Below are positions 1 through 64,000 of a DNA stretch of 64,000 nucleotides, piece by piece. The notes under the pieces were generated by a model. It did no database searches and had not been told where the DNA came from. It worked only from the letters and a program-made list of their open reading frames with translations. The position numbers and the translations under genes were made by a program. The stretch's first letter is position 1. The number at the start of each line of letters is the position of its first letter. Origin of the DNA: an uncultured archaeon (GTDB lineage: Archaea > Asgardarchaeota > Thorarchaeia > Thorarchaeales > Thorarchaeaceae); the NCBI GenBank assembly GCA_964558645.1, contig CAZLEV010000001.1, positions 317,568-381,567 of the forward strand, in the 5' to 3' direction.

Positions 1-669
1 AAGGTGGAAGAAGAATACGAGCTGATGGGCTGCCGTGGCATGGGCGCTGCTCGAATTATCCTCGAGGAGCTAGAAGTGCCTGCGGAGAATCTCGTCGGCG
101 ATTTGCACGGAGGTAATGACCTCTTCAATGCAATGATGGTTCCTGAACGTCTGACGTCGGCTGCAGGTCCTATCGGAATGGGTCGAGCTGCTTTAGAGAT
201 TGCAGTCCGCTATGCTGATAAGAGGGAGGCCTTCGGACGGACAATCAGAAAGTTCGAGGGGATCAGTTTCAAGGTGGCTGACTGTGCCACTCTGCTTGAT
301 GCCGCACGGGGGCTTGTCTATAGAGCGGCAAAGGTGGCGGACTCTGGTAGATGGTGCCGTAAGGAGGTTTCTCAAGCGAAGGCATTCTGTACAGAGGCGG
401 GTCTTGAGGTTGTCAGTGAAGCAATGCAGATTCTTGGGGGCATTGGATACACCGATGTCTATCCGATTGAACGGCTCTTTCGAGATGCTCGTCTGGCGAC
501 TATCTGGACTGGCAGCAACGAAGTCCAGCGTCTGATCATTCAGAATGAGGTATTCAAAGAGATACTCTCAGAGGATAGATCGGCAAAGAGGAACGTTGAG
601 CTTGACACTCCTGGCGCCGGAAAGACGGAGGAGAAAGTCTTCGCTGAAGAACCTGACAAATACAGGTAG
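1..669 (+). CDS. Acyl-CoA dehydrogenase, C-terminal part (5' truncated by window edge)
   Basis: Motifs R-x-AFGRTI, FKVAD, AMQILGGIGY, ERLFRDARLATIWTGSNEVQR are typical of the ACAD C-terminal domain; the frame is open from base 1. Confidence 0.93.
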   Translation, partial: KVEEEYELMGCRGMGAARIILEELEVPAENLVGDLHGGNDLFNAMMVPERLTSAAGPIGMGRAALEIAVRYADKREAFGRTIRKFEGISFKVADCATLLDAARGLVYRAAKVADSGRWCRKEVSQAKAFCTEAGLEVVSEAMQILGGIGYTDVYPIERLFRDARLATIWTGSNEVQRLIIQNEVFKEILSEDRSAKRNVELDTPGAGKTEEKVFAEEPDKYR

Positions 670-784
670 CTCGTTTCCTGGTAACAGACGATCCCGTGAC
701 TCCATCGAGGCAGATGTCCTGAAGCTGTATCAAACAACTCATATGTCGCCAACCCAGTGAATGCATTTGCCGTAAGAGGTACTC

Positions 785-2194
785 ATGATGAACCCCAAGA
801 AGATGGCCATTCTGGTTCTAGTAATCGTGTTGATAGCTACTTCCTCAGTCTTTCTATTCCTTCACTTTGCCTCAACTCCTCCACAGGAAGAGAGCAATAG
901 ACCACCGATAATTGAGGTCATAAGTCCCGAGCCTCGGACGACACTCTCTGGAGTAGTTACAATCAACGTTTCTGTCATCGACGAAGAGGACTTGAACACG
1001 ACAATCTTCATTGATGGGATAAACAAGACCAAGTCGAATCTCTATGCTTGGAACACCACTGAATACCCGGATGGGAAGCATACGCTTCGAATTGAGGCCC
1101 ACGACAGCTCTGGGTGGTTTGACAGGAAGAGCTTCGAGGTTTCTGTCGACAATGCCCAAGATGTCCTATTTCCCTACAACGGTCTGTTTAAGGTGATGGT
1201 CTACAACATCAAAGAATCTGGTCGTAATCCTGATTGGCTAACTGTGGTGAAAAAGGAGAGTCCGGATATCCTAGTCTTAGTGGAGACAGGACTCTGGGAT
1301 GACTATGCGAATGAAGACTTGAATGCGGCAGTAAGCGAGCTTAACTCGTATTTTGAAGACGACTTTCCCTATGTCGCGTACTGTGCTCAGAACGTGGAAT
1401 ACTCCACGACTGGAGAGGCCATCCTCAGCCGTTTCCCCATCCTGCACTTCAATCAGATTGAGAAGGTCCCAATGGACGACGCGTCCGACTACTACGTTAC
1501 CCACGACTTCATAGAGGCAGTATTGGACATCAACGGGACAGAGGTGCATGTCTTTGGAGGCCACCTGAAGGCTAGCGACGGTGAGACGAATATCAGGCGC
1601 AGGGAGGCAGAGATGGAGGGCATCATCAATTACATGGATGCTTTGGGTGAAGTACCCATTATCTACCTGAGTGATCAGAACTCATTCTCTCCCGCTGATA
1701 CAGGAGAGTTAGCACCAGAGGGAATGGAACTCGGCTACGGTCCTATGACCATGATGCTCTTTCCCGATGATCCTATCTATGGGAACCGTTCTTCAGAAGT
1801 GCACAACTTCACGGACGTTCACAGGATTTTGAATCCGTTGGAACCTGGACATACTTACGGCCACCAAGACTCTTCGGTCTCCTTTAGGATTGACTACATA
1901 GTTGTGAACTCCTTCTTCGCGGATGGTCTTGTTAACTCCTCTGTGGTCGATGAGGCCCCAGCTGATACGGCTTCAGATCACTATGCCGTGACTGCATTCG
2001 TTCGGTGGAATTCTACAGATGCGCCCACATCTCTCCTCGCCACGACTTCATCGGGGCAAGACACCGATCAGCGAGGTGGACGTCGTAACAACGGGGCCGT
2101 TAAGGTGATCATTCCTGTTCTCTCTGTTTCGTCAATTCAGTCCCAGGATGGAGGTACACTTCTATTGAGAAAGCATGATAAACTCCAAATTTAA
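785..2194 (+). CDS. Membrane-anchored/secreted Ig-like (Big) domain + endonuclease/exonuclease/phosphatase (EEP) family protein
   Basis: N-terminal hydrophobic anchor; WNTTEYPDGKHTLRIEAHD Ig-like motif; EEP motifs YNI, PDILVLVE, HLK, SDQN, RIDYI, SDH. Confidence 0.85.
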   Translation: MMNPKKMAILVLVIVLIATSSVFLFLHFASTPPQEESNRPPIIEVISPEPRTTLSGVVTINVSVIDEEDLNTTIFIDGINKTKSNLYAWNTTEYPDGKHTLRIEAHDSSGWFDRKSFEVSVDNAQDVLFPYNGLFKVMVYNIKESGRNPDWLTVVKKESPDILVLVETGLWDDYANEDLNAAVSELNSYFEDDFPYVAYCAQNVEYSTTGEAILSRFPILHFNQIEKVPMDDASDYYVTHDFIEAVLDINGTEVHVFGGHLKASDGETNIRRREAEMEGIINYMDALGEVPIIYLSDQNSFSPADTGELAPEGMELGYGPMTMMLFPDDPIYGNRSSEVHNFTDVHRILNPLEPGHTYGHQDSSVSFRIDYIVVNSFFADGLVNSSVVDEAPADTASDHYAVTAFVRWNSTDAPTSLLATTSSGQDTDQRGGRRNNGAVKVIIPVLSVSSIQSQDGGTLLLRKHDKLQI

Positions 2195-2309
2195 GGTCAG
2201 GATCTGGCTGCCTTTCAATGGGCATTCTGTTCATAGGGACTGAAGCATGTACACGAGCTTGATTACGCGGTTCCTATGATTCATATACAAATGATGCTTG
2301 CTAATAGTG

Positions 2310-2327
2310 GAATGCTTGCAAGCATTC
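2310..2327. promoter_or_regulatory. Perfect 18-bp palindrome GAATGCTTGCAAGCATTC (operator-like)
   Basis: Seen directly; the half-site ATGCTTGC also occurs at 2294-2301. Confidence 0.45.
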
Positions 2328-2338
2328 TTACATAGAAA

Positions 2339-2543
2339 TGGCGATAACTACCCGGCCAGAGGAAACATCTGACAGACACCCGACAGCTCCTTCAAGACCG
2401 GGGAAAGTGGGGTAGCCCTCTTTCGTTCGTCTCCTCAAATCGCCAGGTAAGCTCCGTGGGCATCATAAAATCCTGCTTCGCAGCATGGTTGTGTTCTCCG
2501 GGCTCCTCACAGCGAAGAACGAATCCTTCGGTCCACGGAGCCC
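2339..2543. ncRNA. Candidate structured RNA of unknown family
   Basis: Nested complementary segments (2339-45/2439-45, 2348-53/2410-15, 2451-59/2533-41, 2422-28/2517-23) in a gap between convergent genes with no ORF of 60 aa or more. Confidence 0.35.
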
Positions 2544-2566
2544 CTAGCTGTTAATCATCTCCTGAG

Positions 2567-3790
2567 CTAGGTCTGCTGAAGAGCCTCAAGAGATTCCGAT
2601 GTTCCGGTCTCTATTATATCAGCTATCAGTTCGGCGACATCCGGCGGTACATCAAGAAGGGTCCGAATCTCTTCAGGGGATCTGAGCTCGCTAAGATTTC
2701 TTCTTTGAGTCATTATCTTTGCTGCTGCTTCCATCAGGGGTCTTACTCTGTACCAAGAATCACCATCTCGAAATCTCCTGTAGAACGATATGTCATGCAG
2801 GACCTCCACAATTCGAGTATTGATAGGAGGACACCCTGGCGGGGTCTGTCTTGGCATTCGATCTGGAATGCCAACCTCTTTGCAGATCTTGTTTCCCCGT
2901 TTGTAGACGTTGCAGGGCAGAAGCTTGTATGCAGGTTCTCCGTACTTGTCTTCATTTTGGTATAGTCTCTGCATCATGGGGTAGTGGTCGGGGAACCTCT
3001 GGTGGATGATTCTCATGAAGTAGTCCTTCTGACGCCCTGGTTTCAGTGTCATTCCTGCCCATTGTATGAAATCTCCCCCTGCTTTCTTGGTGCTTCGAGC
3101 CAGTGCCGTCATATTCTCCATTGTGTCACCTATGCTGGGTATGAGGGGCATGGCCATGACGCCGCCCTTCAGGCCTATGTCTTTGACTTGCTTGAGTGCT
3201 TCAAAGCGTTCCGCACTAGTCGGTGACTTTGGTTCAAGGACCTTCTTGACATTCTCATCGGATAGCGTTATCGTGAAGGCAACGGTGGCAAACGCTCTGT
3301 CATTGATCTCCTGAAGAATATCAAGGTCACGAAGCACGAGAGTTGATTTTGTAAGGATGAACACAGGCATTCCGAAATCAAGCAGAACCTCGAGCACCTT
3401 CCGTGTTACCATGTGTTGCTTCTCTGCCTGCTGATAGGCATCTGAGACCCCTCCCGATACACCGATGCAGTACTTGATAGGATGCTTCCTTTTCAGTTTC
3501 TGGGCATCATCGTCGTCTAGGAAGGGGATCAGAGTCTCCGTTTCCATCAGGCTCTGAGAGATGAAGCCGTCTTTCTCAAGCTCCTGTCTTACTACCTCAT
3601 GTGCATTCGCCTTGACTCTGACATGGGTAAGAAAGTCGTCAACATGGTATCCCTCGGACATCCCGTCACAGTAGACACAGCCGAATTCACAACCACGGTA
3701 TGCGTTCATCGACCTTGTAACATGGAACCAGCTGTCATATGCGCTGGGCTTGGAGAGGATAGATTTGGCTCGGATGCATTCGTATCTCAA
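2567..3790 (-). CDS. Radical SAM protein (spore photoproduct lyase-like / Rv2578c-like) with C-terminal helix-hairpin-helix domain
   Basis: NAYRGCEFGCVYC (CxxxCxxC), SDAYQ, ILTKS..VLRDLD; the C-terminus resembles the PolX N-terminal HHH_8 domain. Confidence 0.85.
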   Translation of the reverse strand: MRYECIRAKSILSKPSAYDSWFHVTRSMNAYRGCEFGCVYCDGMSEGYHVDDFLTHVRVKANAHEVVRQELEKDGFISQSLMETETLIPFLDDDDAQKLKRKHPIKYCIGVSGGVSDAYQQAEKQHMVTRKVLEVLLDFGMPVFILTKSTLVLRDLDILQEINDRAFATVAFTITLSDENVKKVLEPKSPTSAERFEALKQVKDIGLKGGVMAMPLIPSIGDTMENMTALARSTKKAGGDFIQWAGMTLKPGRQKDYFMRIIHQRFPDHYPMMQRLYQNEDKYGEPAYKLLPCNVYKRGNKICKEVGIPDRMPRQTPPGCPPINTRIVEVLHDISFYRRFRDGDSWYRVRPLMEAAAKIMTQRRNLSELRSPEEIRTLLDVPPDVAELIADIIETGTSESLEALQQT

Positions 3791-3897
3791 TTTCCGTCCA
3801 CTGCCTCAGAATCGGGTCACATCATGTTTTCGTCAGCATCTGATATGGCTTGTGTCGCGTGGGTTCAATCTCTAGGTCGGCCAATCCATGAGCAGTA

Positions 3898-4563
3898 CTA
3901 CGTGGTAATCGTATCTGTTCTTGCTGTTAGGAAGTATATCGACAACAGGGCGAAGGCCGGAACGAGCAGATAGTAGATAGCTGAAGCCAGTAGCATCGCT
4001 CCTGCAGTGGCCAGCGTGAGTATTTCAATTCCGTGGTCGTCCCTCGTGAGTACCATCAATGCACCATCTAGGGCCAGCATGATATAGAGCCCTCCCTCGA
4101 ACACATAAAGGGAAATACTATAGGCTGCAGGGACTTCCTCGAAGGTTATTGCTAAGCCAAGAGTGACGTAGTTCTGTACAAATGCTAGACCTCCGAGGCA
4201 TCCTCCTATAGCGAGTGCTGACAAGGCCAATCCCCACTTTCTATCCCAGTTGAAGTAAAGTCCGAGATTGCCAATGGCAATGAAGGCGAGACCTACCGAT
4301 ATGAGACCAAAGCCGCTAAGAATCCACTGAGGTAGGGGGAACAGGCGGGCGAGGATATATCCAAAGCTTCCAATCCCCGCTATCAGTGCGCCTATACCGC
4401 CGACAATGAAGAATGCTGGGTTTGCATAACTCTCTTGTTCTGACTTGGCTGCGTCAGCGCATTCACGGCAGGCTATAGCACCACGATATCGGACCATCTC
4501 GTCCCTCGTTAGAGGTCTTCCACAGAATATGCATTTCACAGAAGGGCTGTCTTCCTGGTTCAT
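3898..4563 (-). CDS. Membrane protein with N-terminal C4 zinc finger
   Basis: CIFCG...CREC followed by about 5-6 hydrophobic helices; start moved to the ATG at 4563. Confidence 0.7.
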   Translation of the reverse strand: MNQEDSPSVKCIFCGRPLTRDEMVRYRGAIACRECADAAKSEQESYANPAFFIVGGIGALIAGIGSFGYILARLFPLPQWILSGFGLISVGLAFIAIGNLGLYFNWDRKWGLALSALAIGGCLGGLAFVQNYVTLGLAITFEEVPAAYSISLYVFEGGLYIMLALDGALMVLTRDDHGIEILTLATAGAMLLASAIYYLLVPAFALLSIYFLTARTDTITT

Positions 4564-4695
4564 TCTATCACTCACCGAGTGACCTCCAAGGCGTTTCAGT
4601 ATCCGCACTTGATTTGCCTTAGCTTTCTGAGAAGAAAAGATGTTCGTTCCAAGCCGATAGATGTGTGCGGCAGTGCTCCAAGACAATCGTGGGGA

Positions 4696-5646
4696 TTAGG
4701 CCGCCGCCGGCTCGCATTCCTCTGCAATCAGGCCTTTGTGTTCCCGATTCATCAAGACGAATCGTATGATTCCGACAGGTATCACGATGGCGAGCCAGAT
4801 GATGACGTCACCAATAGTTGCAAGGAGGAAGTTCGTATCAAGAGGATCCAGCCAAATCTGCCCGAGCTTCATCATCTTGACCAGTGGAAACACGAGTACT
4901 AGGCCAAAAATGCGTTTCAGTTCGACTGCGTTCACTCTGCATGCCAGACGCGCTCCAATCTGTGCTCCAACAATCATACCAATCCCCAAGGAGATGGCGA
5001 GAAACGGGTCGATGTGTCCTCCTACATAGTTTCTAGCTGTGCCTGCAGATGCAGTGAATATCATTGTGAACATTGAGGTTGCTACAGCGGCATGGATTGG
5101 CAGTCCCATGAGAATTGTGAGTACGGGTACTACCACTGCACCTCCACCGATGCCTAGAAGACCAGCGGCCGCTCCGCCAACGAAACCGCCTAGGAGCGAA
5201 AGCAGGAGTCTATTTCTGCTAACATCGCTGAAATCGAAAAGCGCAACATCATCAGCCTTTCCCCTCTTCCTTGCAAAGAGCATTTTGATAGCCACTGGGA
5301 AGAGTGAGATGCCGAAAATCAAACGCAGAATATAGTCCTCAGTAATCAGCTCACGGAGAGCCACGCCAAAGAGCGATCCAGGAATCGTAGTGAGAGCCAA
5401 GAAGAGACCTGCTTTCAGAACGATTGGTCTTGGTTTTTGTCTGCTATAGGCTGCTGTACTGGCAATCGCGACGAAGAGTGCCGCTACGAGGGCTGTGGCC
5501 GGTGCTTTTTGTCCTGTCAATGCGAAGACGATGATAAGTAGCGGTGTGTTGATGATTCCGCCGCCAATTCCAACCATGGCGCTTATCGTTCCGACAGCCA
5601 CGGCGAATATCGCTATTGGAATTATTTCTATCAGTATCTCCTGCAT
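4696..5646 (-). CDS. TauE/SafE (TSUP) family sulfite exporter-like permease
   Basis: Duplicated GIGGG motifs, AVATS, GAQIGA; multiple TM helices. Confidence 0.9.
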   Translation of the reverse strand: MQEILIEIIPIAIFAVAVGTISAMVGIGGGIINTPLLIIVFALTGQKAPATALVAALFVAIASTAAYSRQKPRPIVLKAGLFLALTTIPGSLFGVALRELITEDYILRLIFGISLFPVAIKMLFARKRGKADDVALFDFSDVSRNRLLLSLLGGFVGGAAAGLLGIGGGAVVVPVLTILMGLPIHAAVATSMFTMIFTASAGTARNYVGGHIDPFLAISLGIGMIVGAQIGARLACRVNAVELKRIFGLVLVFPLVKMMKLGQIWLDPLDTNFLLATIGDVIIWLAIVIPVGIIRFVLMNREHKGLIAEECEPAAA

Positions 5647-5708
5647 CGTTCTTTCGCCTTTGCCTGCTGCCAAGGTTACGATACTTAAGGAATACTGTTA
5701 GGTAGTAC

Positions 5709-6140
5709 CTATGGTGTTTTTCTACGACCGAGGTAATAGCATCCACTCAACATGATGGCTGTTCCGAAGAGCATGATGACAGTACCGAGGTTCTCTTGTT
5801 CAAGATTGGCACCTGCAGAGAACATGATAGCAGCGCCCGTAGCCAGGATGGCAAAACCTAGTATTGCTACATATTGGCCAGGTCTTGGATTAAACTGCAG
5901 AAAATCCGGTGGCTTATCCTCTCTTGGGACGGATGGTGCAGCTGACGGTTTTGCATCAGACTTGAAGAACCGCTGATGGTCAGGGGTAAGGGTGCCCCGT
6001 AGTTCATCGCGATCTTGGAGCATTTTGATTAGGGAAACGACCTCATCTTCCTGTAGCCTCAGTCGTTCGCTAAGAACCTGGATAGAGCTCACATCTCTCT
6101 CCTGAATCAGGTAGACCAGCTGTTCCTCTTTATCGTTCAT
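5709..6140 (-). CDS. Winged-helix (PCI/DDRGK-like) domain protein with C-terminal 2-TM hairpin
   Basis: SIQVLSERLRL..DEV..LIKML....ELRGTLTPDHQRFF pattern, then two hydrophobic helices and a basic tail. Confidence 0.55.
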   Translation of the reverse strand: MNDKEEQLVYLIQERDVSSIQVLSERLRLQEDEVVSLIKMLQDRDELRGTLTPDHQRFFKSDAKPSAAPSVPREDKPPDFLQFNPRPGQYVAILGFAILATGAAIMFSAGANLEQENLGTVIMLFGTAIMLSGCYYLGRRKTP

Positions 6141-6406
6141 CTTTGGTCATTACTCGGTCTGCCGGACCTCGACATAAAGGTAATGCAACCTGCATACTAG
6201 ATGCTTGTAACAGTCCTTTTGGCCCATTCGACAATTTGAATCATAGTCTTCTCTCATCAAGTTCCGTAGACGACTGTAGCACTTGCCAAGTCTTGCCACC
6301 TGCCGGTTGCTTATTGCATAATTGGATGGCATTTCTGGCAGAGGAGAATGCGACTTGACCGATTCCCTTAAACCGTCAATTTGAGCTGCTTGTCTTGTGT
6401 ATGCCT

Positions 6407-7069
6407 ATGGCAGAGAAGAACTCACCCGCTGTTCCAGCTCCCAGAGAATGGATGGCAGGGTGGAACAAGATCTACAAGCAGCTACTCGAGGCCTCGGATG
6501 ATGAGCTGCGTGACCTTAACATCTCACATGTCCCAAGAGAACTGGAACGTGCATTCAAGGTGGCAGAGGTCGACGTATCAGACTTGAGTATTCTTGAGTT
6601 GGCATCAGGTGACGGTTCTGTCGCCTGCTACCTTGCTAAGCTTGGTGCCACGGTCGAAGCTGTTGATGCTCTTGAGGGGGCAGTCGAGGTGACAAAGCGG
6701 CGAGCGAGGGCATTGGGACTGGAAGATCGGGTTTCTGCGCGGGTTGAGAACATTGACGGATGGAGAATACCGAAACTAGAATATGATGTCATCATCGCGC
6801 TACAATGTCTGCAATACCTCTTCGATAGGGCGATACCGAGGACAAGAGAGATTCTGGATGCAATCAAACCCGGCGGGTTCTTTGCTTACTCTGGAAACAT
6901 ACCGCCACATTTTGAGACAGAGCCTCCGATCAGATTCATAACCCGCGAAGAGCTAGAGCATCTTCTTCGGGGGTGGACTCTTCATTCATTTGGTGAGGAC
7001 GAAATCCTTCTCAAGAAGGATGACGTGCGAGGCTTTATCTGGACGGTAGCCAGAAAGCCAGAGTCATGA
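6407..7069 (+). CDS. Class I SAM-dependent methyltransferase (TehB-like)
   Basis: ILELASGDG motif I, VEAVD, YDVII, IKPGG. Confidence 0.88.
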   Translation: MAEKNSPAVPAPREWMAGWNKIYKQLLEASDDELRDLNISHVPRELERAFKVAEVDVSDLSILELASGDGSVACYLAKLGATVEAVDALEGAVEVTKRRARALGLEDRVSARVENIDGWRIPKLEYDVIIALQCLQYLFDRAIPRTREILDAIKPGGFFAYSGNIPPHFETEPPIRFITREELEHLLRGWTLHSFGEDEILLKKDDVRGFIWTVARKPES

Positions 7070-7083
7070 GTTCGGACCGCTCT

Positions 7084-7749
7084 TTACTCTTTCACCGCAA
7101 TAGTGCAGCCCTCGCCGATTGGGAGGATTGTACTCACAACCCCGCGCTCAAGAAGGGCTTCATTGAAACGGTGTATGGCCCTATCGGAATCACTCCAGTC
7201 ATTCTCTGGAACGATGACAGGGAACAGGGTGTCGTCGACCAAGAAGAGGCCTCCCGGTTTGAGTACTCTCAGGCACTCATCCAGCATTACCGGATACATA
7301 CGCTTGGACGAGTCTTGAAAAACGATGTCAAAACTCTCGTCCTCAAAATCCCTTATGGTCTCTGTTGCGTCTCCGATTACGATATCAACTGCGTTTTTCA
7401 CGCCTTCTCTCTTGAAGTTCTTGATGGCATTCTTCGCAACTTCTGCATCGATCTCAAGGGAGATGACACGCCCTCCCCATTTCTTTGCAGCCTTTGCGAG
7501 CACAGTAGCTGAGAATCCTATACTGGTCCCAATCTCGAGTATCTTCTTAGGTCTGGTCAAGGTGACGAGCAATCGGAAAAGGCGTGCGATGTCATCTTCA
7601 ATCAGCGGGTCAAAGTCCTTGTATCCTGACATCCGGATGAAGTCGTCAAGGCTCGGACTGTTCTTCTCTCGGTAGATATCCTCGATGTACTGAACCGCCT
7701 TCGTGAGGTCTGGTCTCTTCGTATCCTGGAGTGAGTTTTGGTCGTTCAT
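7084..7749 (-). CDS. O-methyltransferase (Methyltransf_3 / CCoAOMT-like)
   Basis: PKKILEIGTSIGFSA, FDIVFQD, LKPGGLFLVDD, ILPIGEG. Confidence 0.9.
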   Translation of the reverse strand: MNDQNSLQDTKRPDLTKAVQYIEDIYREKNSPSLDDFIRMSGYKDFDPLIEDDIARLFRLLVTLTRPKKILEIGTSIGFSATVLAKAAKKWGGRVISLEIDAEVAKNAIKNFKREGVKNAVDIVIGDATETIRDFEDESFDIVFQDSSKRMYPVMLDECLRVLKPGGLFLVDDTLFPVIVPENDWSDSDRAIHRFNEALLERGVVSTILPIGEGCTIAVKE

Positions 7750-7767
7750 ATCTGCAACTCCCATCAC

Positions 7768-8331
7768 TTACTTAAATGCCGCAACAACTTCTTCTGTAGT
7801 AGCAATAGTCGTTCCATGCACTGTCTTCATGTGTTGGATTGCGAACTCGTGATTCTCTCTCTTAGAGCTGTCTGTCGCATCCTCCACAGTCACCACATTG
7901 TAATCCTTGGCTGATGCATCGGCGCTCGTGTACATGACACAGATGTCTGTCAGCACTCCTATCAGAACGATGGTCTGAATGTCATCCTCTCGAAGGGTTA
8001 TGTCAAGATCTGTACCGAAGAACCCCGAGTATCTTCTCTTGGGAATCACCCGGTCGCCATCCTGAGGCTCGAGTTCATCGATGACCTGGGCGCCTTCTGT
8101 TCCAACCACTGCATGTGGCGGCCATTTCTCGAACTCGTCATCATCTGGGAGATGATTGTCTGTCAGATAGATGACCTTCACCCCCTTCTTACGGGCTGAT
8201 TCCAGTATCTCTTGCTGGTTTGGAATGAGATTCGCTGCGCCTGGAACTACCAATGCTCCGTCTTCTCTCACGAAGTCATTGAGCATATCCACAACAATCA
8301 CTGCCGTCTCATCTGCTTTCAGCTTCATCAT
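7768..8331 (-). CDS. pncA: Nicotinamidase / isochorismatase-family cysteine hydrolase
   Basis: VVDMLNDF, WPPHAV, KRRYSGF, TDICV; adjacent to pncB. Confidence 0.85.
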   Translation of the reverse strand: MMKLKADETAVIVVDMLNDFVREDGALVVPGAANLIPNQQEILESARKKGVKVIYLTDNHLPDDDEFEKWPPHAVVGTEGAQVIDELEPQDGDRVIPKRRYSGFFGTDLDITLREDDIQTIVLIGVLTDICVMYTSADASAKDYNVVTVEDATDSSKRENHEFAIQHMKTVHGTTIATTEEVVAAFK

Positions 8332-8334
8332 CTA

Positions 8335-9531
8335 TCACTTCATTATAGTTATCTGTTGAATAACAAATTCCCTGAGCTCTTTTACAGGCTTCGGCTCCTG
8401 CAAAATCCTCCCATGTTTCATGAGGGTCTGGGTTGTCCGCTTCATTCGCTTCCCACATTGCGGGCAGGCGGGTTGATTGGCGTCACGTAGCGTTACCTCG
8501 GTTTGCATGCAGTCTGGACATTGCCAGGCAAACTTCCTGCCTGAGAATTTTCCTCTCTTCGCACACGGAACCCATGTGTCCCCATCCCTTATTGAAACGA
8601 TATCCATAGCGAAGTCTACTGCAGGAGAATTGCTGATAGCTCCTCCGACACCATATCCGTTGACTGGCGAGTCATTCAGCCAATTAATGGCCTCTTCGTC
8701 TAATCCGCCGCTCACGAATATCGCGACATCGTTGAAGCCTCTTGCGTCAAGCTCCCATCGAACCTCCTCGATGATTTCCTTGAAGTTTCCTTTTCGACTA
8801 CTCGGTGTGTCCAGTCTGACACCGTCAATTCCTTCCATCTCAGCTGCTGCAAGAACAGATTCCTTTACTTCATCGAGATAGGTGTCCGTGAGAGCTATTC
8901 TGGATACATTCTTGGGAACATTTCTGCTAAAGGCGTTCCACGCTCTTATGTGGTCCTGAAAGGCGATGATCAGTGCATGAGGCATTGTACCCTGCGCCTC
9001 AATCCCGAGGAGCTCTCCACCCAATACGCATGATACGCCATCACACCCACCGATGTACGCGGCATAGGAGACCTGTGGTGTGATAGCAGGATGTGTCCTT
9101 CGAGCTCCGAATGAGAGGAGTGTCTTGTCCTTTGCCGCTCGTCTGAGGTGAGCAGTCTTGGAGACCATTCCTGATGAATGGCAGATGAAGCCTAACATTG
9201 GAGTTTCGAGGGCAGCGAACTCCTGGTAGCGACCTTCTATTGCTATGACCGGGGTTCGTACCGAATGACTACCACGTGGATGAAACAGTGTCCCTTCAGG
9301 CAGTCCATAGATGTCAACTTCCCTCCCTTCGAATAGCTTGAGAAGATCATCTATGCCGGCTACGATACCCCACTCTAAGTTTCCTGGCATTGCCGAAACG
9401 GTGACCTCGGCGTGAACTACCGGGTTGATGTTTTCTGCCTTCAGAATCTCAACTGTACGGTCGAAGTAGATGTCAGTGGTCTTACCCGCAAGTATCTCGT
9501 CATCTGTTGCGATTCGCCATCTCCTCTTCAT
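8335..9531 (-). CDS. pncB: Nicotinate phosphoribosyltransferase (archaeal type, C-terminal Zn ribbon)
   Basis: TDIYF, SFGARR.HP, GTMPHA, GVRLDTP, FVSGGL, KRGK; CPDC...CPQC. Confidence 0.93.
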   Translation of the reverse strand: MKRRWRIATDDEILAGKTTDIYFDRTVEILKAENINPVVHAEVTVSAMPGNLEWGIVAGIDDLLKLFEGREVDIYGLPEGTLFHPRGSHSVRTPVIAIEGRYQEFAALETPMLGFICHSSGMVSKTAHLRRAAKDKTLLSFGARRTHPAITPQVSYAAYIGGCDGVSCVLGGELLGIEAQGTMPHALIIAFQDHIRAWNAFSRNVPKNVSRIALTDTYLDEVKESVLAAAEMEGIDGVRLDTPSSRKGNFKEIIEEVRWELDARGFNDVAIFVSGGLDEEAINWLNDSPVNGYGVGGAISNSPAVDFAMDIVSIRDGDTWVPCAKRGKFSGRKFAWQCPDCMQTEVTLRDANQPACPQCGKRMKRTTQTLMKHGRILQEPKPVKELREFVIQQITIMK

Positions 9532-9749
9532 GATGAACCACCTGGGTTAACAAACAGAGACTTCCACAAAAAGGATATGTTTCGGCAGAAACTCGAAGAC
9601 CTGAGTGCGGTTTGATGCGGAGCGCATTGATGCTTGAGCGGACTGCCTTTCATTTGGCAGGATTATGCTTATACCGCCAAGTCTCTGAGTCATATTACTC
9701 TCTGGCCTATGCGTTTATACTTAAGCCCATAGAGTCTTCAGGCGTATCC

Positions 9750-10814
9750 CTACATTTCCCAGAAGTACTTCCCTCTCGAGTAGATGACCTCGTCGCCGGC
9801 GGTGACTTCTCCCTCATCCATCGACTTGATCATATCGACATGGACTGCAGACTCATTTGTTCCATTGCAGTCTTTGTAGGCATTGCCGAGTGCGCAGTGT
9901 ATGGTATCCCCTATCTTCTCATCGAACAGCATGTTCAGCGTGTATTGCTTGATACCGCGGTTTGTCCCGATTGCCATTTCGCCCAAATACCTGGAACCGT
10001 CGTCGGTTTCGATGATCTCTTTGAGTGTCGCTTCTTCCTTCTCTGCTGAGAAGTCAATTACCTCTCCTTTCTCGAATTGTAGACCGACCCCCTCTATCAC
10101 TTTGCCTCTCTGCATGAATGGAATGTCAAAGTAGATGTGTCCCTCAACTGTGTCTTCAACGGGCGCAGTGAACACCTCGCCGCTGGGCATGTTGTGCTTC
10201 CCATCCGATGCAATCCAGATCCGCCCCTCGGTCTTGGCGTAGAGGTTCGTTTCTGGACCTGTGAATCTTACGTCGTCATGATTCTCAAGGCGCTCCTTCA
10301 TCCTGTACATGTTCTCGCTTGCCTTTTCCCAGTCGATAAGCGTGGCCCCGTAGACGAAGTCTTTGTACTCCTCCATGCTCATACCTGCTTGTTGAGCCAG
10401 CGAGGGGCAGGGGTGAACAGTAAGGCTCCATCGCTTGGAGAGTCTTATGTTCGTGATATCTCGCATTGTCTTGGCTGCCACGGTCATCTTCGCCGGCTCG
10501 ATATTTGCAAGCGCCTTCGTATTCATTGGTGACCTGATTGCTATGTAGACGTCACATTCCTCAATCAGGGCTTTCTGATGCCTTGGTTCGAGCTGTAACG
10601 TTTCTTCAGATGCACCATCAAAAAATGCTTTAGTCACCTCTTCGCTGTCCATGATCGAAATAGCCCTCGCGCCCTTCTCAGCTATTTTCTTCGCCAGTGC
10701 AACAACGAGGTCGTGTGCGAGGGGGCTTGATCGGATGATGACCATATCGCCCTTTTGGATGTTGGTACTCCACTCAACGAGGATTCTAGCATGTTCAATG
10801 ATTCGAGAGTCCAT
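9750..10814 (-). CDS. Aminopeptidase, M29 (AmpS/AmpT) family
   Basis: NMPSGEVFTAP, GEMAIGTN, LFDEKIG, HCALGNAY, SAVHVDMI. Confidence 0.93.
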   Translation of the reverse strand: MDSRIIEHARILVEWSTNIQKGDMVIIRSSPLAHDLVVALAKKIAEKGARAISIMDSEEVTKAFFDGASEETLQLEPRHQKALIEECDVYIAIRSPMNTKALANIEPAKMTVAAKTMRDITNIRLSKRWSLTVHPCPSLAQQAGMSMEEYKDFVYGATLIDWEKASENMYRMKERLENHDDVRFTGPETNLYAKTEGRIWIASDGKHNMPSGEVFTAPVEDTVEGHIYFDIPFMQRGKVIEGVGLQFEKGEVIDFSAEKEEATLKEIIETDDGSRYLGEMAIGTNRGIKQYTLNMLFDEKIGDTIHCALGNAYKDCNGTNESAVHVDMIKSMDEGEVTAGDEVIYSRGKYFWEM

Positions 10815-11116
10815 TCTATTCGCCTGGGTGTACGAGCATCGTCATCAACTTATAGGTTGCGAACTGAGCTCTTCTGCATCCATGGAATGATTTGGGAGCC
10901 TGAAAGCAGCACAGCCATCATTAGAACGGGGTAGTAAGTGGAGATCCTAACATCTGGATTTGGCATCGACTTGATGTTGTTATATCCAAGCCGTTAGATC
11001 GGACCTGTGAGTTCGCTACTGCAGCCATTAGTCCAAAAATGGCGACGAGATGCGTTTCTCTGGTACTCTGTCAACAACTGTTTTAAAAGCCGGACAATAC
11101 TAGACTTGACGCGACC

Positions 11117-12397
11117 ATGGAACCTGCAGCACTAATCATTCTGGCAATATTCATCGGCACCATGCTTGTGGTGTTATCCGAGAAGGTGAATGAGACAGCT
11201 ACTGCTCTCTTCGCCATGTGCTTGGCAGCTATGGTCCTCTTGATCACTATGGGCATCGAATTCGCAGACTTCGTCTTGCTGATTGAGTGGGATACGATTC
11301 TGTTCATTGCGGCGATGATGATTGTTGTATCAGTCGCTGGTTCGTCAGGAATGTTTCAGTATATCTCCCTTCTCTTAGTAAGGAGAACTGGTAACAATCC
11401 CAAGAAGGTATTTGTCGTGTTCATGGCCTTTGTGGCTGTTATCTCTCTGTTCTTTGATCCGCTTCCAACCATGCTGATCATGGGTTCATTCACTGTAGAG
11501 ATATGTAGAGCCTTGGAGATGGATGCCAAGCCCTTCTTGATATCCGAAGTCATAGTAGCAAATGTTGCATCCTTCCCGTCAGTTGTAGGTTCAGTACCCA
11601 ATCTTGTTATATCTGCTTGGATGAATATTGACGCTGGACAACTACTGATTGTCATTGGGCCTTTGACAGCGATTCTCTTTGCACTGACGATTCCGCTGCT
11701 ACTCAGGATATTCAAAGCCTCTTTTGAAGATGAGAAGGTACTAGACTCGAATATTCTCTTCATGATTCAGCCTAGCATAATGATTCGTTCAAGAAGAGAC
11801 TTCTACATTTCAGTGGTCGCCCTAGGCATCCTTGTCGCGGGCTTCGTAGCAGGGCCAGGGATGAGCATCTCCCCCAGCTTTGTAGCCTTGATGGTTGCAT
11901 CTGGAACCTTAGTGTTGTCGCAGGTCGGCGTCGAAGACTTGTTGAGGAAACTATCGTGGGACACGGTATTCTTCATCATAGGCCTGTTCGGTATTGTTGC
12001 ATCAATGACCGCGAGTGGCCTTATCGCGGCCATCGTGGATGTGACTCAATCGGTAATCGGAGGGAACGTCTTTGCTGCAATTCTGTTCATGCTCTGGGTT
12101 CCCGGACTTGTACTGGCACTCGTAGACAACATACCGGTTGCCGCGCTTCTTACCCCTCTGGCTGAGGGTTTCATGGAAATAAGCGGCGTTGTTTCTCTGT
12201 CCCTGATTGTTGGAGCAAACGTTGGCGGCTATATCATTCCTTTTGGAGATGCGCCTAACATGATTGCAATCGGTCTTTCGGCCGAAGCGGGAGATCCCAT
12301 CTCTATCATCGAGTTCACCAAGGTGTGCCTTATCCTCGGCACTCTACACCTGATTGTTGCATCTCTCTATTGCTTCCTGTGGGTGCCCTTGATTTAG
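11117..12397 (+). CDS. ArsB/NhaD (CitMHS/SLC13-like) ion transporter
   Basis: About 11-12 TM helices; WDTILF, GSVPN, VDNIP, GANVGG...GDAPN. Confidence 0.85.
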   Translation: MEPAALIILAIFIGTMLVVLSEKVNETATALFAMCLAAMVLLITMGIEFADFVLLIEWDTILFIAAMMIVVSVAGSSGMFQYISLLLVRRTGNNPKKVFVVFMAFVAVISLFFDPLPTMLIMGSFTVEICRALEMDAKPFLISEVIVANVASFPSVVGSVPNLVISAWMNIDAGQLLIVIGPLTAILFALTIPLLLRIFKASFEDEKVLDSNILFMIQPSIMIRSRRDFYISVVALGILVAGFVAGPGMSISPSFVALMVASGTLVLSQVGVEDLLRKLSWDTVFFIIGLFGIVASMTASGLIAAIVDVTQSVIGGNVFAAILFMLWVPGLVLALVDNIPVAALLTPLAEGFMEISGVVSLSLIVGANVGGYIIPFGDAPNMIAIGLSAEAGDPISIIEFTKVCLILGTLHLIVASLYCFLWVPLI

Positions 12398-12583
12398 TTC
12401 GACTATTATCCAGTGTAGGTTTCGGACATCAAAGGTAGGGACTGTTCTGGAATATCTTGCCTGCAGCTCGGACAGGTGGTCAAGCATGAGGAAGAACAAG
12501 TATACGGTCCTCTGTGGCCTGATTCCTCTGCATAGTTCTTAACGCGAGCCCTCTGGAGAAAGTTGCTTCTGAAAAGCTAGATA

Positions 12584-12603
12584 TTTGTGCAAAAGAACAC
12601 AAA
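12584..12603. promoter_or_regulatory. Inverted repeat TTTGTG-N8-CACAAA upstream of PEPCK
   Basis: Seen directly about 80 bp upstream of the start codon; the spacing matches the bacterial Rex operator pattern. Confidence 0.3.
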
Positions 12604-12685
12604 ATGTTCGGGGCCATATCCAATGTGTTATATTCTCCTTCCTCTCCTCTCGTGTTGTAGGATACAGTTTCAGAGAGTTGTCTAG

Positions 12686-14575
12686 ATGAAGCAGACTTCC
12701 GATTTTCCCGATCAGCTGCTTGACGAGGAGAACCTCGCCAAACTAAATGAGATACAGAGTGATGCCTGCAGAGAGTTCATTTTGGAAGCAATCGAGCTCT
12801 GCAGTCCTAATAGAGTCTTCATAGTCAGTGACAGCAAGCAGGACATTGCAATGGTCCGTCACAGGGCGATAGAAGAAGGTGATGAGATTCGCCTACCCAT
12901 GGAGGGACACACCGTCCATTATGACGGCTATTATGATCAAGCTCGCGATGTCAAGAATACCAAGTATCTCGTGCCAGAGGACAAGCATTTAGATCAGAAT
13001 CTTAATCAGATTGAGCGAGAGGAGGGTCTTCGAGAGGTTCTTGGGTTCTTGGAAGGCAGCATGAAAGGTAAGGACATGATTGTCCGGTTCTTCTCTCTCG
13101 GCCCCAATGAGTCAGAGTTCTCCATCCTTACCATGCAAATAACCGATTCGTATTACGTTGCCCACAGTCTGGATTTGCTCTATCGTCCTGCTTATGCTCA
13201 GTTCGCTAAGATGAAGAAGGATAATTCTTTCTTCAGAGTGTTGCATTCCGCAGGTCGACTTGAGAACAACGTGTCTGCAGATGTCGATAAGCGCAGGATA
13301 TTCATCGACTATACTGACGATACTGTATACAGTGTGAACACTCAGTATGCCGGCAACACAGTAGGACTCAAGAAACTGGCTTTTCGTTTGGCCATAAGGA
13401 AGGCTGACAGAGAAGGCTGGCTTGCAGAGCATATGTTCATCATGGCAATTCATGGGCCTGACGGACGGAAGACTTACTTCTCAGGCGCTTTCCCCTCAGG
13501 ATGTGGGAAGACCAGCACTTCAATGGTTCTTGGCGAGACCATAGTTGGAGACGACCTCGCCTACATCAAGAAGTTCGATGATGGCATAAGAACTGCCAAT
13601 GTCGAAAGCGGGATATTTGGAATCATTCGCGGCGTCAACGCCGATGATGATCCGGTTATTTTTGATGTACTGATGAGCCCTGGAGAGATCATCTTCTCGA
13701 ATGTTCTGATACACGACGGGAAACCTTACTGGCTGGGTGATGGAAGCGAGCATCCAGAAGAAGGGGTGAATTTCGTGGGAGAATGGCACAAAGGTATGCA
13801 AGGGCCGGATGGCGAAGAGGTGCCGATATCTCATAAGAATGCCCGTTACACTTTGAGACTCTCTTACCTGGAGAATCTTGACCCGAACGCTGAAGCAAAA
13901 GAGGGTGTCCCCCTCGACGGCATCATCTATGGAGGACGGGACTCGAACACATGGGTTCCAGTAGCTGAGTCCTTCGATTGGGCACACGGAGTGATCACCA
14001 TGGGTGCCAGCCTTGAATCGGAATCGACTGCGGCCACTCTTGGCAAGGAAGGTGTTCGGAAATTCCAGCCCTTCTCGAATATCGATTTCATATCGATTCC
14101 TCTTGGACGGTACATCCAAAATCATCTCGGATTCATCGATGATGTTACAGAGGTTCCGAAGATCTTCGGAGTCAACTACTTCCTGAAAGATGAGCACGGG
14201 AACTACTTGAACGGCAAGCAGGACAAGCGTGTATGGCTGAAATGGATGGAGCTTAGAATTCATGATGAGGTTTCCGCGATTGAGACTCCTATTGGACTAG
14301 TGCCTAGGTATCATGATCTAGAGCAGCTGTTTCGTGAGATTCTCGACAACGAATATACTCTGAAGCAATATCAGGAGCAGTTCCAAATCAGAGTCCCAGA
14401 ACTACTCAAGAAGATTGAACGCGTATGTGCGAAATATCGTGAAGATGTTGAAGAGGTTCCGGAGGAGCTCTTTGTTGTACTCGATGCGCAGAAGAAACGC
14501 CTTTTGTCTGCTCAGAAGAAGCATGGTGACACTATTGACCCCAGAATGTTCGATGCGGTCGCGGTCTGTTGCTGA
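12686..14575 (+). CDS. pckG: Phosphoenolpyruvate carboxykinase (GTP)
   Basis: YAGN..GLKK, EGWLAEHM, GAFPSGCGKT, VGDDLA, IIYGGRD, FGVNYF. Confidence 0.95.
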   Translation: MKQTSDFPDQLLDEENLAKLNEIQSDACREFILEAIELCSPNRVFIVSDSKQDIAMVRHRAIEEGDEIRLPMEGHTVHYDGYYDQARDVKNTKYLVPEDKHLDQNLNQIEREEGLREVLGFLEGSMKGKDMIVRFFSLGPNESEFSILTMQITDSYYVAHSLDLLYRPAYAQFAKMKKDNSFFRVLHSAGRLENNVSADVDKRRIFIDYTDDTVYSVNTQYAGNTVGLKKLAFRLAIRKADREGWLAEHMFIMAIHGPDGRKTYFSGAFPSGCGKTSTSMVLGETIVGDDLAYIKKFDDGIRTANVESGIFGIIRGVNADDDPVIFDVLMSPGEIIFSNVLIHDGKPYWLGDGSEHPEEGVNFVGEWHKGMQGPDGEEVPISHKNARYTLRLSYLENLDPNAEAKEGVPLDGIIYGGRDSNTWVPVAESFDWAHGVITMGASLESESTAATLGKEGVRKFQPFSNIDFISIPLGRYIQNHLGFIDDVTEVPKIFGVNYFLKDEHGNYLNGKQDKRVWLKWMELRIHDEVSAIETPIGLVPRYHDLEQLFREILDNEYTLKQYQEQFQIRVPELLKKIERVCAKYREDVEEVPEELFVVLDAQKKRLLSAQKKHGDTIDPRMFDAVAVCC

Positions 14576-14612
14576 TAGCAGAGATTCTGGGTATGAATCC
14601 TTGGATCACTCA

Positions 14613-16997
14613 TTAGTGCAATTCCGAGAAGCGGTTCCTTCCCACTCTCACCAAGACCGAGTTGAAACCGGGAGTGTGGCCGAATGCAGTGTGCCGGTCA
14701 TCCGTCAGTAGATTGATGTTTCCGTCAACATTCCACCAACCGTCGGATGCCCAGACGATTCTCGGGTCTATGTCTTCGTCAATCTCAAGTCTAATACCTT
14801 CGACTTTACCGCGTACTGATTCCACAGCAACCCTGTCCCCATCCGCCAGATCAAGCTTGCTAGCAGTGTCTGGATGCATCCTCAGAAAAGCTCGCTTCTC
14901 TTCCACATTCCTTCTTGATGTCATGCGAATCGGATCTGTAACCACACTGTAGGGACAGACATCAAGCTGACACTCTCTGCACCCGATGCACTTGCTTGCG
15001 TCCCATTCAGGTACTAAGAAACCTGTGATCGATTCTGGAATGAGCAGGGTCCGCGCTTCTGTTCTGGTCGCGAGGCGAGACACAAGGGTGCCTAGTTGAG
15101 CTCGTATCCTTGCATTGCTATCGGAATCAACGCCCCTCCGGATCATCTCTGCTGTGGGAGCGACCATTTCGATAGCCTCATCAGGACACTCCTTGACGCA
15201 CTTCTGACAAGTCGTGCATTCGGAATAGCTTGTGACCGTAGCTCCAACCTCAACCGTTGTGTATTGCGAATGAAGTCGGCACCTGAGTCTTCCCGAGATC
15301 ATGATGAGCGGGTAATCCTCTGCAAGGTGTGGTGTGGACCGCGGACTCTCTGCAGGTTCTTCATGAAATGGAAGTGGGTCGTGACCCATAGACTCTAGGT
15401 CACGAGAATACAACTCCACCTTTCCTGACTTCGTATTGAATTGCCGGTCCGAAAACGGAATCTTTGGGCTTCTTGTTCGGATTCCCTCAGGGTGCTCTTC
15501 GAGGTCTTCAAGCGTGATGTCCCGACAGTCGTCCGAATCCAGCGCCAGTCTTATTGCGTCACGCTCTGTCAGTCTGAAGAACTGACCGAAACCAAGCCGC
15601 TGCGCAATCCCCCTCCAGATGGCCAGTTCATTTCTGGATTCGCCAACTGGCTCAATGATTTTGGGAGCGTATTGCACGATTCTATGCAGCTCGCTGTGCA
15701 CAATGTTATCATGCTCGAATATCAAGGTTGCAGGGAGAACAATGTCACAGAGTCTTGCAGTATCTGTCATCTCCAAATCGATGCAGACCTTGAATGGGAT
15801 CTTGTTGAGCGCACGGATGGTCTTGTTGGTATTGGGCCATTGCGTCACTGGGCTTGCAGCCTGTATCACCAGTACGTCCATAGCAGGCTCTGACCGACTC
15901 AGGATGTATTCGGGAAGATACGTTCCGGAAGGTACAATTGGCTGGACCTTCTCATCGGCTAGATGCTCCAGCCGGACAGCGGCACCGTTGAACGGAGAGA
16001 AATCGGATGAGAGATACTGGAATCCCCCTCCTGCTACTCCGAGATATCCACAGATTGCCAGTAGGCTGTGTACCGCTCGCGCGGCCCAGCTACCGTTTGT
16101 GTAGTGATTCATCCCAGCAGGAGCAGTCATGATGAGCGAAGGGCCATGAGTTGCGAATGTGACGGCAATGCGTTCGATCGTGTTCTCGTCAACCCACGTT
16201 AGTCTGCTGACAGTCTTCTTGTCATACTCTGCCACACGCTCACGATATTCATCAAAACCCACAATGTGTTTCTGGGCGAAATCTTTGTCGTAGAGACCTC
16301 TCCTAATAATCACGTTTGCGAGGCCTAGAGCCAGGGCGGCATCGGTGCCTGGTCTAATGGTCGTGTATATGTCCGCTTTCTTAGCGTACGGAGTCTTTCT
16401 GGGGTCGATGACAATGAGCTTGGCACCGTGCTCTATGGCTTCGTCAATCACTCTCTTGCAGTGAACACCCGATTCGTGCTTGTTCGTTCCCCAGATTATA
16501 ACACATCTGGAGTTTGCCCAATCCTCGAGCTCGTGGGGTGGAAAGGGTCCTACATTGAATCGGGCCCCCTCATACGCTCCCTCGAAGCAAATCTCAACGA
16601 TGCCCGGTATCAACCTGGTGCCGATCACGTTGGCGAACCTGGCGGCATATTGTGGAGCCAGGCCGTCATTGCCTGAACCAGAGTAGATACCGATGGACAT
16701 CGGACCATGAGAAGACATTGCCTGTTTCATTTTCTCTGCAATCTCGTTAAGAGCTTCATCCCATGAGACCTGAACGAAGGTGCTATCAGCTCTCTTTCTC
16801 ATTGGATACCTCAGTCGGTCTTCGGAATAGGTGCGTAATACGTGGGCGTAACCCTTTGAACAAGCTCGGCCTAGCGTGTAGGGGTGATCTTCGTCTCCGT
16901 CTAGCCGCACAATCCTGCCCTCTTCTACTGTGATCTTGAAGGAGCAAATATCTGGACAGTTGAGGGCACATGCTGAGTAGAATGTTTCGCGAATCAT
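14613..16997 (-). CDS. Molybdopterin (Mo/W-bisPGD) oxidoreductase with inserted 2x[4Fe-4S] ferredoxin domain
   Basis: N-terminal CALNCPDIC...C, RLRYPM, SWDEAL, IDPRKT, RPGTD.ALA, DIVLPA, RLHSQ, MHPDTA; two ferredoxin Cys motifs near the C-terminus. Confidence 0.9.
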   Translation of the reverse strand: MIRETFYSACALNCPDICSFKITVEEGRIVRLDGDEDHPYTLGRACSKGYAHVLRTYSEDRLRYPMRKRADSTFVQVSWDEALNEIAEKMKQAMSSHGPMSIGIYSGSGNDGLAPQYAARFANVIGTRLIPGIVEICFEGAYEGARFNVGPFPPHELEDWANSRCVIIWGTNKHESGVHCKRVIDEAIEHGAKLIVIDPRKTPYAKKADIYTTIRPGTDAALALGLANVIIRRGLYDKDFAQKHIVGFDEYRERVAEYDKKTVSRLTWVDENTIERIAVTFATHGPSLIMTAPAGMNHYTNGSWAARAVHSLLAICGYLGVAGGGFQYLSSDFSPFNGAAVRLEHLADEKVQPIVPSGTYLPEYILSRSEPAMDVLVIQAASPVTQWPNTNKTIRALNKIPFKVCIDLEMTDTARLCDIVLPATLIFEHDNIVHSELHRIVQYAPKIIEPVGESRNELAIWRGIAQRLGFGQFFRLTERDAIRLALDSDDCRDITLEDLEEHPEGIRTRSPKIPFSDRQFNTKSGKVELYSRDLESMGHDPLPFHEEPAESPRSTPHLAEDYPLIMISGRLRCRLHSQYTTVEVGATVTSYSECTTCQKCVKECPDEAIEMVAPTAEMIRRGVDSDSNARIRAQLGTLVSRLATRTEARTLLIPESITGFLVPEWDASKCIGCRECQLDVCPYSVVTDPIRMTSRRNVEEKRAFLRMHPDTASKLDLADGDRVAVESVRGKVEGIRLEIDEDIDPRIVWASDGWWNVDGNINLLTDDRHTAFGHTPGFNSVLVRVGRNRFSELH

Positions 16998-17091
16998 CGT
17001 ATTCTCCGAGGAGTCATCCGATTAGGAATAACTCTTACTGTCTCATTAGAAGGCGAGGTCGGACAGAACGCACACCTGCATCTTCTCATGC

Positions 17092-17508
17092 CTACTGCTC
17101 ATTACCTTCCGTTTCGCTTTCTGACCTGGTAGAAACCCAGTCAATATTCTCTCCAATGAGGTAGAAGCCGACGTATCCAATAGAGAATGGAAACCAGAGA
17201 AAGATGATGCCGTAACCGGATATGACGAATAGAAATCCGAAGATGACCGAAAAAATGGCGAGCATACACCCAATTGCAAAGGACCTTGTGCTTCTTATGC
17301 CCCCTCCGTGATTCTCCAATGCCCAGGGTATCCGTAAAATGCCAACGGTCAGGAGTAGGAACAGTCCGATTGACTGAAGCATGGAGAAAAGGTAGCCGAA
17401 CTCGATTGACGCGATTGGCCCCAGGCTTCCGAATATGAATAGTAAAACTCCAATTGCTGTTGCTATCATGTAGGGATTGCGAAGCTTGCTTTCGGAGGTT
17501 AACTGCAT
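17092..17508 (-). CDS. Small membrane protein (about 4 TM), unknown function
   Basis: Hydrophobic helices; lies between same-strand genes. Confidence 0.55.
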   Translation of the reverse strand: MQLTSESKLRNPYMIATAIGVLLFIFGSLGPIASIEFGYLFSMLQSIGLFLLLTVGILRIPWALENHGGGIRSTRSFAIGCMLAIFSVIFGFLFVISGYGIIFLWFPFSIGYVGFYLIGENIDWVSTRSESETEGNEQ

Positions 17509-17575
17509 CTTGCGCCCTCAGTCCTGACATACAGGCCGTTCCTTATAAGGAGATATGGCGAACAGGATGAATCAA

Positions 17576-18127
17576 TTACTTCTTGCTGACCCATTCATTC
17601 CCATGGATGTAGTATCTCAGTCGCAGGTTCTCGCCTTCAGACACTCCAACACGTGTGGTCTTATGGATTCTCGTAGGCTTCTCTCCAGAGTTAAAAATCT
17701 TGATTTCTTCTCCTATCTTCTGGCCATTATGTCGTATATCGATTCCAAAAGCCTGTGTGACCCTGGCCGGACCATTCGTCAGGTTATCAGTGCGTCCTCG
17801 GTTCTCCGTCATCTTCTCTCTTCCTTCAATAGGTTCTACTGCCCGGATGAGAACTGCACCGGGTGTTCCCGCCTTTTCACAGACGAAGTTGAGCATGTAG
17901 TGCATCCCGTAGGTGAAGTAGACATAGATGTGACCTGGTGGTCCGAACATGACCTCGTTGCGTGGTGTCTTATTCCCCATATGCGCGTGAGATCCGGGTT
18001 CGTCCATATACGCCTCCGTCTCGACAATCCTTCCTCTGAGACCGTCCTTGGCCAGAATCTTTCCTAGTAGATCCTGTGCGACGATATCTGTTCTTCTTGT
18101 GAAGAACTCGGTTCCCAGTTCTCTCAT
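17576..18127 (-). CDS. mpg: 3-methyladenine DNA glycosylase (AAG/MPG family)
   Basis: GRIVETEAY, MFGPPG..YVYFTYGMH, AVLIRAVEP, NGPA. Confidence 0.95.
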   Translation of the reverse strand: MRELGTEFFTRRTDIVAQDLLGKILAKDGLRGRIVETEAYMDEPGSHAHMGNKTPRNEVMFGPPGHIYVYFTYGMHYMLNFVCEKAGTPGAVLIRAVEPIEGREKMTENRGRTDNLTNGPARVTQAFGIDIRHNGQKIGEEIKIFNSGEKPTRIHKTTRVGVSEGENLRLRYYIHGNEWVSKK

Positions 18128-18224
18128 TGATAAACGTCCGTCTCCAGCGTTGGTTTTCGCACTATGTTGGCTGGCTTTCTTCTTCCCCCTCCTAGCTCTC
18201 TTAGATGTTACTTTTTGGGAGGAC

Positions 18225-18893
18225 CTATCCAGTAGGTGTGACAGAACCCCAGGACGTGGCGAAGACCAAGAGAGCCAACATCAGACCGCTTAGGCTGAGA
18301 ACAGAGGCCAAGACATCATAGGGTCTTTTGGATACGCCCGGAACAAAGAAGCCAGTACTCTCCCTGTAGTCAAGATACTCTTGACCATACTCGTTCAAGA
18401 GATATCTCTCCTCTACCGAGGCTAGAACTACATATGTAGCGAGGACTGCGAACCAAAGCGCTGCGGAGGCTTGATAGGGTATCCAGCTGATACCGCGGGT
18501 GTGCGTCTGTATCCAGTAGCTCCACGCCGTCAGTCCCGAGGTCAAAAGCAAGAACCCAAGATATTGGGGATGACGAACGTAGCGATATGGTCCAGAGGTC
18601 ACGAAACCGGTGGTTCGTCTCTGGTAGATTGCCAGATAGACAATTGATGTCAACGAGATCAGGAAGCCAAGGTCGGTTACAAGATTCATCGGATTCAGGG
18701 GGTTGGCGGTGAAGAATGCTGCAGTTTCTGCAATCGCAGTGGGTCCGTTCGCAAACATGGCAATCAAGAAGCCGAGCAGAGGAGCTGCCATCAGCCCTAC
18801 CCAGCCAAAAACTCCTGGCGCTGATGTCACTAAGGGAAGCAGATATCCTACGAAGTGCATAGCTTTTTGTCGAAATCTCTCCTTCCAACTCAT
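18225..18893 (-). CDS. Isoprenylcysteine carboxyl methyltransferase / PEMT-family membrane methyltransferase
   Basis: TSGPYRYVRHPQYLG, EERYL...YG.EY..YR. Confidence 0.85.
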   Translation of the reverse strand: MSWKERFRQKAMHFVGYLLPLVTSAPGVFGWVGLMAAPLLGFLIAMFANGPTAIAETAAFFTANPLNPMNLVTDLGFLISLTSIVYLAIYQRRTTGFVTSGPYRYVRHPQYLGFLLLTSGLTAWSYWIQTHTRGISWIPYQASAALWFAVLATYVVLASVEERYLLNEYGQEYLDYRESTGFFVPGVSKRPYDVLASVLSLSGLMLALLVFATSWGSVTPTG

Positions 18894-19045
18894 GGTTCTC
18901 TCACAGCCATATTACTCGATTCGTATTCTCTTTAAGGCAATCTACTGAGCAAGTCTGCGTGCCCAAGTCACTGGTCACAAGTGCTCAGCAAGTTCATTTC
19001 CAGTGACCACGCTCCCTATTAGTCGATCTACTCTGGTGATTACCC

Positions 19046-22000
19046 TTGAGCGAAGAAGCGAATATCGAGATTCGGGAATATGACGAATCGATGGCGGCCA
19101 AGCTCGCAGGCATGTACAACTCGTGGGACGACCTGTGGCCGGGCGGGTTTACTTCTGGTGTTCCATACGATGAAGACCGTGTGCGAGAGCAGTATGAGAA
19201 GATGAGCGCTATAGCCATTCTCATCGCCTGGGATGTCGATGCTGACACTCCGGCTGGATCCTGCACGCTGCACAAACACTGGCGAGATGAAGATGCGGCC
19301 TACATTGGAGTGCTCGGGGCCTCACCTGAGTATCTGGGTAAGAAGGTCGGCAAAAGACTGCTGCTAAGATCTGTGTCTATTGCGACAGAGGAGGGATTCG
19401 CCCGGGTGGACCTGAACACATGGCCTGGAAACATGCGAGCAGTGCCACTGTACAAGAAGGTTGGCCTAATGTGGAATCCTGAAGGGGACGGTGTCCACAT
19501 GGAGGATTATGTACCCTCGATTCTGACCCACCCGCTCTGTCAGCCGTTCTTCAGCGACCTAGCCGATCCAAATGCTTGGTATGAACTACACGTGAGAGAG
19601 ATAGAGCAGGCACCTGACGATTATGATGTGGCGGGCATGAAGGTCTATCCGTACAGGTTCCAATGCGAAGGCAGCGAGCTCGAAGTCACAGTCGACCGAT
19701 ACGCGAGGGGAATCACAGGAATCAAGCGAGCAATAGATGGCAGTATCTTGAGTGTTGATGCTCGCGTGAGTAGACATCTTACGCTCTGTGGTCTACCTTC
19801 TGTCTATTCTCTTGAACTAGCAAATGGGCAGGATGAGACTGTTCGGGTTGAGGTTCACTTGGCGGGGTTCGAGGGTCTTGAATTCCGCGACTCAACGGAT
19901 ATGGAGTGCGAACTGGAGCCCGGTGAGTCTCGGGTATGGACTGTTCCCTTCATTCTAACGGATGAGGCTGAGCTATTCCGACCAGATTTGACCACGCCGT
20001 GCATTGAGGCGAAGCTCAAGATTGATGGCGAGGAATCTACTCTCAGGACAGGCCTTGTCATCAAGCCCGCTGCTGAAGTGGTTGAAAGATTCAACGAGCT
20101 GCGTATTGGCCCCGGGGGAAGGGATGAACTGGTGCTGACCGCAATCGCTGCAGAAGAGTCGATCAGGAGGGGAACTATGCATGTGAGCTGTGAGAGTGAA
20201 GATATCAGCCTCTCAGAAACGGAGTTTGATCTTGATTTTGTGAAAGGGATATCCGGCGCGACGGTCGGAATTGATGTGTCCGATGTGCTGAAAGATCGGG
20301 ACCATGACCTCTGGGTCTGGTTGAAACTGGACGCAAAGAATGGCGAGAACAATGAGATCTCAGTGACAACTAGGCGTTTCAGAGTTCCCATCTACTGTAT
20401 AGCACATGGTGACATTGCATTCGGGTTTGATGATAGAGAGCGCAGGATATGTGCGTTAAGTGCTGACTACAGGGCGTACCTATCACGGGAGGGTGCCATT
20501 CTCCGCGTGTCACACGGCGATGGAAGTGGAAAGAGAGCCTTCTATCTCCAATCTGAGATCGGGCCACCCTTTGGCATGAGCCCGTTCCGTTTCGCCGTGC
20601 GCGAATACATAACGGGTGAGAACGAATGTGAGCGTTGGATCGAGATGTGCGCCAAACATCCGGAGCGGCCTGTTAGAGTCATTGACCGGGTGGTCTTTGA
20701 AAGAAACTCGGGGATTATCCGCCGCGAGGTCTGGGCCGAAAACCTCGGAGGGAGTGAACACACTCTGCAGGTTCGCATTGGAGCCGGTGGCGGCATCTCT
20801 TTGGATTCTGGCAGGTCATTTGTTCCCTTGAAAGATGGGATACTAGAATCTCCGGTTGGCTCGGGCTATTCGAGCTTCCCTGCTATACCTAGCAGTGTTG
20901 ATGAATGGGCGGAAGGTTGGGTTGCATATCAGAGCTACGCGGGCACAACAGGGATGTTCTGGGCTTTGGACGAGGTAGAGGAGATTCGACTGGGAATGAA
21001 ATGTGTTTCTCGCCTTGGATTTCCGATGATGACACTCTCAGAAGGAGAAAAGCGCTGTCTTAGCAGAGTATACTTGGCCATGGGGGCTGGCGGGTGGAAT
21101 GACATAAGATCGCGGTATCGAGCACGGATCTTGCAATCTTATCCTGCACTCCCCGCAAAGTCAGAAGATGACCAGACGCATTCCCTATTTGAACTCCAAA
21201 CCTCACCTGTCATAGCTTCAGCTACCGAACCCGTGGAGATGGATATCCTACTGAGAAAAATGGTCAAGCCCCCGATGATGGGTAGTCTAGAGGTTGTACC
21301 ACCTGAGGGATGGGCCGCTGAGATTCTCGAGCCAGCGTCTGCAGAAGTTGAAGCTCAGGATGGACTTCTCCGTATGCATGGTCTTGAGGTTTCAGAGGAC
21401 GCCAGAATACGACTCCGTGTTATTCCACACGATAACTTGGACCCTTCATTCGGAATCCACACTGGTCATATCCGATTCAAGACCAACATGATTTTCGAAA
21501 CAGATTATCATATTGTGGTTCTGGGTGACAAAAAGGGTAAGACTGCGGTGGAGAAAGGTATGGAGCAGGGGAGGGAGATATACTTTGTTGATAACGGACT
21601 ATGCAGGTTCAAGGTGTCTCCTGATTATGGCGGGTGCATGATCTCTCTTACGACACCAAAGGGCACTGAGCTTCTAGTTTCCTCATTTCCAGATCCTACC
21701 CCGAAACCCGGTGGCTTTCTCGAGAACTATCACGGTGGTGTTCAACCGCTGGTCTTTAGTTCAGAACCCGGGGACGACCTCCCGAAGGCACCGACTAACA
21801 GAGAGAAGATGAGGGGACGAACTATCCAGCGAGGAATATGGAAGGGTGTTTCCATCGAGTGGCAAGGCTCTCTGCAACGCTCAACTAGGGGTGTTGACTT
21901 CGCCATCGAATACCTGACCACAGTCGGAAGCCCTCTGATACTGATTGAATTTGCAGTACAGAATCGGACTTCAGGGGCAGTAGACTTCATGCCCTCTCTC

Positions 22001-22366
22001 TTCGTAGATGCTGCATTCGACGGTTCTATTGATGATGTCCTTCTGCAGACCGAATGGGAGAGTCAGGTACAGGATGTGCGACCAAGCAATATCATCTCGG
22101 CTATCAACCCTACAGCCAACTTCTTCTGGATCCGGAATGGCTCTACCCCAGATGGTGAAGGACTGGGACTGGTAACAGCGGGCATCAAACCGTCGATGCT
22201 TGGCCTTATTGCACCTGGACTGTTGATTACTGGAGCTTACGACTCTGATACAGTCCTGCGTCCGGGTGAGAGTCGTACTTTCAGAAGCTGTCTGTTGGTG
22301 AATCCGAGCGAAACGAATGAGCTGATGAAACTACAGGACTTGTTGATTGCTATCTCTCAGGACTAG
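19046..22366 (+). CDS. Large multidomain protein with N-terminal GNAT acetyltransferase
   Basis: YIGVLGASPEYLGKKVGKRLL and TWPGNMRAVPLYKKVG GNAT motifs, followed by about 950 aa of beta-rich sequence. Confidence 0.8.
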   Translation: MSEEANIEIREYDESMAAKLAGMYNSWDDLWPGGFTSGVPYDEDRVREQYEKMSAIAILIAWDVDADTPAGSCTLHKHWRDEDAAYIGVLGASPEYLGKKVGKRLLLRSVSIATEEGFARVDLNTWPGNMRAVPLYKKVGLMWNPEGDGVHMEDYVPSILTHPLCQPFFSDLADPNAWYELHVREIEQAPDDYDVAGMKVYPYRFQCEGSELEVTVDRYARGITGIKRAIDGSILSVDARVSRHLTLCGLPSVYSLELANGQDETVRVEVHLAGFEGLEFRDSTDMECELEPGESRVWTVPFILTDEAELFRPDLTTPCIEAKLKIDGEESTLRTGLVIKPAAEVVERFNELRIGPGGRDELVLTAIAAEESIRRGTMHVSCESEDISLSETEFDLDFVKGISGATVGIDVSDVLKDRDHDLWVWLKLDAKNGENNEISVTTRRFRVPIYCIAHGDIAFGFDDRERRICALSADYRAYLSREGAILRVSHGDGSGKRAFYLQSEIGPPFGMSPFRFAVREYITGENECERWIEMCAKHPERPVRVIDRVVFERNSGIIRREVWAENLGGSEHTLQVRIGAGGGISLDSGRSFVPLKDGILESPVGSGYSSFPAIPSSVDEWAEGWVAYQSYAGTTGMFWALDEVEEIRLGMKCVSRLGFPMMTLSEGEKRCLSRVYLAMGAGGWNDIRSRYRARILQSYPALPAKSEDDQTHSLFELQTSPVIASATEPVEMDILLRKMVKPPMMGSLEVVPPEGWAAEILEPASAEVEAQDGLLRMHGLEVSEDARIRLRVIPHDNLDPSFGIHTGHIRFKTNMIFETDYHIVVLGDKKGKTAVEKGMEQGREIYFVDNGLCRFKVSPDYGGCMISLTTPKGTELLVSSFPDPTPKPGGFLENYHGGVQPLVFSSEPGDDLPKAPTNREKMRGRTIQRGIWKGVSIEWQGSLQRSTRGVDFAIEYLTTVGSPLILIEFAVQNRTSGAVDFMPSLFVDAAFDGSIDDVLLQTEWESQVQDVRPSNIISAINPTANFFWIRNGSTPDGEGLGLVTAGIKPSMLGLIAPGLLITGAYDSDTVLRPGESRTFRSCLLVNPSETNELMKLQDLLIAISQD

Positions 22367-22915
22367 CCATCCCGCTGTATTCCTCTCATGTCAGGTTGTG
22401 GTGGAGAATGACGTGGCAGAAAGCGAGTTAAACATTCATAGCGTGATTCGTGAAAGTCATGGTAAAGAGCCTGAGAATGAAATCACACCTGACCCCGTTT
22501 GACTGGACCACGAGGTGCCGGATTGGTGGGGCATCTGAAAGGCGGCAAGTGCCATTCATTGCGATCACACAGTCTGGAGGATTTCTCGCTGTTCTTTTGA
22601 GTTGTGGAAGAACGAAGATGTTCGTATTGCGAATCAACAATACTCACATGGTTGTTTACAAACCGATGATTCTTTCAGGTTCAAGTGCATTCCATTCAGA
22701 TAAGAGAGGTTGTAGTTCTGGATTTCCGTTCGAGTGAGATTCTCCCTCTCGTTTTTCTCTTTGATGACCACATCACTTTTTACTGAGTGGATCTATCCTC
22801 CACTGGGTAGTTATTGTGCATGAGGAGCAGGCATGGAATCTATCCGTTCTGATAGAAGCCAATTCCATGATGGCAGTGAGAAGACGGGCTGCTATAACAT
22901 TCAGGGGGATGAGAT

Positions 22916-25021
22916 ATGGCTTTTGAGTATCCAAAAACGAAGAGAGAAGATATTGTTGAAGAGATTCACGGAAGAAAGATTGAGGACCCCTACAGGTGGC
23001 TTGAGGACGCTGAGTCACCCGATGTGCAGAAATGGGTGGACAAACAGAATGAACTCACGAATGAGGTCCTTAAGAAATACCCTGGAAGCAAGAAGATCGC
23101 ATCACGCCTTCGAGAGCTGTACTTCTATGATAACATCCTAGATGGTAGCCTCGGGGTCAGAAAGACGGAGCGAGGTGTTCGTTTCTTCTACTTATATCGG
23201 AAAGCAGCTCAGCAGCAACCAACATTATGCTACCAAGATGGTGAAACGGGACATCGAGTAGTTCTCTTTGATCCAATCATTGAATCGGAAGAGGGACTAT
23301 TGTCAATAGACTGGTATTATCCGAGTTTTGATGGCAGTTTCATAGCATTTGGAATCTCTGAAGCTGGAACAGAGATGAGCACACTCCAAGTTATGGATGT
23401 AGAGAAGAAAACACTCCTCAAAGACAGGATTCCAAGAACAAAGTGGTGCAGTCTTAGGTGGATAGACAATATTGGATTCTATTACTCCCGGTATCCTTTA
23501 CCCAACACGGTGTCCGCTGAGGATGAGCATTACTATCATCATGTATACTATCACAGACTGGGGGACGACTATCATCGAGATGTGAAGGTATTCGGAGAGG
23601 GGAGACCCAAGACCGAGCATCCATTACTCTACATGAATGATGATTCAACATTGCTGGCAGTCTTGAGTGAGCGTTTTGTCAGTTCAGACATCCATATTGC
23701 CAGAGTTGACAACCGCAATCCGGGGTCATTGGATTTCAAGGCACTTATTGAGAGTGACTCATTTTCTAGCTGCCCAGGGTTCCACCAAGACTATGTCTAT
23801 GTGAATACTCAGATTGATGCTCCGAATGGCCAGATACTACGATACGATCTGTCTGGGTTCAAAGAGGGCGGAACGATTCCCGAGCCGAAACTTGTCGTTG
23901 AGGAGGGAGAGGGCGTCATCTTTTCTCAAGCAAATCCCTCTAGGTTCAAAGTGTTTGGGGATAGCATTGCTGTAGTTGAAGACAAGAATGCTTCGAGTTA
24001 TCTCAAAATTTACGATGTCGGGTCAGGGAATTTAGTTGATGATATTGATTTCGAAACATATGTTACCTTGTTTCAGGTGGAATCAGCCGCTGGATTGGAT
24101 GGATTGTATTATAGCCTGGCAAGTTTCTTCTCTCCGACAACTTACTATCGCTATAAGGAGGGTGAGTCACATATTGTTCATAGAGCGGACCTCTCTCTGA
24201 TTCCAGATGACTTCAGATCCGAGTTTATCTGGTTCGATTCTAAAGACGGAACAAAGGTGTCTATGTTTCTTCTTTCAAAGAATGGTGCAGAGATCTCTGA
24301 AGAAACACCGATTCTTCTCACTGGATACGGCGGCTTCGGAATCGGAATGTCTCCGTTCTATCAGCCACCTATTGTTATGTGGGTTGAAAATGGTGGTGTC
24401 TTGGCGATCCCTCATCTGAGGGGTGGCGGTGAGTACGGTCATCAGTGGCATCGAGCTGGAAACCGAGAGAACAAGCAGAATGTGTTTGATGACTTCATAT
24501 CAGCTGCAGAGTGGCTTACTGAGAACCGTGTCGGCGGCAGAGACTCTTTAGCTATCTCTGGAGGGAGTAATGGCGGGCTGCTTGTTGGGGCGGCATTGGT
24601 TCAACGACCAGACCTCCTCAAGGCAGTAGTATGCGGTGTCCCTCTGCTCGATATGATCAGGTATACCAACTTCCAAGTTGCAAAGACATGGGCTACGGAA
24701 TACGGGGACCCTGAAGTGCGGGAGGAATTCGAGTGGTTGTACACCTACAGCCCTTATCATCATGTGAAAGAGGGAGAACGATATCCTGCAACACTCCTCC
24801 ACACGGCCTTGGGTGACACTCGCGTCGATCCCATGCATGCTTTCAAGATGGCAGCAAGACTTCAGGCAAGCTCTAGGGCACCAATAGAAGAGGCCCCCAT
24901 CATCCTCCATACAGAGAGCAAAGCTGGCCATGGTGCAGGAAGGTCACTTGAGAAGACTGTGGACCTTCAAACCAGACTGATTCTGTTCATGGCGCATCAT
25001 ACCGGACTCGGTTTTGATTAA
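22916..25021 (+). CDS. Prolyl oligopeptidase (S9A)
   Basis: DPYRWLE, GYGGF, RGGGEYG, GGSNGGLL, DTRVDP.H, AGHG. Confidence 0.96.
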   Translation: MAFEYPKTKREDIVEEIHGRKIEDPYRWLEDAESPDVQKWVDKQNELTNEVLKKYPGSKKIASRLRELYFYDNILDGSLGVRKTERGVRFFYLYRKAAQQQPTLCYQDGETGHRVVLFDPIIESEEGLLSIDWYYPSFDGSFIAFGISEAGTEMSTLQVMDVEKKTLLKDRIPRTKWCSLRWIDNIGFYYSRYPLPNTVSAEDEHYYHHVYYHRLGDDYHRDVKVFGEGRPKTEHPLLYMNDDSTLLAVLSERFVSSDIHIARVDNRNPGSLDFKALIESDSFSSCPGFHQDYVYVNTQIDAPNGQILRYDLSGFKEGGTIPEPKLVVEEGEGVIFSQANPSRFKVFGDSIAVVEDKNASSYLKIYDVGSGNLVDDIDFETYVTLFQVESAAGLDGLYYSLASFFSPTTYYRYKEGESHIVHRADLSLIPDDFRSEFIWFDSKDGTKVSMFLLSKNGAEISEETPILLTGYGGFGIGMSPFYQPPIVMWVENGGVLAIPHLRGGGEYGHQWHRAGNRENKQNVFDDFISAAEWLTENRVGGRDSLAISGGSNGGLLVGAALVQRPDLLKAVVCGVPLLDMIRYTNFQVAKTWATEYGDPEVREEFEWLYTYSPYHHVKEGERYPATLLHTALGDTRVDPMHAFKMAARLQASSRAPIEEAPIILHTESKAGHGAGRSLEKTVDLQTRLILFMAHHTGLGFD

Positions 25022-25155
25022 GAGAATGATACATTACTGGCACTCTTTGTAGCTCAGGCATCATCGCCCTTCAGATTCAAGTCTGACTGCACAATACTGT
25101 GGTATGCTGTTGTAGACATGTATTCGCCACACATGCTATCTGAGTCCAAACACAA

Positions 25156-27486
25156 TCATTCGTGCTCTTTCCGTATTTCCAATAGCGCCGCATTCGGTAG
25201 GAGTAGCAGAGATGCGGCTGGTGGCTGTGATGAGGCATCTTGGCCAATTTCGACAAGATTCAACACATGCTCTGAAGAGGGCTGCATAGCAGAATGCCCC
25301 AATTCCAAGACGAACGAACCCATCCATTCAGCCATCTGGGGTGCTTCATCTGACTCTAGCATGGCCCACCAATCTTCGTCTGTCAGCCGTTCGCTCATGG
25401 GTAACGTGAACTCATAGTGCGAATACATTGCACCTCTGGCAAGGAATACCTCCCCCTCCTCAGTAGGTACAGCGACAAAAACCACCATGGGATTGCCGGT
25501 AGCCTCATGCAACACAAGCCCGCTTACCGTATCTGTATGAACATCCGCGACCAAGGCGGCTCGCCCACCCTGCCCACTGATGCCCTCTATGTACGCAAGC
25601 TCTCTTCCGATACGTTCGAGCAGATACCACTCTGCAGCGTCCAAGGGGATGGCAGAGAGCTGCTTTTCCGAGATGGTCTGAAGCTGTCTGAGCAGGTTGT
25701 GTAGTGAAACTAATCTATCTGTTATGTCCTCAACAATGAGGCCTCGAGCAGTCAGTCCGTCAAGCATCATCTTACATAGCGATGCAAGCCGAGCATAGAG
25801 TTTGGGGACGGGTTCAACATACCCGGGAGGTGGAACCACCTCGCCAATGTATTGAGTATAGGATTGTTTAGCATAGAGAATGGTATCATGCTTCAATTCG
25901 GTCCATGTTCCAAGGCAGGTAGTGAGCTGCTTGTCAAGCCAAGGCTCACTAAGCATGAATGATGGGTTGCCTTCCTCCGGATTCTCCAGTAGTGATTTGA
26001 ATGAGTAGAGCCATGCCCAGTAGAGGTTCTGCGTCCATTCATCCTGACTTAGATTGCCGTATTGCTCCTTCAGCGTGTCGATGTTTTCTGAATAGTTCTG
26101 ATACCCCTTTTGGTCATCAAGATGTTCCCACGCTCGGTTCGAGCCAAGGACAGCCATGACGTCAAGCGCCTTCGGCAATAATCTCCAAGGCACTTGCATA
26201 TGGGTCAGTTCGCTGAACATGTAGGAGTCTGGGATGAACCTCTGGCCCATGAAACGCATTCCCTTGGTGACATTGATGCTCTGATAATCCCACACGAATC
26301 CTGAGATGATTCGTGGACTTCTAGCTTCTTTTGCCGTTGCAATAAAAGTCCCAAGGCGCGTGCTATCGCACAATTCAGTCAGATTGCTTGGGTCATCATA
26401 TACCTCGTCTATGATTGACATGTATTCATCAGGTGTAAGGTCATCACTAGTGCCTACGAAGAAGGAGGTGGTATCGTAGATCTGCTGCCAGAACTGCAGT
26501 GGAGAGGTAGAGTCAATGAAGAGCGAGCTCGGCATTTGGAAGGCACGACACATGAGAATGGCCTGAGCGGTTTCGTTCCTTCCCTTCTCCCAATTATCTT
26601 GTTCGTTCAACCAATCATCACCTAGCTCCAGTCTAAATGCCACTCTGGCAAGCCACGTGATGATTCTGAAGAACCTGATGGACGAGTTGGACTCAGTGTA
26701 GTGCCCTCGTGGAATGAACTGCGTGAAATCCAATCTTTGATTCATGAACCAGTCCTTTCTGAATCCTGCTGCATTATCTATCAAACTGAGGACGGTATGA
26801 ACCCAATCCTCAACTAGTTCAGGACAGGACCAATTCGGGTCGTGCAGTTTTGCAGCTACTGAGAAGAATGCAGTGTTCTTCTTAGCATAATCCTTCCACC
26901 TAGGATCTGACAGACGCATGTATTGACTGAGCGAGGTTTCAACCATGTGTCGTGAGAGGTTTCCTATGCGGTTCATGAAGTGCGTTTCCTCAATTCTTCG
27001 GAGAGCCAGATTGTAGAGTACATGGTATGCATGCAAGACAGAGTCTGACGTCACAAAAGATGGCCATTCGTAGTCGTAGTTCTGCCGATAGATGTTCGAG
27101 AACAGTGTGTTGTCTGACGGTATGGCTACGAAATAGTGGTCAGCAATGGCATTTCTTGCATCATCCGACAGGAACGAGAAGGACTGAAGATTGATGACAT
27201 TGGAGAGGTTCTGTTCAAGATAGTATTGTGGTGTATTCAGCGTGTAGTTCACATCATATTCTTGATACTCTGCAAAGGGGCGCCACTGAAACTCAACATC
27301 CCTGGGCTCATAGACGGTATCATCTATTGGATCGGCAGGGGTTTCATCGTTACGTCCACTATCTCTGAGCATGTTGCCTATCAGTGCCCCAGAGAGGCCA
27401 GAAACTGATATGATTACTATCACAAGTAGGGCGATGAAAGCGTTGGACTTTCCTTGGAACAATCCTCTAGAAGACACAAATTCCAC
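25156..27486 (-). CDS. Membrane-anchored DUF3160-like extracellular protein
   Basis: N-terminal TM; FVTSDS.LHAYH, PRGHYT, GQRFIPDS, WTELKHDTILYAKQS, GYVEP.P, ADVHT, RLTDE.W. Confidence 0.8.
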   Translation of the reverse strand: MEFVSSRGLFQGKSNAFIALLVIVIISVSGLSGALIGNMLRDSGRNDETPADPIDDTVYEPRDVEFQWRPFAEYQEYDVNYTLNTPQYYLEQNLSNVINLQSFSFLSDDARNAIADHYFVAIPSDNTLFSNIYRQNYDYEWPSFVTSDSVLHAYHVLYNLALRRIEETHFMNRIGNLSRHMVETSLSQYMRLSDPRWKDYAKKNTAFFSVAAKLHDPNWSCPELVEDWVHTVLSLIDNAAGFRKDWFMNQRLDFTQFIPRGHYTESNSSIRFFRIITWLARVAFRLELGDDWLNEQDNWEKGRNETAQAILMCRAFQMPSSLFIDSTSPLQFWQQIYDTTSFFVGTSDDLTPDEYMSIIDEVYDDPSNLTELCDSTRLGTFIATAKEARSPRIISGFVWDYQSINVTKGMRFMGQRFIPDSYMFSELTHMQVPWRLLPKALDVMAVLGSNRAWEHLDDQKGYQNYSENIDTLKEQYGNLSQDEWTQNLYWAWLYSFKSLLENPEEGNPSFMLSEPWLDKQLTTCLGTWTELKHDTILYAKQSYTQYIGEVVPPPGYVEPVPKLYARLASLCKMMLDGLTARGLIVEDITDRLVSLHNLLRQLQTISEKQLSAIPLDAAEWYLLERIGRELAYIEGISGQGGRAALVADVHTDTVSGLVLHEATGNPMVVFVAVPTEEGEVFLARGAMYSHYEFTLPMSERLTDEDWWAMLESDEAPQMAEWMGSFVLELGHSAMQPSSEHVLNLVEIGQDASSQPPAASLLLLPNAALLEIRKEHE

Positions 27487-27680
27487 CTATATCCATCAAG
27501 CACTCATATATTACAAAGCGAATCTATATCAATTGCATTGTGTGAGTATTTGCACTATAGCTGGAATAGTCCTTGCATATCCTTGATGGCATTATTAGCG
27601 CTGTTGATCTCGAGGAGGGAATCCCGCTACCCACAGACCTCATAAGTGAGACGGGTGGGTTATTGCGTCGTGAGAATACT

Positions 27681-28544
27681 GTGCAGTTGAAAGGCCTCGA
27701 CAAGATGTATGAGAAGCTTCCGGCTTACCAGGGCAAGAGGATTGTTCTTTTACCGCTCAGAGGAGCAGTGACTGCGCTTCTTAGCTGCCTTTTCGTCATT
27801 CTACTAAGCATCACACCCCGTGTGTTTCATGATGTCATCATCCTTGCAATCGTCGAGCCTTTTCTTCCTGTCCTTGGGGGTATTCTCATTGCCATATTGG
27901 CGCTGCGACTCATATGGAGTCTCTGGGATAAGAGAGAGCGCATGTGGGCGCATCATGGAGAACTTGCATACCAGAAGATGATTCATAGAGGGGTCACAGG
28001 TGTTTTTCAGGTGCTTTCCTTGGTTCTTCTGACTCTCATCTCGATTCCGTCTTTCGCATTCGGTTCTCCAGTCAATGAACTCACCATTCATTGGTCAGAG
28101 CCTCTTCTCTTGCTCTTCGGCATAGCTCCAAATCTTCATCTGTGGCTCCGAATCGTTTCAGCGGGAGTCCTGGTTGCGCTCGGGGCACTTACGATTCGAA
28201 GTTCCATCATGACATTCGGTCTGGATTACATGACAGTTGTCTATCTCTACTTCCCTGAGGAGTCAGAGATCCAAGAACATGAGATCTACTCGGTCGTACG
28301 GCATCCCGCGTACTTGGGTGGCATCTTAGTGACGGCGGCTGGTGTCTTCTTCAGATTCTCGGTCTACTCGATTGTCATGTTCCTACTGGTCTGTCTTGTC
28401 TTCAATCTTCAGATTCGTAAGGAAGAGAATGAACTAGTCGAGAGATTTGGTGCTGGTTATCTGGAGTATAGAGAGGAGGTTCCAGCTCTTCTCGTTCGAC
28501 CCAGTAAGCTTAGGATGTATCTCAGGTTCCTGCGGATGGGCTAA
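27681..28544 (+). CDS. Isoprenylcysteine carboxyl methyltransferase / PEMT-family membrane protein
   Basis: IYSVVRHPAYLG, EENELVERFG..Y.EYREEVP; start (GTG at 27681) is uncertain. Confidence 0.8.
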   Translation: MQLKGLDKMYEKLPAYQGKRIVLLPLRGAVTALLSCLFVILLSITPRVFHDVIILAIVEPFLPVLGGILIAILALRLIWSLWDKRERMWAHHGELAYQKMIHRGVTGVFQVLSLVLLTLISIPSFAFGSPVNELTIHWSEPLLLLFGIAPNLHLWLRIVSAGVLVALGALTIRSSIMTFGLDYMTVVYLYFPEESEIQEHEIYSVVRHPAYLGGILVTAAGVFFRFSVYSIVMFLLVCLVFNLQIRKEENELVERFGAGYLEYREEVPALLVRPSKLRMYLRFLRMG

Positions 28545-29050
28545 GAGTATGGTATAATGTTTACATAACTGATTCATCCCTATGCTAGCTCGATATTCAG
28601 AGGTGGCTTAGAGCCCTTTCATGAATATTCATCAACCCAGCGCTCAGAACTGCACGATTCACATTGAAAGATGAGTAACACAGAAAGCTAGGCCATAGTC
28701 GCACAATAAAGGGAATGGCCCTGAATTAGGGACCATCAGTTCTATCAATCCCTCGCTTGGATTTCGCTATCAACTTCGTCCTCAATAGACCGTTCATTGT
28801 AAGTCTCTATGAGTGAAGATAAGCATGGATCTCATCGGTTCCAGTCAAGAACATGCAGGTCCTCTTCGCACATGTTTCACTTCTGAATACGAATTCTCTG
28901 AGTTCCTCTGGGTTAGCCTGTCCTCTAATAATCTGACCTGTCTGATTGAAGGTGCGATTGGGTCTAGCTCAGAAATGATGCGTAGTAGAGTCGAGATTTG
29001 TGGGCTAGAGTCCTGCCAAATCATCGCTGTGACGAAGGTGTTGTTCTCAT

Positions 29051-29563
29051 CTAATCTGAACCCAACCTGAAACTATCTGCAATCGTCTTCAGATCGCCAG
29101 TAATGATAGCATGAGGATTATTCGGAACTGCTCTTGAGTTGTTGTAGATTCCAAACAAAAGGAGCAGGCCATACGGTCCGCCGTCGGGAGATGGGACGAG
29201 TGATGCTACCCAGTCCCGCTGCTGGATGTTCTTGCCAGTCTTAAGTATCAGTGCGTTTCGGTCAACCCCGTCTATCTCCAGAGTCAGTTTTCTGCCGAAC
29301 CTCAGCGGCTGGTATTCCGTATCGTCGAACTGTTTCTCCACCGCTTCTCTCAAGACTTTGACATTGTGGTGTTCCGACTTGTACCCGTAGACGGCGAACT
29401 CAACGGAGCCTTGCGGGGGTCTCTCTGCTCTAACATAGCAGTCAGAGCTTGGGAAGCGTTCAATGGTCAGTGCTGTCCCTGACCGATCAAATGCGAAAGC
29501 GATTGGCGGAAGGTCCTTGTCCCAGCTCTCTGAACCACCGATTCTGATGAGTTGCTCTTTCAC
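29051..29563 (-). CDS. Hypothetical protein
   Basis: 170-aa ORF with globular composition and an AGGAGA upstream. Confidence 0.55.
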   Translation of the reverse strand: MKEQLIRIGGSESWDKDLPPIAFAFDRSGTALTIERFPSSDCYVRAERPPQGSVEFAVYGYKSEHHNVKVLREAVEKQFDDTEYQPLRFGRKLTLEIDGVDRNALILKTGKNIQQRDWVASLVPSPDGGPYGLLLLFGIYNNSRAVPNNPHAIITGDLKTIADSFRLGSD

Positions 29564-29981
29564 ACCGTATCTCTCCTTGCAGAGTTGGCAGGGTCTGTCT
29601 TTGTGTTATATGGCAAATCGTCTAGTGGTTGTGATTCATGCTTCATCTATTCATGCGCCTCTTTCGGCAGGTGTCGGCTATTCAAATCGCTACAGCTCAA
29701 GTTCTGTCTCAGTGGTTTCAGTAGGTCTTCATTCCACAGAGTACGAGTGTTCCTCGTGTACAAAGCCACACTCTTGTTGTGTGCTTATAAAACTGTCCAT
29801 ATTAATAGCGTATGGACCAATTAGGCTTCTCATAATCCTTAGTTCACGGTTTAGAAAGCTATCATCCGAATATGTGCGTATGCCGAAGAAGCCTCACATA
29901 GGCGGTCACTCTCATGGCATTTCAGGTGGCTCTTGTTGTGTATCCGTATCTCTAATCCAACAAGCAACTTCAAGAGGGACC

Positions 29982-30380
29982 ATGCCAATACCTGAACAAA
30001 CTGACGTGAGGAATGGCGAATTGAACCAGATGCCTGGCGACTTCGTTGGGGCGGTATTCTACTTGCTCCTCAAGCGGGCCCTTGAAGACGCAGAACTCGC
30101 ACAAGAGGTGGAGTCTTGGAGTATGACCGCCGAGATATCCACAGACTATTACCCTATCAGCATCGATTTGAGAAGTGGAGTTGCCGTCACCAGAGGTTCG
30201 TCAGAAGCTCCAACTCTGAGAGTCAAGACCTCCTTCAAGACGGTTGCAGACCTTGCGGCTGGCAGAGTCAAACCATTTCGCGCATTGCTCAATAGGCGAC
30301 TGAAAATCAGAGGGATGTTTCGTCACCCAATCTGTTCCCTACGCTTCTATCGTCTTATGACTGCTGCTTTAGGTGTGTGA
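29982..30380 (+). CDS. SCP2 sterol/lipid-binding domain protein
   Basis: APTLRVKTS...DLAAG...PFRALLNRRLKIRG matches the SCP2 C-terminal pattern; overlaps the next gene. Confidence 0.7.
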   Translation: MPIPEQTDVRNGELNQMPGDFVGAVFYLLLKRALEDAELAQEVESWSMTAEISTDYYPISIDLRSGVAVTRGSSEAPTLRVKTSFKTVADLAAGRVKPFRALLNRRLKIRGMFRHPICSLRFYRLMTAALGV

Positions 30381-31809
30381 GGCTATGGAACTAGTCGATC
30401 GATTAACAGCTATAGTCGGTGAAAGATTCGTTTCAGATAGGATTCCCGAGAGATACCTCTATTCATACGACATGACCGAGAATCCGCCACAGAGACCTGC
30501 ACTCGTCGTGATGCCCGGCGGAGTTGATGAGATCCAACAGATTGTCCAACTTGCCAACAAGACCAAGACACCTCTGGTGCCATTCATCACCGGTCAGAAT
30601 GTTGGAGGTCTCACGATTCCTCAGGTACCCGGAGCTGTCGTTGTAGATTTGAAGCGGTTGGACAGAATACTCCAGGTCGATGAAGATGCCATGTATGCCT
30701 TGGTAGAGCCTGGTGTCACATTCGGTCATTTGAGGAAGTATTTAGACGAACATCATCCGAGTCTGAGGTATACCTATCCTTTGGCCCCACCCTATACGTC
30801 AGTCGTGGCAAATGCTCTGCTTCAGGGCCTTTGCGATCTGTCCACTAGGCATGGCGCAATGGCTGATTTCGTGAACGGCGTCGAGGTCGTGCTTCCCACA
30901 GGAGAGGCAGTCAGAACAGGGAGTTCAATCCTTGGAGATGATAACTGGTTTGGAAGATACCCTCTTCCGGATCTACTTGGTCTCTTCAGCGGATGGCAAG
31001 GAATGACTGGTATCGTGACCAAGATGGCAGTCCAGCTTTGGCCCAAACCCCCATGTGTTGAGCATGCTGCTCTATTCACATTTGATGAAGTTGCTACAAC
31101 TCGATTGCTCCAAGAGCTGGTTCGAACTCAGGCGCTCGATGATGCAGACTGCATGTCGCTTTCATTGGTTAAAATGCTCCTTGGAGTCTCAGCCCCTGTG
31201 AAAGCATTGGAGGGTGAACCTGACTACGCTACACTGCTCTCCGTGTCGGGAGGTACAAGGGTTGAAGTTGAAGAGAAGCTTAACACAGTCCGACGGATAA
31301 CAGAGTCCTCTAAACATGCTGCCTCAAGACCTCTTCTCATTGACTGGGATGCAGTCATCGCGCTGATGGGAGAGCAGGCCGCCAGCTGGGTGGACTTCCC
31401 GTCAGATGCATTCAAGATTCTGACCGAATACGACGGTCTCACCTGGGTTGGCACTTACATCCATCCTCGCAACTGGGGCGAAGCCCTCGCCGGCGGGCGG
31501 CGTATCGTGGAGAATCACGGATTCGAACTGATGGCCTTCCTCAAGCCTATGAAGGGTATGCACTTTGGGGAGTTCAAGTTCATCATCCGCTTTCCCAAGG
31601 ACAATGAGACCCTAGAACGCGTTCGTCGCTGCAACGAGGAGTTGTTGGACCACGCTCTTGACCAGAAGGCCATTCCTTACAAGACACCGGTCTGGGCCGC
31701 GGAGAAGCTGATGGCGCGTGCTGATCCTGAGTTCGTAAGACTCGTGAAGAGAATCAGAGAGACTCTGGACCCCAATGGAATAATGAACCCGGGGAGGTGG
31801 GGCCTATGA
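30373..31809 (+). CDS. FAD-binding oxidoreductase (GlcD/VAO-PCMH family)
   Basis: YSYD, P.LVVMP, VEPGVTF, EVVLPTG, GMTGIVT, LDPNGIMNPG. Confidence 0.9.
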   Translation: MCEAMELVDRLTAIVGERFVSDRIPERYLYSYDMTENPPQRPALVVMPGGVDEIQQIVQLANKTKTPLVPFITGQNVGGLTIPQVPGAVVVDLKRLDRILQVDEDAMYALVEPGVTFGHLRKYLDEHHPSLRYTYPLAPPYTSVVANALLQGLCDLSTRHGAMADFVNGVEVVLPTGEAVRTGSSILGDDNWFGRYPLPDLLGLFSGWQGMTGIVTKMAVQLWPKPPCVEHAALFTFDEVATTRLLQELVRTQALDDADCMSLSLVKMLLGVSAPVKALEGEPDYATLLSVSGGTRVEVEEKLNTVRRITESSKHAASRPLLIDWDAVIALMGEQAASWVDFPSDAFKILTEYDGLTWVGTYIHPRNWGEALAGGRRIVENHGFELMAFLKPMKGMHFGEFKFIIRFPKDNETLERVRRCNEELLDHALDQKAIPYKTPVWAAEKLMARADPEFVRLVKRIRETLDPNGIMNPGRWGL

Positions 31810-32930
31810 CATCAGTTATCCAGAAATGGCTTCATCACTGCATTCGTTGTTCGACCTGCAAGTATGTATTCCGCGATTATTCCCCCTCATGTCCCTCCGG
31901 GGAGTACTATCGGTTCGAGAGTTATTGGGCATCAGGTCGCCTGTGGCTGGCCCGCGGTCTCGAAACAGGCGAGCTGGGTTGGAGTGATGAACTTCTAGAA
32001 CTCCTCTTCACGTGCACTACTTGCGGCAGTTGTGAGGAGCAATGTCAGGCACCGCAGGCGCAGAGCATTGTGAAGATAATTGAGGAACTCCGTGAGAGAT
32101 ATGTGAGCGAGATCGGTCCGCTACCGAAGCACGAAGCATTTGCTGACAACGTGGCTGAACATCACAACCCCTATGGGAACAACCACCACGCTCGAACAAT
32201 GGTGGCCATGCACGGTCTGCCAGATAAGGCTGACACTGTCTTCTTCATTGGCTGCACCTCTAACTATCGTGAGACCTCTATCCGTGATGCTGCTGTCTCC
32301 GTTCTGAAGAAGGCTGATGTTGACTTTACGGTTGTTGACGAGTATTGTTGTGGCTCGCCGCTGGTGCGTACCGGTCAGACACAGTCTGTCTTAGAACTGG
32401 CGAAACACAATGCTGCAGAGTTTGAAGCTTGTGGATGCACCAGAATCATCACCGCCTGTGCAGGATGCTATAGGACGCTCTCAACGGAGTATCCTGAGAT
32501 CCTGGGTTCTTTTGACTTAGAAGTCGTGCATATCTCACAACTCATCAAGGATCTTATTGAAAGTGGTCGTCTCTCCATAGAGCGTGAATTGGGGGGTGTA
32601 TTCACCTATCACGACCCATGCCATCTCGGTCGACACGGTGCAGTGTATGACGAACCTCGAGTTGTCATGGAGCTTCTCGGGCTTGAACTCTCTGAGATGG
32701 ACCTGAACCGAGAGAATGCATGGTGTTGTGGAGCGGGTGGAGGAGTTAGAAGTGCTTTTCGCGACATGTCCACGGCGACCGCTGAGAAGCGGATACAACA
32801 AGCTCAAGCTACAGGAGCCGACAATCTCGTCACTTGCTGCCCATTCTGCGTCAACAATCTGCAAAGGGTGGCAGGCGAGGATATGCAGGTAGACGATTTG
32901 GTAGAACTCGTTGATCGGCTCAGTGACTGA
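31806..32930 (+). CDS. Fe-S oxidoreductase (GlcF/HdrD-like) with ferredoxin motifs and two CCG domains
   Basis: CIRCSTC, CTTCGSCEEQC, CCGSP, ACAGC, YHDPCHLGR, CCGAGGG, CPFC; ATGA overlap with the upstream gene. Confidence 0.92.
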   Translation: MTSVIQKWLHHCIRCSTCKYVFRDYSPSCPSGEYYRFESYWASGRLWLARGLETGELGWSDELLELLFTCTTCGSCEEQCQAPQAQSIVKIIEELRERYVSEIGPLPKHEAFADNVAEHHNPYGNNHHARTMVAMHGLPDKADTVFFIGCTSNYRETSIRDAAVSVLKKADVDFTVVDEYCCGSPLVRTGQTQSVLELAKHNAAEFEACGCTRIITACAGCYRTLSTEYPEILGSFDLEVVHISQLIKDLIESGRLSIERELGGVFTYHDPCHLGRHGAVYDEPRVVMELLGLELSEMDLNRENAWCCGAGGGVRSAFRDMSTATAEKRIQQAQATGADNLVTCCPFCVNNLQRVAGEDMQVDDLVELVDRLSD

Positions 32931-33022
32931 AGACGCTGAGATGGTATCACGCAATCACTGACGGTTCTGTGAATGGAGGGTTTCCTATGTTTTGTGTCTT
33001 GATCTTATCCGGATTGACAGCC

Positions 33023-34018
33023 CTATCTTGGCTTTACGAAGCCGCCCCATTCAACCATATCCTTCACAGTTGACATGACATCCCACTCGGGTTCGTAGTC
33101 GAGCTCTTTGCGGATCTTTGAGTCATCGATCACATATTCGGAGCCAAGCATCTTGACCCTGAACGCAGTGATGAGCGGGGCTTTTGAACGATTGAAGGTT
33201 CTTGCCAATGCTCCCGAAATCTTCCCAAGCCCAACTGCCAAGCTGTAAGGAATTGACTTGACGGCTTCTTCAGCATCGAGTTCTTCTCTCAGGCTCTCAA
33301 CTAGTTCTCGGAATTTGACGGTGAATGAAGTTACATTGTATGCCTTTCCATCTGCCTTGTCTATGTTCTCCGCGGCAAGTATCAACGCCCTTGCTACATC
33401 TTCTGCATGGACGAAGCTCTGAGTGTTCTTGCCTCCGCTGAACCAGTACATGTTGCCGTTTCGGATCTTCTCAATGAGTATTGGGCCTGTGAACATATCA
33501 CCGTGTCCGAGAACAAGTGGCGGTCTGACTGCCGCGGCCTTGATGTCATAGTCATCTCTATACTGCCAGACGAGTTTCTCTGATTCCAGCTTGGATCTCT
33601 GGTACCAGTTGTCCGGGTTATATTCCTGATTCTCAGTCATTGGGTCTTCAGTATTCGGGAAGCCGTAAACAGCGGTTGATGACGTGAAGAGGACGTTGGG
33701 GATTCCTTTCTCGAGGATGACATCTAAGACGTTTCTCGTTCCCTCGACATTCACCGGGAAGAAGTGGGACTTGCCTCCCCAATCAGCCATGACTGCGGCA
33801 TTGTGAAAGAACCATTTGATGTCCTCAGACATAGATCTCTTGAGGCTTTCAATGTCTGTCACATCCCCGACAGTTGTTTCGATGTGTAATCCTTCCAAGA
33901 GGTCTAGCGACGAGTCCTCTCGGATCAGTACCGTGACATCGTGCCCCTTTTGGACGAGCATGCGAACGATATGGCTCCCTATGAAGCCAGTTCCGCCCGT
34001 GACAAAGCATTTGACCAT
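33023..34018 (-). CDS. Extended SDR, NAD-dependent epimerase / 3-beta-HSD-like
   Basis: VTGGTGFIG, NVEGT, TSSTAVYG, YQRSK (YxxxK), VHAEDVA. Confidence 0.9.
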   Translation of the reverse strand: MVKCFVTGGTGFIGSHIVRMLVQKGHDVTVLIREDSSLDLLEGLHIETTVGDVTDIESLKRSMSEDIKWFFHNAAVMADWGGKSHFFPVNVEGTRNVLDVILEKGIPNVLFTSSTAVYGFPNTEDPMTENQEYNPDNWYQRSKLESEKLVWQYRDDYDIKAAAVRPPLVLGHGDMFTGPILIEKIRNGNMYWFSGGKNTQSFVHAEDVARALILAAENIDKADGKAYNVTSFTVKFRELVESLREELDAEEAVKSIPYSLAVGLGKISGALARTFNRSKAPLITAFRVKMLGSEYVIDDSKIRKELDYEPEWDVMSTVKDMVEWGGFVKPR

Positions 34019-34180
34019 TGATTGACCCAGTGTCCACAATGTCCCACGGTACTTCAGTGTTGCGACTCGATTATACGCTTCTTTCGCGAAGATGATTTTG
34101 CGGGTCTTCCTCTGTTTTCTCTATCACGGTTGTTTTCCACAATGCAATGACTTAACTAGTAATTAACAATAGTAAAAAGG

Positions 34181-35041
34181 ATGAAGAATATGACTCGTGT
34201 GCGGCAAGTTGACTGGAAGCGAGAGAGTCGTGCGATGCGGGAGGGCGCAGGCGTTCTTGTACGTAGAGCTTTTGGTCATCAAGATACAGAGCGACTCGAT
34301 CCATTCCTCATGCTCGATGACTTTGGGTCAGAGCGGAAGGAAGCCTATCAAGGAGGTTTTCCCTCACACCCGCATCGTGGCTTTGAAACCGTCACCTACA
34401 TGTTGAAGGGAGAGATGGAACATAGAGACAGTACTGGTCGAAGCGGTGTGATTGGACCTGGCGATGTTCAGTGGATGACAGCCGGGAGTGGCATCATCCA
34501 TGAAGAGATGCCGAAGACAGATGATGGTGAAATGAGGGGCCTCCAGCTCTGGGCCAACTTACCCTCCGATAAGAAGATGACGGCGCCTACCTATCGTGGT
34601 TATGAGAGAGAATCGATTCCCGTAGTCATCACACCCAGTGGTGCTGAAGTGAGGGTGATAGCAGGCAATGTGTCCGGGGAGCGTGGGCCGGTGAGAGACG
34701 TCGCTATCGATCCAGAGTATCTTGACATATCGCTGGAACCGCATGCCGAATTTATCCACAGTATCCCCGAAGACCATACCGTTTTCGCATATGTGTTGGA
34801 AGGTGAGGCACAATTCGATGAGAACGGAGAAACAGCCTCATCTCGAATGCTGGTGGTGTTTGGAGCTGGCGACGAAGTGGCAATCACGACTGAGGAGAAC
34901 TCTGTACGTTTCATTCTAGTGTCTGGTAAGCCATTGAACGAGCCTGTGGCTTGGCGAGGTTCAGTCGTGATGAATACTGAAGATGAGGTGCTCAGGGCGT
35001 TCCAAGAGTTTCGAAACGGGAACTTCGTGAAAGAACACTAA
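34181..35041 (+). CDS. Pirin family protein
   Basis: DPFLMLD, GFPSHPHRGFETVTY, QWMTAGSGIIHEE, QLWANLP. Confidence 0.96.
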   Translation: MKNMTRVRQVDWKRESRAMREGAGVLVRRAFGHQDTERLDPFLMLDDFGSERKEAYQGGFPSHPHRGFETVTYMLKGEMEHRDSTGRSGVIGPGDVQWMTAGSGIIHEEMPKTDDGEMRGLQLWANLPSDKKMTAPTYRGYERESIPVVITPSGAEVRVIAGNVSGERGPVRDVAIDPEYLDISLEPHAEFIHSIPEDHTVFAYVLEGEAQFDENGETASSRMLVVFGAGDEVAITTEENSVRFILVSGKPLNEPVAWRGSVVMNTEDEVLRAFQEFRNGNFVKEH

Positions 35042-35326
35042 CGCCCTCGATGAATATGTATTACCGAACTCAGGTAAGAGCAGTCAAGATATCCGAGATG
35101 CTCAGATTGGGGTTGTTAACAGTTGCATAGAAGTGGGACAAAGTTGGACACTTCATAGATGAGCATCTGAATAAATATGTAGGTCTTTATATACTCCCGG
35201 AGAGAGATGAGAGTATGAGGTTGACTGACACGCCCTATGGCCTCACAGAGTCTCCCCAGTGCCGTTCTTGGGAGTACATCACTCTGGCGTCCAAGATTGT
35301 ACAATCTACAATGAACGATTCAATCG

Positions 35327-35548
35327 TCAAATGATTGCGATTGCGCCTTTGGGACATGCTTCTACACAGTCCTCACACCTTGTACACAGATCCGTGAAGG
35401 CGACGTCAACTCTCCAGTCCTCAGGATCGTTGCTCTCCTTATCTGGTGAATACATCATGAACAGCGCACCAGGGCAGATCCGCAGACATTTCTTGCACTC
35501 CCTCGGGTCGCCGCAGGTTTCGTAATCCACCAGTATCTGCGTCTTCAT
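35327..35548 (-). CDS. Small 2x[4Fe-4S] ferredoxin
   Basis: CGDPRECKKCLRICP and CTRCEDCVEACP. Confidence 0.85.
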   Translation of the reverse strand: MKTQILVDYETCGDPRECKKCLRICPGALFMMYSPDKESNDPEDWRVDVAFTDLCTRCEDCVEACPKGAIAII

Positions 35549-35549
35549 A

Positions 35550-36431
35550 TCACCACACATCCTTGAGCGCTGGGAGTTCGTTCCTATCAATCATCTCGAT
35601 GGCACCTTCAGGACATGATGTCGCACATAGACCACACCCGAAACATTTCCACTGATCTACGAAGGGTCTGTTCATTGAGTCACTAAAAGTCAGTGCGCCG
35701 AACTGACATCTGGAGAGGCATTCTCTGCAGCCTGTACAATCTGCTAAGTTCACCTTTGCTACATATTCCCCTTTCCAGAGCGCCTGCAGGTCGTAGGCTG
35801 TTCGGATGCGGGTCGCTGCACACTCTGGAAGTTCGCATGAGCAGAGCGCCGCGATATATGGCGAGGGTCCCATCCAGACAGTGTGTATTCTCCCGCCCTC
35901 GTCCATCTCGGTGACGAAATCCTTTGCCTCGTCGATATACATAGGCTTTGCGCCACTATCCGGTATGTACCTTGGCAGCTTTGGAACCATCTCCGCCAAT
36001 GCTCCAAAAGCCAGACAACACGGATCTTCGATTCCTCGCGTCATGTGCCTGCAAGCGCAGTTAACTCTCAGTATTGGTTCTGCGAGTTCAAGTATCTTCA
36101 GGGAATCCTCCAGTGTCACCACTTGCCCAGGGTGCCCTTCTGCCCTCCTCGGGTTCCTGTCCTTCAGGGGTTTCTCTTTGCGGAACCAGCTGTTGATGTA
36201 CCAATGCATAGCTCGGCCAATGAGAGGGGTGTCGAACTTGTAACCGGGCCCCTTGGTTGAAATGCCGTAAATCTTCTGCAGGTAGACCTTCTCGAAGTGT
36301 TTCCAGAGTTCAAAGATGTATTCATGCGCCCCGACCGCTTCCGCGGTTTCTTCAAGGTAGTTCCTCGAATTCAGGTACCAACGTTTTCCTGCCCCGTGTT
36401 TATAGCACCACTCACACAACTGACTCAACAT
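35550..36431 (-). CDS. 4Fe-4S dicluster protein with Cys-rich N-terminal domain
   Basis: CEWC..HG, CACR, CC, CSC...C, and two C-terminal CxxCxxCxxxC motifs. Confidence 0.85.
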   Translation of the reverse strand: MLSQLCEWCYKHGAGKRWYLNSRNYLEETAEAVGAHEYIFELWKHFEKVYLQKIYGISTKGPGYKFDTPLIGRAMHWYINSWFRKEKPLKDRNPRRAEGHPGQVVTLEDSLKILELAEPILRVNCACRHMTRGIEDPCCLAFGALAEMVPKLPRYIPDSGAKPMYIDEAKDFVTEMDEGGRIHTVWMGPSPYIAALCSCELPECAATRIRTAYDLQALWKGEYVAKVNLADCTGCRECLSRCQFGALTFSDSMNRPFVDQWKCFGCGLCATSCPEGAIEMIDRNELPALKDVW

Positions 36432-36508
36432 CCAAGGATTGCGCTCTTCGTCCTAACTGAAACTCAATGGCAAACGCACTAAATTGGGTTTCGGACGGAG
36501 CGTAAGAA

Positions 36509-36910
36509 CTACGTGTGCTCTGTTAGATGGATTCCTTTTTCCACAATCTCACGCGCGACGAAACTACTGGAATCCTGGAGAAGGGATTCGAACTCGTCTT
36601 TTGTGTATATGTGGAATTCAAACATCATACCCGTTTTGAGTCGACTGACTTCCTTCATTAAGTCGACTCCTCTCGTTTTGGAATCATTACGGACCACAAT
36701 GCACAGATCTAGATCGCTCTTGTGCATGAACTCATCTGTGGCATATGATCCAAATAGCCAGACATCCACAACACATCCTAGACTGAGCAAGTGCTCAGCA
36801 ACACGTCTGGTCTTCTTTATGACTTCACTCTTGGCCTCGGGCCAAAACACTCTCACAGAATTTGATGACTTCTCCTGCAGCGGTAACTGCCTCCTTCGCT
36901 TCGTCTTCAT
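36509..36910 (-). CDS. Minimal nucleotidyltransferase (MNT), partner of HEPN
   Basis: LFGSYA......SDLDL; overlaps the HEPN gene; start is uncertain. Confidence 0.88.
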   Translation of the reverse strand: MKTKRRRQLPLQEKSSNSVRVFWPEAKSEVIKKTRRVAEHLLSLGCVVDVWLFGSYATDEFMHKSDLDLCIVVRNDSKTRGVDLMKEVSRLKTGMMFEFHIYTKDEFESLLQDSSSFVAREIVEKGIHLTEHT

Positions 36911-37235
36911 CAAAGGCGTCTCTAGGTGTGCCTCCAGGTAGTCCGTTAGGGTACCTTGCTGGGATATAGTGCCTGTCGAGTTCTCGTGCATATGAGAGAA
37001 TCTTCTCGTTTGGTACATAGTCCTCCGGGAGCGCGTCCAGCAACTGAGCGACAGAATGGCCCCAGGCTTCTGCACCAAGTGATCTGAAGATAGCCTTGAC
37101 AGCCATCTCGGCGGCTTGTTGAGCCGCAAAGCAGGCCCAATCATAGTGCCTGAGGCCTATACTCCCCTTAGCGTGCTCAAGGTTGAACTTGGCTTGATGC
37201 ATCCAGTCTTCAGCTCTTCTCAAATCGGCACCCAC
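36825..37235 (-). CDS. HEPN domain protein
   Basis: YDWACFAAQQAAEMAVKA, GHS, LDRHYIPARYP. Confidence 0.93.
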   Translation of the reverse strand: MGADLRRAEDWMHQAKFNLEHAKGSIGLRHYDWACFAAQQAAEMAVKAIFRSLGAEAWGHSVAQLLDALPEDYVPNEKILSYARELDRHYIPARYPNGLPGGTPRDAFDEDEAKEAVTAAGEVIKFCESVLARGQE

Positions 37236-37283
37236 CTATGGCTTGCAATTGACGCTTATCAACTCTTACACACTACACCATCT

Positions 37284-38048
37284 CTATGCTGTCAGGCGCC
37301 TGATGAATTCTACTAACCTCTCTATGACCACATCAGCGATTGCCTGACCCTTCTCCTTCGTTGCTTGAGTGGAGTATCCGACGTTCCCGGTATCGGTGAG
37401 CTGTTTCATCATTGTTGCCATCTGAGCCTTGGGTGATGCAGCTAACATATCCGGTACAACATAATCTGGAACTGGTGATTTTCCCGGCTCATCCACTAGT
37501 TCTTCATCCAGCACTCTTTGGTCGAGATACCACGCAACAGAGCTCTCCATGTCGCATGCATGATATACGGGCGGTGTTGCGACTTCTTTGATCTTGTCCA
37601 TGGCCAGGTTCCACCAATCCACTGAATAGGCGATGATTCCGTAATCATCTCGAAGGATGCGGAGGGCATTAGTGATAGCGCAGGTATTGCCCCCATGGCC
37701 GTTCAGTAGAATGATGGGGTCGAATCCATGAGTGTGCAGAGACCTACAGATGTCTACAAGAAGCATCGAGAGGGTCTGTTCACGGATAGAGACCGTGCCC
37801 GGAAACTCCATGTGATGCTGCGAGAATCCATAGACAACTGTCGGCGCCACGGTCACCTTCATTTCGTCCCAGATACGTTCTGCTGTCCTTGTGGCAAACT
37901 CGGTGGCGATGTAATGGTCGTTGTCAACTGGCAGGGCGGGTCCGTGTTGTTCTGTCGAACCGACAGGGACGAGTACGACGCCAGACTCTTCTAATCGCTT
38001 TTCCACCTCTTCCCATGTCATCTTGGCAAGCGAGTATTCCTTGTTCAC
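37284..38048 (-). CDS. Creatininase / MftE-like amidohydrolase
   Basis: PVGSTEQHGP.LP..ND, S.HH..FPGT, NGHGGN, HA...E.S. Confidence 0.92.
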   Translation of the reverse strand: MNKEYSLAKMTWEEVEKRLEESGVVLVPVGSTEQHGPALPVDNDHYIATEFATRTAERIWDEMKVTVAPTVVYGFSQHHMEFPGTVSIREQTLSMLLVDICRSLHTHGFDPIILLNGHGGNTCAITNALRILRDDYGIIAYSVDWWNLAMDKIKEVATPPVYHACDMESSVAWYLDQRVLDEELVDEPGKSPVPDYVVPDMLAASPKAQMATMMKQLTDTGNVGYSTQATKEKGQAIADVVIERLVEFIRRLTA

Positions 38049-38122
38049 TCTGAGTTCCTCCTCTCTAGTCGAAGTCCTACATCACATAAGGACGTATCGA
38101 AATCATCTGTGCTCTAACATGC

Positions 38123-38473
38123 TCACAGCTCAGTGACAGGGATGTTGATTGTCAGAAGCATCATTGGTTCTGCGGAGTCATTCCGATAACCATGAAATGT
38201 CCCCGCGGAAATGTGTACCGCTCTCCTAGGTTTGATTTGATATTCCTCGTTCTCTAGCCAGCCAACCCCTCTTCCGCTGATGAAGTAGAGTACATGATGA
38301 TATTCGTCTTTGTGAAGAGGGAACTCACCTCCAGGTTTCACCCGCGTGAGTGTGACTTTGACACCAGAGTTGAGCATGGGGACAATCGGGAGCCCGTGCA
38401 CTCCACTCGTAATGTCTTCTCTCACGGTTTGGAGATCTTCATCGACTAAATCTTTGATTCGTATCTGAACCAT
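38123..38473 (-). CDS. Cupin domain protein
   Basis: PGGEFPLHKD..H..YFISG.G and HISAGTFHGYRN. Confidence 0.85.
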   Translation of the reverse strand: MVQIRIKDLVDEDLQTVREDITSGVHGLPIVPMLNSGVKVTLTRVKPGGEFPLHKDEYHHVLYFISGRGVGWLENEEYQIKPRRAVHISAGTFHGYRNDSAEPMMLLTINIPVTEL

Positions 38474-38584
38474 GGTTGTATGGCCTCTCGTTGATTAGAC
38501 TGAATCGTTCTGATCGACCTTTCAAAGCCTGTAAGACAGGTCTAAGAGTCCTCCGATTGTAGGCTAGAACTCCCTCGCGCTCCT

Positions 38585-39382
38585 TCACGAAGGAAGGTTC
38601 TGACTGGGAATATCCATGATGAGCGTTTGAGTTACCTGTACCAGAGTTCTATCTCTCTCAAATGAGTATCCCGTTATGCTCCACTCTGTTGTTGCACGGA
38701 GTGTGAAGTTCAGACTGGCACCGTGAGTGACAACGATCAAGCTTTGGAAAACGATGTCAAAGGCAAGTATCCCGTGAACGCTGGCGTCAGGGCTTGACAG
38801 ACCACGGTCCCTAAAGCCGATGTCAAATGACAATTCCGTGCCATAATATGAATCATACCACTCTCGAACGAAGAATAGCCATTCTACGCTTCCATTCCAG
38901 TCGTGACTTGATCGTACAGCTATCCGAAGAGGCCCCTCGTCATGGGTTCCAGTATGGTCCTTTATCCGATTGCTATCTGAATGGAGGTCGAGCAGAGTCT
39001 GTCCTTTTTCAATCCACCCTGCGGCACCAGTTTCCGCCACGGTTCCTTCGACGCGTTCTACGAGAGAGAAACTGTAGTAGTCGTACTCAGTGCCTCTGAT
39101 GGAGTTGTTGCCCAGATATGTGAGCTGCCAACGAAGATCGACTGTACCCACAGAGATGGTGTGCCCTTTGATCTCCACTTCGTAGTCATTGCGCTGCTCA
39201 CCGTGTGTCGCATTGGCCACAAATACCGGGTCATTTATGCTGACAGGTTCAGTTGTGACTACAATACGCTGTCTTAGTAGGTCGGCTGGCAGAGCAGCTA
39301 GCACAATCATCATGATACTGAAGACTACGAACACTCTGAGACAAGTCGATGTTCTATCTGAATCAGGACGAGGTTGCTCCAT
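38585..39382 (-). CDS. Hypothetical single-TM anchored extracellular beta-rich protein
   Basis: GGAGG before the ATG at 39382; N-terminal TM; several N-x-S/T sequons. Confidence 0.6.
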   Translation of the reverse strand: MEQPRPDSDRTSTCLRVFVVFSIMMIVLAALPADLLRQRIVVTTEPVSINDPVFVANATHGEQRNDYEVEIKGHTISVGTVDLRWQLTYLGNNSIRGTEYDYYSFSLVERVEGTVAETGAAGWIEKGQTLLDLHSDSNRIKDHTGTHDEGPLRIAVRSSHDWNGSVEWLFFVREWYDSYYGTELSFDIGFRDRGLSSPDASVHGILAFDIVFQSLIVVTHGASLNFTLRATTEWSITGYSFERDRTLVQVTQTLIMDIPSQNLPS

Positions 39383-39738
39383 GGGATTCCCTCCTCGTAA
39401 TTGTATAGAAACTGGCGCATAAAAACGCTTGTCAATCCAAGGAACGAGATCGAATGCTAAGCGGGTTTGTGCCCTGACCTCTGGACGTTCCGACATGAGG
39501 TCTTTGTCCAGAAGTGAAGGGCAGGGTATGGCGCTTCTGGGGATAGGTATTGGAAGCTTCTTGGGAGGAGCCGCCTTTGATATCATTTTACTTGTCCTTC
39601 GGGACAAATTCGGAAGCCAACTCCGACTGCCATGGATGGGAACTGATTAGAGCCGGATTCTGCAAGCTTTCCTCATCACCTCCCAGATGTCAATGTTGAT
39701 AAAACATACCTGGGACGAGAGTCAGGGCGAAGGCGAAA

Positions 39739-40638
39739 GTGATACGAATCGGGTATGCATGCATGAATACCTCTATCGAGTGTACATCGGCAAGCACCTT
39801 CAGGCTCGCTTCGTGGTCGGAGACGCGCTTCAAAGAGACCGTCAAGCAGAATCTCGACTGCTTGGAGAAGATCCTTCAGTGGAACATCAAGCATAACATT
39901 TACTTCTTTCGAATCACTTCAGACCTGATTCCTTTCGCGAGCCATCCTATCTGCTCTGTGGACTGGCAATCGATCTTTTCTGAGGGGTTTGCTCGAATAG
40001 GCGACTTCGTACGGGCAAACGGCATGAGAGTATCTATGCATCCTGGTCAGTACACTGTTCTTAATTCGAACCGGCATGATGTTGTCGAGAGGAGTATTCT
40101 CGAACTCGAATACCATACCAATGTTCTGAATCTCATGAATCAAGGCCCTGATGCCAAAATCGTCCTACACGTTGGAGGTGTCTATGGCGACCGGGAGAAT
40201 GCCATGAGGAGGTTCGTTGAGACCTATCAAGGTCTGCCGGATTCAGTAAAGGATCGGTTGATTATTGAGAACGATGAGCGGAGTTACACCGTCGCAGACT
40301 GTATCTCTATCCATGAAGAAACAGGTGTTCCCGTTGTGCTCGACAATCTGCATCACGAGGCAAACAATCATGGTGAGAGCATAGTCACTGCCTTCGAAAC
40401 GGTAAGGCGTAGTTGGACCTCGTCAGATGACCCTCCAATTGTTCATTACAGCACTCAAGAACCGGGCGGGCGGCCTGGAAAGCATGCTCTATCCATCGAT
40501 TCTCAACATTTTCAGACATTTCTCGATTCGTTTCGTAGATATGACTTCGATGTGATGCTGGAGGTCAAGGACAAAGAACGCTCTGCCATCGAAGGCATCA
40601 GGGTGCGAGAGATGATTGAGTCCTATAATGAAGCCTGA
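39739..40638 (+). CDS. uvsE: UV damage endonuclease UvsE/UVDE
   Basis: IGYAC, FFRITSDLIPFASHP, SMHPGQY..LNS, HVGG.YG, IENDE, DNLHH, VMLEVKDKE. Confidence 0.95.
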   Translation: MIRIGYACMNTSIECTSASTFRLASWSETRFKETVKQNLDCLEKILQWNIKHNIYFFRITSDLIPFASHPICSVDWQSIFSEGFARIGDFVRANGMRVSMHPGQYTVLNSNRHDVVERSILELEYHTNVLNLMNQGPDAKIVLHVGGVYGDRENAMRRFVETYQGLPDSVKDRLIIENDERSYTVADCISIHEETGVPVVLDNLHHEANNHGESIVTAFETVRRSWTSSDDPPIVHYSTQEPGGRPGKHALSIDSQHFQTFLDSFRRYDFDVMLEVKDKERSAIEGIRVREMIESYNEA

Positions 40639-40724
40639 AAAGCGGTCCTTTCACACATTGGTCTACCAGCAACAGAACTATATCTCCTACATTCAGTTCT
40701 GTTGTATCATAGGTTGAGTTTCAG

Positions 40725-41240
40725 ATGCGGCCGAAAGTCTACAAGGTGATTCTCGTTGGTGAGGGTGGTGTCGGCAAGACGAGTCTGGCCTTGCGATACA
40801 CAGACGACAGGTTCGAGCAAGACATGCGTATGACAATTGGGGTGAACTTCGCATCTAAGAAGGTCTGCACTGACATGGGCGACATCACTCTGCTACTCTG
40901 GGATCTCGGCGGCCAACCACGGTTCCAAGAAGTAGTGTCTGATTATTTTCGGGGGGCAAGTATGGGTGTGGCCGTCTTCGATGTGACTCGGAAGTTCACT
41001 CTGTATAGGCTAGACGATTGGATTGATCGGCTCAGAAAGGCGGCTCCTCAATGCAGACTGGTTCTTGTTGGGAATAAAATCGACGAGCGAGATGAGGGGG
41101 AAGGTGTGTCACCTGAAATGGGCCGCAGCCGCGCACAGGAACTGTCTGCGCCGTACTTCGAGGTATCAGCAAAGACCGGCGAACATGTAGATGAGATGTT
41201 CAACTATGTTGCTCGACGGCTCTGCCAGACCCAGATGTGA
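40725..41240 (+). CDS. Rab-like small GTPase (Ras superfamily)
   Basis: G1 GEGGVGKT, G2 TIGVNF, G3 WDLGGQ, YFRGA, G4 NKID, G5 SAK. Confidence 0.95.
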   Translation: MRPKVYKVILVGEGGVGKTSLALRYTDDRFEQDMRMTIGVNFASKKVCTDMGDITLLLWDLGGQPRFQEVVSDYFRGASMGVAVFDVTRKFTLYRLDDWIDRLRKAAPQCRLVLVGNKIDERDEGEGVSPEMGRSRAQELSAPYFEVSAKTGEHVDEMFNYVARRLCQTQM

Positions 41241-41248
41241 TAGGCTTT

Positions 41249-42616
41249 TCAGTCTTGCTTCTTAGTTAGAAGCCTGTCAAGTCTACCCGTCAAGCCCAAC
41301 CAGAAGAGAGCAATCGCAGCTGCCTGAATTGCGTAAACCAGATCAGTTCCAAGCATCTCCGGAAAGAGAGAGTAGAGTGATTTCACTGTCAGCATAATGA
41401 GAAGCCCGATAGACAGTCCTAAGGCTCGTAGTGCGGCACCGCCCTCTCTTCTTGCTCTGATGTACACCATTCCGAATATTGCGGCCGGAATGAGAAGAAG
41501 GAACATGATCCCGGCTCCGAATGATAAGAGGACCAGCGGATTATCAAGAGGATTCAGTGGATACGAGAACAACAGAACCATCATAGCTGGAACTGCTACC
41601 AGAACAGGCAAGAGAACTACGTTCTTCCATCCCGCAGCCAAAATCGCTGTTGCCGAGAAGGTAACGCCAAGTATTAACCCCATAACATAGTCAATGTAAA
41701 GCGCATTCACGAAGGTGACGTAACCTCGTGGGGCGATCAGGCCAACTAACTGACTTACTGCTGTCGTGCTTGTCCCAATTGTGAGTAGTGCAGTCGGAAT
41801 TGCCTTCGACTCCTTCCAACGTCCATAGAGAAACGCCGATGTTCCCGCGCCCATAGCTGCACCGGCAGCGCCGGTGGCGATAAGCAGTGCTGAAGATACA
41901 TCAGTACCTGTCAGTTGCGTTTGAACCATGGCCAGAACCACGGCGGGAGCTGCATACGCAGCACCGTAACCAATGATTTCAAGGGACAAGTTCATCTCCG
42001 GGCGGGCAAAGGCAAAGAAGATCATTGCTGGCCCCATAAGGACGAAGAACATCAGGACAATGATAACATCTGACCAGACAATGTGGTAGAGCAGATACAC
42101 ATGGGCAAGCTGGACAATCAGTGCTGCGGCAATCGACAGGCTTGTTGGTCGACGAGTCGCCCGTGCGATGTATCCAAAGAGAAGTGATTCGCCAAGAAGA
42201 AGCATCATGAGCATGACCTCCTGAAGCTGGATGATGCCTGGGAGCGTTGGGTATAGTGATGGGATGAAGACCGTGAGAAGGAGAACCAAAACAAACGCGC
42301 CAACACCCACGTAGTATGACATACGAGCATTCACAATCTTGAGGGCTGCACCCGCAATCACAATTGCTTCTATTATCATCATCAGTCTTGGGATGATTAG
42401 GGGATAGTAGATCCCAATGCTTGTTGCCAGCGAAATCCACATCATGGAGAGCCCATAGACAAAGAAGGCTCCTGCAATGATGTACAATAGCGATAGGGCT
42501 GACCTAGTTTCTTCATCAGCTGATACTGATCTTCTGTAGACATAATGCGACATTGATCCTACCGCAAATAGCATCGCGATGCCGACATAGAACAGGTTGG
42601 TTTCATATATTGTCAA
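41249..42616 (-). CDS. Polytopic membrane protein with about 15 TM helices, apparently 7TM + linker TM + 7TM
   Basis: Hydropathy read by eye; the two halves share corresponding motifs and basic loops. Confidence 0.7.
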   Translation of the reverse strand: MTIYETNLFYVGIAMLFAVGSMSHYVYRRSVSADEETRSALSLLYIIAGAFFVYGLSMMWISLATSIGIYYPLIIPRLMMIIEAIVIAGAALKIVNARMSYYVGVGAFVLVLLLTVFIPSLYPTLPGIIQLQEVMLMMLLLGESLLFGYIARATRRPTSLSIAAALIVQLAHVYLLYHIVWSDVIIVLMFFVLMGPAMIFFAFARPEMNLSLEIIGYGAAYAAPAVVLAMVQTQLTGTDVSSALLIATGAAGAAMGAGTSAFLYGRWKESKAIPTALLTIGTSTTAVSQLVGLIAPRGYVTFVNALYIDYVMGLILGVTFSATAILAAGWKNVVLLPVLVAVPAMMVLLFSYPLNPLDNPLVLLSFGAGIMFLLLIPAAIFGMVYIRARREGGAALRALGLSIGLLIMLTVKSLYSLFPEMLGTDLVYAIQAAAIALFWLGLTGRLDRLLTKKQD

Positions 42617-42628
42617 GACTTGTTCCTC

Positions 42629-43069
42629 CTAGAATACTCTCTTACCCCACTCTTTTGCCTGACTCTTTAGACTGTCAAGCTCCTTTTCGATATCCGATTT
42701 CATCTCTTCCCTACCCTCCTTTGTGAGTGCCTCGGTCTCAATCATCTCTTTCGCAAGCGTGAGCACGCCGTCGTTGAGACCATGTTTCACTCGGTTTCGG
42801 ATGAGTTCAGTTACTGCTCGGTTTTTTGCTTCTGCATCTGAATCATCTTCGCTGTGCAACGTGACGATGTAGTTATCTCCAGCCGTGGATATGAGCAACC
42901 GCGTCTTTCCGAACTTGAGTTCTTTCACCTGGTTTCCCGATATCCTCTGAACGAAGACCTGAATAGCCGATAGGAATCCTCCGAACAGCGCTGTGTCTCC
43001 TCTGAGTGAGTCGAATCCCACCGATGCGACCGTTACCCCTGCTTCGTCTACAACGCATATGCCTTCCAA
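42629..43069 (-). CDS. Longin/roadblock-like domain protein
   Basis: ICVVDEAGVTV (two strands), D.ALFGGFLSAI..F helix, three strands, then helices: the longin-fold pattern. Confidence 0.7.
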   Translation of the reverse strand: MEGICVVDEAGVTVASVGFDSLRGDTALFGGFLSAIQVFVQRISGNQVKELKFGKTRLLISTAGDNYIVTLHSEDDSDAEAKNRAVTELIRNRVKHGLNDGVLTLAKEMIETEALTKEGREEMKSDIEKELDSLKSQAKEWGKRVF

Positions 43070-43118
43070 CGTGGTGACCTCGATGATGTTTTACACTGAA
43101 TGATTCATCGCCAGCATG

Positions 43119-43379
43119 TCAGAGTGTGTCGAGCCAGCTCTTAGTTTTGGCAACCCCATCCACCTTTTCGCTCTTTGCTTCTGCTGCGGCCTCTACATCC
43201 CGCACCTGAAAGTTCGCATCCACAAAGGCAACTAGCGCATGGCCCTTCTCGCACCTGCATGTGACCATGACAGGATGTCGTCTTGCGCTGAGAATCGTAG
43301 TGTCCTCAACCTCAAGCCGGACAAGAGTTCCATCGGCACATGTTGGGCATGAGAAAGGTTGTAGTATTCTTATGGCCAA
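43119..43379 (-). CDS. Small Zn-binding protein (CxxC...CxC...H) with FVDANFQVR motif
   Basis: CPTC, CRCEKGH; co-oriented with the longin-like and 7TM genes. Confidence 0.7.
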   Translation of the reverse strand: MAIRILQPFSCPTCADGTLVRLEVEDTTILSARRHPVMVTCRCEKGHALVAFVDANFQVRDVEAAAEAKSEKVDGVAKTKSWLDTL

Positions 43380-43455
43380 TTTCTGACCCTCTCACTAGGT
43401 GTTGCTGACCCAGATGAAGGATACAGAGCACCGTTTAATCACTTTCTCTTATGTC

Positions 43456-44886
43456 CTAATGATTGTGATGATGGTGATGCTCCTCACCCAGAGGTTGCAT
43501 TCGTCCGAACGCACGTTGCACAATCTCCGGCAATGCTGGATGGATGTGCATGGCCCTAAAGACAGGAACATAGGACCTCCTCTCTGTGTACATCAAGTTG
43601 ATGACCTCTTGGATGAGAATTGGTGCATGGGGTCCTATGATGGTAGCACCGAGGATTTCTTGGGTCTCTGCATCACATATCACTCGAGCAAATCCGGGCG
43701 GGTATCCCATGGCGGCACCTTTGGCAACATCTCCGTAGCCTGCCTTTCCTACGAGGAGACTTCGGTCTGTGGTTTTTGCCTCGGCTAGAGTCATCCCTAC
43801 AGTGGCAATCTGAGGGTTGCTGAACACCGCTCTGGGAACTGCATGATAGCTCATGGAGAGGAGCTCAGGTTCCTCATCCTTTTTCGCATTCATTGTCTGC
43901 TGGATATTGTACCACACGACCTGTGACTCATCGTTTGCCACGTGGCGAAACATATGACGACCTATTGCGTCACCAAAAGCCCAGATTCCTGTCTTTGTTG
44001 TCCTGAAGTAGTCATCGACTTTGATGAAGCCGTGATCATCTGTGTCAACTCCAGTATTCTTGGGTTTGAAGAGGTCTGCGTTTGACCGCCGTCCTGCTGC
44101 TATCAGAATGTGTTCTGCATGGAACTCGGTTTCATTGCCGTCAGAGCGATTCTTGGCAACGATGATCTTCTCTTCGCCCTCTTCTCGTGCCTCAGTGACT
44201 TCCCAGTTGGTGAATACCTTCATTCTTTTCGATAACTCATCCTTGAGTAGTTCTGAGACATCTTGGTCCTCATTCTTAACAAGATACGGATTCCTGCCGA
44301 CTATTGTTACATCGGTTCCCACTGCAGAGAAGAAATGCCCAAGCTCGGCTGCAATGTACCCTCCGCCAACGATGATCATGGAGTCGGGTTTTTCCTTCAG
44401 CTCAAGGACGGTCTTATTTGTTAGGTACTCGATATCCTCAATTCCCTTGATTGGCGGAATGAGTGGCCGTGAACCCGCAGCAAGTACGATGATGGGCGCG
44501 GTGATCTTCTCATCTCCTACTTTCATCACATGATCCTCCACAAACTCTCCGGTCACCTGATACCAGTCGTAGCCCTCTACGGACCGAATCGATTCGCCCA
44601 TCTTCTCCGCCTCGCCCAGAGTTTCTTCTCTCATGCGGTTCATGAGTTTCTCAAAATCAACTGAGTTCACTTCTGCGCGAAGATTGATTCTCTCGGCATG
44701 CTGTATCTGTGTAATCGTGTCGGCGACATAGGTGAGTATCTTTGTGGGAATACATCCCCGCAACAGGCATGTGCCTCCGAGCGCCCCCCTCTCGACCAGG
44801 GCCACTTCCATGCCTTGTTCGAAGGCGGCCGAAGCGATATTCATGCCAGCACCTGCACCGAGAACCATCATGTCGTATTCTTTCAT
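43456..44886 (-). CDS. Flavoprotein disulfide reductase (lipoamide dehydrogenase family, mycothione reductase-like) with His-rich C-terminal tail
   Basis: GAGAG, GGTCLLRGCIPTK, GGGYIAAE, HVAN.E, HIHPALPE, tail EEHHHHHNH. Confidence 0.88.
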   Translation of the reverse strand: MKEYDMMVLGAGAGMNIASAAFEQGMEVALVERGALGGTCLLRGCIPTKILTYVADTITQIQHAERINLRAEVNSVDFEKLMNRMREETLGEAEKMGESIRSVEGYDWYQVTGEFVEDHVMKVGDEKITAPIIVLAAGSRPLIPPIKGIEDIEYLTNKTVLELKEKPDSMIIVGGGYIAAELGHFFSAVGTDVTIVGRNPYLVKNEDQDVSELLKDELSKRMKVFTNWEVTEAREEGEEKIIVAKNRSDGNETEFHAEHILIAAGRRSNADLFKPKNTGVDTDDHGFIKVDDYFRTTKTGIWAFGDAIGRHMFRHVANDESQVVWYNIQQTMNAKKDEEPELLSMSYHAVPRAVFSNPQIATVGMTLAEAKTTDRSLLVGKAGYGDVAKGAAMGYPPGFARVICDAETQEILGATIIGPHAPILIQEVINLMYTERRSYVPVFRAMHIHPALPEIVQRAFGRMQPLGEEHHHHHNH

Positions 44887-44952
44887 ATCTCTCTCAGTTC
44901 GTAATGTAGCTGATAAGGCTGGTGATATCTGTCTCAAGGGAAAGGCAATGCT

Positions 44953-45900
44953 TCATGCCTCATGAGAAACATTCTGTTCTTTGTCGTCGGATTGCCTATA
45001 TCGGTATACTACAATGGCCAGTATGATGATGGGCGCAGAAATCGCTATTCCAATCAGACGTGAGTCGACGGCGGTCGTCTGAACCTCATCGCACGCCAGC
45101 GATAGTTCCCCCGCATACATATCCATCATGACCGGTTCAGGAGCGGAGCCATTGCAGAGTTCCTCGTACTCGGGAAATGCAGGGAAGACAGTTTCTACGA
45201 TATACTCTTGGGTCTGTGGAAGCGCAAACAGAAAGGCCTCTTCAACGCTCACATCTCCATTCCCATCGGCATCTGCGCTTTCATTCAAGAACGCTGAAGT
45301 GAAGAAATGGTTGAAGACCTCTCCAATCACCGGTAGATTCTCCTCTGGAATGCCGGCCCAAGCCAACTCGTCTCTCTTCACCGACCCAACGCGAATCTCG
45401 GATCCAGCACCAGGGATTCCGGCTATGAACTCGCCAGCGCTGCACGCCGAGAAGACCATAAGTCTCTTTGCACTCGGAATCTCTTCCCATGCTGCTCCAA
45501 CAGCAATTCCATCACCTATGACAGTTCTCAACCAGTTTCCGTGAGAGAAGACGAAAAGAACAACAACATCATTGTCGTCAGATTTCTCTACGAGCCACTC
45601 AATCCCGTCCACCAACCCGGGACGCGTGATTTCTCCACGGAGGATGTTGATGTGACTGGCAGGCCATCCAAGTGAACGAAGTGTGTCATCCCATTTCTCA
45701 CTGTCGGCATAGCCGGTTGGAATGTCGCTCCAGCCCTCTGGATAGTAGAGCATCTCCATAATGACTGCCCACCCTTCAACTGGATTTGAATGTGCAGAAA
45801 CAGACTGTACTAATAGAGGTGATAACCCGTGAGCGAACAAGAGCCCAATCACCATAGTGAGGGCCAATCTTCTCTTGCTATTGGAGGGCACAGGATTCAT
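44953..45900 (-). CDS. Secreted, C-terminally anchored caspase-like (clan CD) cysteine peptidase
   Basis: Signal peptide; VVLFVFSHG and VFSACSAG (His/Cys dyad); DADGNGDVSVEE Ca-binding loop; C-terminal TM. Confidence 0.75.
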   Translation of the reverse strand: MNPVPSNSKRRLALTMVIGLLFAHGLSPLLVQSVSAHSNPVEGWAVIMEMLYYPEGWSDIPTGYADSEKWDDTLRSLGWPASHINILRGEITRPGLVDGIEWLVEKSDDNDVVVLFVFSHGNWLRTVIGDGIAVGAAWEEIPSAKRLMVFSACSAGEFIAGIPGAGSEIRVGSVKRDELAWAGIPEENLPVIGEVFNHFFTSAFLNESADADGNGDVSVEEAFLFALPQTQEYIVETVFPAFPEYEELCNGSAPEPVMMDMYAGELSLACDEVQTTAVDSRLIGIAISAPIIILAIVVYRYRQSDDKEQNVSHEA

Positions 45901-46150
45901 GGTCTGAGTTTCCGTTTGACTCTAGTAATGGTACCTTCTCTGCGAAAATAAACCTTCCAGCTCTTCTCTTTCCCAGCATACTTCAACAGATTCAGCTACC
46001 CCCATTCCCTCTATGGGCAGTCCCGTTCTATATGAAATCAATCCTTCGTTCAGGCGTGCCAGAATTGTGTGGTCTGTGGCACAACAAGCTTTACAATCTC
46101 TGGTTACATAGTCAGAACAGTACGCTTGTTGTGTTGAGGTGTGGCGGGAC

Positions 46151-48277
46151 ATGCGAAGCAAAAGGCGATTGACCTCTCTGTTCTTATTCACAGTCCTCAT
46201 CATGTTTCTCGTAGCCACAGGGTTTCCGAGAATAACCAACGCCACAAGACTGAATTCTTCACTTGCTGGACCGTACGTGAACAAGCTCCAGTACAGAGTA
46301 ATCGGGGGGAATGATAATCTGGTGGAAGCAATTCTGGATGACAGGATAGACTTGATCGACGATACCATTCCAGAAGCTTCTCTTGCCGCGCTTGAACAGT
46401 CGGACGACATAGTCGTTTCAAAGAACCTGAAAAACAGCTATGGAATGTTTGTGATCAACTGCGAGAAGTACCCCCTGAATATCACGGCTTTCAGACGAGC
46501 AGCCGCATTCGCTCTTGATAAGCGAGCATTGTCAGCTGAAGTGCTTGATGGCCAAAGCGAGCCGCTCGATTCTTGTGTACCAAAGATCAACCCCTTGTCC
46601 GTCGAAGGCATGCTTGACTATTCTTACTACGACCAACAGTTGTACAAAGGGAATAGCTTACTTTATCACGCAGGTTTCTACGATGTTGATGGGGATGGGT
46701 ACCGCGAGGCTCCGGACGGCACTAGTTTCAGCGTAATGATCGAAGTAGATGAAATGTCTGCTGAGGCCATCACTGCTGGCGAATTCTTGGAGGAGGCCCT
46801 ACAGTCACTTTCTATTGATGCTCGGTTCGTTCTTCGATACTACTACGAATATCTATCAAGGCTGTATTATCACGGTGATTATGATATAGCTTTCAAGTCC
46901 ATGAGTCGGGGAGAGGAGAATCTCGGCGTTCAGTGGCTTGCATACGAATTTGCATCTCAATATGCTGATGTGGACTACTGGAACTCGCCAAACTTCAGGA
47001 ATGAAACATACGATTACTGGGCAGACAGACTCCTCTACTCAGTTGACTATGAGGATATCAAACTGGCTGCCGCTGAGATGCAGAAGATCTGGATATATGA
47101 GTCACCCGGCATAGTCTGCTATGAGCCTTATTTCTGCAACGCCTATCGGACTGACAGATTCGAGGGATTTGTGTCAACTCCTGTGGAGGGTATGGCCAGT
47201 TGGTGGACGAACTACCGAGTTTACTTGAAGCAAGCTAGGGATCATCCTTTCGGTGGAACGCTCCGGATTAGTTCGTCCTATGACCGTGGTTCCACTTTCA
47301 ATATGTTCACTCTGGCTGATGCAATCGGATATCGTCAACCATTGCCCCTGTATGACACTCTCATCACAGCCGATGTGAATGGCTATGATATCCCGTGGTT
47401 GGCTGAGTCAGTGATGGTTCAGACCCACTCTGACAATCCATTGGTACCTGAAGGATACACACGTTTCAGAGTGGATATTGTTCAGAATGCAACCTGGACT
47501 GATGGCCGTGCCCTGACTGCTGAAGATGTTGCGTTTTCTTTCAACTACTATCGGGATGCACCGGGGCACCCCTATGGGCCGTCATTGAGCGAGCTCCGTG
47601 CCTGTTACTCGATGACAGATACTTCTTTGATCATGGAATTCGAATCCGAGTCGTATTGGCATGTCCACACGATAAGCACCTTACCAATCATCCCGAAACA
47701 TATCTTCGTAGAGGTTGACCTAGAAGGATGGTCGGACTGGAGTCCTAATCCCCCTGATGAAGAGATGACCACTTCGGGTCCATTCAATGTATCAGCTTAC
47801 GCTGAATCTGATTATCTTGAGCTGGTAGCAAACCAAGACTACTTCAGAAGACCGGGTAATTGGCCGTCTCCATATCGACCTTTGCCCACTATACAATCTT
47901 CACCGCGCGTTATCGTGCCTTCTGATTCAGTCGGCTTTACCCTCAACTGGTCAATCGAGAACGGGACTGGCTCAGAATATACTATCTATGTCAACTCAGC
48001 CTCGGAGGACACGGGAACCATCACCTCCAGTCATCAAGTGATTGTCTTGTCACTTGATAGTCTTGATCCGGGTTCTTACAATTGCACAATAGAAGTCATC
48101 ACATCATACAGGTACACGCTTTCGGATACTGTATGGGTCCCCGTCCAAGGGCCGAAGGACGAAGGGATCGAGGAACTGTCTTGGCTAATCAACCCTGTAA
48201 GCTTCGCAGTAACTGTTGCTTCTCTCCTAGTGATCTTTCTGGTAAGCACGAAGGCCTTGTTGGAACATCGAACGTGA
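46151..48277 (+). CDS. Family-5 (peptide/nickel) ABC solute-binding protein, circularly permuted, with Ig-like domain and C-terminal TM anchor
   Basis: SBP_bac_5 motifs GGTL, LYDTL, PWLAES, WTDG..LTAEDVAFS, GPF lie C-terminal to the PYV..., FRRA...A.D and AGF motifs. Confidence 0.85.
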   Translation: MRSKRRLTSLFLFTVLIMFLVATGFPRITNATRLNSSLAGPYVNKLQYRVIGGNDNLVEAILDDRIDLIDDTIPEASLAALEQSDDIVVSKNLKNSYGMFVINCEKYPLNITAFRRAAAFALDKRALSAEVLDGQSEPLDSCVPKINPLSVEGMLDYSYYDQQLYKGNSLLYHAGFYDVDGDGYREAPDGTSFSVMIEVDEMSAEAITAGEFLEEALQSLSIDARFVLRYYYEYLSRLYYHGDYDIAFKSMSRGEENLGVQWLAYEFASQYADVDYWNSPNFRNETYDYWADRLLYSVDYEDIKLAAAEMQKIWIYESPGIVCYEPYFCNAYRTDRFEGFVSTPVEGMASWWTNYRVYLKQARDHPFGGTLRISSSYDRGSTFNMFTLADAIGYRQPLPLYDTLITADVNGYDIPWLAESVMVQTHSDNPLVPEGYTRFRVDIVQNATWTDGRALTAEDVAFSFNYYRDAPGHPYGPSLSELRACYSMTDTSLIMEFESESYWHVHTISTLPIIPKHIFVEVDLEGWSDWSPNPPDEEMTTSGPFNVSAYAESDYLELVANQDYFRRPGNWPSPYRPLPTIQSSPRVIVPSDSVGFTLNWSIENGTGSEYTIYVNSASEDTGTITSSHQVIVLSLDSLDPGSYNCTIEVITSYRYTLSDTVWVPVQGPKDEGIEELSWLINPVSFAVTVASLLVIFLVSTKALLEHRT

Positions 48278-48335
48278 GAGCCATGCCATTACCGCCTAAC
48301 GGAGGACAGGTCTCTGGTGACGAGAGTCTACCGTT

Positions 48336-49925
48336 TCAATCAATGGCCTCTGAAAATTCGCTCTCGACACTTTCACGATGAACGTTGTTGTAGGTGCAGA
48401 ATGGAATGACTCGGCCATCCGGCGTTGCGTAGTTGATCGTACAGTGTCTGACCCTTTCAAGGTCAATATTGAAAGGATCTTGGAAGTGCATCATACCAAG
48501 CATGATGACACGATGCATGAAGGCTGCTAGGGAGTCGTAGCTACCTTTCTTCAAGAATGAGGTAATGATAGGTCGCATGAAGTTCTTCTTCTTGACATGG
48601 CGTAGGAATCCGAGCAGCTTGAGTTTGGCCCTTGCTCCAGAAAGCATGGCTCCATCCGCGTAAAGGTTACATACATCGCTTAAGGTGTCGATCAGCGCCT
48701 CAATGTCGATCACATCTGTTATTGGATAGACTGTACCATCGTCTTCAACAAACAGGAAGGTCGCCATTCCGCAGGCAAAATGAGAATGGAGTTCAACAGT
48801 GGGCACACCTTTCATGAGCCCGAGAGCACGCCCTACACCCAGCATAGAAGCAACAGGATACCAGTCATCCGTTTTGACCAGCGCGTCGGTCTGTTCCTCA
48901 ATGTACTTGATGGCGTCGGGCAATGTGATGCGCATCTTTTGTCTTTCTTCATAGTCTATCCTGCCGGTGATGCTCACAGGCTGGAAGTTGATGCAGCGCA
49001 CTATGTCGCGATTCTTAATCCCATATCTGACGATATCTCCCAATTCCTGGTCATTGAGACCTCTCACCACAGTTGGCACCAAGACAACTCCATCGAGTCC
49101 GATGGTCCGGCAATGCTCCAATACCTTGTCTTTGATAGGACGGAGATCTCGATTCCTGGCAGCCAGATATGGCTCCTCCGTGACGCCATCAAACTGGAGG
49201 TATATCGTATTGAGACCAGCGTCCTTCAGCTCTTGGAGATAATCAACAGTCTTCGCCATACGGATTCCATTCGTGGCAATCATGATATGATCGAAGCCCA
49301 GTTGCTTTGCCCATCCGACGTACTGGATCAGATGGTCGCTCATAGTAGGCTCCCCTCCTGCGAACTGCACGGCAGGACATGACACAGGCAGATTCCTTCG
49401 TAGATTCTTCATCATTTCAAGGATTTCTTCGGGTGATGGTTCGTAGACTCGCCCTGATGCCGCGGCGTTTGCGAAGCAGATTGGGCACTTGAGATTGCAT
49501 CGGTTGGTCACGTCGATCAGCCCGAGTGCAGTATGGGCCAAATGGTTCTCACACAGCCCGCAGTCCAATGGACACCCCTCCTTGCACTCAGTACGAGGAT
49601 TGTCAATACCGACCGACTTGAACCAGTAGTGCATCGAACGTCTGAACATCTCCGCATCAGACCAATAGAGCTCCTTGAACTCACCATGTTGGGGGCAGGT
49701 CTTCCTCATCATGACCTTTCCCTCTTCTTCATATACGGTCGCATCAATCACGTTCACCTCCTTGTCCTGAAGAAGACAATCAGGACACAGCGACTTAGTG
49801 TGATAGGGAAGGGTCTTTGGCTCGATGATCTCAATGCGATATCTATTCATCTCCTCGTCAAGATGGCGCAGGGGGCTTTCTGGTACTGCTTCGACCTCAA
49901 TACGATTCGTGGGCACCTGCAACAC
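48336..49925 (-). CDS. tes: Tetraether lipid synthase (Tes / GDGT-MAS, MJ0619 family radical SAM)
   Basis: TKSLCPDC...KTCPQHG, CPLDCGLC..H, DVTNRCNLKCPICFA, QFAGGEPT, YLQFDG, NFQPVS.TGR, H..CG, MHFQD, IPFC.YN. Confidence 0.88.
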   Translation of the reverse strand: MLQVPTNRIEVEAVPESPLRHLDEEMNRYRIEIIEPKTLPYHTKSLCPDCLLQDKEVNVIDATVYEEEGKVMMRKTCPQHGEFKELYWSDAEMFRRSMHYWFKSVGIDNPRTECKEGCPLDCGLCENHLAHTALGLIDVTNRCNLKCPICFANAAASGRVYEPSPEEILEMMKNLRRNLPVSCPAVQFAGGEPTMSDHLIQYVGWAKQLGFDHIMIATNGIRMAKTVDYLQELKDAGLNTIYLQFDGVTEEPYLAARNRDLRPIKDKVLEHCRTIGLDGVVLVPTVVRGLNDQELGDIVRYGIKNRDIVRCINFQPVSITGRIDYEERQKMRITLPDAIKYIEEQTDALVKTDDWYPVASMLGVGRALGLMKGVPTVELHSHFACGMATFLFVEDDGTVYPITDVIDIEALIDTLSDVCNLYADGAMLSGARAKLKLLGFLRHVKKKNFMRPIITSFLKKGSYDSLAAFMHRVIMLGMMHFQDPFNIDLERVRHCTINYATPDGRVIPFCTYNNVHRESVESEFSEAID

Positions 49926-50058
49926 TCCTCTCCACCTGATTATCAGGTGTTTTCTTGGTTCGTGTCATTTTCAGCATATTACTCTATCCCAATTCCTGCT
50001 GATGCGTGCATATCTCAATGCTTTTAGGATGGCTCGTTGTAAACTATAGTGAAGAATA

Positions 50059-50301
50059 ATGATAGTTTTGTCGAAAAACACAACTCGCAGTGAGAGCGAA
50101 GTGCTTGATTTGGCCCGCGACTTCTTTGATGGTCATTTTGGCCTGAAGAAGCGAGATGAGATTGAGGATTGCTGTGTCGTGTTTGTTTCGGAACTCGGCC
50201 ATGTGACGGTTCAGGCTATTCCGCGTGGGAAGAAGACCGAAGCAATTCTGAGGACTCGTGAGTTTGATCATCAGGTCAAAGAATTCGCGCAGAAACTCTA
50301 G
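50059..50301 (+). CDS. Small hypothetical protein
   Basis: 80-aa ORF filling the gap between tes and thrS; protein-like composition (FF..GL..CC, TREF..VKEF). Confidence 0.6.
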   Translation: MIVLSKNTTRSESEVLDLARDFFDGHFGLKKRDEIEDCCVVFVSELGHVTVQAIPRGKKTEAILRTREFDHQVKEFAQKL

Positions 50302-50388
50302 TCAACAATGCCACACTACAGACGTAACCCATTTCGCCAAGCTTAAGTGTCCTCCTTGACGGCATGTTATAACTGAGAGGACTAACCA

Positions 50389-52275
50389 ATGAGAATGCTC
50401 CAGATACACTCTGACGGATTCTCTTACGAGACCAAGAGAAAAGCGATCAAATCTGCAGAAGAGGTAGAATCTGACAAGTATGAGACTGATGAATCATGCC
50501 TTGTCAACTTCATAGCAGCAGAGACCTCAGACCAGAGCGACATCGCGACAGCGTCTCAGATGACTGCCGACATGATTGCGGCCGCAGCAGATGAAGTCAA
50601 GGAGAAGAACATCGTTGTCTACCCATGGGTGCATCTGAGTGAATCTCCCTCTCGGCCTGATGTGGCATTGAAGCTTCTTCGGAGTGTTTCTAAGATTCTC
50701 TCCGAGAAGGGATATAATGTGGTTAGGGTTCCTTTTGGCTGGTACAAGTCATTTGGGATACACTGCAAGGGCCATCCGCTGGCCGAACGGTCAAAGGTGC
50801 TAGACGTTACCACCATGTCTGTAGAGGATGCCGACCAGACCATGGGCGAGGACCTTACAGCCCTCAAAGCCGAAGAGAGTGCCGCCTCGAATTTCTACAT
50901 CATACAACCGGACGGAGAGCTGACTGAATATGATCGATTCGACTATAGCGGATACGAGGAACTGAGGCTCTATGTCAACTATGAGACCGCAAAGGATCGT
51001 ACTGCTCACGATCCTCCGCCCCATATTGACTTGATGAAGAGTCTCGAGCTTGTGGACTATGAACCGGGTTCAGATGCAGGGAACTTCAGGTGGCCACCAC
51101 GCGGCTTCACACTGAAGAAGGCAGTGGAGAAGAGAGTCGTCCAGGAAATGCTAGACTATGGTGCACACATTGTTCAGACCCCCTTGGTTTACGACTACGC
51201 ACACCCCTCGCTGAAGTCTTATCTGCAGCGATTTCCATCAAGACAGTATGTGGTCAGGTCTGGTACCAGTGACTACTTCATGCGGTTCTCTGCGTGCTTT
51301 GGCCAGTTTCTCATGTTATCTCAGGCGCAAGTGTCGTACAGGCAGCTTCCCCTCAAGATGTTTGAGATTGCTCCGTCGTATCGCCGCGAGCAGAGCGGTG
51401 AGCTTGCCGGGATGAGACGTCCTCGGGCCTTTACGATGCCGGACATCCATGAATTTGTTGCTGACGAGGAGATGGCGATGGCTTCCGTATTGAATCAGAT
51501 GGAGTTCGTTGGTAAGCTGATGGATGAGCTTGACGTTGACTATGAGGTCTCTTTCAGAATTTTGAAGTCCTTCTATGATGAGAATGAGGATTTTGTCAAG
51601 AAGGTTGTCAAGATGATTGGGAAGCCTGTGATGCTTGAGATATTCGAAGAGCGGTACGCCTACTTCGTATTCAAAGGCGAATGGAATGTGGTTGATGAGC
51701 AGGAGAAAGCAGCATGTCTGGCAACCGTACAGATAGATGTTGAGAATGCAGAACGATTTGATATCTCGTATGTTGATGAGAATGGTGAGCAGAGACGGCC
51801 TCTCATTCTTCACACATCTCCTTCAGGCTCGATTGAGCGTATTCTCTACGGCGTGTTGGAGCAAGCCCACAAAGACATGAAACGGGGCAAGAAGCCCATG
51901 TTGCCTCTTTGGATGTCCCCGGTACAGGTGAGGTTTGTTCCTGTGGATGACAGCAATCTGGAGCACTGTCTTGAACTTGGATCAGAGCTGGACAGCGCGA
52001 AGATACGGTACGAAATTGATGACCGGCAGCTCACGGTAGGGAAGAAGATACGCGCATCTGAGAAGCTATGGACCCCATATACAGTTGTCATCGGGGATAA
52101 GGAAGAAGAGAGCGGTAAGATTTCAGTACGCAGAAGGGCTGAGGGCGATCAGGTCAAGATGACGCTCGATGAACTCATAGCGGAGATTGATGGGAAGACC
52201 CAGTTTGCTCCGAAGCAGCGACTCTTGCTTCCTAGTCTAGTTTCCAAACAGGCCATATTCTCGCGAGAGGTCTGA
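50389..52275 (+). CDS. thrS: Threonyl-tRNA synthetase, archaeal type with N-terminal editing domain
   Basis: MRMLQIHSD, YPWVHLS, PFGWYKSF.I.CKGHPLAE, RFSACFGQF, YRREQSGE, FTMPDIH, HTSPSGSIER. Confidence 0.97.
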   Translation: MRMLQIHSDGFSYETKRKAIKSAEEVESDKYETDESCLVNFIAAETSDQSDIATASQMTADMIAAAADEVKEKNIVVYPWVHLSESPSRPDVALKLLRSVSKILSEKGYNVVRVPFGWYKSFGIHCKGHPLAERSKVLDVTTMSVEDADQTMGEDLTALKAEESAASNFYIIQPDGELTEYDRFDYSGYEELRLYVNYETAKDRTAHDPPPHIDLMKSLELVDYEPGSDAGNFRWPPRGFTLKKAVEKRVVQEMLDYGAHIVQTPLVYDYAHPSLKSYLQRFPSRQYVVRSGTSDYFMRFSACFGQFLMLSQAQVSYRQLPLKMFEIAPSYRREQSGELAGMRRPRAFTMPDIHEFVADEEMAMASVLNQMEFVGKLMDELDVDYEVSFRILKSFYDENEDFVKKVVKMIGKPVMLEIFEERYAYFVFKGEWNVVDEQEKAACLATVQIDVENAERFDISYVDENGEQRRPLILHTSPSGSIERILYGVLEQAHKDMKRGKKPMLPLWMSPVQVRFVPVDDSNLEHCLELGSELDSAKIRYEIDDRQLTVGKKIRASEKLWTPYTVVIGDKEEESGKISVRRRAEGDQVKMTLDELIAEIDGKTQFAPKQRLLLPSLVSKQAIFSREV

Positions 52276-52341
52276 AAACGGGACATCCCAGCACGCGACG
52301 ATACTGTTAATAGCTCGCTTGCCATTTGGTATTCTGCTGGG

Positions 52342-53493
52342 GTGTATCTGGTGAGAGTACTGGTTCTGGGTTCCGGCTTGATGGGCTCGGCAGCTGCTTT
52401 TGATCTTGCTCGTAACGATGATGTTGAAGGGGTTATTGTTGCTGATATTGACCTAGGTTCAGCAGAAGCAGTTGCAAAAAAACTCGGCTCAAAGGTTGAG
52501 GCTCGAAAGGTTGATGCAACCAAGAAAGCCGATCTGGTGGAGGTCTTCTCCGATGTTGATGCTGTTGTGAGTTGTGTCAGCTACAAAGTCAATCTGCTTC
52601 ACACAGAAGCAGCAATTGAGACCGCCACTCATCTCTGCGACCTTGGGGGCAATTTCAAGGTTGTCGAGAAACAATTGGAGCTAGACTCTCAAGCCAAAGA
52701 TGCAGGCATCACAGTTGTTCCCGATTGCGGTCTCGCACCTGGGATGGTGAATGTGCTCGTGGGGGACGGAATAAGTTATCTGGATAAGACGGATTGTGTC
52801 CGGATAAGAGTTGGAGGTCTTCCACAGAAACCTAGACCCCCCCTCAATTATGCAATGGTATTCTCAGTAGAGGGGCTCATCAATGAGTATGTCGAACCCT
52901 GCATGGTTCTGAGAGATGGCAAAATTACGTATGAAGACCCTCTCGTGGGCTTTGAACAGGTAGAGTTTCCTGACCCATTCGGCAGACTGGAAACCTTCAA
53001 CACAAGTGGTGGCACCTCAACCCTTCCTCTGACATACGAGGGTGTTGTGGACAATCTTGATTACAAAACGATTCGCTATCCCGGACACGGCCATACAATG
53101 TGGGTCCTCATGAAGCTTGGTCTGATGGACAGCAATCAGTATGACTTTGATGGCATCAAAATATCTCCCAGGGCCGTGCTTGAAGGCATCCTCGCCAAGA
53201 ACCTTCCAAAGGCCGAGAAGGATGTGACTCTTATGCGAATATCTATCGAGGGTTGGAAGGGAACAGAATCACGCAAGCTCGAGTACAACATGGTTGACTA
53301 CTATGACGATGAAACTGGTCTCACCTCGATGATGCGAACGACAGCCTTCCCTGCGACCACGACTGCTGTCATGCTCGCTGACGGCAGAGTGAAGGAGAGC
53401 GGTGTGCTTCCCCCAGAACGCGTGATTCCTCCGGAGCCGTTCATTGATGCTTTGAGAGCGAAGGGCATCGATATAGAGAAGCGTGTTGTCTAA
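52342..53493 (+). CDS. Saccharopine dehydrogenase / lysine 6-dehydrogenase family
   Basis: VLGSGLMG, DLGG, DCGLAPG, VGGLPQ.P..PLNY, YKTIRYPGH, MMRTT. Confidence 0.9.
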   Translation: MYLVRVLVLGSGLMGSAAAFDLARNDDVEGVIVADIDLGSAEAVAKKLGSKVEARKVDATKKADLVEVFSDVDAVVSCVSYKVNLLHTEAAIETATHLCDLGGNFKVVEKQLELDSQAKDAGITVVPDCGLAPGMVNVLVGDGISYLDKTDCVRIRVGGLPQKPRPPLNYAMVFSVEGLINEYVEPCMVLRDGKITYEDPLVGFEQVEFPDPFGRLETFNTSGGTSTLPLTYEGVVDNLDYKTIRYPGHGHTMWVLMKLGLMDSNQYDFDGIKISPRAVLEGILAKNLPKAEKDVTLMRISIEGWKGTESRKLEYNMVDYYDDETGLTSMMRTTAFPATTTAVMLADGRVKESGVLPPERVIPPEPFIDALRAKGIDIEKRVV

Positions 53494-53543
53494 CTGGGAG
53501 GATTAATCAGAGACCACGCCTCTGCAAAGTCTAGGCAATCACA

Positions 53544-54767
53544 ATGAGTGAATACTCCGACATATATGACAGGATTCGGAATGCTGTTGAAGTGATAGCT
53601 GACATCGCGCGAGTTACTCCTCTAGATCGTTCCTACACTTTCAGCAAGATGAGCGGGGGAGAGGTCTACCTGAAGCTTGAGAATCTTCAGAAGACAGGCT
53701 CGTTCAAGGTCCGAGGAGCATCTTATGCTATCTCGCAGCTGAGCGATTCGGAAAAGAAGGCAGGGGTTGTCGCTGCATCTGCTGGCAATCACGCCCAAGG
53801 TGTTGCCCATGCTGCGACCCGTCTGGGTATCAAATCTAAGATTGTGATGCCGGTGTTCTCTCCCGTGGCCAAGATTCAGGCAACAAAAGGTTACGGTGCC
53901 GAAGTTGTCCTTCACGGAACAACCTTTGATGAATCACTTGAACATGTCTATGAGATTGCTGAGACTACGAGCGCTACCTTTCTTCATCCGTTCAACGACA
54001 AGAACGTAATTGCTGGTCAGGGAACAATAGGGCTGGAGATAATCCAAGCACTGCCCGAAGTGGATGTGATAGCTGTACCAGTTGGCGGGGGTGGGCTTGT
54101 GAGCGGGATTGCGATAGCTGTCAAGACGCAGAAACCCGACGTAGAGATTTATGGAGTTGAAGCGTCTAATGCAGCCGCGATGAGGAGATCAATGCAGATC
54201 GGTGAACCTACATCTATTGAAGGATTGGATACCATAGCAGATGGCATTGCAGTTAAGAAACCGGGAAGGCTGACCTACGGCATTGCAAGAGATCTTCTCA
54301 CCGATGTGGTGACCGTCGAAGAGCTCGAGATTACTCGGACGTTGTTTCATCTACTAGAGCGTGCAAAGCTTGTTGTAGAACCCGCAGGTTGTGTGGGCCT
54401 TGCTGCTCTCCAACATCATAAGATAGACATTGAGGGAAAGAACGCCGTTGCAGTCTTGTCTGGAGGAAATGTTGACATGAGCTTTCTCTCCCGTGTTATT
54501 GACAAGGAACTCTTCAGATTAGGACGACGAGTCCGTGTGCGAGGCTGCATCTTGGATCGGATTGGAACCTTGAACAAAGTGCTGAGCGTTGTGGCTGAGT
54601 CTGGCGTGAGTCTAGTAGAGGTAACACACGACAGGGCGGATCCAGACATTGCACCGAATAAGGCTGAGCTAGAAATCACACTTGAGGTGGCTGACGAAGC
54701 CGCGTTGACAGGGATGCTCAAACTCTTGAAGAAACGCGGAATGGACTTTGAGGTCTTCGAGGACTGA
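53544..54767 (+). CDS. ilvA: Threonine ammonia-lyase with C-terminal ACT domain
   Basis: KLENLQKTGSFKVRGA, ASAGNHAQG, PVGGGGL, TIADGIAVK, VLSGGNVD. Confidence 0.93.
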   Translation: MSEYSDIYDRIRNAVEVIADIARVTPLDRSYTFSKMSGGEVYLKLENLQKTGSFKVRGASYAISQLSDSEKKAGVVAASAGNHAQGVAHAATRLGIKSKIVMPVFSPVAKIQATKGYGAEVVLHGTTFDESLEHVYEIAETTSATFLHPFNDKNVIAGQGTIGLEIIQALPEVDVIAVPVGGGGLVSGIAIAVKTQKPDVEIYGVEASNAAAMRRSMQIGEPTSIEGLDTIADGIAVKKPGRLTYGIARDLLTDVVTVEELEITRTLFHLLERAKLVVEPAGCVGLAALQHHKIDIEGKNAVAVLSGGNVDMSFLSRVIDKELFRLGRRVRVRGCILDRIGTLNKVLSVVAESGVSLVEVTHDRADPDIAPNKAELEITLEVADEAALTGMLKLLKKRGMDFEVFED

Positions 54768-54810
54768 TGTTGGAGCACTGTGAAAGGGACGGCCTGTCTG
54801 CTGTTGTGAC

Positions 54811-56550
54811 CTAGATTAGAGGAATAGCGGAAATCATAACCCAGGCTAGGATGAAGGCACTGGTGAATATGGCTGGCCAAGGATTGTCCATGCATTCTGC
54901 AGACCATGCAATCAGGACAGTAGTCAATGAAGACACGATGATGAAGAGCATTACCAGAAGCCCGAGCAATACCATGGGTCCAGCTATGTATCCAAGAGCA
55001 GTTGTTGCGGCAACCATGACCGCAGCGGCGAGAGCAGATGCCGCTAGTCTACCTATCAGAGAGAAGACCATCTTCTTTGAGAAACTCTTGCCATTCCAAT
55101 CTCTGTCCACAAAGAGCAGACCTTTGATCCAGACTGTGTCCGCGACGAAGAATGGAATTGCGATGAGTGACAGGATTACTACGTTAGTGAACCGCATTCC
55201 CACAGGATATCGAACCATTGAAAACACGGTCCAAGGTTCCATTTGGTCCGGCAGTCCACCAAGGGCCATCCATCCAATCAACCAGGCAATCGCGATGAGA
55301 GCCACTACAGCTCCTTTTCCGACGTCCTGAATCAGGTGTGAGGTCTTGCCGTGCACATTGGCTCTTCTTATCACTAATTCTAGACCATCTCTGCCAAGGC
55401 TGAGCCGTATCCCAAGAAATATGCTGATGGTTGCAAAGATGAAGAACAAAGCCATACCTGTGGCAAACATCGAGTTGGGCCAATAAAGTCCGGCACTCTC
55501 CAGTATGAAGGTGGCATAGGATGCGACCCCAAAGACAATGATTATTGCGGCTCCTATGATGGTGCTTATCATGACCGACTCGCGTGTAGTGGCCGGTACC
55601 TCTTCTGGCTGGTCGCTCTTCCGTCCTCCCACCAAGGTTGGACCAATCAACGCGAGTAATGGAATGGTTGACACTAGCAAGGCGAAAACGCCAGTCGCCG
55701 TCGCTAACACTTTGTAGGCGAAGATCTGATCTGTGGGGTCTCGTGTTCGACTGAGTTGCTGTTCACCCTGCACGCCTCTCACAAGCCACGTTGTGGACTC
55801 TCTGACAATCGTTGTGTCAATAGCCGCAAACACGTGATCTGTTGGTGCCAGAGCAAGCTTGTACGCTGTACCGTCACTGAAAGACCCATACATTACATCT
55901 TCGCGGGCGGATTCGTTCCCGGTTGCTGTTCTTATCGCCTCACGTGCCACATGGGGGGCTATCATCTCGTCGTATTGACCAAGTGCGATTAGCAGGTTCC
56001 CAGGGTACTCTATGTCATTCCCAAGACCCATATCTGCTACGGCTCCTACGGCAACGTGTACACTGGGCGCATTGTCAAAATGACTCAATGCCATTGATAC
56101 CTGGAATCCCATTGAATGGGTCAGTACTCCGTATACGGAGCTATTGACGCCCGGCCTCTGCTGAACGAACTCTACAGCTGCAAGGCAGTCCAATGCCATG
56201 TTATTGAAGTCACTCACCTCGAATGAGAGCAATGAATCGCCATGGCCGGGAAGGTCTACTGAAACGACTGTGAAATTCCTTCTGGCCAGTTCTATGTTGA
56301 AGGAGTACATCCCCTCTTTTGAACCAGCAATTCCGTGGGTTGTCAGGACCAAAGGAAGCGGTCCTTCGAAGGTTGGACGTTTCGGAGAGTAGATCATGAA
56401 GTCAACTGGTCTGCCTGGTTCCCTCTCTATGACATGACGTTCTATGGTCAGTTCCCCTAGTCCCCTATCTGTTGTCCACGAAAGATAGAGCGATGAGGCA
56501 ATGACGATTGATAGTATTAGTAGTGAGTATAGATGAACCTGCTTGTCCAA
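54811..56550 (-). CDS. Alpha/beta hydrolase domain fused to a multi-TM membrane domain
   Basis: N-terminal TM, HG, VDLPGHGDS, THSMG nucleophile elbow, D...H; about 8 C-terminal TM helices. Confidence 0.8.
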   Translation of the reverse strand: MDKQVHLYSLLILSIVIASSLYLSWTTDRGLGELTIERHVIEREPGRPVDFMIYSPKRPTFEGPLPLVLTTHGIAGSKEGMYSFNIELARRNFTVVSVDLPGHGDSLLSFEVSDFNNMALDCLAAVEFVQQRPGVNSSVYGVLTHSMGFQVSMALSHFDNAPSVHVAVGAVADMGLGNDIEYPGNLLIALGQYDEMIAPHVAREAIRTATGNESAREDVMYGSFSDGTAYKLALAPTDHVFAAIDTTIVRESTTWLVRGVQGEQQLSRTRDPTDQIFAYKVLATATGVFALLVSTIPLLALIGPTLVGGRKSDQPEEVPATTRESVMISTIIGAAIIIVFGVASYATFILESAGLYWPNSMFATGMALFFIFATISIFLGIRLSLGRDGLELVIRRANVHGKTSHLIQDVGKGAVVALIAIAWLIGWMALGGLPDQMEPWTVFSMVRYPVGMRFTNVVILSLIAIPFFVADTVWIKGLLFVDRDWNGKSFSKKMVFSLIGRLAASALAAAVMVAATTALGYIAGPMVLLGLLVMLFIIVSSLTTVLIAWSAECMDNPWPAIFTSAFILAWVMISAIPLI

Positions 56551-56662
56551 GAGTGGTCCCCCAGACTAACGGCACCCTCTTGGTGCTCTACATAAGCATA
56601 GCGGTAACGTACAAGTATCTGAATGAAACAGCGTTCATCTCAGGGAGTCGCAGACGGAGGAA

Positions 56663-56685
56663 AGGCGGGGCACGGTACCCCGCTT
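56663..56685 (-). terminator. GC-rich hairpin downstream of tdh
   Basis: Minus strand AAGCGGGGTA-CCG-TGCCCCGCCT followed by a pyrimidine run, just after the stop codon. Confidence 0.5.
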
Positions 56686-56702
56686 GTGTTGGCCTGGCTC
56701 AG

Positions 56703-57659
56703 TTAATAGTCGATTCCAAGTCGTTTGGAGAGGGTCTTCAGCATGTCCTCAGTCATAGCTGCGAGATCATATTCAGGTTCCCATCCCCATTCCTCTTGTG
56801 CTGCGCTGTCATCGATTGAACTTGGCCACGACTCTGCAATCTCTTGTCGATAGTCTGGCTCATAGTTCATTTCGAAGTCGGGGATGTGTTTCTTGATCTC
56901 ACTCGCGATATCCTCAGGCGTGAAGCTCATCGCTGTGATGTTAAAGCTTCGATGCTTCAGAGTTGACTCGTTTGCCTCCATGAGGTCGATTGTGCACTTC
57001 AGGCAATCAGGCATGTACATCATGGGCAGCATCGTGTCCTTCTTCAGGAAAGACGTGTATTTTTTGTTCTTCAGGGCCTCGTAGAATATCTCGACGGCGT
57101 AATCAGTAGTCCCTCCGCCAGGCAACGCCTCAGAGCTGATGATGCCAGGGTATCTCAGTGAACGGAAGTCAACGTTGAATCGTTTTGCATAGTATTCGCC
57201 GAGCAACTCGATGAAGACCTTGGTGACGCCGTACATGCTTGTTGGTCGCATGATAACGTCGTTTGGAGTGTTCTCCTTGGGTGTGCTGGGGCCGAAGGCG
57301 GCAATGGAACTTGGGATTTGCACTTGATCCAGCTTCAGAACTCGTGCCGCCTCCAGAACATTGTAGCCGCCCTCAACGTTTGTTCTGTAGGCAAGCTGGG
57401 GATTCTTCTCGCCCGTGGCTGAAAGGACTGAAGCGTTGTGGATGATAATGTCAATGTCCTCGTCCACAATCAGCGTATGTAGTTGAGTTGTATCCAGAAC
57501 GTCAAGTCTTCGATAGGGACCATTCCTTTCCAATACCTGTGGGGGCTTCTTTCTGCCTGTTGCCACCACATTTTCGCCTCCGTATCGCTCACGGAGTTCC
57601 ACAACCAGCTCGGTACCAATCTGGCCGTATGAACCTGTAACCAATATCCGCTTTGTCAT
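56703..57659 (-). CDS. tdh: L-threonine 3-dehydrogenase, SDR/epimerase type
   Basis: TGSYGQIG, LSATGEKNP, PSSIAAFG, YGVTK, PGGGTTDYAV, LPMMYMPD, IAESWP. Confidence 0.9.
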   Translation of the reverse strand: MTKRILVTGSYGQIGTELVVELRERYGGENVVATGRKKPPQVLERNGPYRRLDVLDTTQLHTLIVDEDIDIIIHNASVLSATGEKNPQLAYRTNVEGGYNVLEAARVLKLDQVQIPSSIAAFGPSTPKENTPNDVIMRPTSMYGVTKVFIELLGEYYAKRFNVDFRSLRYPGIISSEALPGGGTTDYAVEIFYEALKNKKYTSFLKKDTMLPMMYMPDCLKCTIDLMEANESTLKHRSFNITAMSFTPEDIASEIKKHIPDFEMNYEPDYRQEIAESWPSSIDDSAAQEEWGWEPEYDLAAMTEDMLKTLSKRLGIDY

Positions 57660-57806
57660 TGTCCAACACTGGGCTGAGGCCAGAAAGTCATACATTAAAG
57701 GGTTGTGCCTAAGATTATACCTGACTATTCGCCTTCCTCATTCTCGAATGCGTTCATCGATCTCTCCTGCCGATTCACCGCCTTTATGAGTGGCCTATCC
57801 TTCTAG

Positions 57807-59195
57807 ATGGCTATGCAAGAGTACGATCTCATTGTTATAGGTGGAGGAACTGGAAACCATATTACCTGTGAGGGACAGAAGGCAGGCTTGGCCGTAGCTC
57901 TGATTGAGCCCGGCCCGCTGGGTGGCACATGCTTGAATCGGGGTTGTGTCCCGAGTAAGATGCTCATCTATCCTTCTGATGTGATAATGGAGGCAGAGCG
58001 GGCAAAGTCGATAGATACAAATCTGACTTACAAAGGTACAGACTTTCGGTCACTTATGGAACGTGTGGTTGAGCGCGCAGAAAGGGCTAGCCGGAAGAAA
58101 GCTGAATACGTGAATGCAGCTGATAACTACCACTGGTTTCAGAAGGAGTGCGAGTTCATAGATGAGTACGTACTTGATGTGAGTGGGCAAGAGATTACTG
58201 CGCCCCAGATTGTGATTGCCTCAGGAACGCGGCCTGTGGTTCCTCCGATTGACGGGTTGAAATCCGTAGACTACCTGGATAACAGGTCGGTTCTCAATCT
58301 TCGTGAACAACCCAAGTCCATTGCCATGATTGGCGGAGGGTACATTGCAGTTGAGTACGGGCACTTCTTCAGTGCTATAGGTACCGACGTGACAATAATC
58401 GGGCGAAGTTCACATCTCGTGGAAAACGAGGACGAGGAGGCCTCCGAGATCCTTGAAAAGAACCTTTCAAGGCGAATGAGGGTTCTCACATCACATGAGG
58501 CTGTGAAGGTTTCGCAGAGCGGATCCATGAAACATGTCACTGCAGTAAATGTAGACAGTGGGGAGGAATTGGAAGTGGAGGTTCAAGAAGTGATGTTGGC
58601 TGCTGGACGGCGCCCCAATTCCGACAGAGTAAAGCCCGAGAATTCTGGAGTCAAGATCGATGACCATGGATTTGTCGAAACTGATGAGTATCTTCGAACG
58701 AACAAGAAGGGAATCTGGTCAGTGGGCGATGCAAACGGTAGGTACCCCCTGAAACACGTCGGAGACCGTGAGGCCGAGATAGTGTGGGAGAATATCCATA
58801 GAACAAGAGCTGGAAGGACCGATCTCGTGGCGATGGACTACTCTGCTATCCCTCGTGCGGTCTTTAGTGATCCACCGATTGCGAGAGTTGGCCTCACTTT
58901 GAACGAGGCAAGGAAATCGAAGACGAAAATCATGGTTGGTGTTTCAAACTACACCGATGTTGCAAAAGGCGATGCACTGGGGGGACCACCCGGCTTCTGT
59001 AGAATCATCGTTGATAGCCAAAGCGACCGGATACTGGGTGCAACCATAGTCGGCCCTGATGCTCCGCACCTGATACAATGTATCGTCAACGTCATGCACA
59101 TCGGGGACAGGTCTTACAAGCCACTGGCTGATGCCATCTACATCCATCCCGCACTTCCCGAAGTTGTGAGGGATGCGGCACGGAGCATTCAGTGA
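57807..59195 (+). CDS. Flavoprotein disulfide reductase (mycothione reductase-like), paralogue of 43456-44886
   Basis: GGGTG, GGTCLNRGCVPSK, GGGYIAVE, LKHV..E, YIHPALPE. Confidence 0.88.
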   Translation: MAMQEYDLIVIGGGTGNHITCEGQKAGLAVALIEPGPLGGTCLNRGCVPSKMLIYPSDVIMEAERAKSIDTNLTYKGTDFRSLMERVVERAERASRKKAEYVNAADNYHWFQKECEFIDEYVLDVSGQEITAPQIVIASGTRPVVPPIDGLKSVDYLDNRSVLNLREQPKSIAMIGGGYIAVEYGHFFSAIGTDVTIIGRSSHLVENEDEEASEILEKNLSRRMRVLTSHEAVKVSQSGSMKHVTAVNVDSGEELEVEVQEVMLAAGRRPNSDRVKPENSGVKIDDHGFVETDEYLRTNKKGIWSVGDANGRYPLKHVGDREAEIVWENIHRTRAGRTDLVAMDYSAIPRAVFSDPPIARVGLTLNEARKSKTKIMVGVSNYTDVAKGDALGGPPGFCRIIVDSQSDRILGATIVGPDAPHLIQCIVNVMHIGDRSYKPLADAIYIHPALPEVVRDAARSIQ

Positions 59196-59241
59196 ATAGA
59201 GAAAGTCCTGTGGCGAGTGTCTTCCTTGTACAGTCGACGTT

Positions 59242-59838
59242 CTAGTCTTGTATCTCATCTAGTCGACGTTCAATCCTCTGGATTTGCTCCTGTAGCTTGC
59301 TGACCATATTCTTCAGGTCTTCAAGATCGCTGCTGGACGTGAGTCGTGTCTGAGACGCCTGTGAGAACTGGGGGTCCAATCCGGCTCCGACGTAGCGCCT
59401 CATGCCTGTTCCCCGAACTCCACCCCGGCCGCCGCCTCTTCCTCTCCCCAATCCGTATCCTCCACCCATACCCATTCCAATGCTCTGTCCCGTAGGTGAA
59501 GCGGTTGGCTTTTCGGCCTGTACATTGCCGCTCTTGAACTGCTCCACTGCCTCCTTCACGGTACCTGACGTTCCCAATGCCACCTCAAGCCCGGCAGCCG
59601 CGAGTGCCTGAGTCGCATTTGGGCCGAGGCTCCCAGTGAGAACAGCCTGTGCTCCTCTTTGGGCCACCATCTGTGCGGCCTGAATGCCTGCTCCTCCTGA
59701 GGCCATTGCTGCGGTGTTCTGAATCGCCTCTGCATGCATGGTATCAGTTTCAACAATCAAGAAATACTGGCATCTTCCGAAACGTGGATCAACTTGGGAG
59801 TTGATATCTGGTCCTGTAGATGATACTGCTACTTTCAT
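59242..59838 (-). CDS. NifB/NifX (FeMo-co binding) family protein with Gly/Arg-rich tail and coiled coil
   Basis: VDPRFGRCQYF, GGAGIQAAQ, GPNA; GMGMGGGYGLGRGRGGG; C-terminal heptads. Confidence 0.9.
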   Translation of the reverse strand: MKVAVSSTGPDINSQVDPRFGRCQYFLIVETDTMHAEAIQNTAAMASGGAGIQAAQMVAQRGAQAVLTGSLGPNATQALAAAGLEVALGTSGTVKEAVEQFKSGNVQAEKPTASPTGQSIGMGMGGGYGLGRGRGGGRGGVRGTGMRRYVGAGLDPQFSQASQTRLTSSSDLEDLKNMVSKLQEQIQRIERRLDEIQD

Positions 59839-60201
59839 TGTTACTCTCTCTTCTGTTCCGAACTTCGCATCGTTATCTAATTATAGAAACATGCACAAAA
59901 TAAGATAAGGCTTGTGTTGTCACAGAAGAGCTTCAGAATCTTGAATACCACCGGATAGACCTTCCGTATCAGTGGTTATCTGGCTGTTTCTTGTGAAGCA
60001 ATAGAGCCCGGATTCGTTTGTCATGTAGTTTCTGCTCTGTGGCCGCGTCGTCGCCTCTGAAAGTATGTCTGCATGGCCTATTTCTGGTGCCCGAAGGTGT
60101 TCTGAAATTATGTGAGAACTCCTAAGGCTCGATTGAATATCTTTAACTCGATGTCTTCCATAGGTTACGGGTGGATGAAACTGAGCTCGGCGTTGACAAG
60201 T

Positions 60202-61782
60202 ATGCAAGGCACCAGAATCAGTCTAGTGAGTGTCACCGTTAGTCTGCTACTTCTCCCTCTCCTCCTCTTTCCAGTTCAGGTTGTATCACCCACCGTCAAT
60301 CAGCGGTTGCCATGTTGCCCTTCCATAGTGAGTCAGGAGCAATTCGAGATGACTTGGGCCTCTCGCGAAACACCTGAGCCACAGCTTGTCGAGGATGGAA
60401 TCTCGTTGGTTGGAGATGGAATCAGGATGAATGTGACATATCTGGGTGAGGCTCAGTCCATGAATGTCACGTTCACCTCGTCAATTGACTTCTGCAGCTA
60501 TGATCAGCTCGTGAAACCCAATGATGAATACAGTGCATTTTCAGGATCCATTGACACCACCCAGTTCGCATGGGAACGCATTGAGGGCATCCAGATGGGG
60601 GATGTTGTCGATCTCAGATGCGCCTTTTCGGGCGGGAATAGTGATGTTATGGCTTGGTGGGCTGATACAGAGAACTACACATGGACATACGAGAACAACA
60701 TAATTGAAGACTCAATGGTCACTGCGGCCAATCCCGAGACCGCTACCTTTCAGCCTGACAGGTCTGGTACATTGATGGTGGGAATCTACAACACTCAGAA
60801 GCAGGGAGGCATCTATACCCTAAACGCAAGCTCTACGACCACGTTCTTCGAAAGCAACGACAACAGCATTCTGATTAACGCATCTGTATGGGGGATAGCG
60901 ACGACCACTAACATGTCTGTCGCCGCGCGCGACAACCTTGGTAGTATGGCCTATGCTTCAAGGTATAGTCTGTATGTTGAGAACTTCTTTAGACCCGAGG
61001 TCTCCCATGTGGAGGTCTCGGGGAATGAGACGGCCAAGATGATCAGTTGGAACCTGAGTGACCGGAACACACTCGAAAGCCACTTTGCAGAGGTATACCT
61101 GTCGGCGGATCTTGGTGTGACCTACCAGCTGCTAGCCTCTGGCATAGCCGAAGACCGATTCTTCATGGACTTCTCAGGTTTTTCATATCGAGAGGACTAC
61201 AGGATACGAATCCGTATCACTGACAGTCGAGGACTTAGGGATACTGGAGAGTCCGAACCCTTTTCGGCAGGCGACTTGTCTTTGTCAGTTGAATGGAATC
61301 TGACATGGAATGGTTCTTCAGGTAACTTCAGTGCTGGGACACCTCTCACATTCAACTGGACTCTCGATTACTACGTTCCTACCAGCACATTCATCGCCTA
61401 TTTCGAGATCTATGTGAATGGAAGCTTCGAAGCAGGATGGTCCGATGGTTATGACGGTGGCCAAGGTCAGGTTCCAATCTCCTATCGATTTGAGGGATTT
61501 CCCTCGGGCCGCCATAATATCACACTCTGGACTGCACTCATGTATCCTTATGTTGAAACACATAGCTCTACTATTGTTAGCGTGATGGCTTCCTCGCCAA
61601 CAAGCAATACAACTCTCACCTGGTCGCCAACAACGGAACCAGGGTCGACAACCCGAGGAACTCCTAGAACGACAACCCCTTCGGAGATTTCTCCGCTTTC
61701 ACTTGCTGTCACAGCTCTAGGCGTGGGAATCATGATCGCGTTCGGCATTCCGCTGTATCGCGAGAGAACCCGATCAAGATGA
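60202..61782 (+). CDS. Secreted/surface glycoprotein with beta-sandwich domains, Thr/Ser-rich linker and C-terminal TM
   Basis: Signal peptide, many N-x-S/T sequons, TTEPGSTTRGTPRTTTP linker, TM followed by basic tail. Confidence 0.75.
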   Translation: MQGTRISLVSVTVSLLLLPLLLFPVQVVSPTVNQRLPCCPSIVSQEQFEMTWASRETPEPQLVEDGISLVGDGIRMNVTYLGEAQSMNVTFTSSIDFCSYDQLVKPNDEYSAFSGSIDTTQFAWERIEGIQMGDVVDLRCAFSGGNSDVMAWWADTENYTWTYENNIIEDSMVTAANPETATFQPDRSGTLMVGIYNTQKQGGIYTLNASSTTTFFESNDNSILINASVWGIATTTNMSVAARDNLGSMAYASRYSLYVENFFRPEVSHVEVSGNETAKMISWNLSDRNTLESHFAEVYLSADLGVTYQLLASGIAEDRFFMDFSGFSYREDYRIRIRITDSRGLRDTGESEPFSAGDLSLSVEWNLTWNGSSGNFSAGTPLTFNWTLDYYVPTSTFIAYFEIYVNGSFEAGWSDGYDGGQGQVPISYRFEGFPSGRHNITLWTALMYPYVETHSSTIVSVMASSPTSNTTLTWSPTTEPGSTTRGTPRTTTPSEISPLSLAVTALGVGIMIAFGIPLYRERTRSR

Positions 61783-62090
61783 GCCACTCTTCACATTTGG
61801 GTCAACACTCATCCCTGAAAATGACATTACTTCTACCTGAGAACTATCCATCTATTAAGATACGCTTCTGCAGCCGCTTTGGTTGACTGCTTTCTCTGAG
61901 CTGCCTCTATGTTACCTTTCTTCACAGTCGTCACCTTCCTCGGGATTCGTAGTCTACTGCAAGTGATACAACGGTGTTCTTCGTAGCACCATTTGTGATG
62001 TTCGTCTTAGCTTCGGGTACATGTTTCCACATCTTCTAGCACCAAGAAGTACTATGGATGGTCACTCCTATTGGCGTTGATGAGAACTTC

Positions 62091-62120
62091 TGACCAGAAG
62101 ACTGACCAGTGCGTGACCAG
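62091..62120. repeat. Three direct repeats of TGACCAG with 12- and 11-bp periodicity
   Basis: Copies at 62091, 62103 and 62114. Confidence 0.5.
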
Positions 62121-62138
62121 AAACAGACAGCTCTACGA

Positions 62139-62177
62139 AAGAAAGCGAAAGAACTCCGGAGCAGACCCCGGAGTCTC
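62139..62177 (-). terminator. Hairpin + U-rich tract after ppdK
   Basis: Minus strand ACTCCGGGG-TCTG-CTCCGGAGT followed by TCTTTCGCTTTCTTT. Confidence 0.6.
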
Positions 62178-62187
62178 TACTAGTTGC

Positions 62188-64000
62188 TTATTCGTTCTGT
62201 TTTGCCTCGATGGCCGCTTGGGCCGCAGCAAGTCGTGCGATTGGCAGTCTGAATGGAGAACAAGACACGTAGTCCAGTCCAATCTCATAGAAGAATTTGA
62301 CGGAGCGTGGGTCTCCTCCATGCTCACCGCAGACTCCAAGCTTGATGTCTGGACGGGTGCTTCTTCCCCTTCTGATAGCCTCCACAATGAGGTTTCCGAT
62401 GCCTCTCTTGTCGATGCTCTGGAATGGATCATTCCTCAGAATGTGTCTATCAAGGTACTCGGGGAGAAACGAGTCAATATCATCCCGGCTGAAACCGAAG
62501 CCCATCTGGGTCAAATCGTTGGTTCCGAATGAGAAGAATTCTGCTGTTTCTGCCATGTCGTTGGCTCTCATGCAGGCGCGAGGCAACTCGATCATCGTGC
62601 CAAGCATGAAGTCGATCTTCTCACCAGTATCCTCTTCGACCTCCCTGTGGGTTTTGTCTACTACCATCTTCATAGTCTTCAACTCTGCAGAGCCGACAGT
62701 GACTGGTATCATAATCTCAAGATGAACCTTCTTTCCTTCCTTCTGGAGCTCGATGGCGGCCTCAAGGATTGCCCTCACCTGCATCTCATAGATTTCGGGG
62801 TAGGTTATCGCAAGGCGAGCACCGCGATGCCCCATCATTGGATTGCTCTCACGTAGACCTTCTCCTCTTCTCCTGACCTCTTCAAGGGTGATGTTAAGCG
62901 CATGGGCCAGTCGCTCCTGCCCAATCTTGCTTTGAGGAACGAATTCATGAAGTGGTGGGTCTAGTAGTCTGATGGTCACCGGCTTATCCTCCATCACGGC
63001 CAATGTCGATCTTATGTCTGCTTTCACATAAGGTTCAAGATCTTCCAACGCAGAGAGCCTCTCTGTCCTTGTCTGGCTCATGATCATCTTTCTCAGAAGG
63101 AAAAGTGGTTCGTCGGACCCCTCGCCATAGAACATATGTTCAGTTCTCAAGAGGCCGATTCCCTCAGCTCCGAAATCCAGAGCTGTCTGAGCATCTTCAG
63201 GGTTATCCGCGTTGGCCCTGACACCCATATCACGATACCTGTCGACAACCTGCATGAAGCGCTGAAGTCTGGGATTCTTGGTCGAGTCCATCATCGGAAT
63301 CTCTTCATCATAGACAAGACCTTGGGTGCCATTGAGTGTGAAGATATCTCCCTCCTTGTATGTCTTGCCTTTGACCGTGACCTTCTTCTGGAATGGGTCG
63401 ATGCGTAGGGCACCCGCACCAACGATGCAACACTTACCCCAACCTCGCGTAACCAAGGCAGCATGGCTGGTCATTCCACCGCGGGCAGTGAGCAGGCCAT
63501 TTGCAGCACGCATTCCCTCTATGTCCTCGGGTGAGGTCTCTTCCCGGATAAGAATAACCTTCTTCCCATCTTCTGCCCATTCAACTGCATCTTCGGATGT
63601 GAACACGATGTGTCCCACCGCTCCCCCTGGTCCTGCGGGAAGCCCCTCTGCAATGGGCTGGGCCTTTGCCTCTTCATCGGGGTCTAGAATTGGATAGAGC
63701 AGCTGCCCAAGCTGATCGGGCTTCAGACGAAGCACCATTGTGGGTTCATCGATGAGCCCCTCTTTGAGCATGTCCATTGCGATGTTGAGCGCCGCTGTAG
63801 CAGTACGTTTTCCAACACGATGTTGGACTAAGAAGAGATTTCCTTCCTGAATTGTGAACTCCAGGTCCAGCATATCCTTGGAGTGTTCTTCCAATGTGTT
63901 TCGAATCTCACATAGTTCCTGGTAAATCTCTGGCATCTTCTCCTCGAGGGTTGGAAGATGTTTGTTCTGCTCATTCTTTGAAGCTTCATTCATCGGATTG
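62188..64000 (-). CDS. ppdK: Pyruvate phosphate dikinase (5' truncated by window edge)
   Basis: ETSPEDI.GM, GGMTSHAA, GIGLLRTEHMF, IRLLDPPLHEF, GTMIELPRA, FSFGTNDLTQ, CGEHGG. Confidence 0.97.
   Translation of the reverse strand, partial: NPMNEASKNEQNKHLPTLEEKMPEIYQELCEIRNTLEEHSKDMLDLEFTIQEGNLFLVQHRVGKRTATAALNIAMDMLKEGLIDEPTMVLRLKPDQLGQLLYPILDPDEEAKAQPIAEGLPAGPGGAVGHIVFTSEDAVEWAEDGKKVILIREETSPEDIEGMRAANGLLTARGGMTSHAALVTRGWGKCCIVGAGALRIDPFQKKVTVKGKTYKEGDIFTLNGTQGLVYDEEIPMMDSTKNPRLQRFMQVVDRYRDMGVRANADNPEDAQTALDFGAEGIGLLRTEHMFYGEGSDEPLFLLRKMIMSQTRTERLSALEDLEPYVKADIRSTLAVMEDKPVTIRLLDPPLHEFVPQSKIGQERLAHALNITLEEVRRRGEGLRESNPMMGHRGARLAITYPEIYEMQVRAILEAAIELQKEGKKVHLEIMIPVTVGSAELKTMKMVVDKTHREVEEDTGEKIDFMLGTMIELPRACMRANDMAETAEFFSFGTNDLTQMGFGFSRDDIDSFLPEYLDRHILRNDPFQSIDKRGIGNLIVEAIRRGRSTRPDIKLGVCGEHGGDPRSVKFFYEIGLDYVSCSPFRLPIARLAAAQAAIEAKQNE

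Follow-up and report, generated by a model that had tools for sequence, protein, structure and literature searches.

Among described systems, the actinobacterial conservon (CvnA-CvnB-CvnC-CvnD) is a conserved four-gene module in which a membrane protein is combined with a Ras-superfamily GTPase, a member of the roadblock/longin superfamily and a small protein whose role is unknown, as in the locus reported here (PMC4316618). For both modules, a genome often contains several paralogous copies. CvnA, a histidine kinase, contains HAMP and ATPase domains, whereas the membrane protein of our locus has no kinase domain; CvnD belongs to the MglA family, whereas our GTPase is closest to Rabs; CvnC has no zinc ribbon, and the phyla differ. 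The shared component is limited to the roadblock/longin-superfamily protein, with no homology indicated for the membrane parts.

Eukaryotic longin-platform regulators resemble our locus in that a longin/roadblock-fold protein stands beside a Rab-like GTPase; they are tri-longin heterodimers, whereas the locus encodes one small longin domain, for which GEF activity is putative. LYCHOS, a GPCR-like lysosomal membrane protein, acts on the Rag pathway; unlike LYCHOS, the protein studied here lacks both a DEP and a transporter domain. Asgard archaea possess longin/roadblock proteins and Rab-, Arf- and Rag-like GTPases by the score, and almost nothing is known of their partners. Most Asgard GTPase and longin/roadblock genes lie outside conserved neighbourhoods (bioRxiv 10.1101/2020.10.19.343400).

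Here, we analysed a window of 64,000 nucleotides from an uncultured archaeon of the Thorarchaeaceae (GenBank assembly GCA_964558645.1, contig CAZLEV010000001.1, positions 317,568 to 381,567). According to our preferred reading, to which we assign a probability of about 0.55, a 455-aa, 15-TM protein encoded there is the membrane subunit (receptor or scaffold) of an Asgard-specific four-protein longin/Rab-like GTPase module. A literature search yielded no published description of the module or of the 15-TM protein. The features discussed are the following, with positions counted in the window.

40725..41240, forward strand: Rab-like small GTPase, 171 aa; convergent with the 15-TM gene, stop codons 8 nt apart
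41249-42616, reverse strand: gene of the 15-TM protein, 455 aa, TTG start
41252..41899, reverse strand: 7TM unit 2, aa 240-455, with the conserved cytoplasmic motifs YLYGRWRESR, W-x-R-M-R and TGRLDR
41900..42004, reverse strand: cytoplasmic loop and linker helix TM8, aa 205-239, predicted to bring the chain back outside; S-x-E-L-x-G-Y-G motif
42005..42610, reverse strand: 7TM unit 1, aa 3-204, seven helices in the AF2 model; homologous to unit 2 by profile comparison
42625..42629, reverse strand: GGAGG ribosome-binding-like motif, read from the sequence, overlapping the longin gene stop codon
42629..43069, reverse strand: longin/roadblock-superfamily protein, 146 aa, second module gene; conserved ...EWGKKVF tail
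43119..43379, reverse strand: zinc-ribbon-like protein (C2CH), 86 aa, first module gene; conserved Trp-containing C-terminal tail

Gene neighbourhood

The ORF at 41249-42616 is a real gene. Its homologues were recovered by exhaustive search, a word-indexed search having returned the query protein alone, and neither the protein nor its 31 family members matched Pfam or NCBIfam, even at E values up to 1. Recoding at an in-frame 'TAG' of four matches from genus g12 was considered and rejected, as the ORF ends show the genes' own stop codons. The gap between the longin gene and the 15-TM gene is 12 nt, and the GGAGG motif stands 8 nt from the TTG start; its overlap with the longin stop codon would fit co-translation of the two proteins from one transcript.

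Of 34 loci from three Asgard families, 33 have the fixed gene order zinc-ribbon, longin, 15-TM, which is kept in all 33 complete loci, and the zinc-ribbon gene adjoins the longin gene in every complete locus. The module is thus also present in two other Asgard families, and two genomes of the same genus (87% and 95% complete) hold no detectable copy, so that it is dispensable. A Rab-like GTPase gene adjoins in 33/34 loci. It is placed upstream, downstream or convergently, and since each arrangement corresponds to one clade of the 15-TM tree, the link to the GTPase has outlasted rearrangements. The family profile did not match two ~15-TM proteins of a second module in the same genome (L058; hmmsearch, none at E up to 10; hhalign, E 0.15).

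The first-pass annotation had regarded the 15-TM protein as a self-contained sensor without an output. This view did not hold, as its gene belongs to a conserved four-gene module with longin, zinc-ribbon and Rab-like GTPase genes, whose products are the obvious candidates for its cytoplasmic partners. That the 15-TM gene lies beside the longin and GTPase genes by chance, and serves an independent membrane function, would agree with the opposite strand of the GTPase gene, which is therefore not co-transcribed with it in this window, and with single-7TM relatives in families f16 and f11 that have no such neighbours within 1.5 kb. However, the recurrence of the same neighbours in nearly all loci, across three families and three gene arrangements, and the short gap to the longin gene with its overlapping ribosome-binding motif make this explanation highly improbable, and we disfavour it.

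Architecture of the membrane protein

In the AF2 model, computed from a 31-sequence alignment (pLDDT 92.6, pTM 0.89), the chain forms 15 long helices arranged as seven (residues 3-204), one (213-233) and seven (240-442), in agreement with the 7+1+7 layout first proposed. A 13-residue tail follows TM15, with no soluble domain in the model.

The two halves had been read as an internal duplication from corresponding sequence segments, and profile comparison upheld this. The N-half and C-half profiles aligned in hhalign with Prob 97.4% and E 1.2e-11 (196 columns after realignment), as opposed to E 0.064 and 0.26 for the reversed controls, and in the same register as suggested by eye (YVYRRS with FLYGRWKES; LFGYIARATRRPTS with IFGMVYIRARREGG). 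A block-shuffle control of the repeat was set aside because intact blocks were still alignable (E down to 5e-7), and the reversed controls alone were used. Judged from the sequence profiles and from separate fold matches for each half, on which the half-to-half correspondence rests, the halves are homologous and reflect a true internal duplication.

The term 'built-in heterodimer' is a fair inference from the architecture: joined covalently in tandem, two homologous 7TM bundles of the receptor type would give a fixed parallel pseudo-dimer. To our knowledge, a 7+1+7 single-chain tandem is an undescribed way of making a fixed 7TM dimer. Eukaryotic SWEET transporters have a 3+1+3 arrangement with an inversion linker helix, by which a homodimer is made a single chain. 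The likeness is one of architecture only, in that two homologous odd-numbered bundles are fused via one extra TM helix and keep the same orientation. The bundles of SWEETs have three helices instead of seven, fold and function are unrelated, and it is in the linker helix that conservation of the 15-TM protein is highest.

Orientation and conserved residues

Because each unit has an odd number of helices, seven, both can be N-out/C-in only with a further helix, the eighth, between them, and this common orientation is predicted for both. Across 28 full-length members, the mean K+R count was 20.9 for predicted inside segments versus 0.86 for outside segments, with an inside excess of at least 12 in each member. 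The basic clusters after TM1, 3, 5 and 7 of both units, from which N-out/C-in had initially been deduced, proved to be family-wide. Loop 7-8 is basic, and loop 8-9 contains no K or R in any member. A 14-TM carrier built from 7+7 inverted repeats (SLC4/SLC26/NCS2 type) was rejected, since TM8 and the charge pattern make the repeats parallel; no such carrier appeared among the fold matches listed (whole-chain Foldseek; unit 2 PDB), an absence that is not proof.

The conserved residues sit on the cytoplasmic face. Mean column conservation was 0.47 for inside loops versus 0.23 for outside loops, and inside loops were fixed in length (sd ≤ 0.9) whereas outside loops varied (sd up to 4.2). In the linker helix, E213 shows no variation, and conservation is 86-96% for G216 and Y217. 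The helix thus bears the family's most conserved motif, and of its original description as an 'inverter' the resetting of orientation stands, while the role of a passive spacer does not. Conserved residues of unit 2 are R266, T275, R397, T443 and G444; conserved positions within the membrane are P337, P343, P377, F147, A327 and T275. A PAQR-like hydrolase was ruled out, as the invariant residues include no conserved His/Asp metal site. The extracellular loops are poorly conserved and very short (6-15 aa), and consequently no ligand-binding site is evident. Of all the loops of the protein, none exceeds about 15 aa.

Structural matches

When unit 2 (residues 238-449) was compared with 48,161 PDB representatives, GPCR-type 7TM proteins made up 49 of the 50 best matches (Z 11.7-17.7, 197-212 aligned residues), the other being the GPCR-like transporter Ost-alpha/beta. 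A designed GPCR-like fold matched best (VIA-align Z 17.7, 201 aa, rmsd 3.3), while ADGRL3, GPRC5D, CD97 and mGlu1/5 gave Z 14-15 and Ost-alpha/beta Z 12.2, values to be read with care since Z 12-15 between helical bundles can come from common packing. Unit 1 (residues 4-209) matched a cluster of 265-aa bacterial 7TM proteins (193 aligned residues, rmsd 3.4, TM 0.59), and from its homology to unit 2 and one Atlas match we infer GPCR-type packing for this unit as well.

The likeness to eukaryotic GPCR-type receptors comprises the helix arrangement of unit 2 over about 205 residues (Z 14-17.7, rmsd 3.3-4.3), the predicted N-out/C-in topology, the conserved cytoplasmic face and the adjoining gene of a G-domain switch. 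In contrast to these receptors, the 15-TM protein has no detectable sequence relationship to them, no GPCR motifs and no Pfam 7tm_1/2/3 family, carries two bundles per chain and lacks an extracellular domain; the one G protein linked to it is a small GTPase of the Rab-like group, which has a longin partner, rather than a heterotrimeric G protein. Asgard-eukaryote structural clusters labelled 'GPCR' and 'class C GPCR' receive a mention, with no further detail, in an October 2026 preprint.

The closest predicted-structure matches of both halves are bacterial 7TM input modules (HisKA_3/HATPase_c, GGDEF/MASE3, HD-GYP; DUF6962), likewise prokaryotic and with short outside loops. Among the Atlas matches listed, these modules aligned with both units over 187-211 residues (rmsd 3.2-3.4, TM 0.59-0.71 by the smaller protein). 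They are fused to HisKA_3/HATPase, GGDEF or HD-GYP outputs, so that in bacteria this fold usually feeds a cytoplasmic signalling output. Each is a single 7TM unit with its output domain in the same chain, whereas the 15-TM protein is duplicated and tied to the longin protein and the GTPase by gene order only. Compared with the receptor modules 7TMR-DISM, MASE3 and HisKA_7TM, it has no fused output, no extracellular sensor domain and no Pfam match. The fold resemblance to GPCRs and bacterial 7TM sensor modules proposed in the first-pass annotation was thus recovered, with Z up to 17.7 for unit 2 and the above TM scores for both units.

With the whole chain as query, Foldseek found no significant match in the PDB. 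LYCHOS/GPR155 was the top match but was rejected as a relative (E 0.014, TM 0.31). As this protein is a transporter-plus-GPCR fusion, its rank, for all its insignificance, is one of the points that bear on whether the 7TM bundles move a solute or lipid, under GTPase control or as a GTPase effector, in the manner of Ost-alpha or nutrient transceptors. The many TM helices, the conserved intramembrane prolines, the conserved acidic residue at the start of TM8 and the presence of Ost-alpha/beta among the fold matches would suit such a transporter or channel. Nevertheless, the classical folds of MATE, MurJ, CLC and ABC transporters all stayed at TM ≤ 0.17 in the whole-chain search, the repeats are parallel, unlike the inverted ones of 7+7 carriers, no transporter family of Pfam or NCBIfam was matched, and the conserved module includes no substrate-binding-protein or ATPase gene. 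We consider a transport function rather unlikely and retain the receptor or scaffold reading.

Candidate cytoplasmic partners

In the zinc-ribbon protein, C11, C14, C43 and H47 are invariant and W82 is near-invariant among 29 orthologues. Its Pfam matches are weak (Zn_ribbon_Brz in 10 of 29 members, best E 0.069). In sequence searches against the PDB, neither the longin nor the zinc-ribbon profile found a match.

The AF2 model of the longin protein (pLDDT 66.6, core about 80) shows the DSSP order strand-strand-helix-strand-strand-strand-helix, as in the longin fold. Asgard roadblocks, the VAMP7 longin, MglB, MP1-p14 and Mon1-Ccz1 matched it in VIA with Z 10.3-11.6, Mon1-Ccz1 contributing Z 10.3-10.5 at 19-21% identity. 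The fold also matches the GEF platforms TRAPP, BLOC-3 and CPLANE, as well as LAMTOR2/3; MglB is a GAP. Pfam gave Fuz_longin_1 in 5 of 29 members (best E 0.0016) and MAPKK1_Int (E 0.0077), all below cut-offs. Based on the model, the 146-aa protein is assigned a longin/roadblock fold; its invariant residues are G11, G30, G31, H72 and W141.

Complex prediction for the 15-TM and longin proteins was classed as weak support, with a score of 0.51 (three runs, 0.50-0.53) as against 0.00 for the best of three controls. Of 80 solved complexes, 58 passed the mark, and of 110 mismatched pairs, 2 did; only 7 of the 80 and both of these mismatches passed with scores ≤ 0.60. The pLDDT of the partner was 71-73 and contacts agreed between runs, with no interface reported, and we count the result neither for nor against binding.

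The GTPase was assigned to Pfam Ras (E 3e-42) and bears the motifs GEGGVGKT, DLGGQ, NKID and SAK. Its best solved relative is the Thorarchaeota Rab 7EZB (E 3.6e-33), followed by Rab18, Rab6 and Sec4. The GTPase tree is poorly resolved, and co-diversification with the membrane protein is not readable from it.

The C-terminus of the GTPase carries no CAAX or CC lipidation motif. This would be in keeping with a passive anchor, in which the 15-TM protein merely tethers the longin/zinc-ribbon pair and thereby the lipid-less GTPase, much as lipidated LAMTOR1 serves Ragulator and prenyl groups serve eukaryotic Rabs. The tight gene linkage, the concentration of conservation on the cytoplasmic face and the short, variable outside loops point the same way. 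Yet 15 helices in two full receptor-type bundles far exceed what an anchor needs, intramembrane positions are conserved too, and the bacterial modules that resemble the protein most closely provide the input of signalling proteins. A mere anchor is a possible but unlikely explanation.

Proposed role and implications

Our proposal of a receptor or scaffold subunit builds on the architecture, duplication, topology bias, fold class and conserved gene linkage described above. A docking face would be formed by the conserved cytoplasmic loops, which are invariant in length, together with the beginning of the linker helix and the TGRLDR motif at the C-terminus. It may be bound by the presumably co-transcribed longin-fold protein and probably also by the zinc-ribbon protein, each of which ends in a conserved tail containing Trp. 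In turn, the longin platform would engage the adjacent lipid-less Rab-like GTPase, so that the membrane protein would bring the GTPase cycle to the membrane. Most likely, a signal sensed in the bundles or in the membrane would also be coupled to nucleotide exchange or hydrolysis. Within this scheme, binding between the proteins, the direction in which information flows and the assignment of GEF or GAP activity are putative elements.

A more far-reaching version is an archaeal receptor-to-GTPase pathway, in which a signal passes from the tandem 7TM protein to a longin-fold exchange factor and on to the Rab-like GTPase, and in which the 7TM units share ancestry with eukaryotic GPCR-type receptors or LYCHOS-like lysosomal GPCR-like proteins. 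We regard this as distinctly doubtful.

Gene order alone provides one Asgard GTPase with candidates for a regulator, an accessory protein that binds zinc, and a partner in the membrane; the last of these shares its fold with the class of eukaryotic receptors by which G proteins are controlled. It thereby becomes testable whether membrane-coupled control of small GTPases, perhaps even 7TM-to-G-domain signalling, existed before eukaryotes. If the receptor-to-GTPase pathway with shared 7TM ancestry were true, 7TM-controlled G-domain signalling would predate eukaryogenesis. As a candidate for GTPase signalling coupled to the membrane, the module is open to testing in an archaeal group closely related to eukaryotes.

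Architecture and topology of the 15-TM protein

The 455-residue product of the reading frame at 41249-42616 (-) starts at a TTG codon, an assignment backed by the alignment, as the homologues begin at the same position. A GGAGG motif lies 8 nt ahead of the TTG and overlaps the stop codon of the upstream gene. Pfam and NCBIfam gave no match for the protein or for 31 members of its family; when 1.84 billion representative proteins were searched exhaustively, only 43 relatives emerged, the full-length ones nearly all of 444-502 aa. The AlphaFold2 model (31-sequence alignment; pLDDT 92.6, pTM 0.89) contains 15 long helices arranged as seven (3-204), one (213-233), and seven (240-442), followed by a 13-residue tail, as the first-pass annotation had proposed from hydrophobic segments. 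The correspondence it had seen between the halves was recovered in exactly the proposed register by comparison of the N-half and C-half family profiles (Prob 97.4%, E 1.2e-11, versus 0.064 and 0.26 for reversed-sequence controls), and realignment extended the match to 196 columns. The observation on this protein was thus confirmed.

In 28 full-length members, the loops after TM1, 3, 5, 7, 9, 11, 13, and 15 carry a mean of 20.9 K+R, compared to 0.86 in the remaining loops, with an excess of at least 12 in every member. By the positive-inside rule, the N-terminus is predicted outside and the C-terminus inside, which agrees with the earlier reading of the basic clusters. TM8 brings the chain back outside, which gives both 7TM units the same orientation.

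Conservation in the family faces the cytoplasm (0.47 for inside versus 0.23 for outside loops). The inside loops are constant in length, the outside loops short and variable, and the strongest motifs all lie at the cytoplasmic boundary:

LFxYxAxxTxRxTS, after TM5
FLxPE...SxELxGYG, running into TM8; E213 invariant
YLYGRWRESR, after TM9; R266 invariant
WxRMR...GRxRPL, after TM13
TGRLDR, after TM15

With such a strong motif on this boundary, TM8 belongs to the functional face. Its proposed role as an inverter that resets the orientation stands, while its reading as a mere spacer does not.

Fold comparisons

When the protein was compared with 48,161 PDB representatives using VIA-align, the region that aligned was residues 238-449. 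Among the best 50 matches, 49 were GPCR-type 7TM proteins:

Designed GPCR-like fold 8oyx: Z 17.7, 201 residues aligned, rmsd 3.3 Å
ADGRL3, GPRC5D, CD97, mGlu1/5, sweet-taste and GABA-B receptors: Z 13.4-15.2
Class A receptors: Z about 12

Common packing can bring helical bundles to Z ~13; what gives these matches weight is how uniform the list is and that all seven helices are covered. The nearest ESM Atlas models outside the family were bacterial 7TM modules with fused outputs (HisKA_3/HATPase_c/GAF, GGDEF/MASE3, or HD-GYP), as well as DUF6962; one match covers the N half (193 residues aligned over 4-209, rmsd 3.4). The suggested likeness to GPCR and HisKA-7TM sensors therefore held, since unit 2 matches GPCR-type bundles and both halves match bacterial 7TM modules. 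The protein has a tandem receptor-type architecture. Whole-chain Foldseek gave no significant match (top LYCHOS/GPR155, E 0.014, TM 0.31).

A GTPase-regulated transporter would be in line with the one remaining match among the best 50, the Ost-alpha/beta transporter; classical transporters reached TM 0.17 or less in whole-chain Foldseek, and we regard this reading as improbable.

Gene neighborhood and partner proteins

The window derives from contig C1 of an archaeal assembly of 3.63 Mb (37 contigs, 92.8% complete). The Thorarchaeota assignment fits, as the nearest solved GTPase relative is a "Thorarchaeota Rab" and the ESM Atlas clusters of the 15-TM family are from Thorarchaeota. In the same genome, the 16S rRNA match at C10:124412-126689 (locus L002) spans 2278 bases against a 1478-position model and therefore probably carries an insertion or intron of ~800 bases. 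The genes of the module are:

43119-43379 (-), 86-aa protein, first of three tightly spaced same-strand genes
42629-43069 (-), 146-aa protein, middle gene
41249-42616 (-), 15-TM protein, last gene
40725-41240 (+), 171-aa Ras-family GTPase, convergent with the 15-TM gene, stop codons 8 nt apart

The gene immediately upstream of the GTPase, in the same orientation, encodes a UV damage endonuclease (UvdE/UvsE, 39739-40638 (+), Pfam E 6.5e-67). The product of 43456-44937 (-) is a flavoprotein disulfide reductase of the dihydrolipoyl-dehydrogenase family (NF004947, 599 bits versus a cut-off of 592) with a naturally occurring His-rich tail at its end, EEHHHHHNH; genes for a 2-oxoacid dehydrogenase were not seen beside it. 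The 315-aa protein at 44953-45900 (-) gave a weak, sub-threshold caspase-domain match (Peptidase_C14, E 0.0015).

Among solved structures, the GTPase is closest to Thor-Rab 7EZB (E 3.6e-33), with Rab18, Rab6, and Sec4 next, and its P-loop, DxxGQ, NKxD, and SAK motifs are intact. The model of the 146-aa protein (pLDDT 66.6, core about 80) has the order strand-strand-helix-strand-strand-strand-helix and matched Asgard roadblocks, VAMP7 longin, MglB, MP1-p14/LAMTOR, and Mon1-Ccz1 (Z 10.3-11.6), then TRAPP, CPLANE, and BLOC-3 subunits (Z 9.7-9.9); Fuz_longin_1 and MAPKK1_Int (Pfam) matches were below threshold. In the 86-aa protein, C11, C14, C43, and H47 are invariant and zinc-ribbon matches were weak only. 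Both small proteins have conserved C-terminal tails (...EWGKKVF and ...KxWxDSF) in which a Trp is invariant or nearly so, an observation that confirms an earlier remark on these tails at the family level. Complex prediction of the 15-TM protein with the longin, each with its alignment, scored 0.51 (three runs, 0.50-0.53) versus 0.00 (three controls), which the method grades as weak support; it came with no reported interface and is not counted as evidence.

No C-terminal prenylation motif was found in the GTPase sequence, a feature that would suit the 15-TM protein as a passive anchor for a lipid-less GTPase. Given the two receptor-type bundles, such a role seems unlikely.

Conservation of the module

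A family-profile search of 400 genomes of the phylum found the 15-TM family in 51, including 43 of the 85 in the window's own family, 3/3 and 3/19 in two others, and one weak match in a fourth; paralogues often number 2-3 per genome. We examined 34 loci: 30 from this search, three from other families, and one public MAG contig carrying two copies. In each of the 33 loci that are not truncated at a contig edge, one strand carries the zinc-ribbon, longin, and 15-TM genes in this order, with an adjacent Rab-like GTPase gene, placed as follows:

Type A: upstream, same strand
Type B: downstream, same strand
Type C: downstream, convergent, as in the window

Each type forms a single clade in the 15-TM protein tree, which indicates that the GTPase linkage persisted through at least two rearrangements; the copy in the window sits in the rarer convergent clade. 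That the 15-TM gene is an unrelated neighbor of the longin and GTPase genes is highly implausible in view of this linkage. Resolution of the GTPase tree was too poor for testing co-diversification.

On public MAG contig JACAEL010000018.1 (GCA_013388835.1), one 13-kb stretch holds two complete modules (L003:1759-4710 and L003:9939-12136), one of type A and one of type C. The same stretch also carries a third GTPase, with two genes of 115 and 424 aa and no family ahead of it, so that GTPase modules appear clustered there. In the window's own genome, a second module lies 58 kb beyond the window end (L058:4010-8109, contig C1 about 440010-444109), with a zinc-ribbon homologue (zinc-ribbon profile E 3.6e-9), a Rab-like GTPase (E 4e-21), and, side by side, two very hydrophobic proteins (482 and 462 aa). 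As the 15-TM family profile did not detect this pair (hhalign E 0.15), the two may represent a double-7TM family that has diverged much further.

In another Asgard family, genome G173 has a locus (L034:806-3257) in which a single-7TM protein of 208 aa resembles the C-terminal unit (E 8.8e-12) and has as neighbors a divergent longin-like gene of 237 aa (weak, E 0.0044) and a Rab-like GTPase of 190 aa (E 1.2e-26). The module may be present here in an unduplicated form. Two other families have more relatives with a single unit, with no longin or GTPase neighbor within 1.5 kb. Those of Asgard family f16 (L041, L045, L053; genomes G117 and G118) are about 260-297 aa, with up to five copies per genome, some as tandem pairs, likewise without such neighbors within 1.5 kb. 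The single-unit relatives are compatible with the tandem having arisen from a single-7TM form working as a dimer. SWEET proteins have a 3+1+3 architecture, which the 7+1+7 design parallels.

Proposed function

No description of the module was found in the literature. Among the Asgard GTPase operons listed by Liu et al., this module does not appear, and the Thor-Rab and Thor roadblock structures solved by Tran et al. have no membrane-protein context. A 2026 preprint mentions Asgard "GPCR" structural clusters in detail too scant for comparison. The membrane part most resembles GPCR-type or bacterial 7TM sensor bundles, and the closest described analogue of the module is the actinobacterial conservon (PMC4316618); membership tests placed the protein in none of these three classes. 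In its way of working, it would come nearest to a prokaryotic small-GTPase module coupled to the membrane.

The reading with the most support makes the 15-TM protein the membrane subunit of a switch formed with the longin, the zinc-ribbon protein, and the Rab-like GTPase. The partners would dock on its cytoplasmic face, perhaps with one Trp tail per bundle, and the longin platform may act on the GTPase as a GEF (cf. Mon1-Ccz1, TRAPP) or a GAP (cf. MglB), while the 7TM bundles would transmit a signal.
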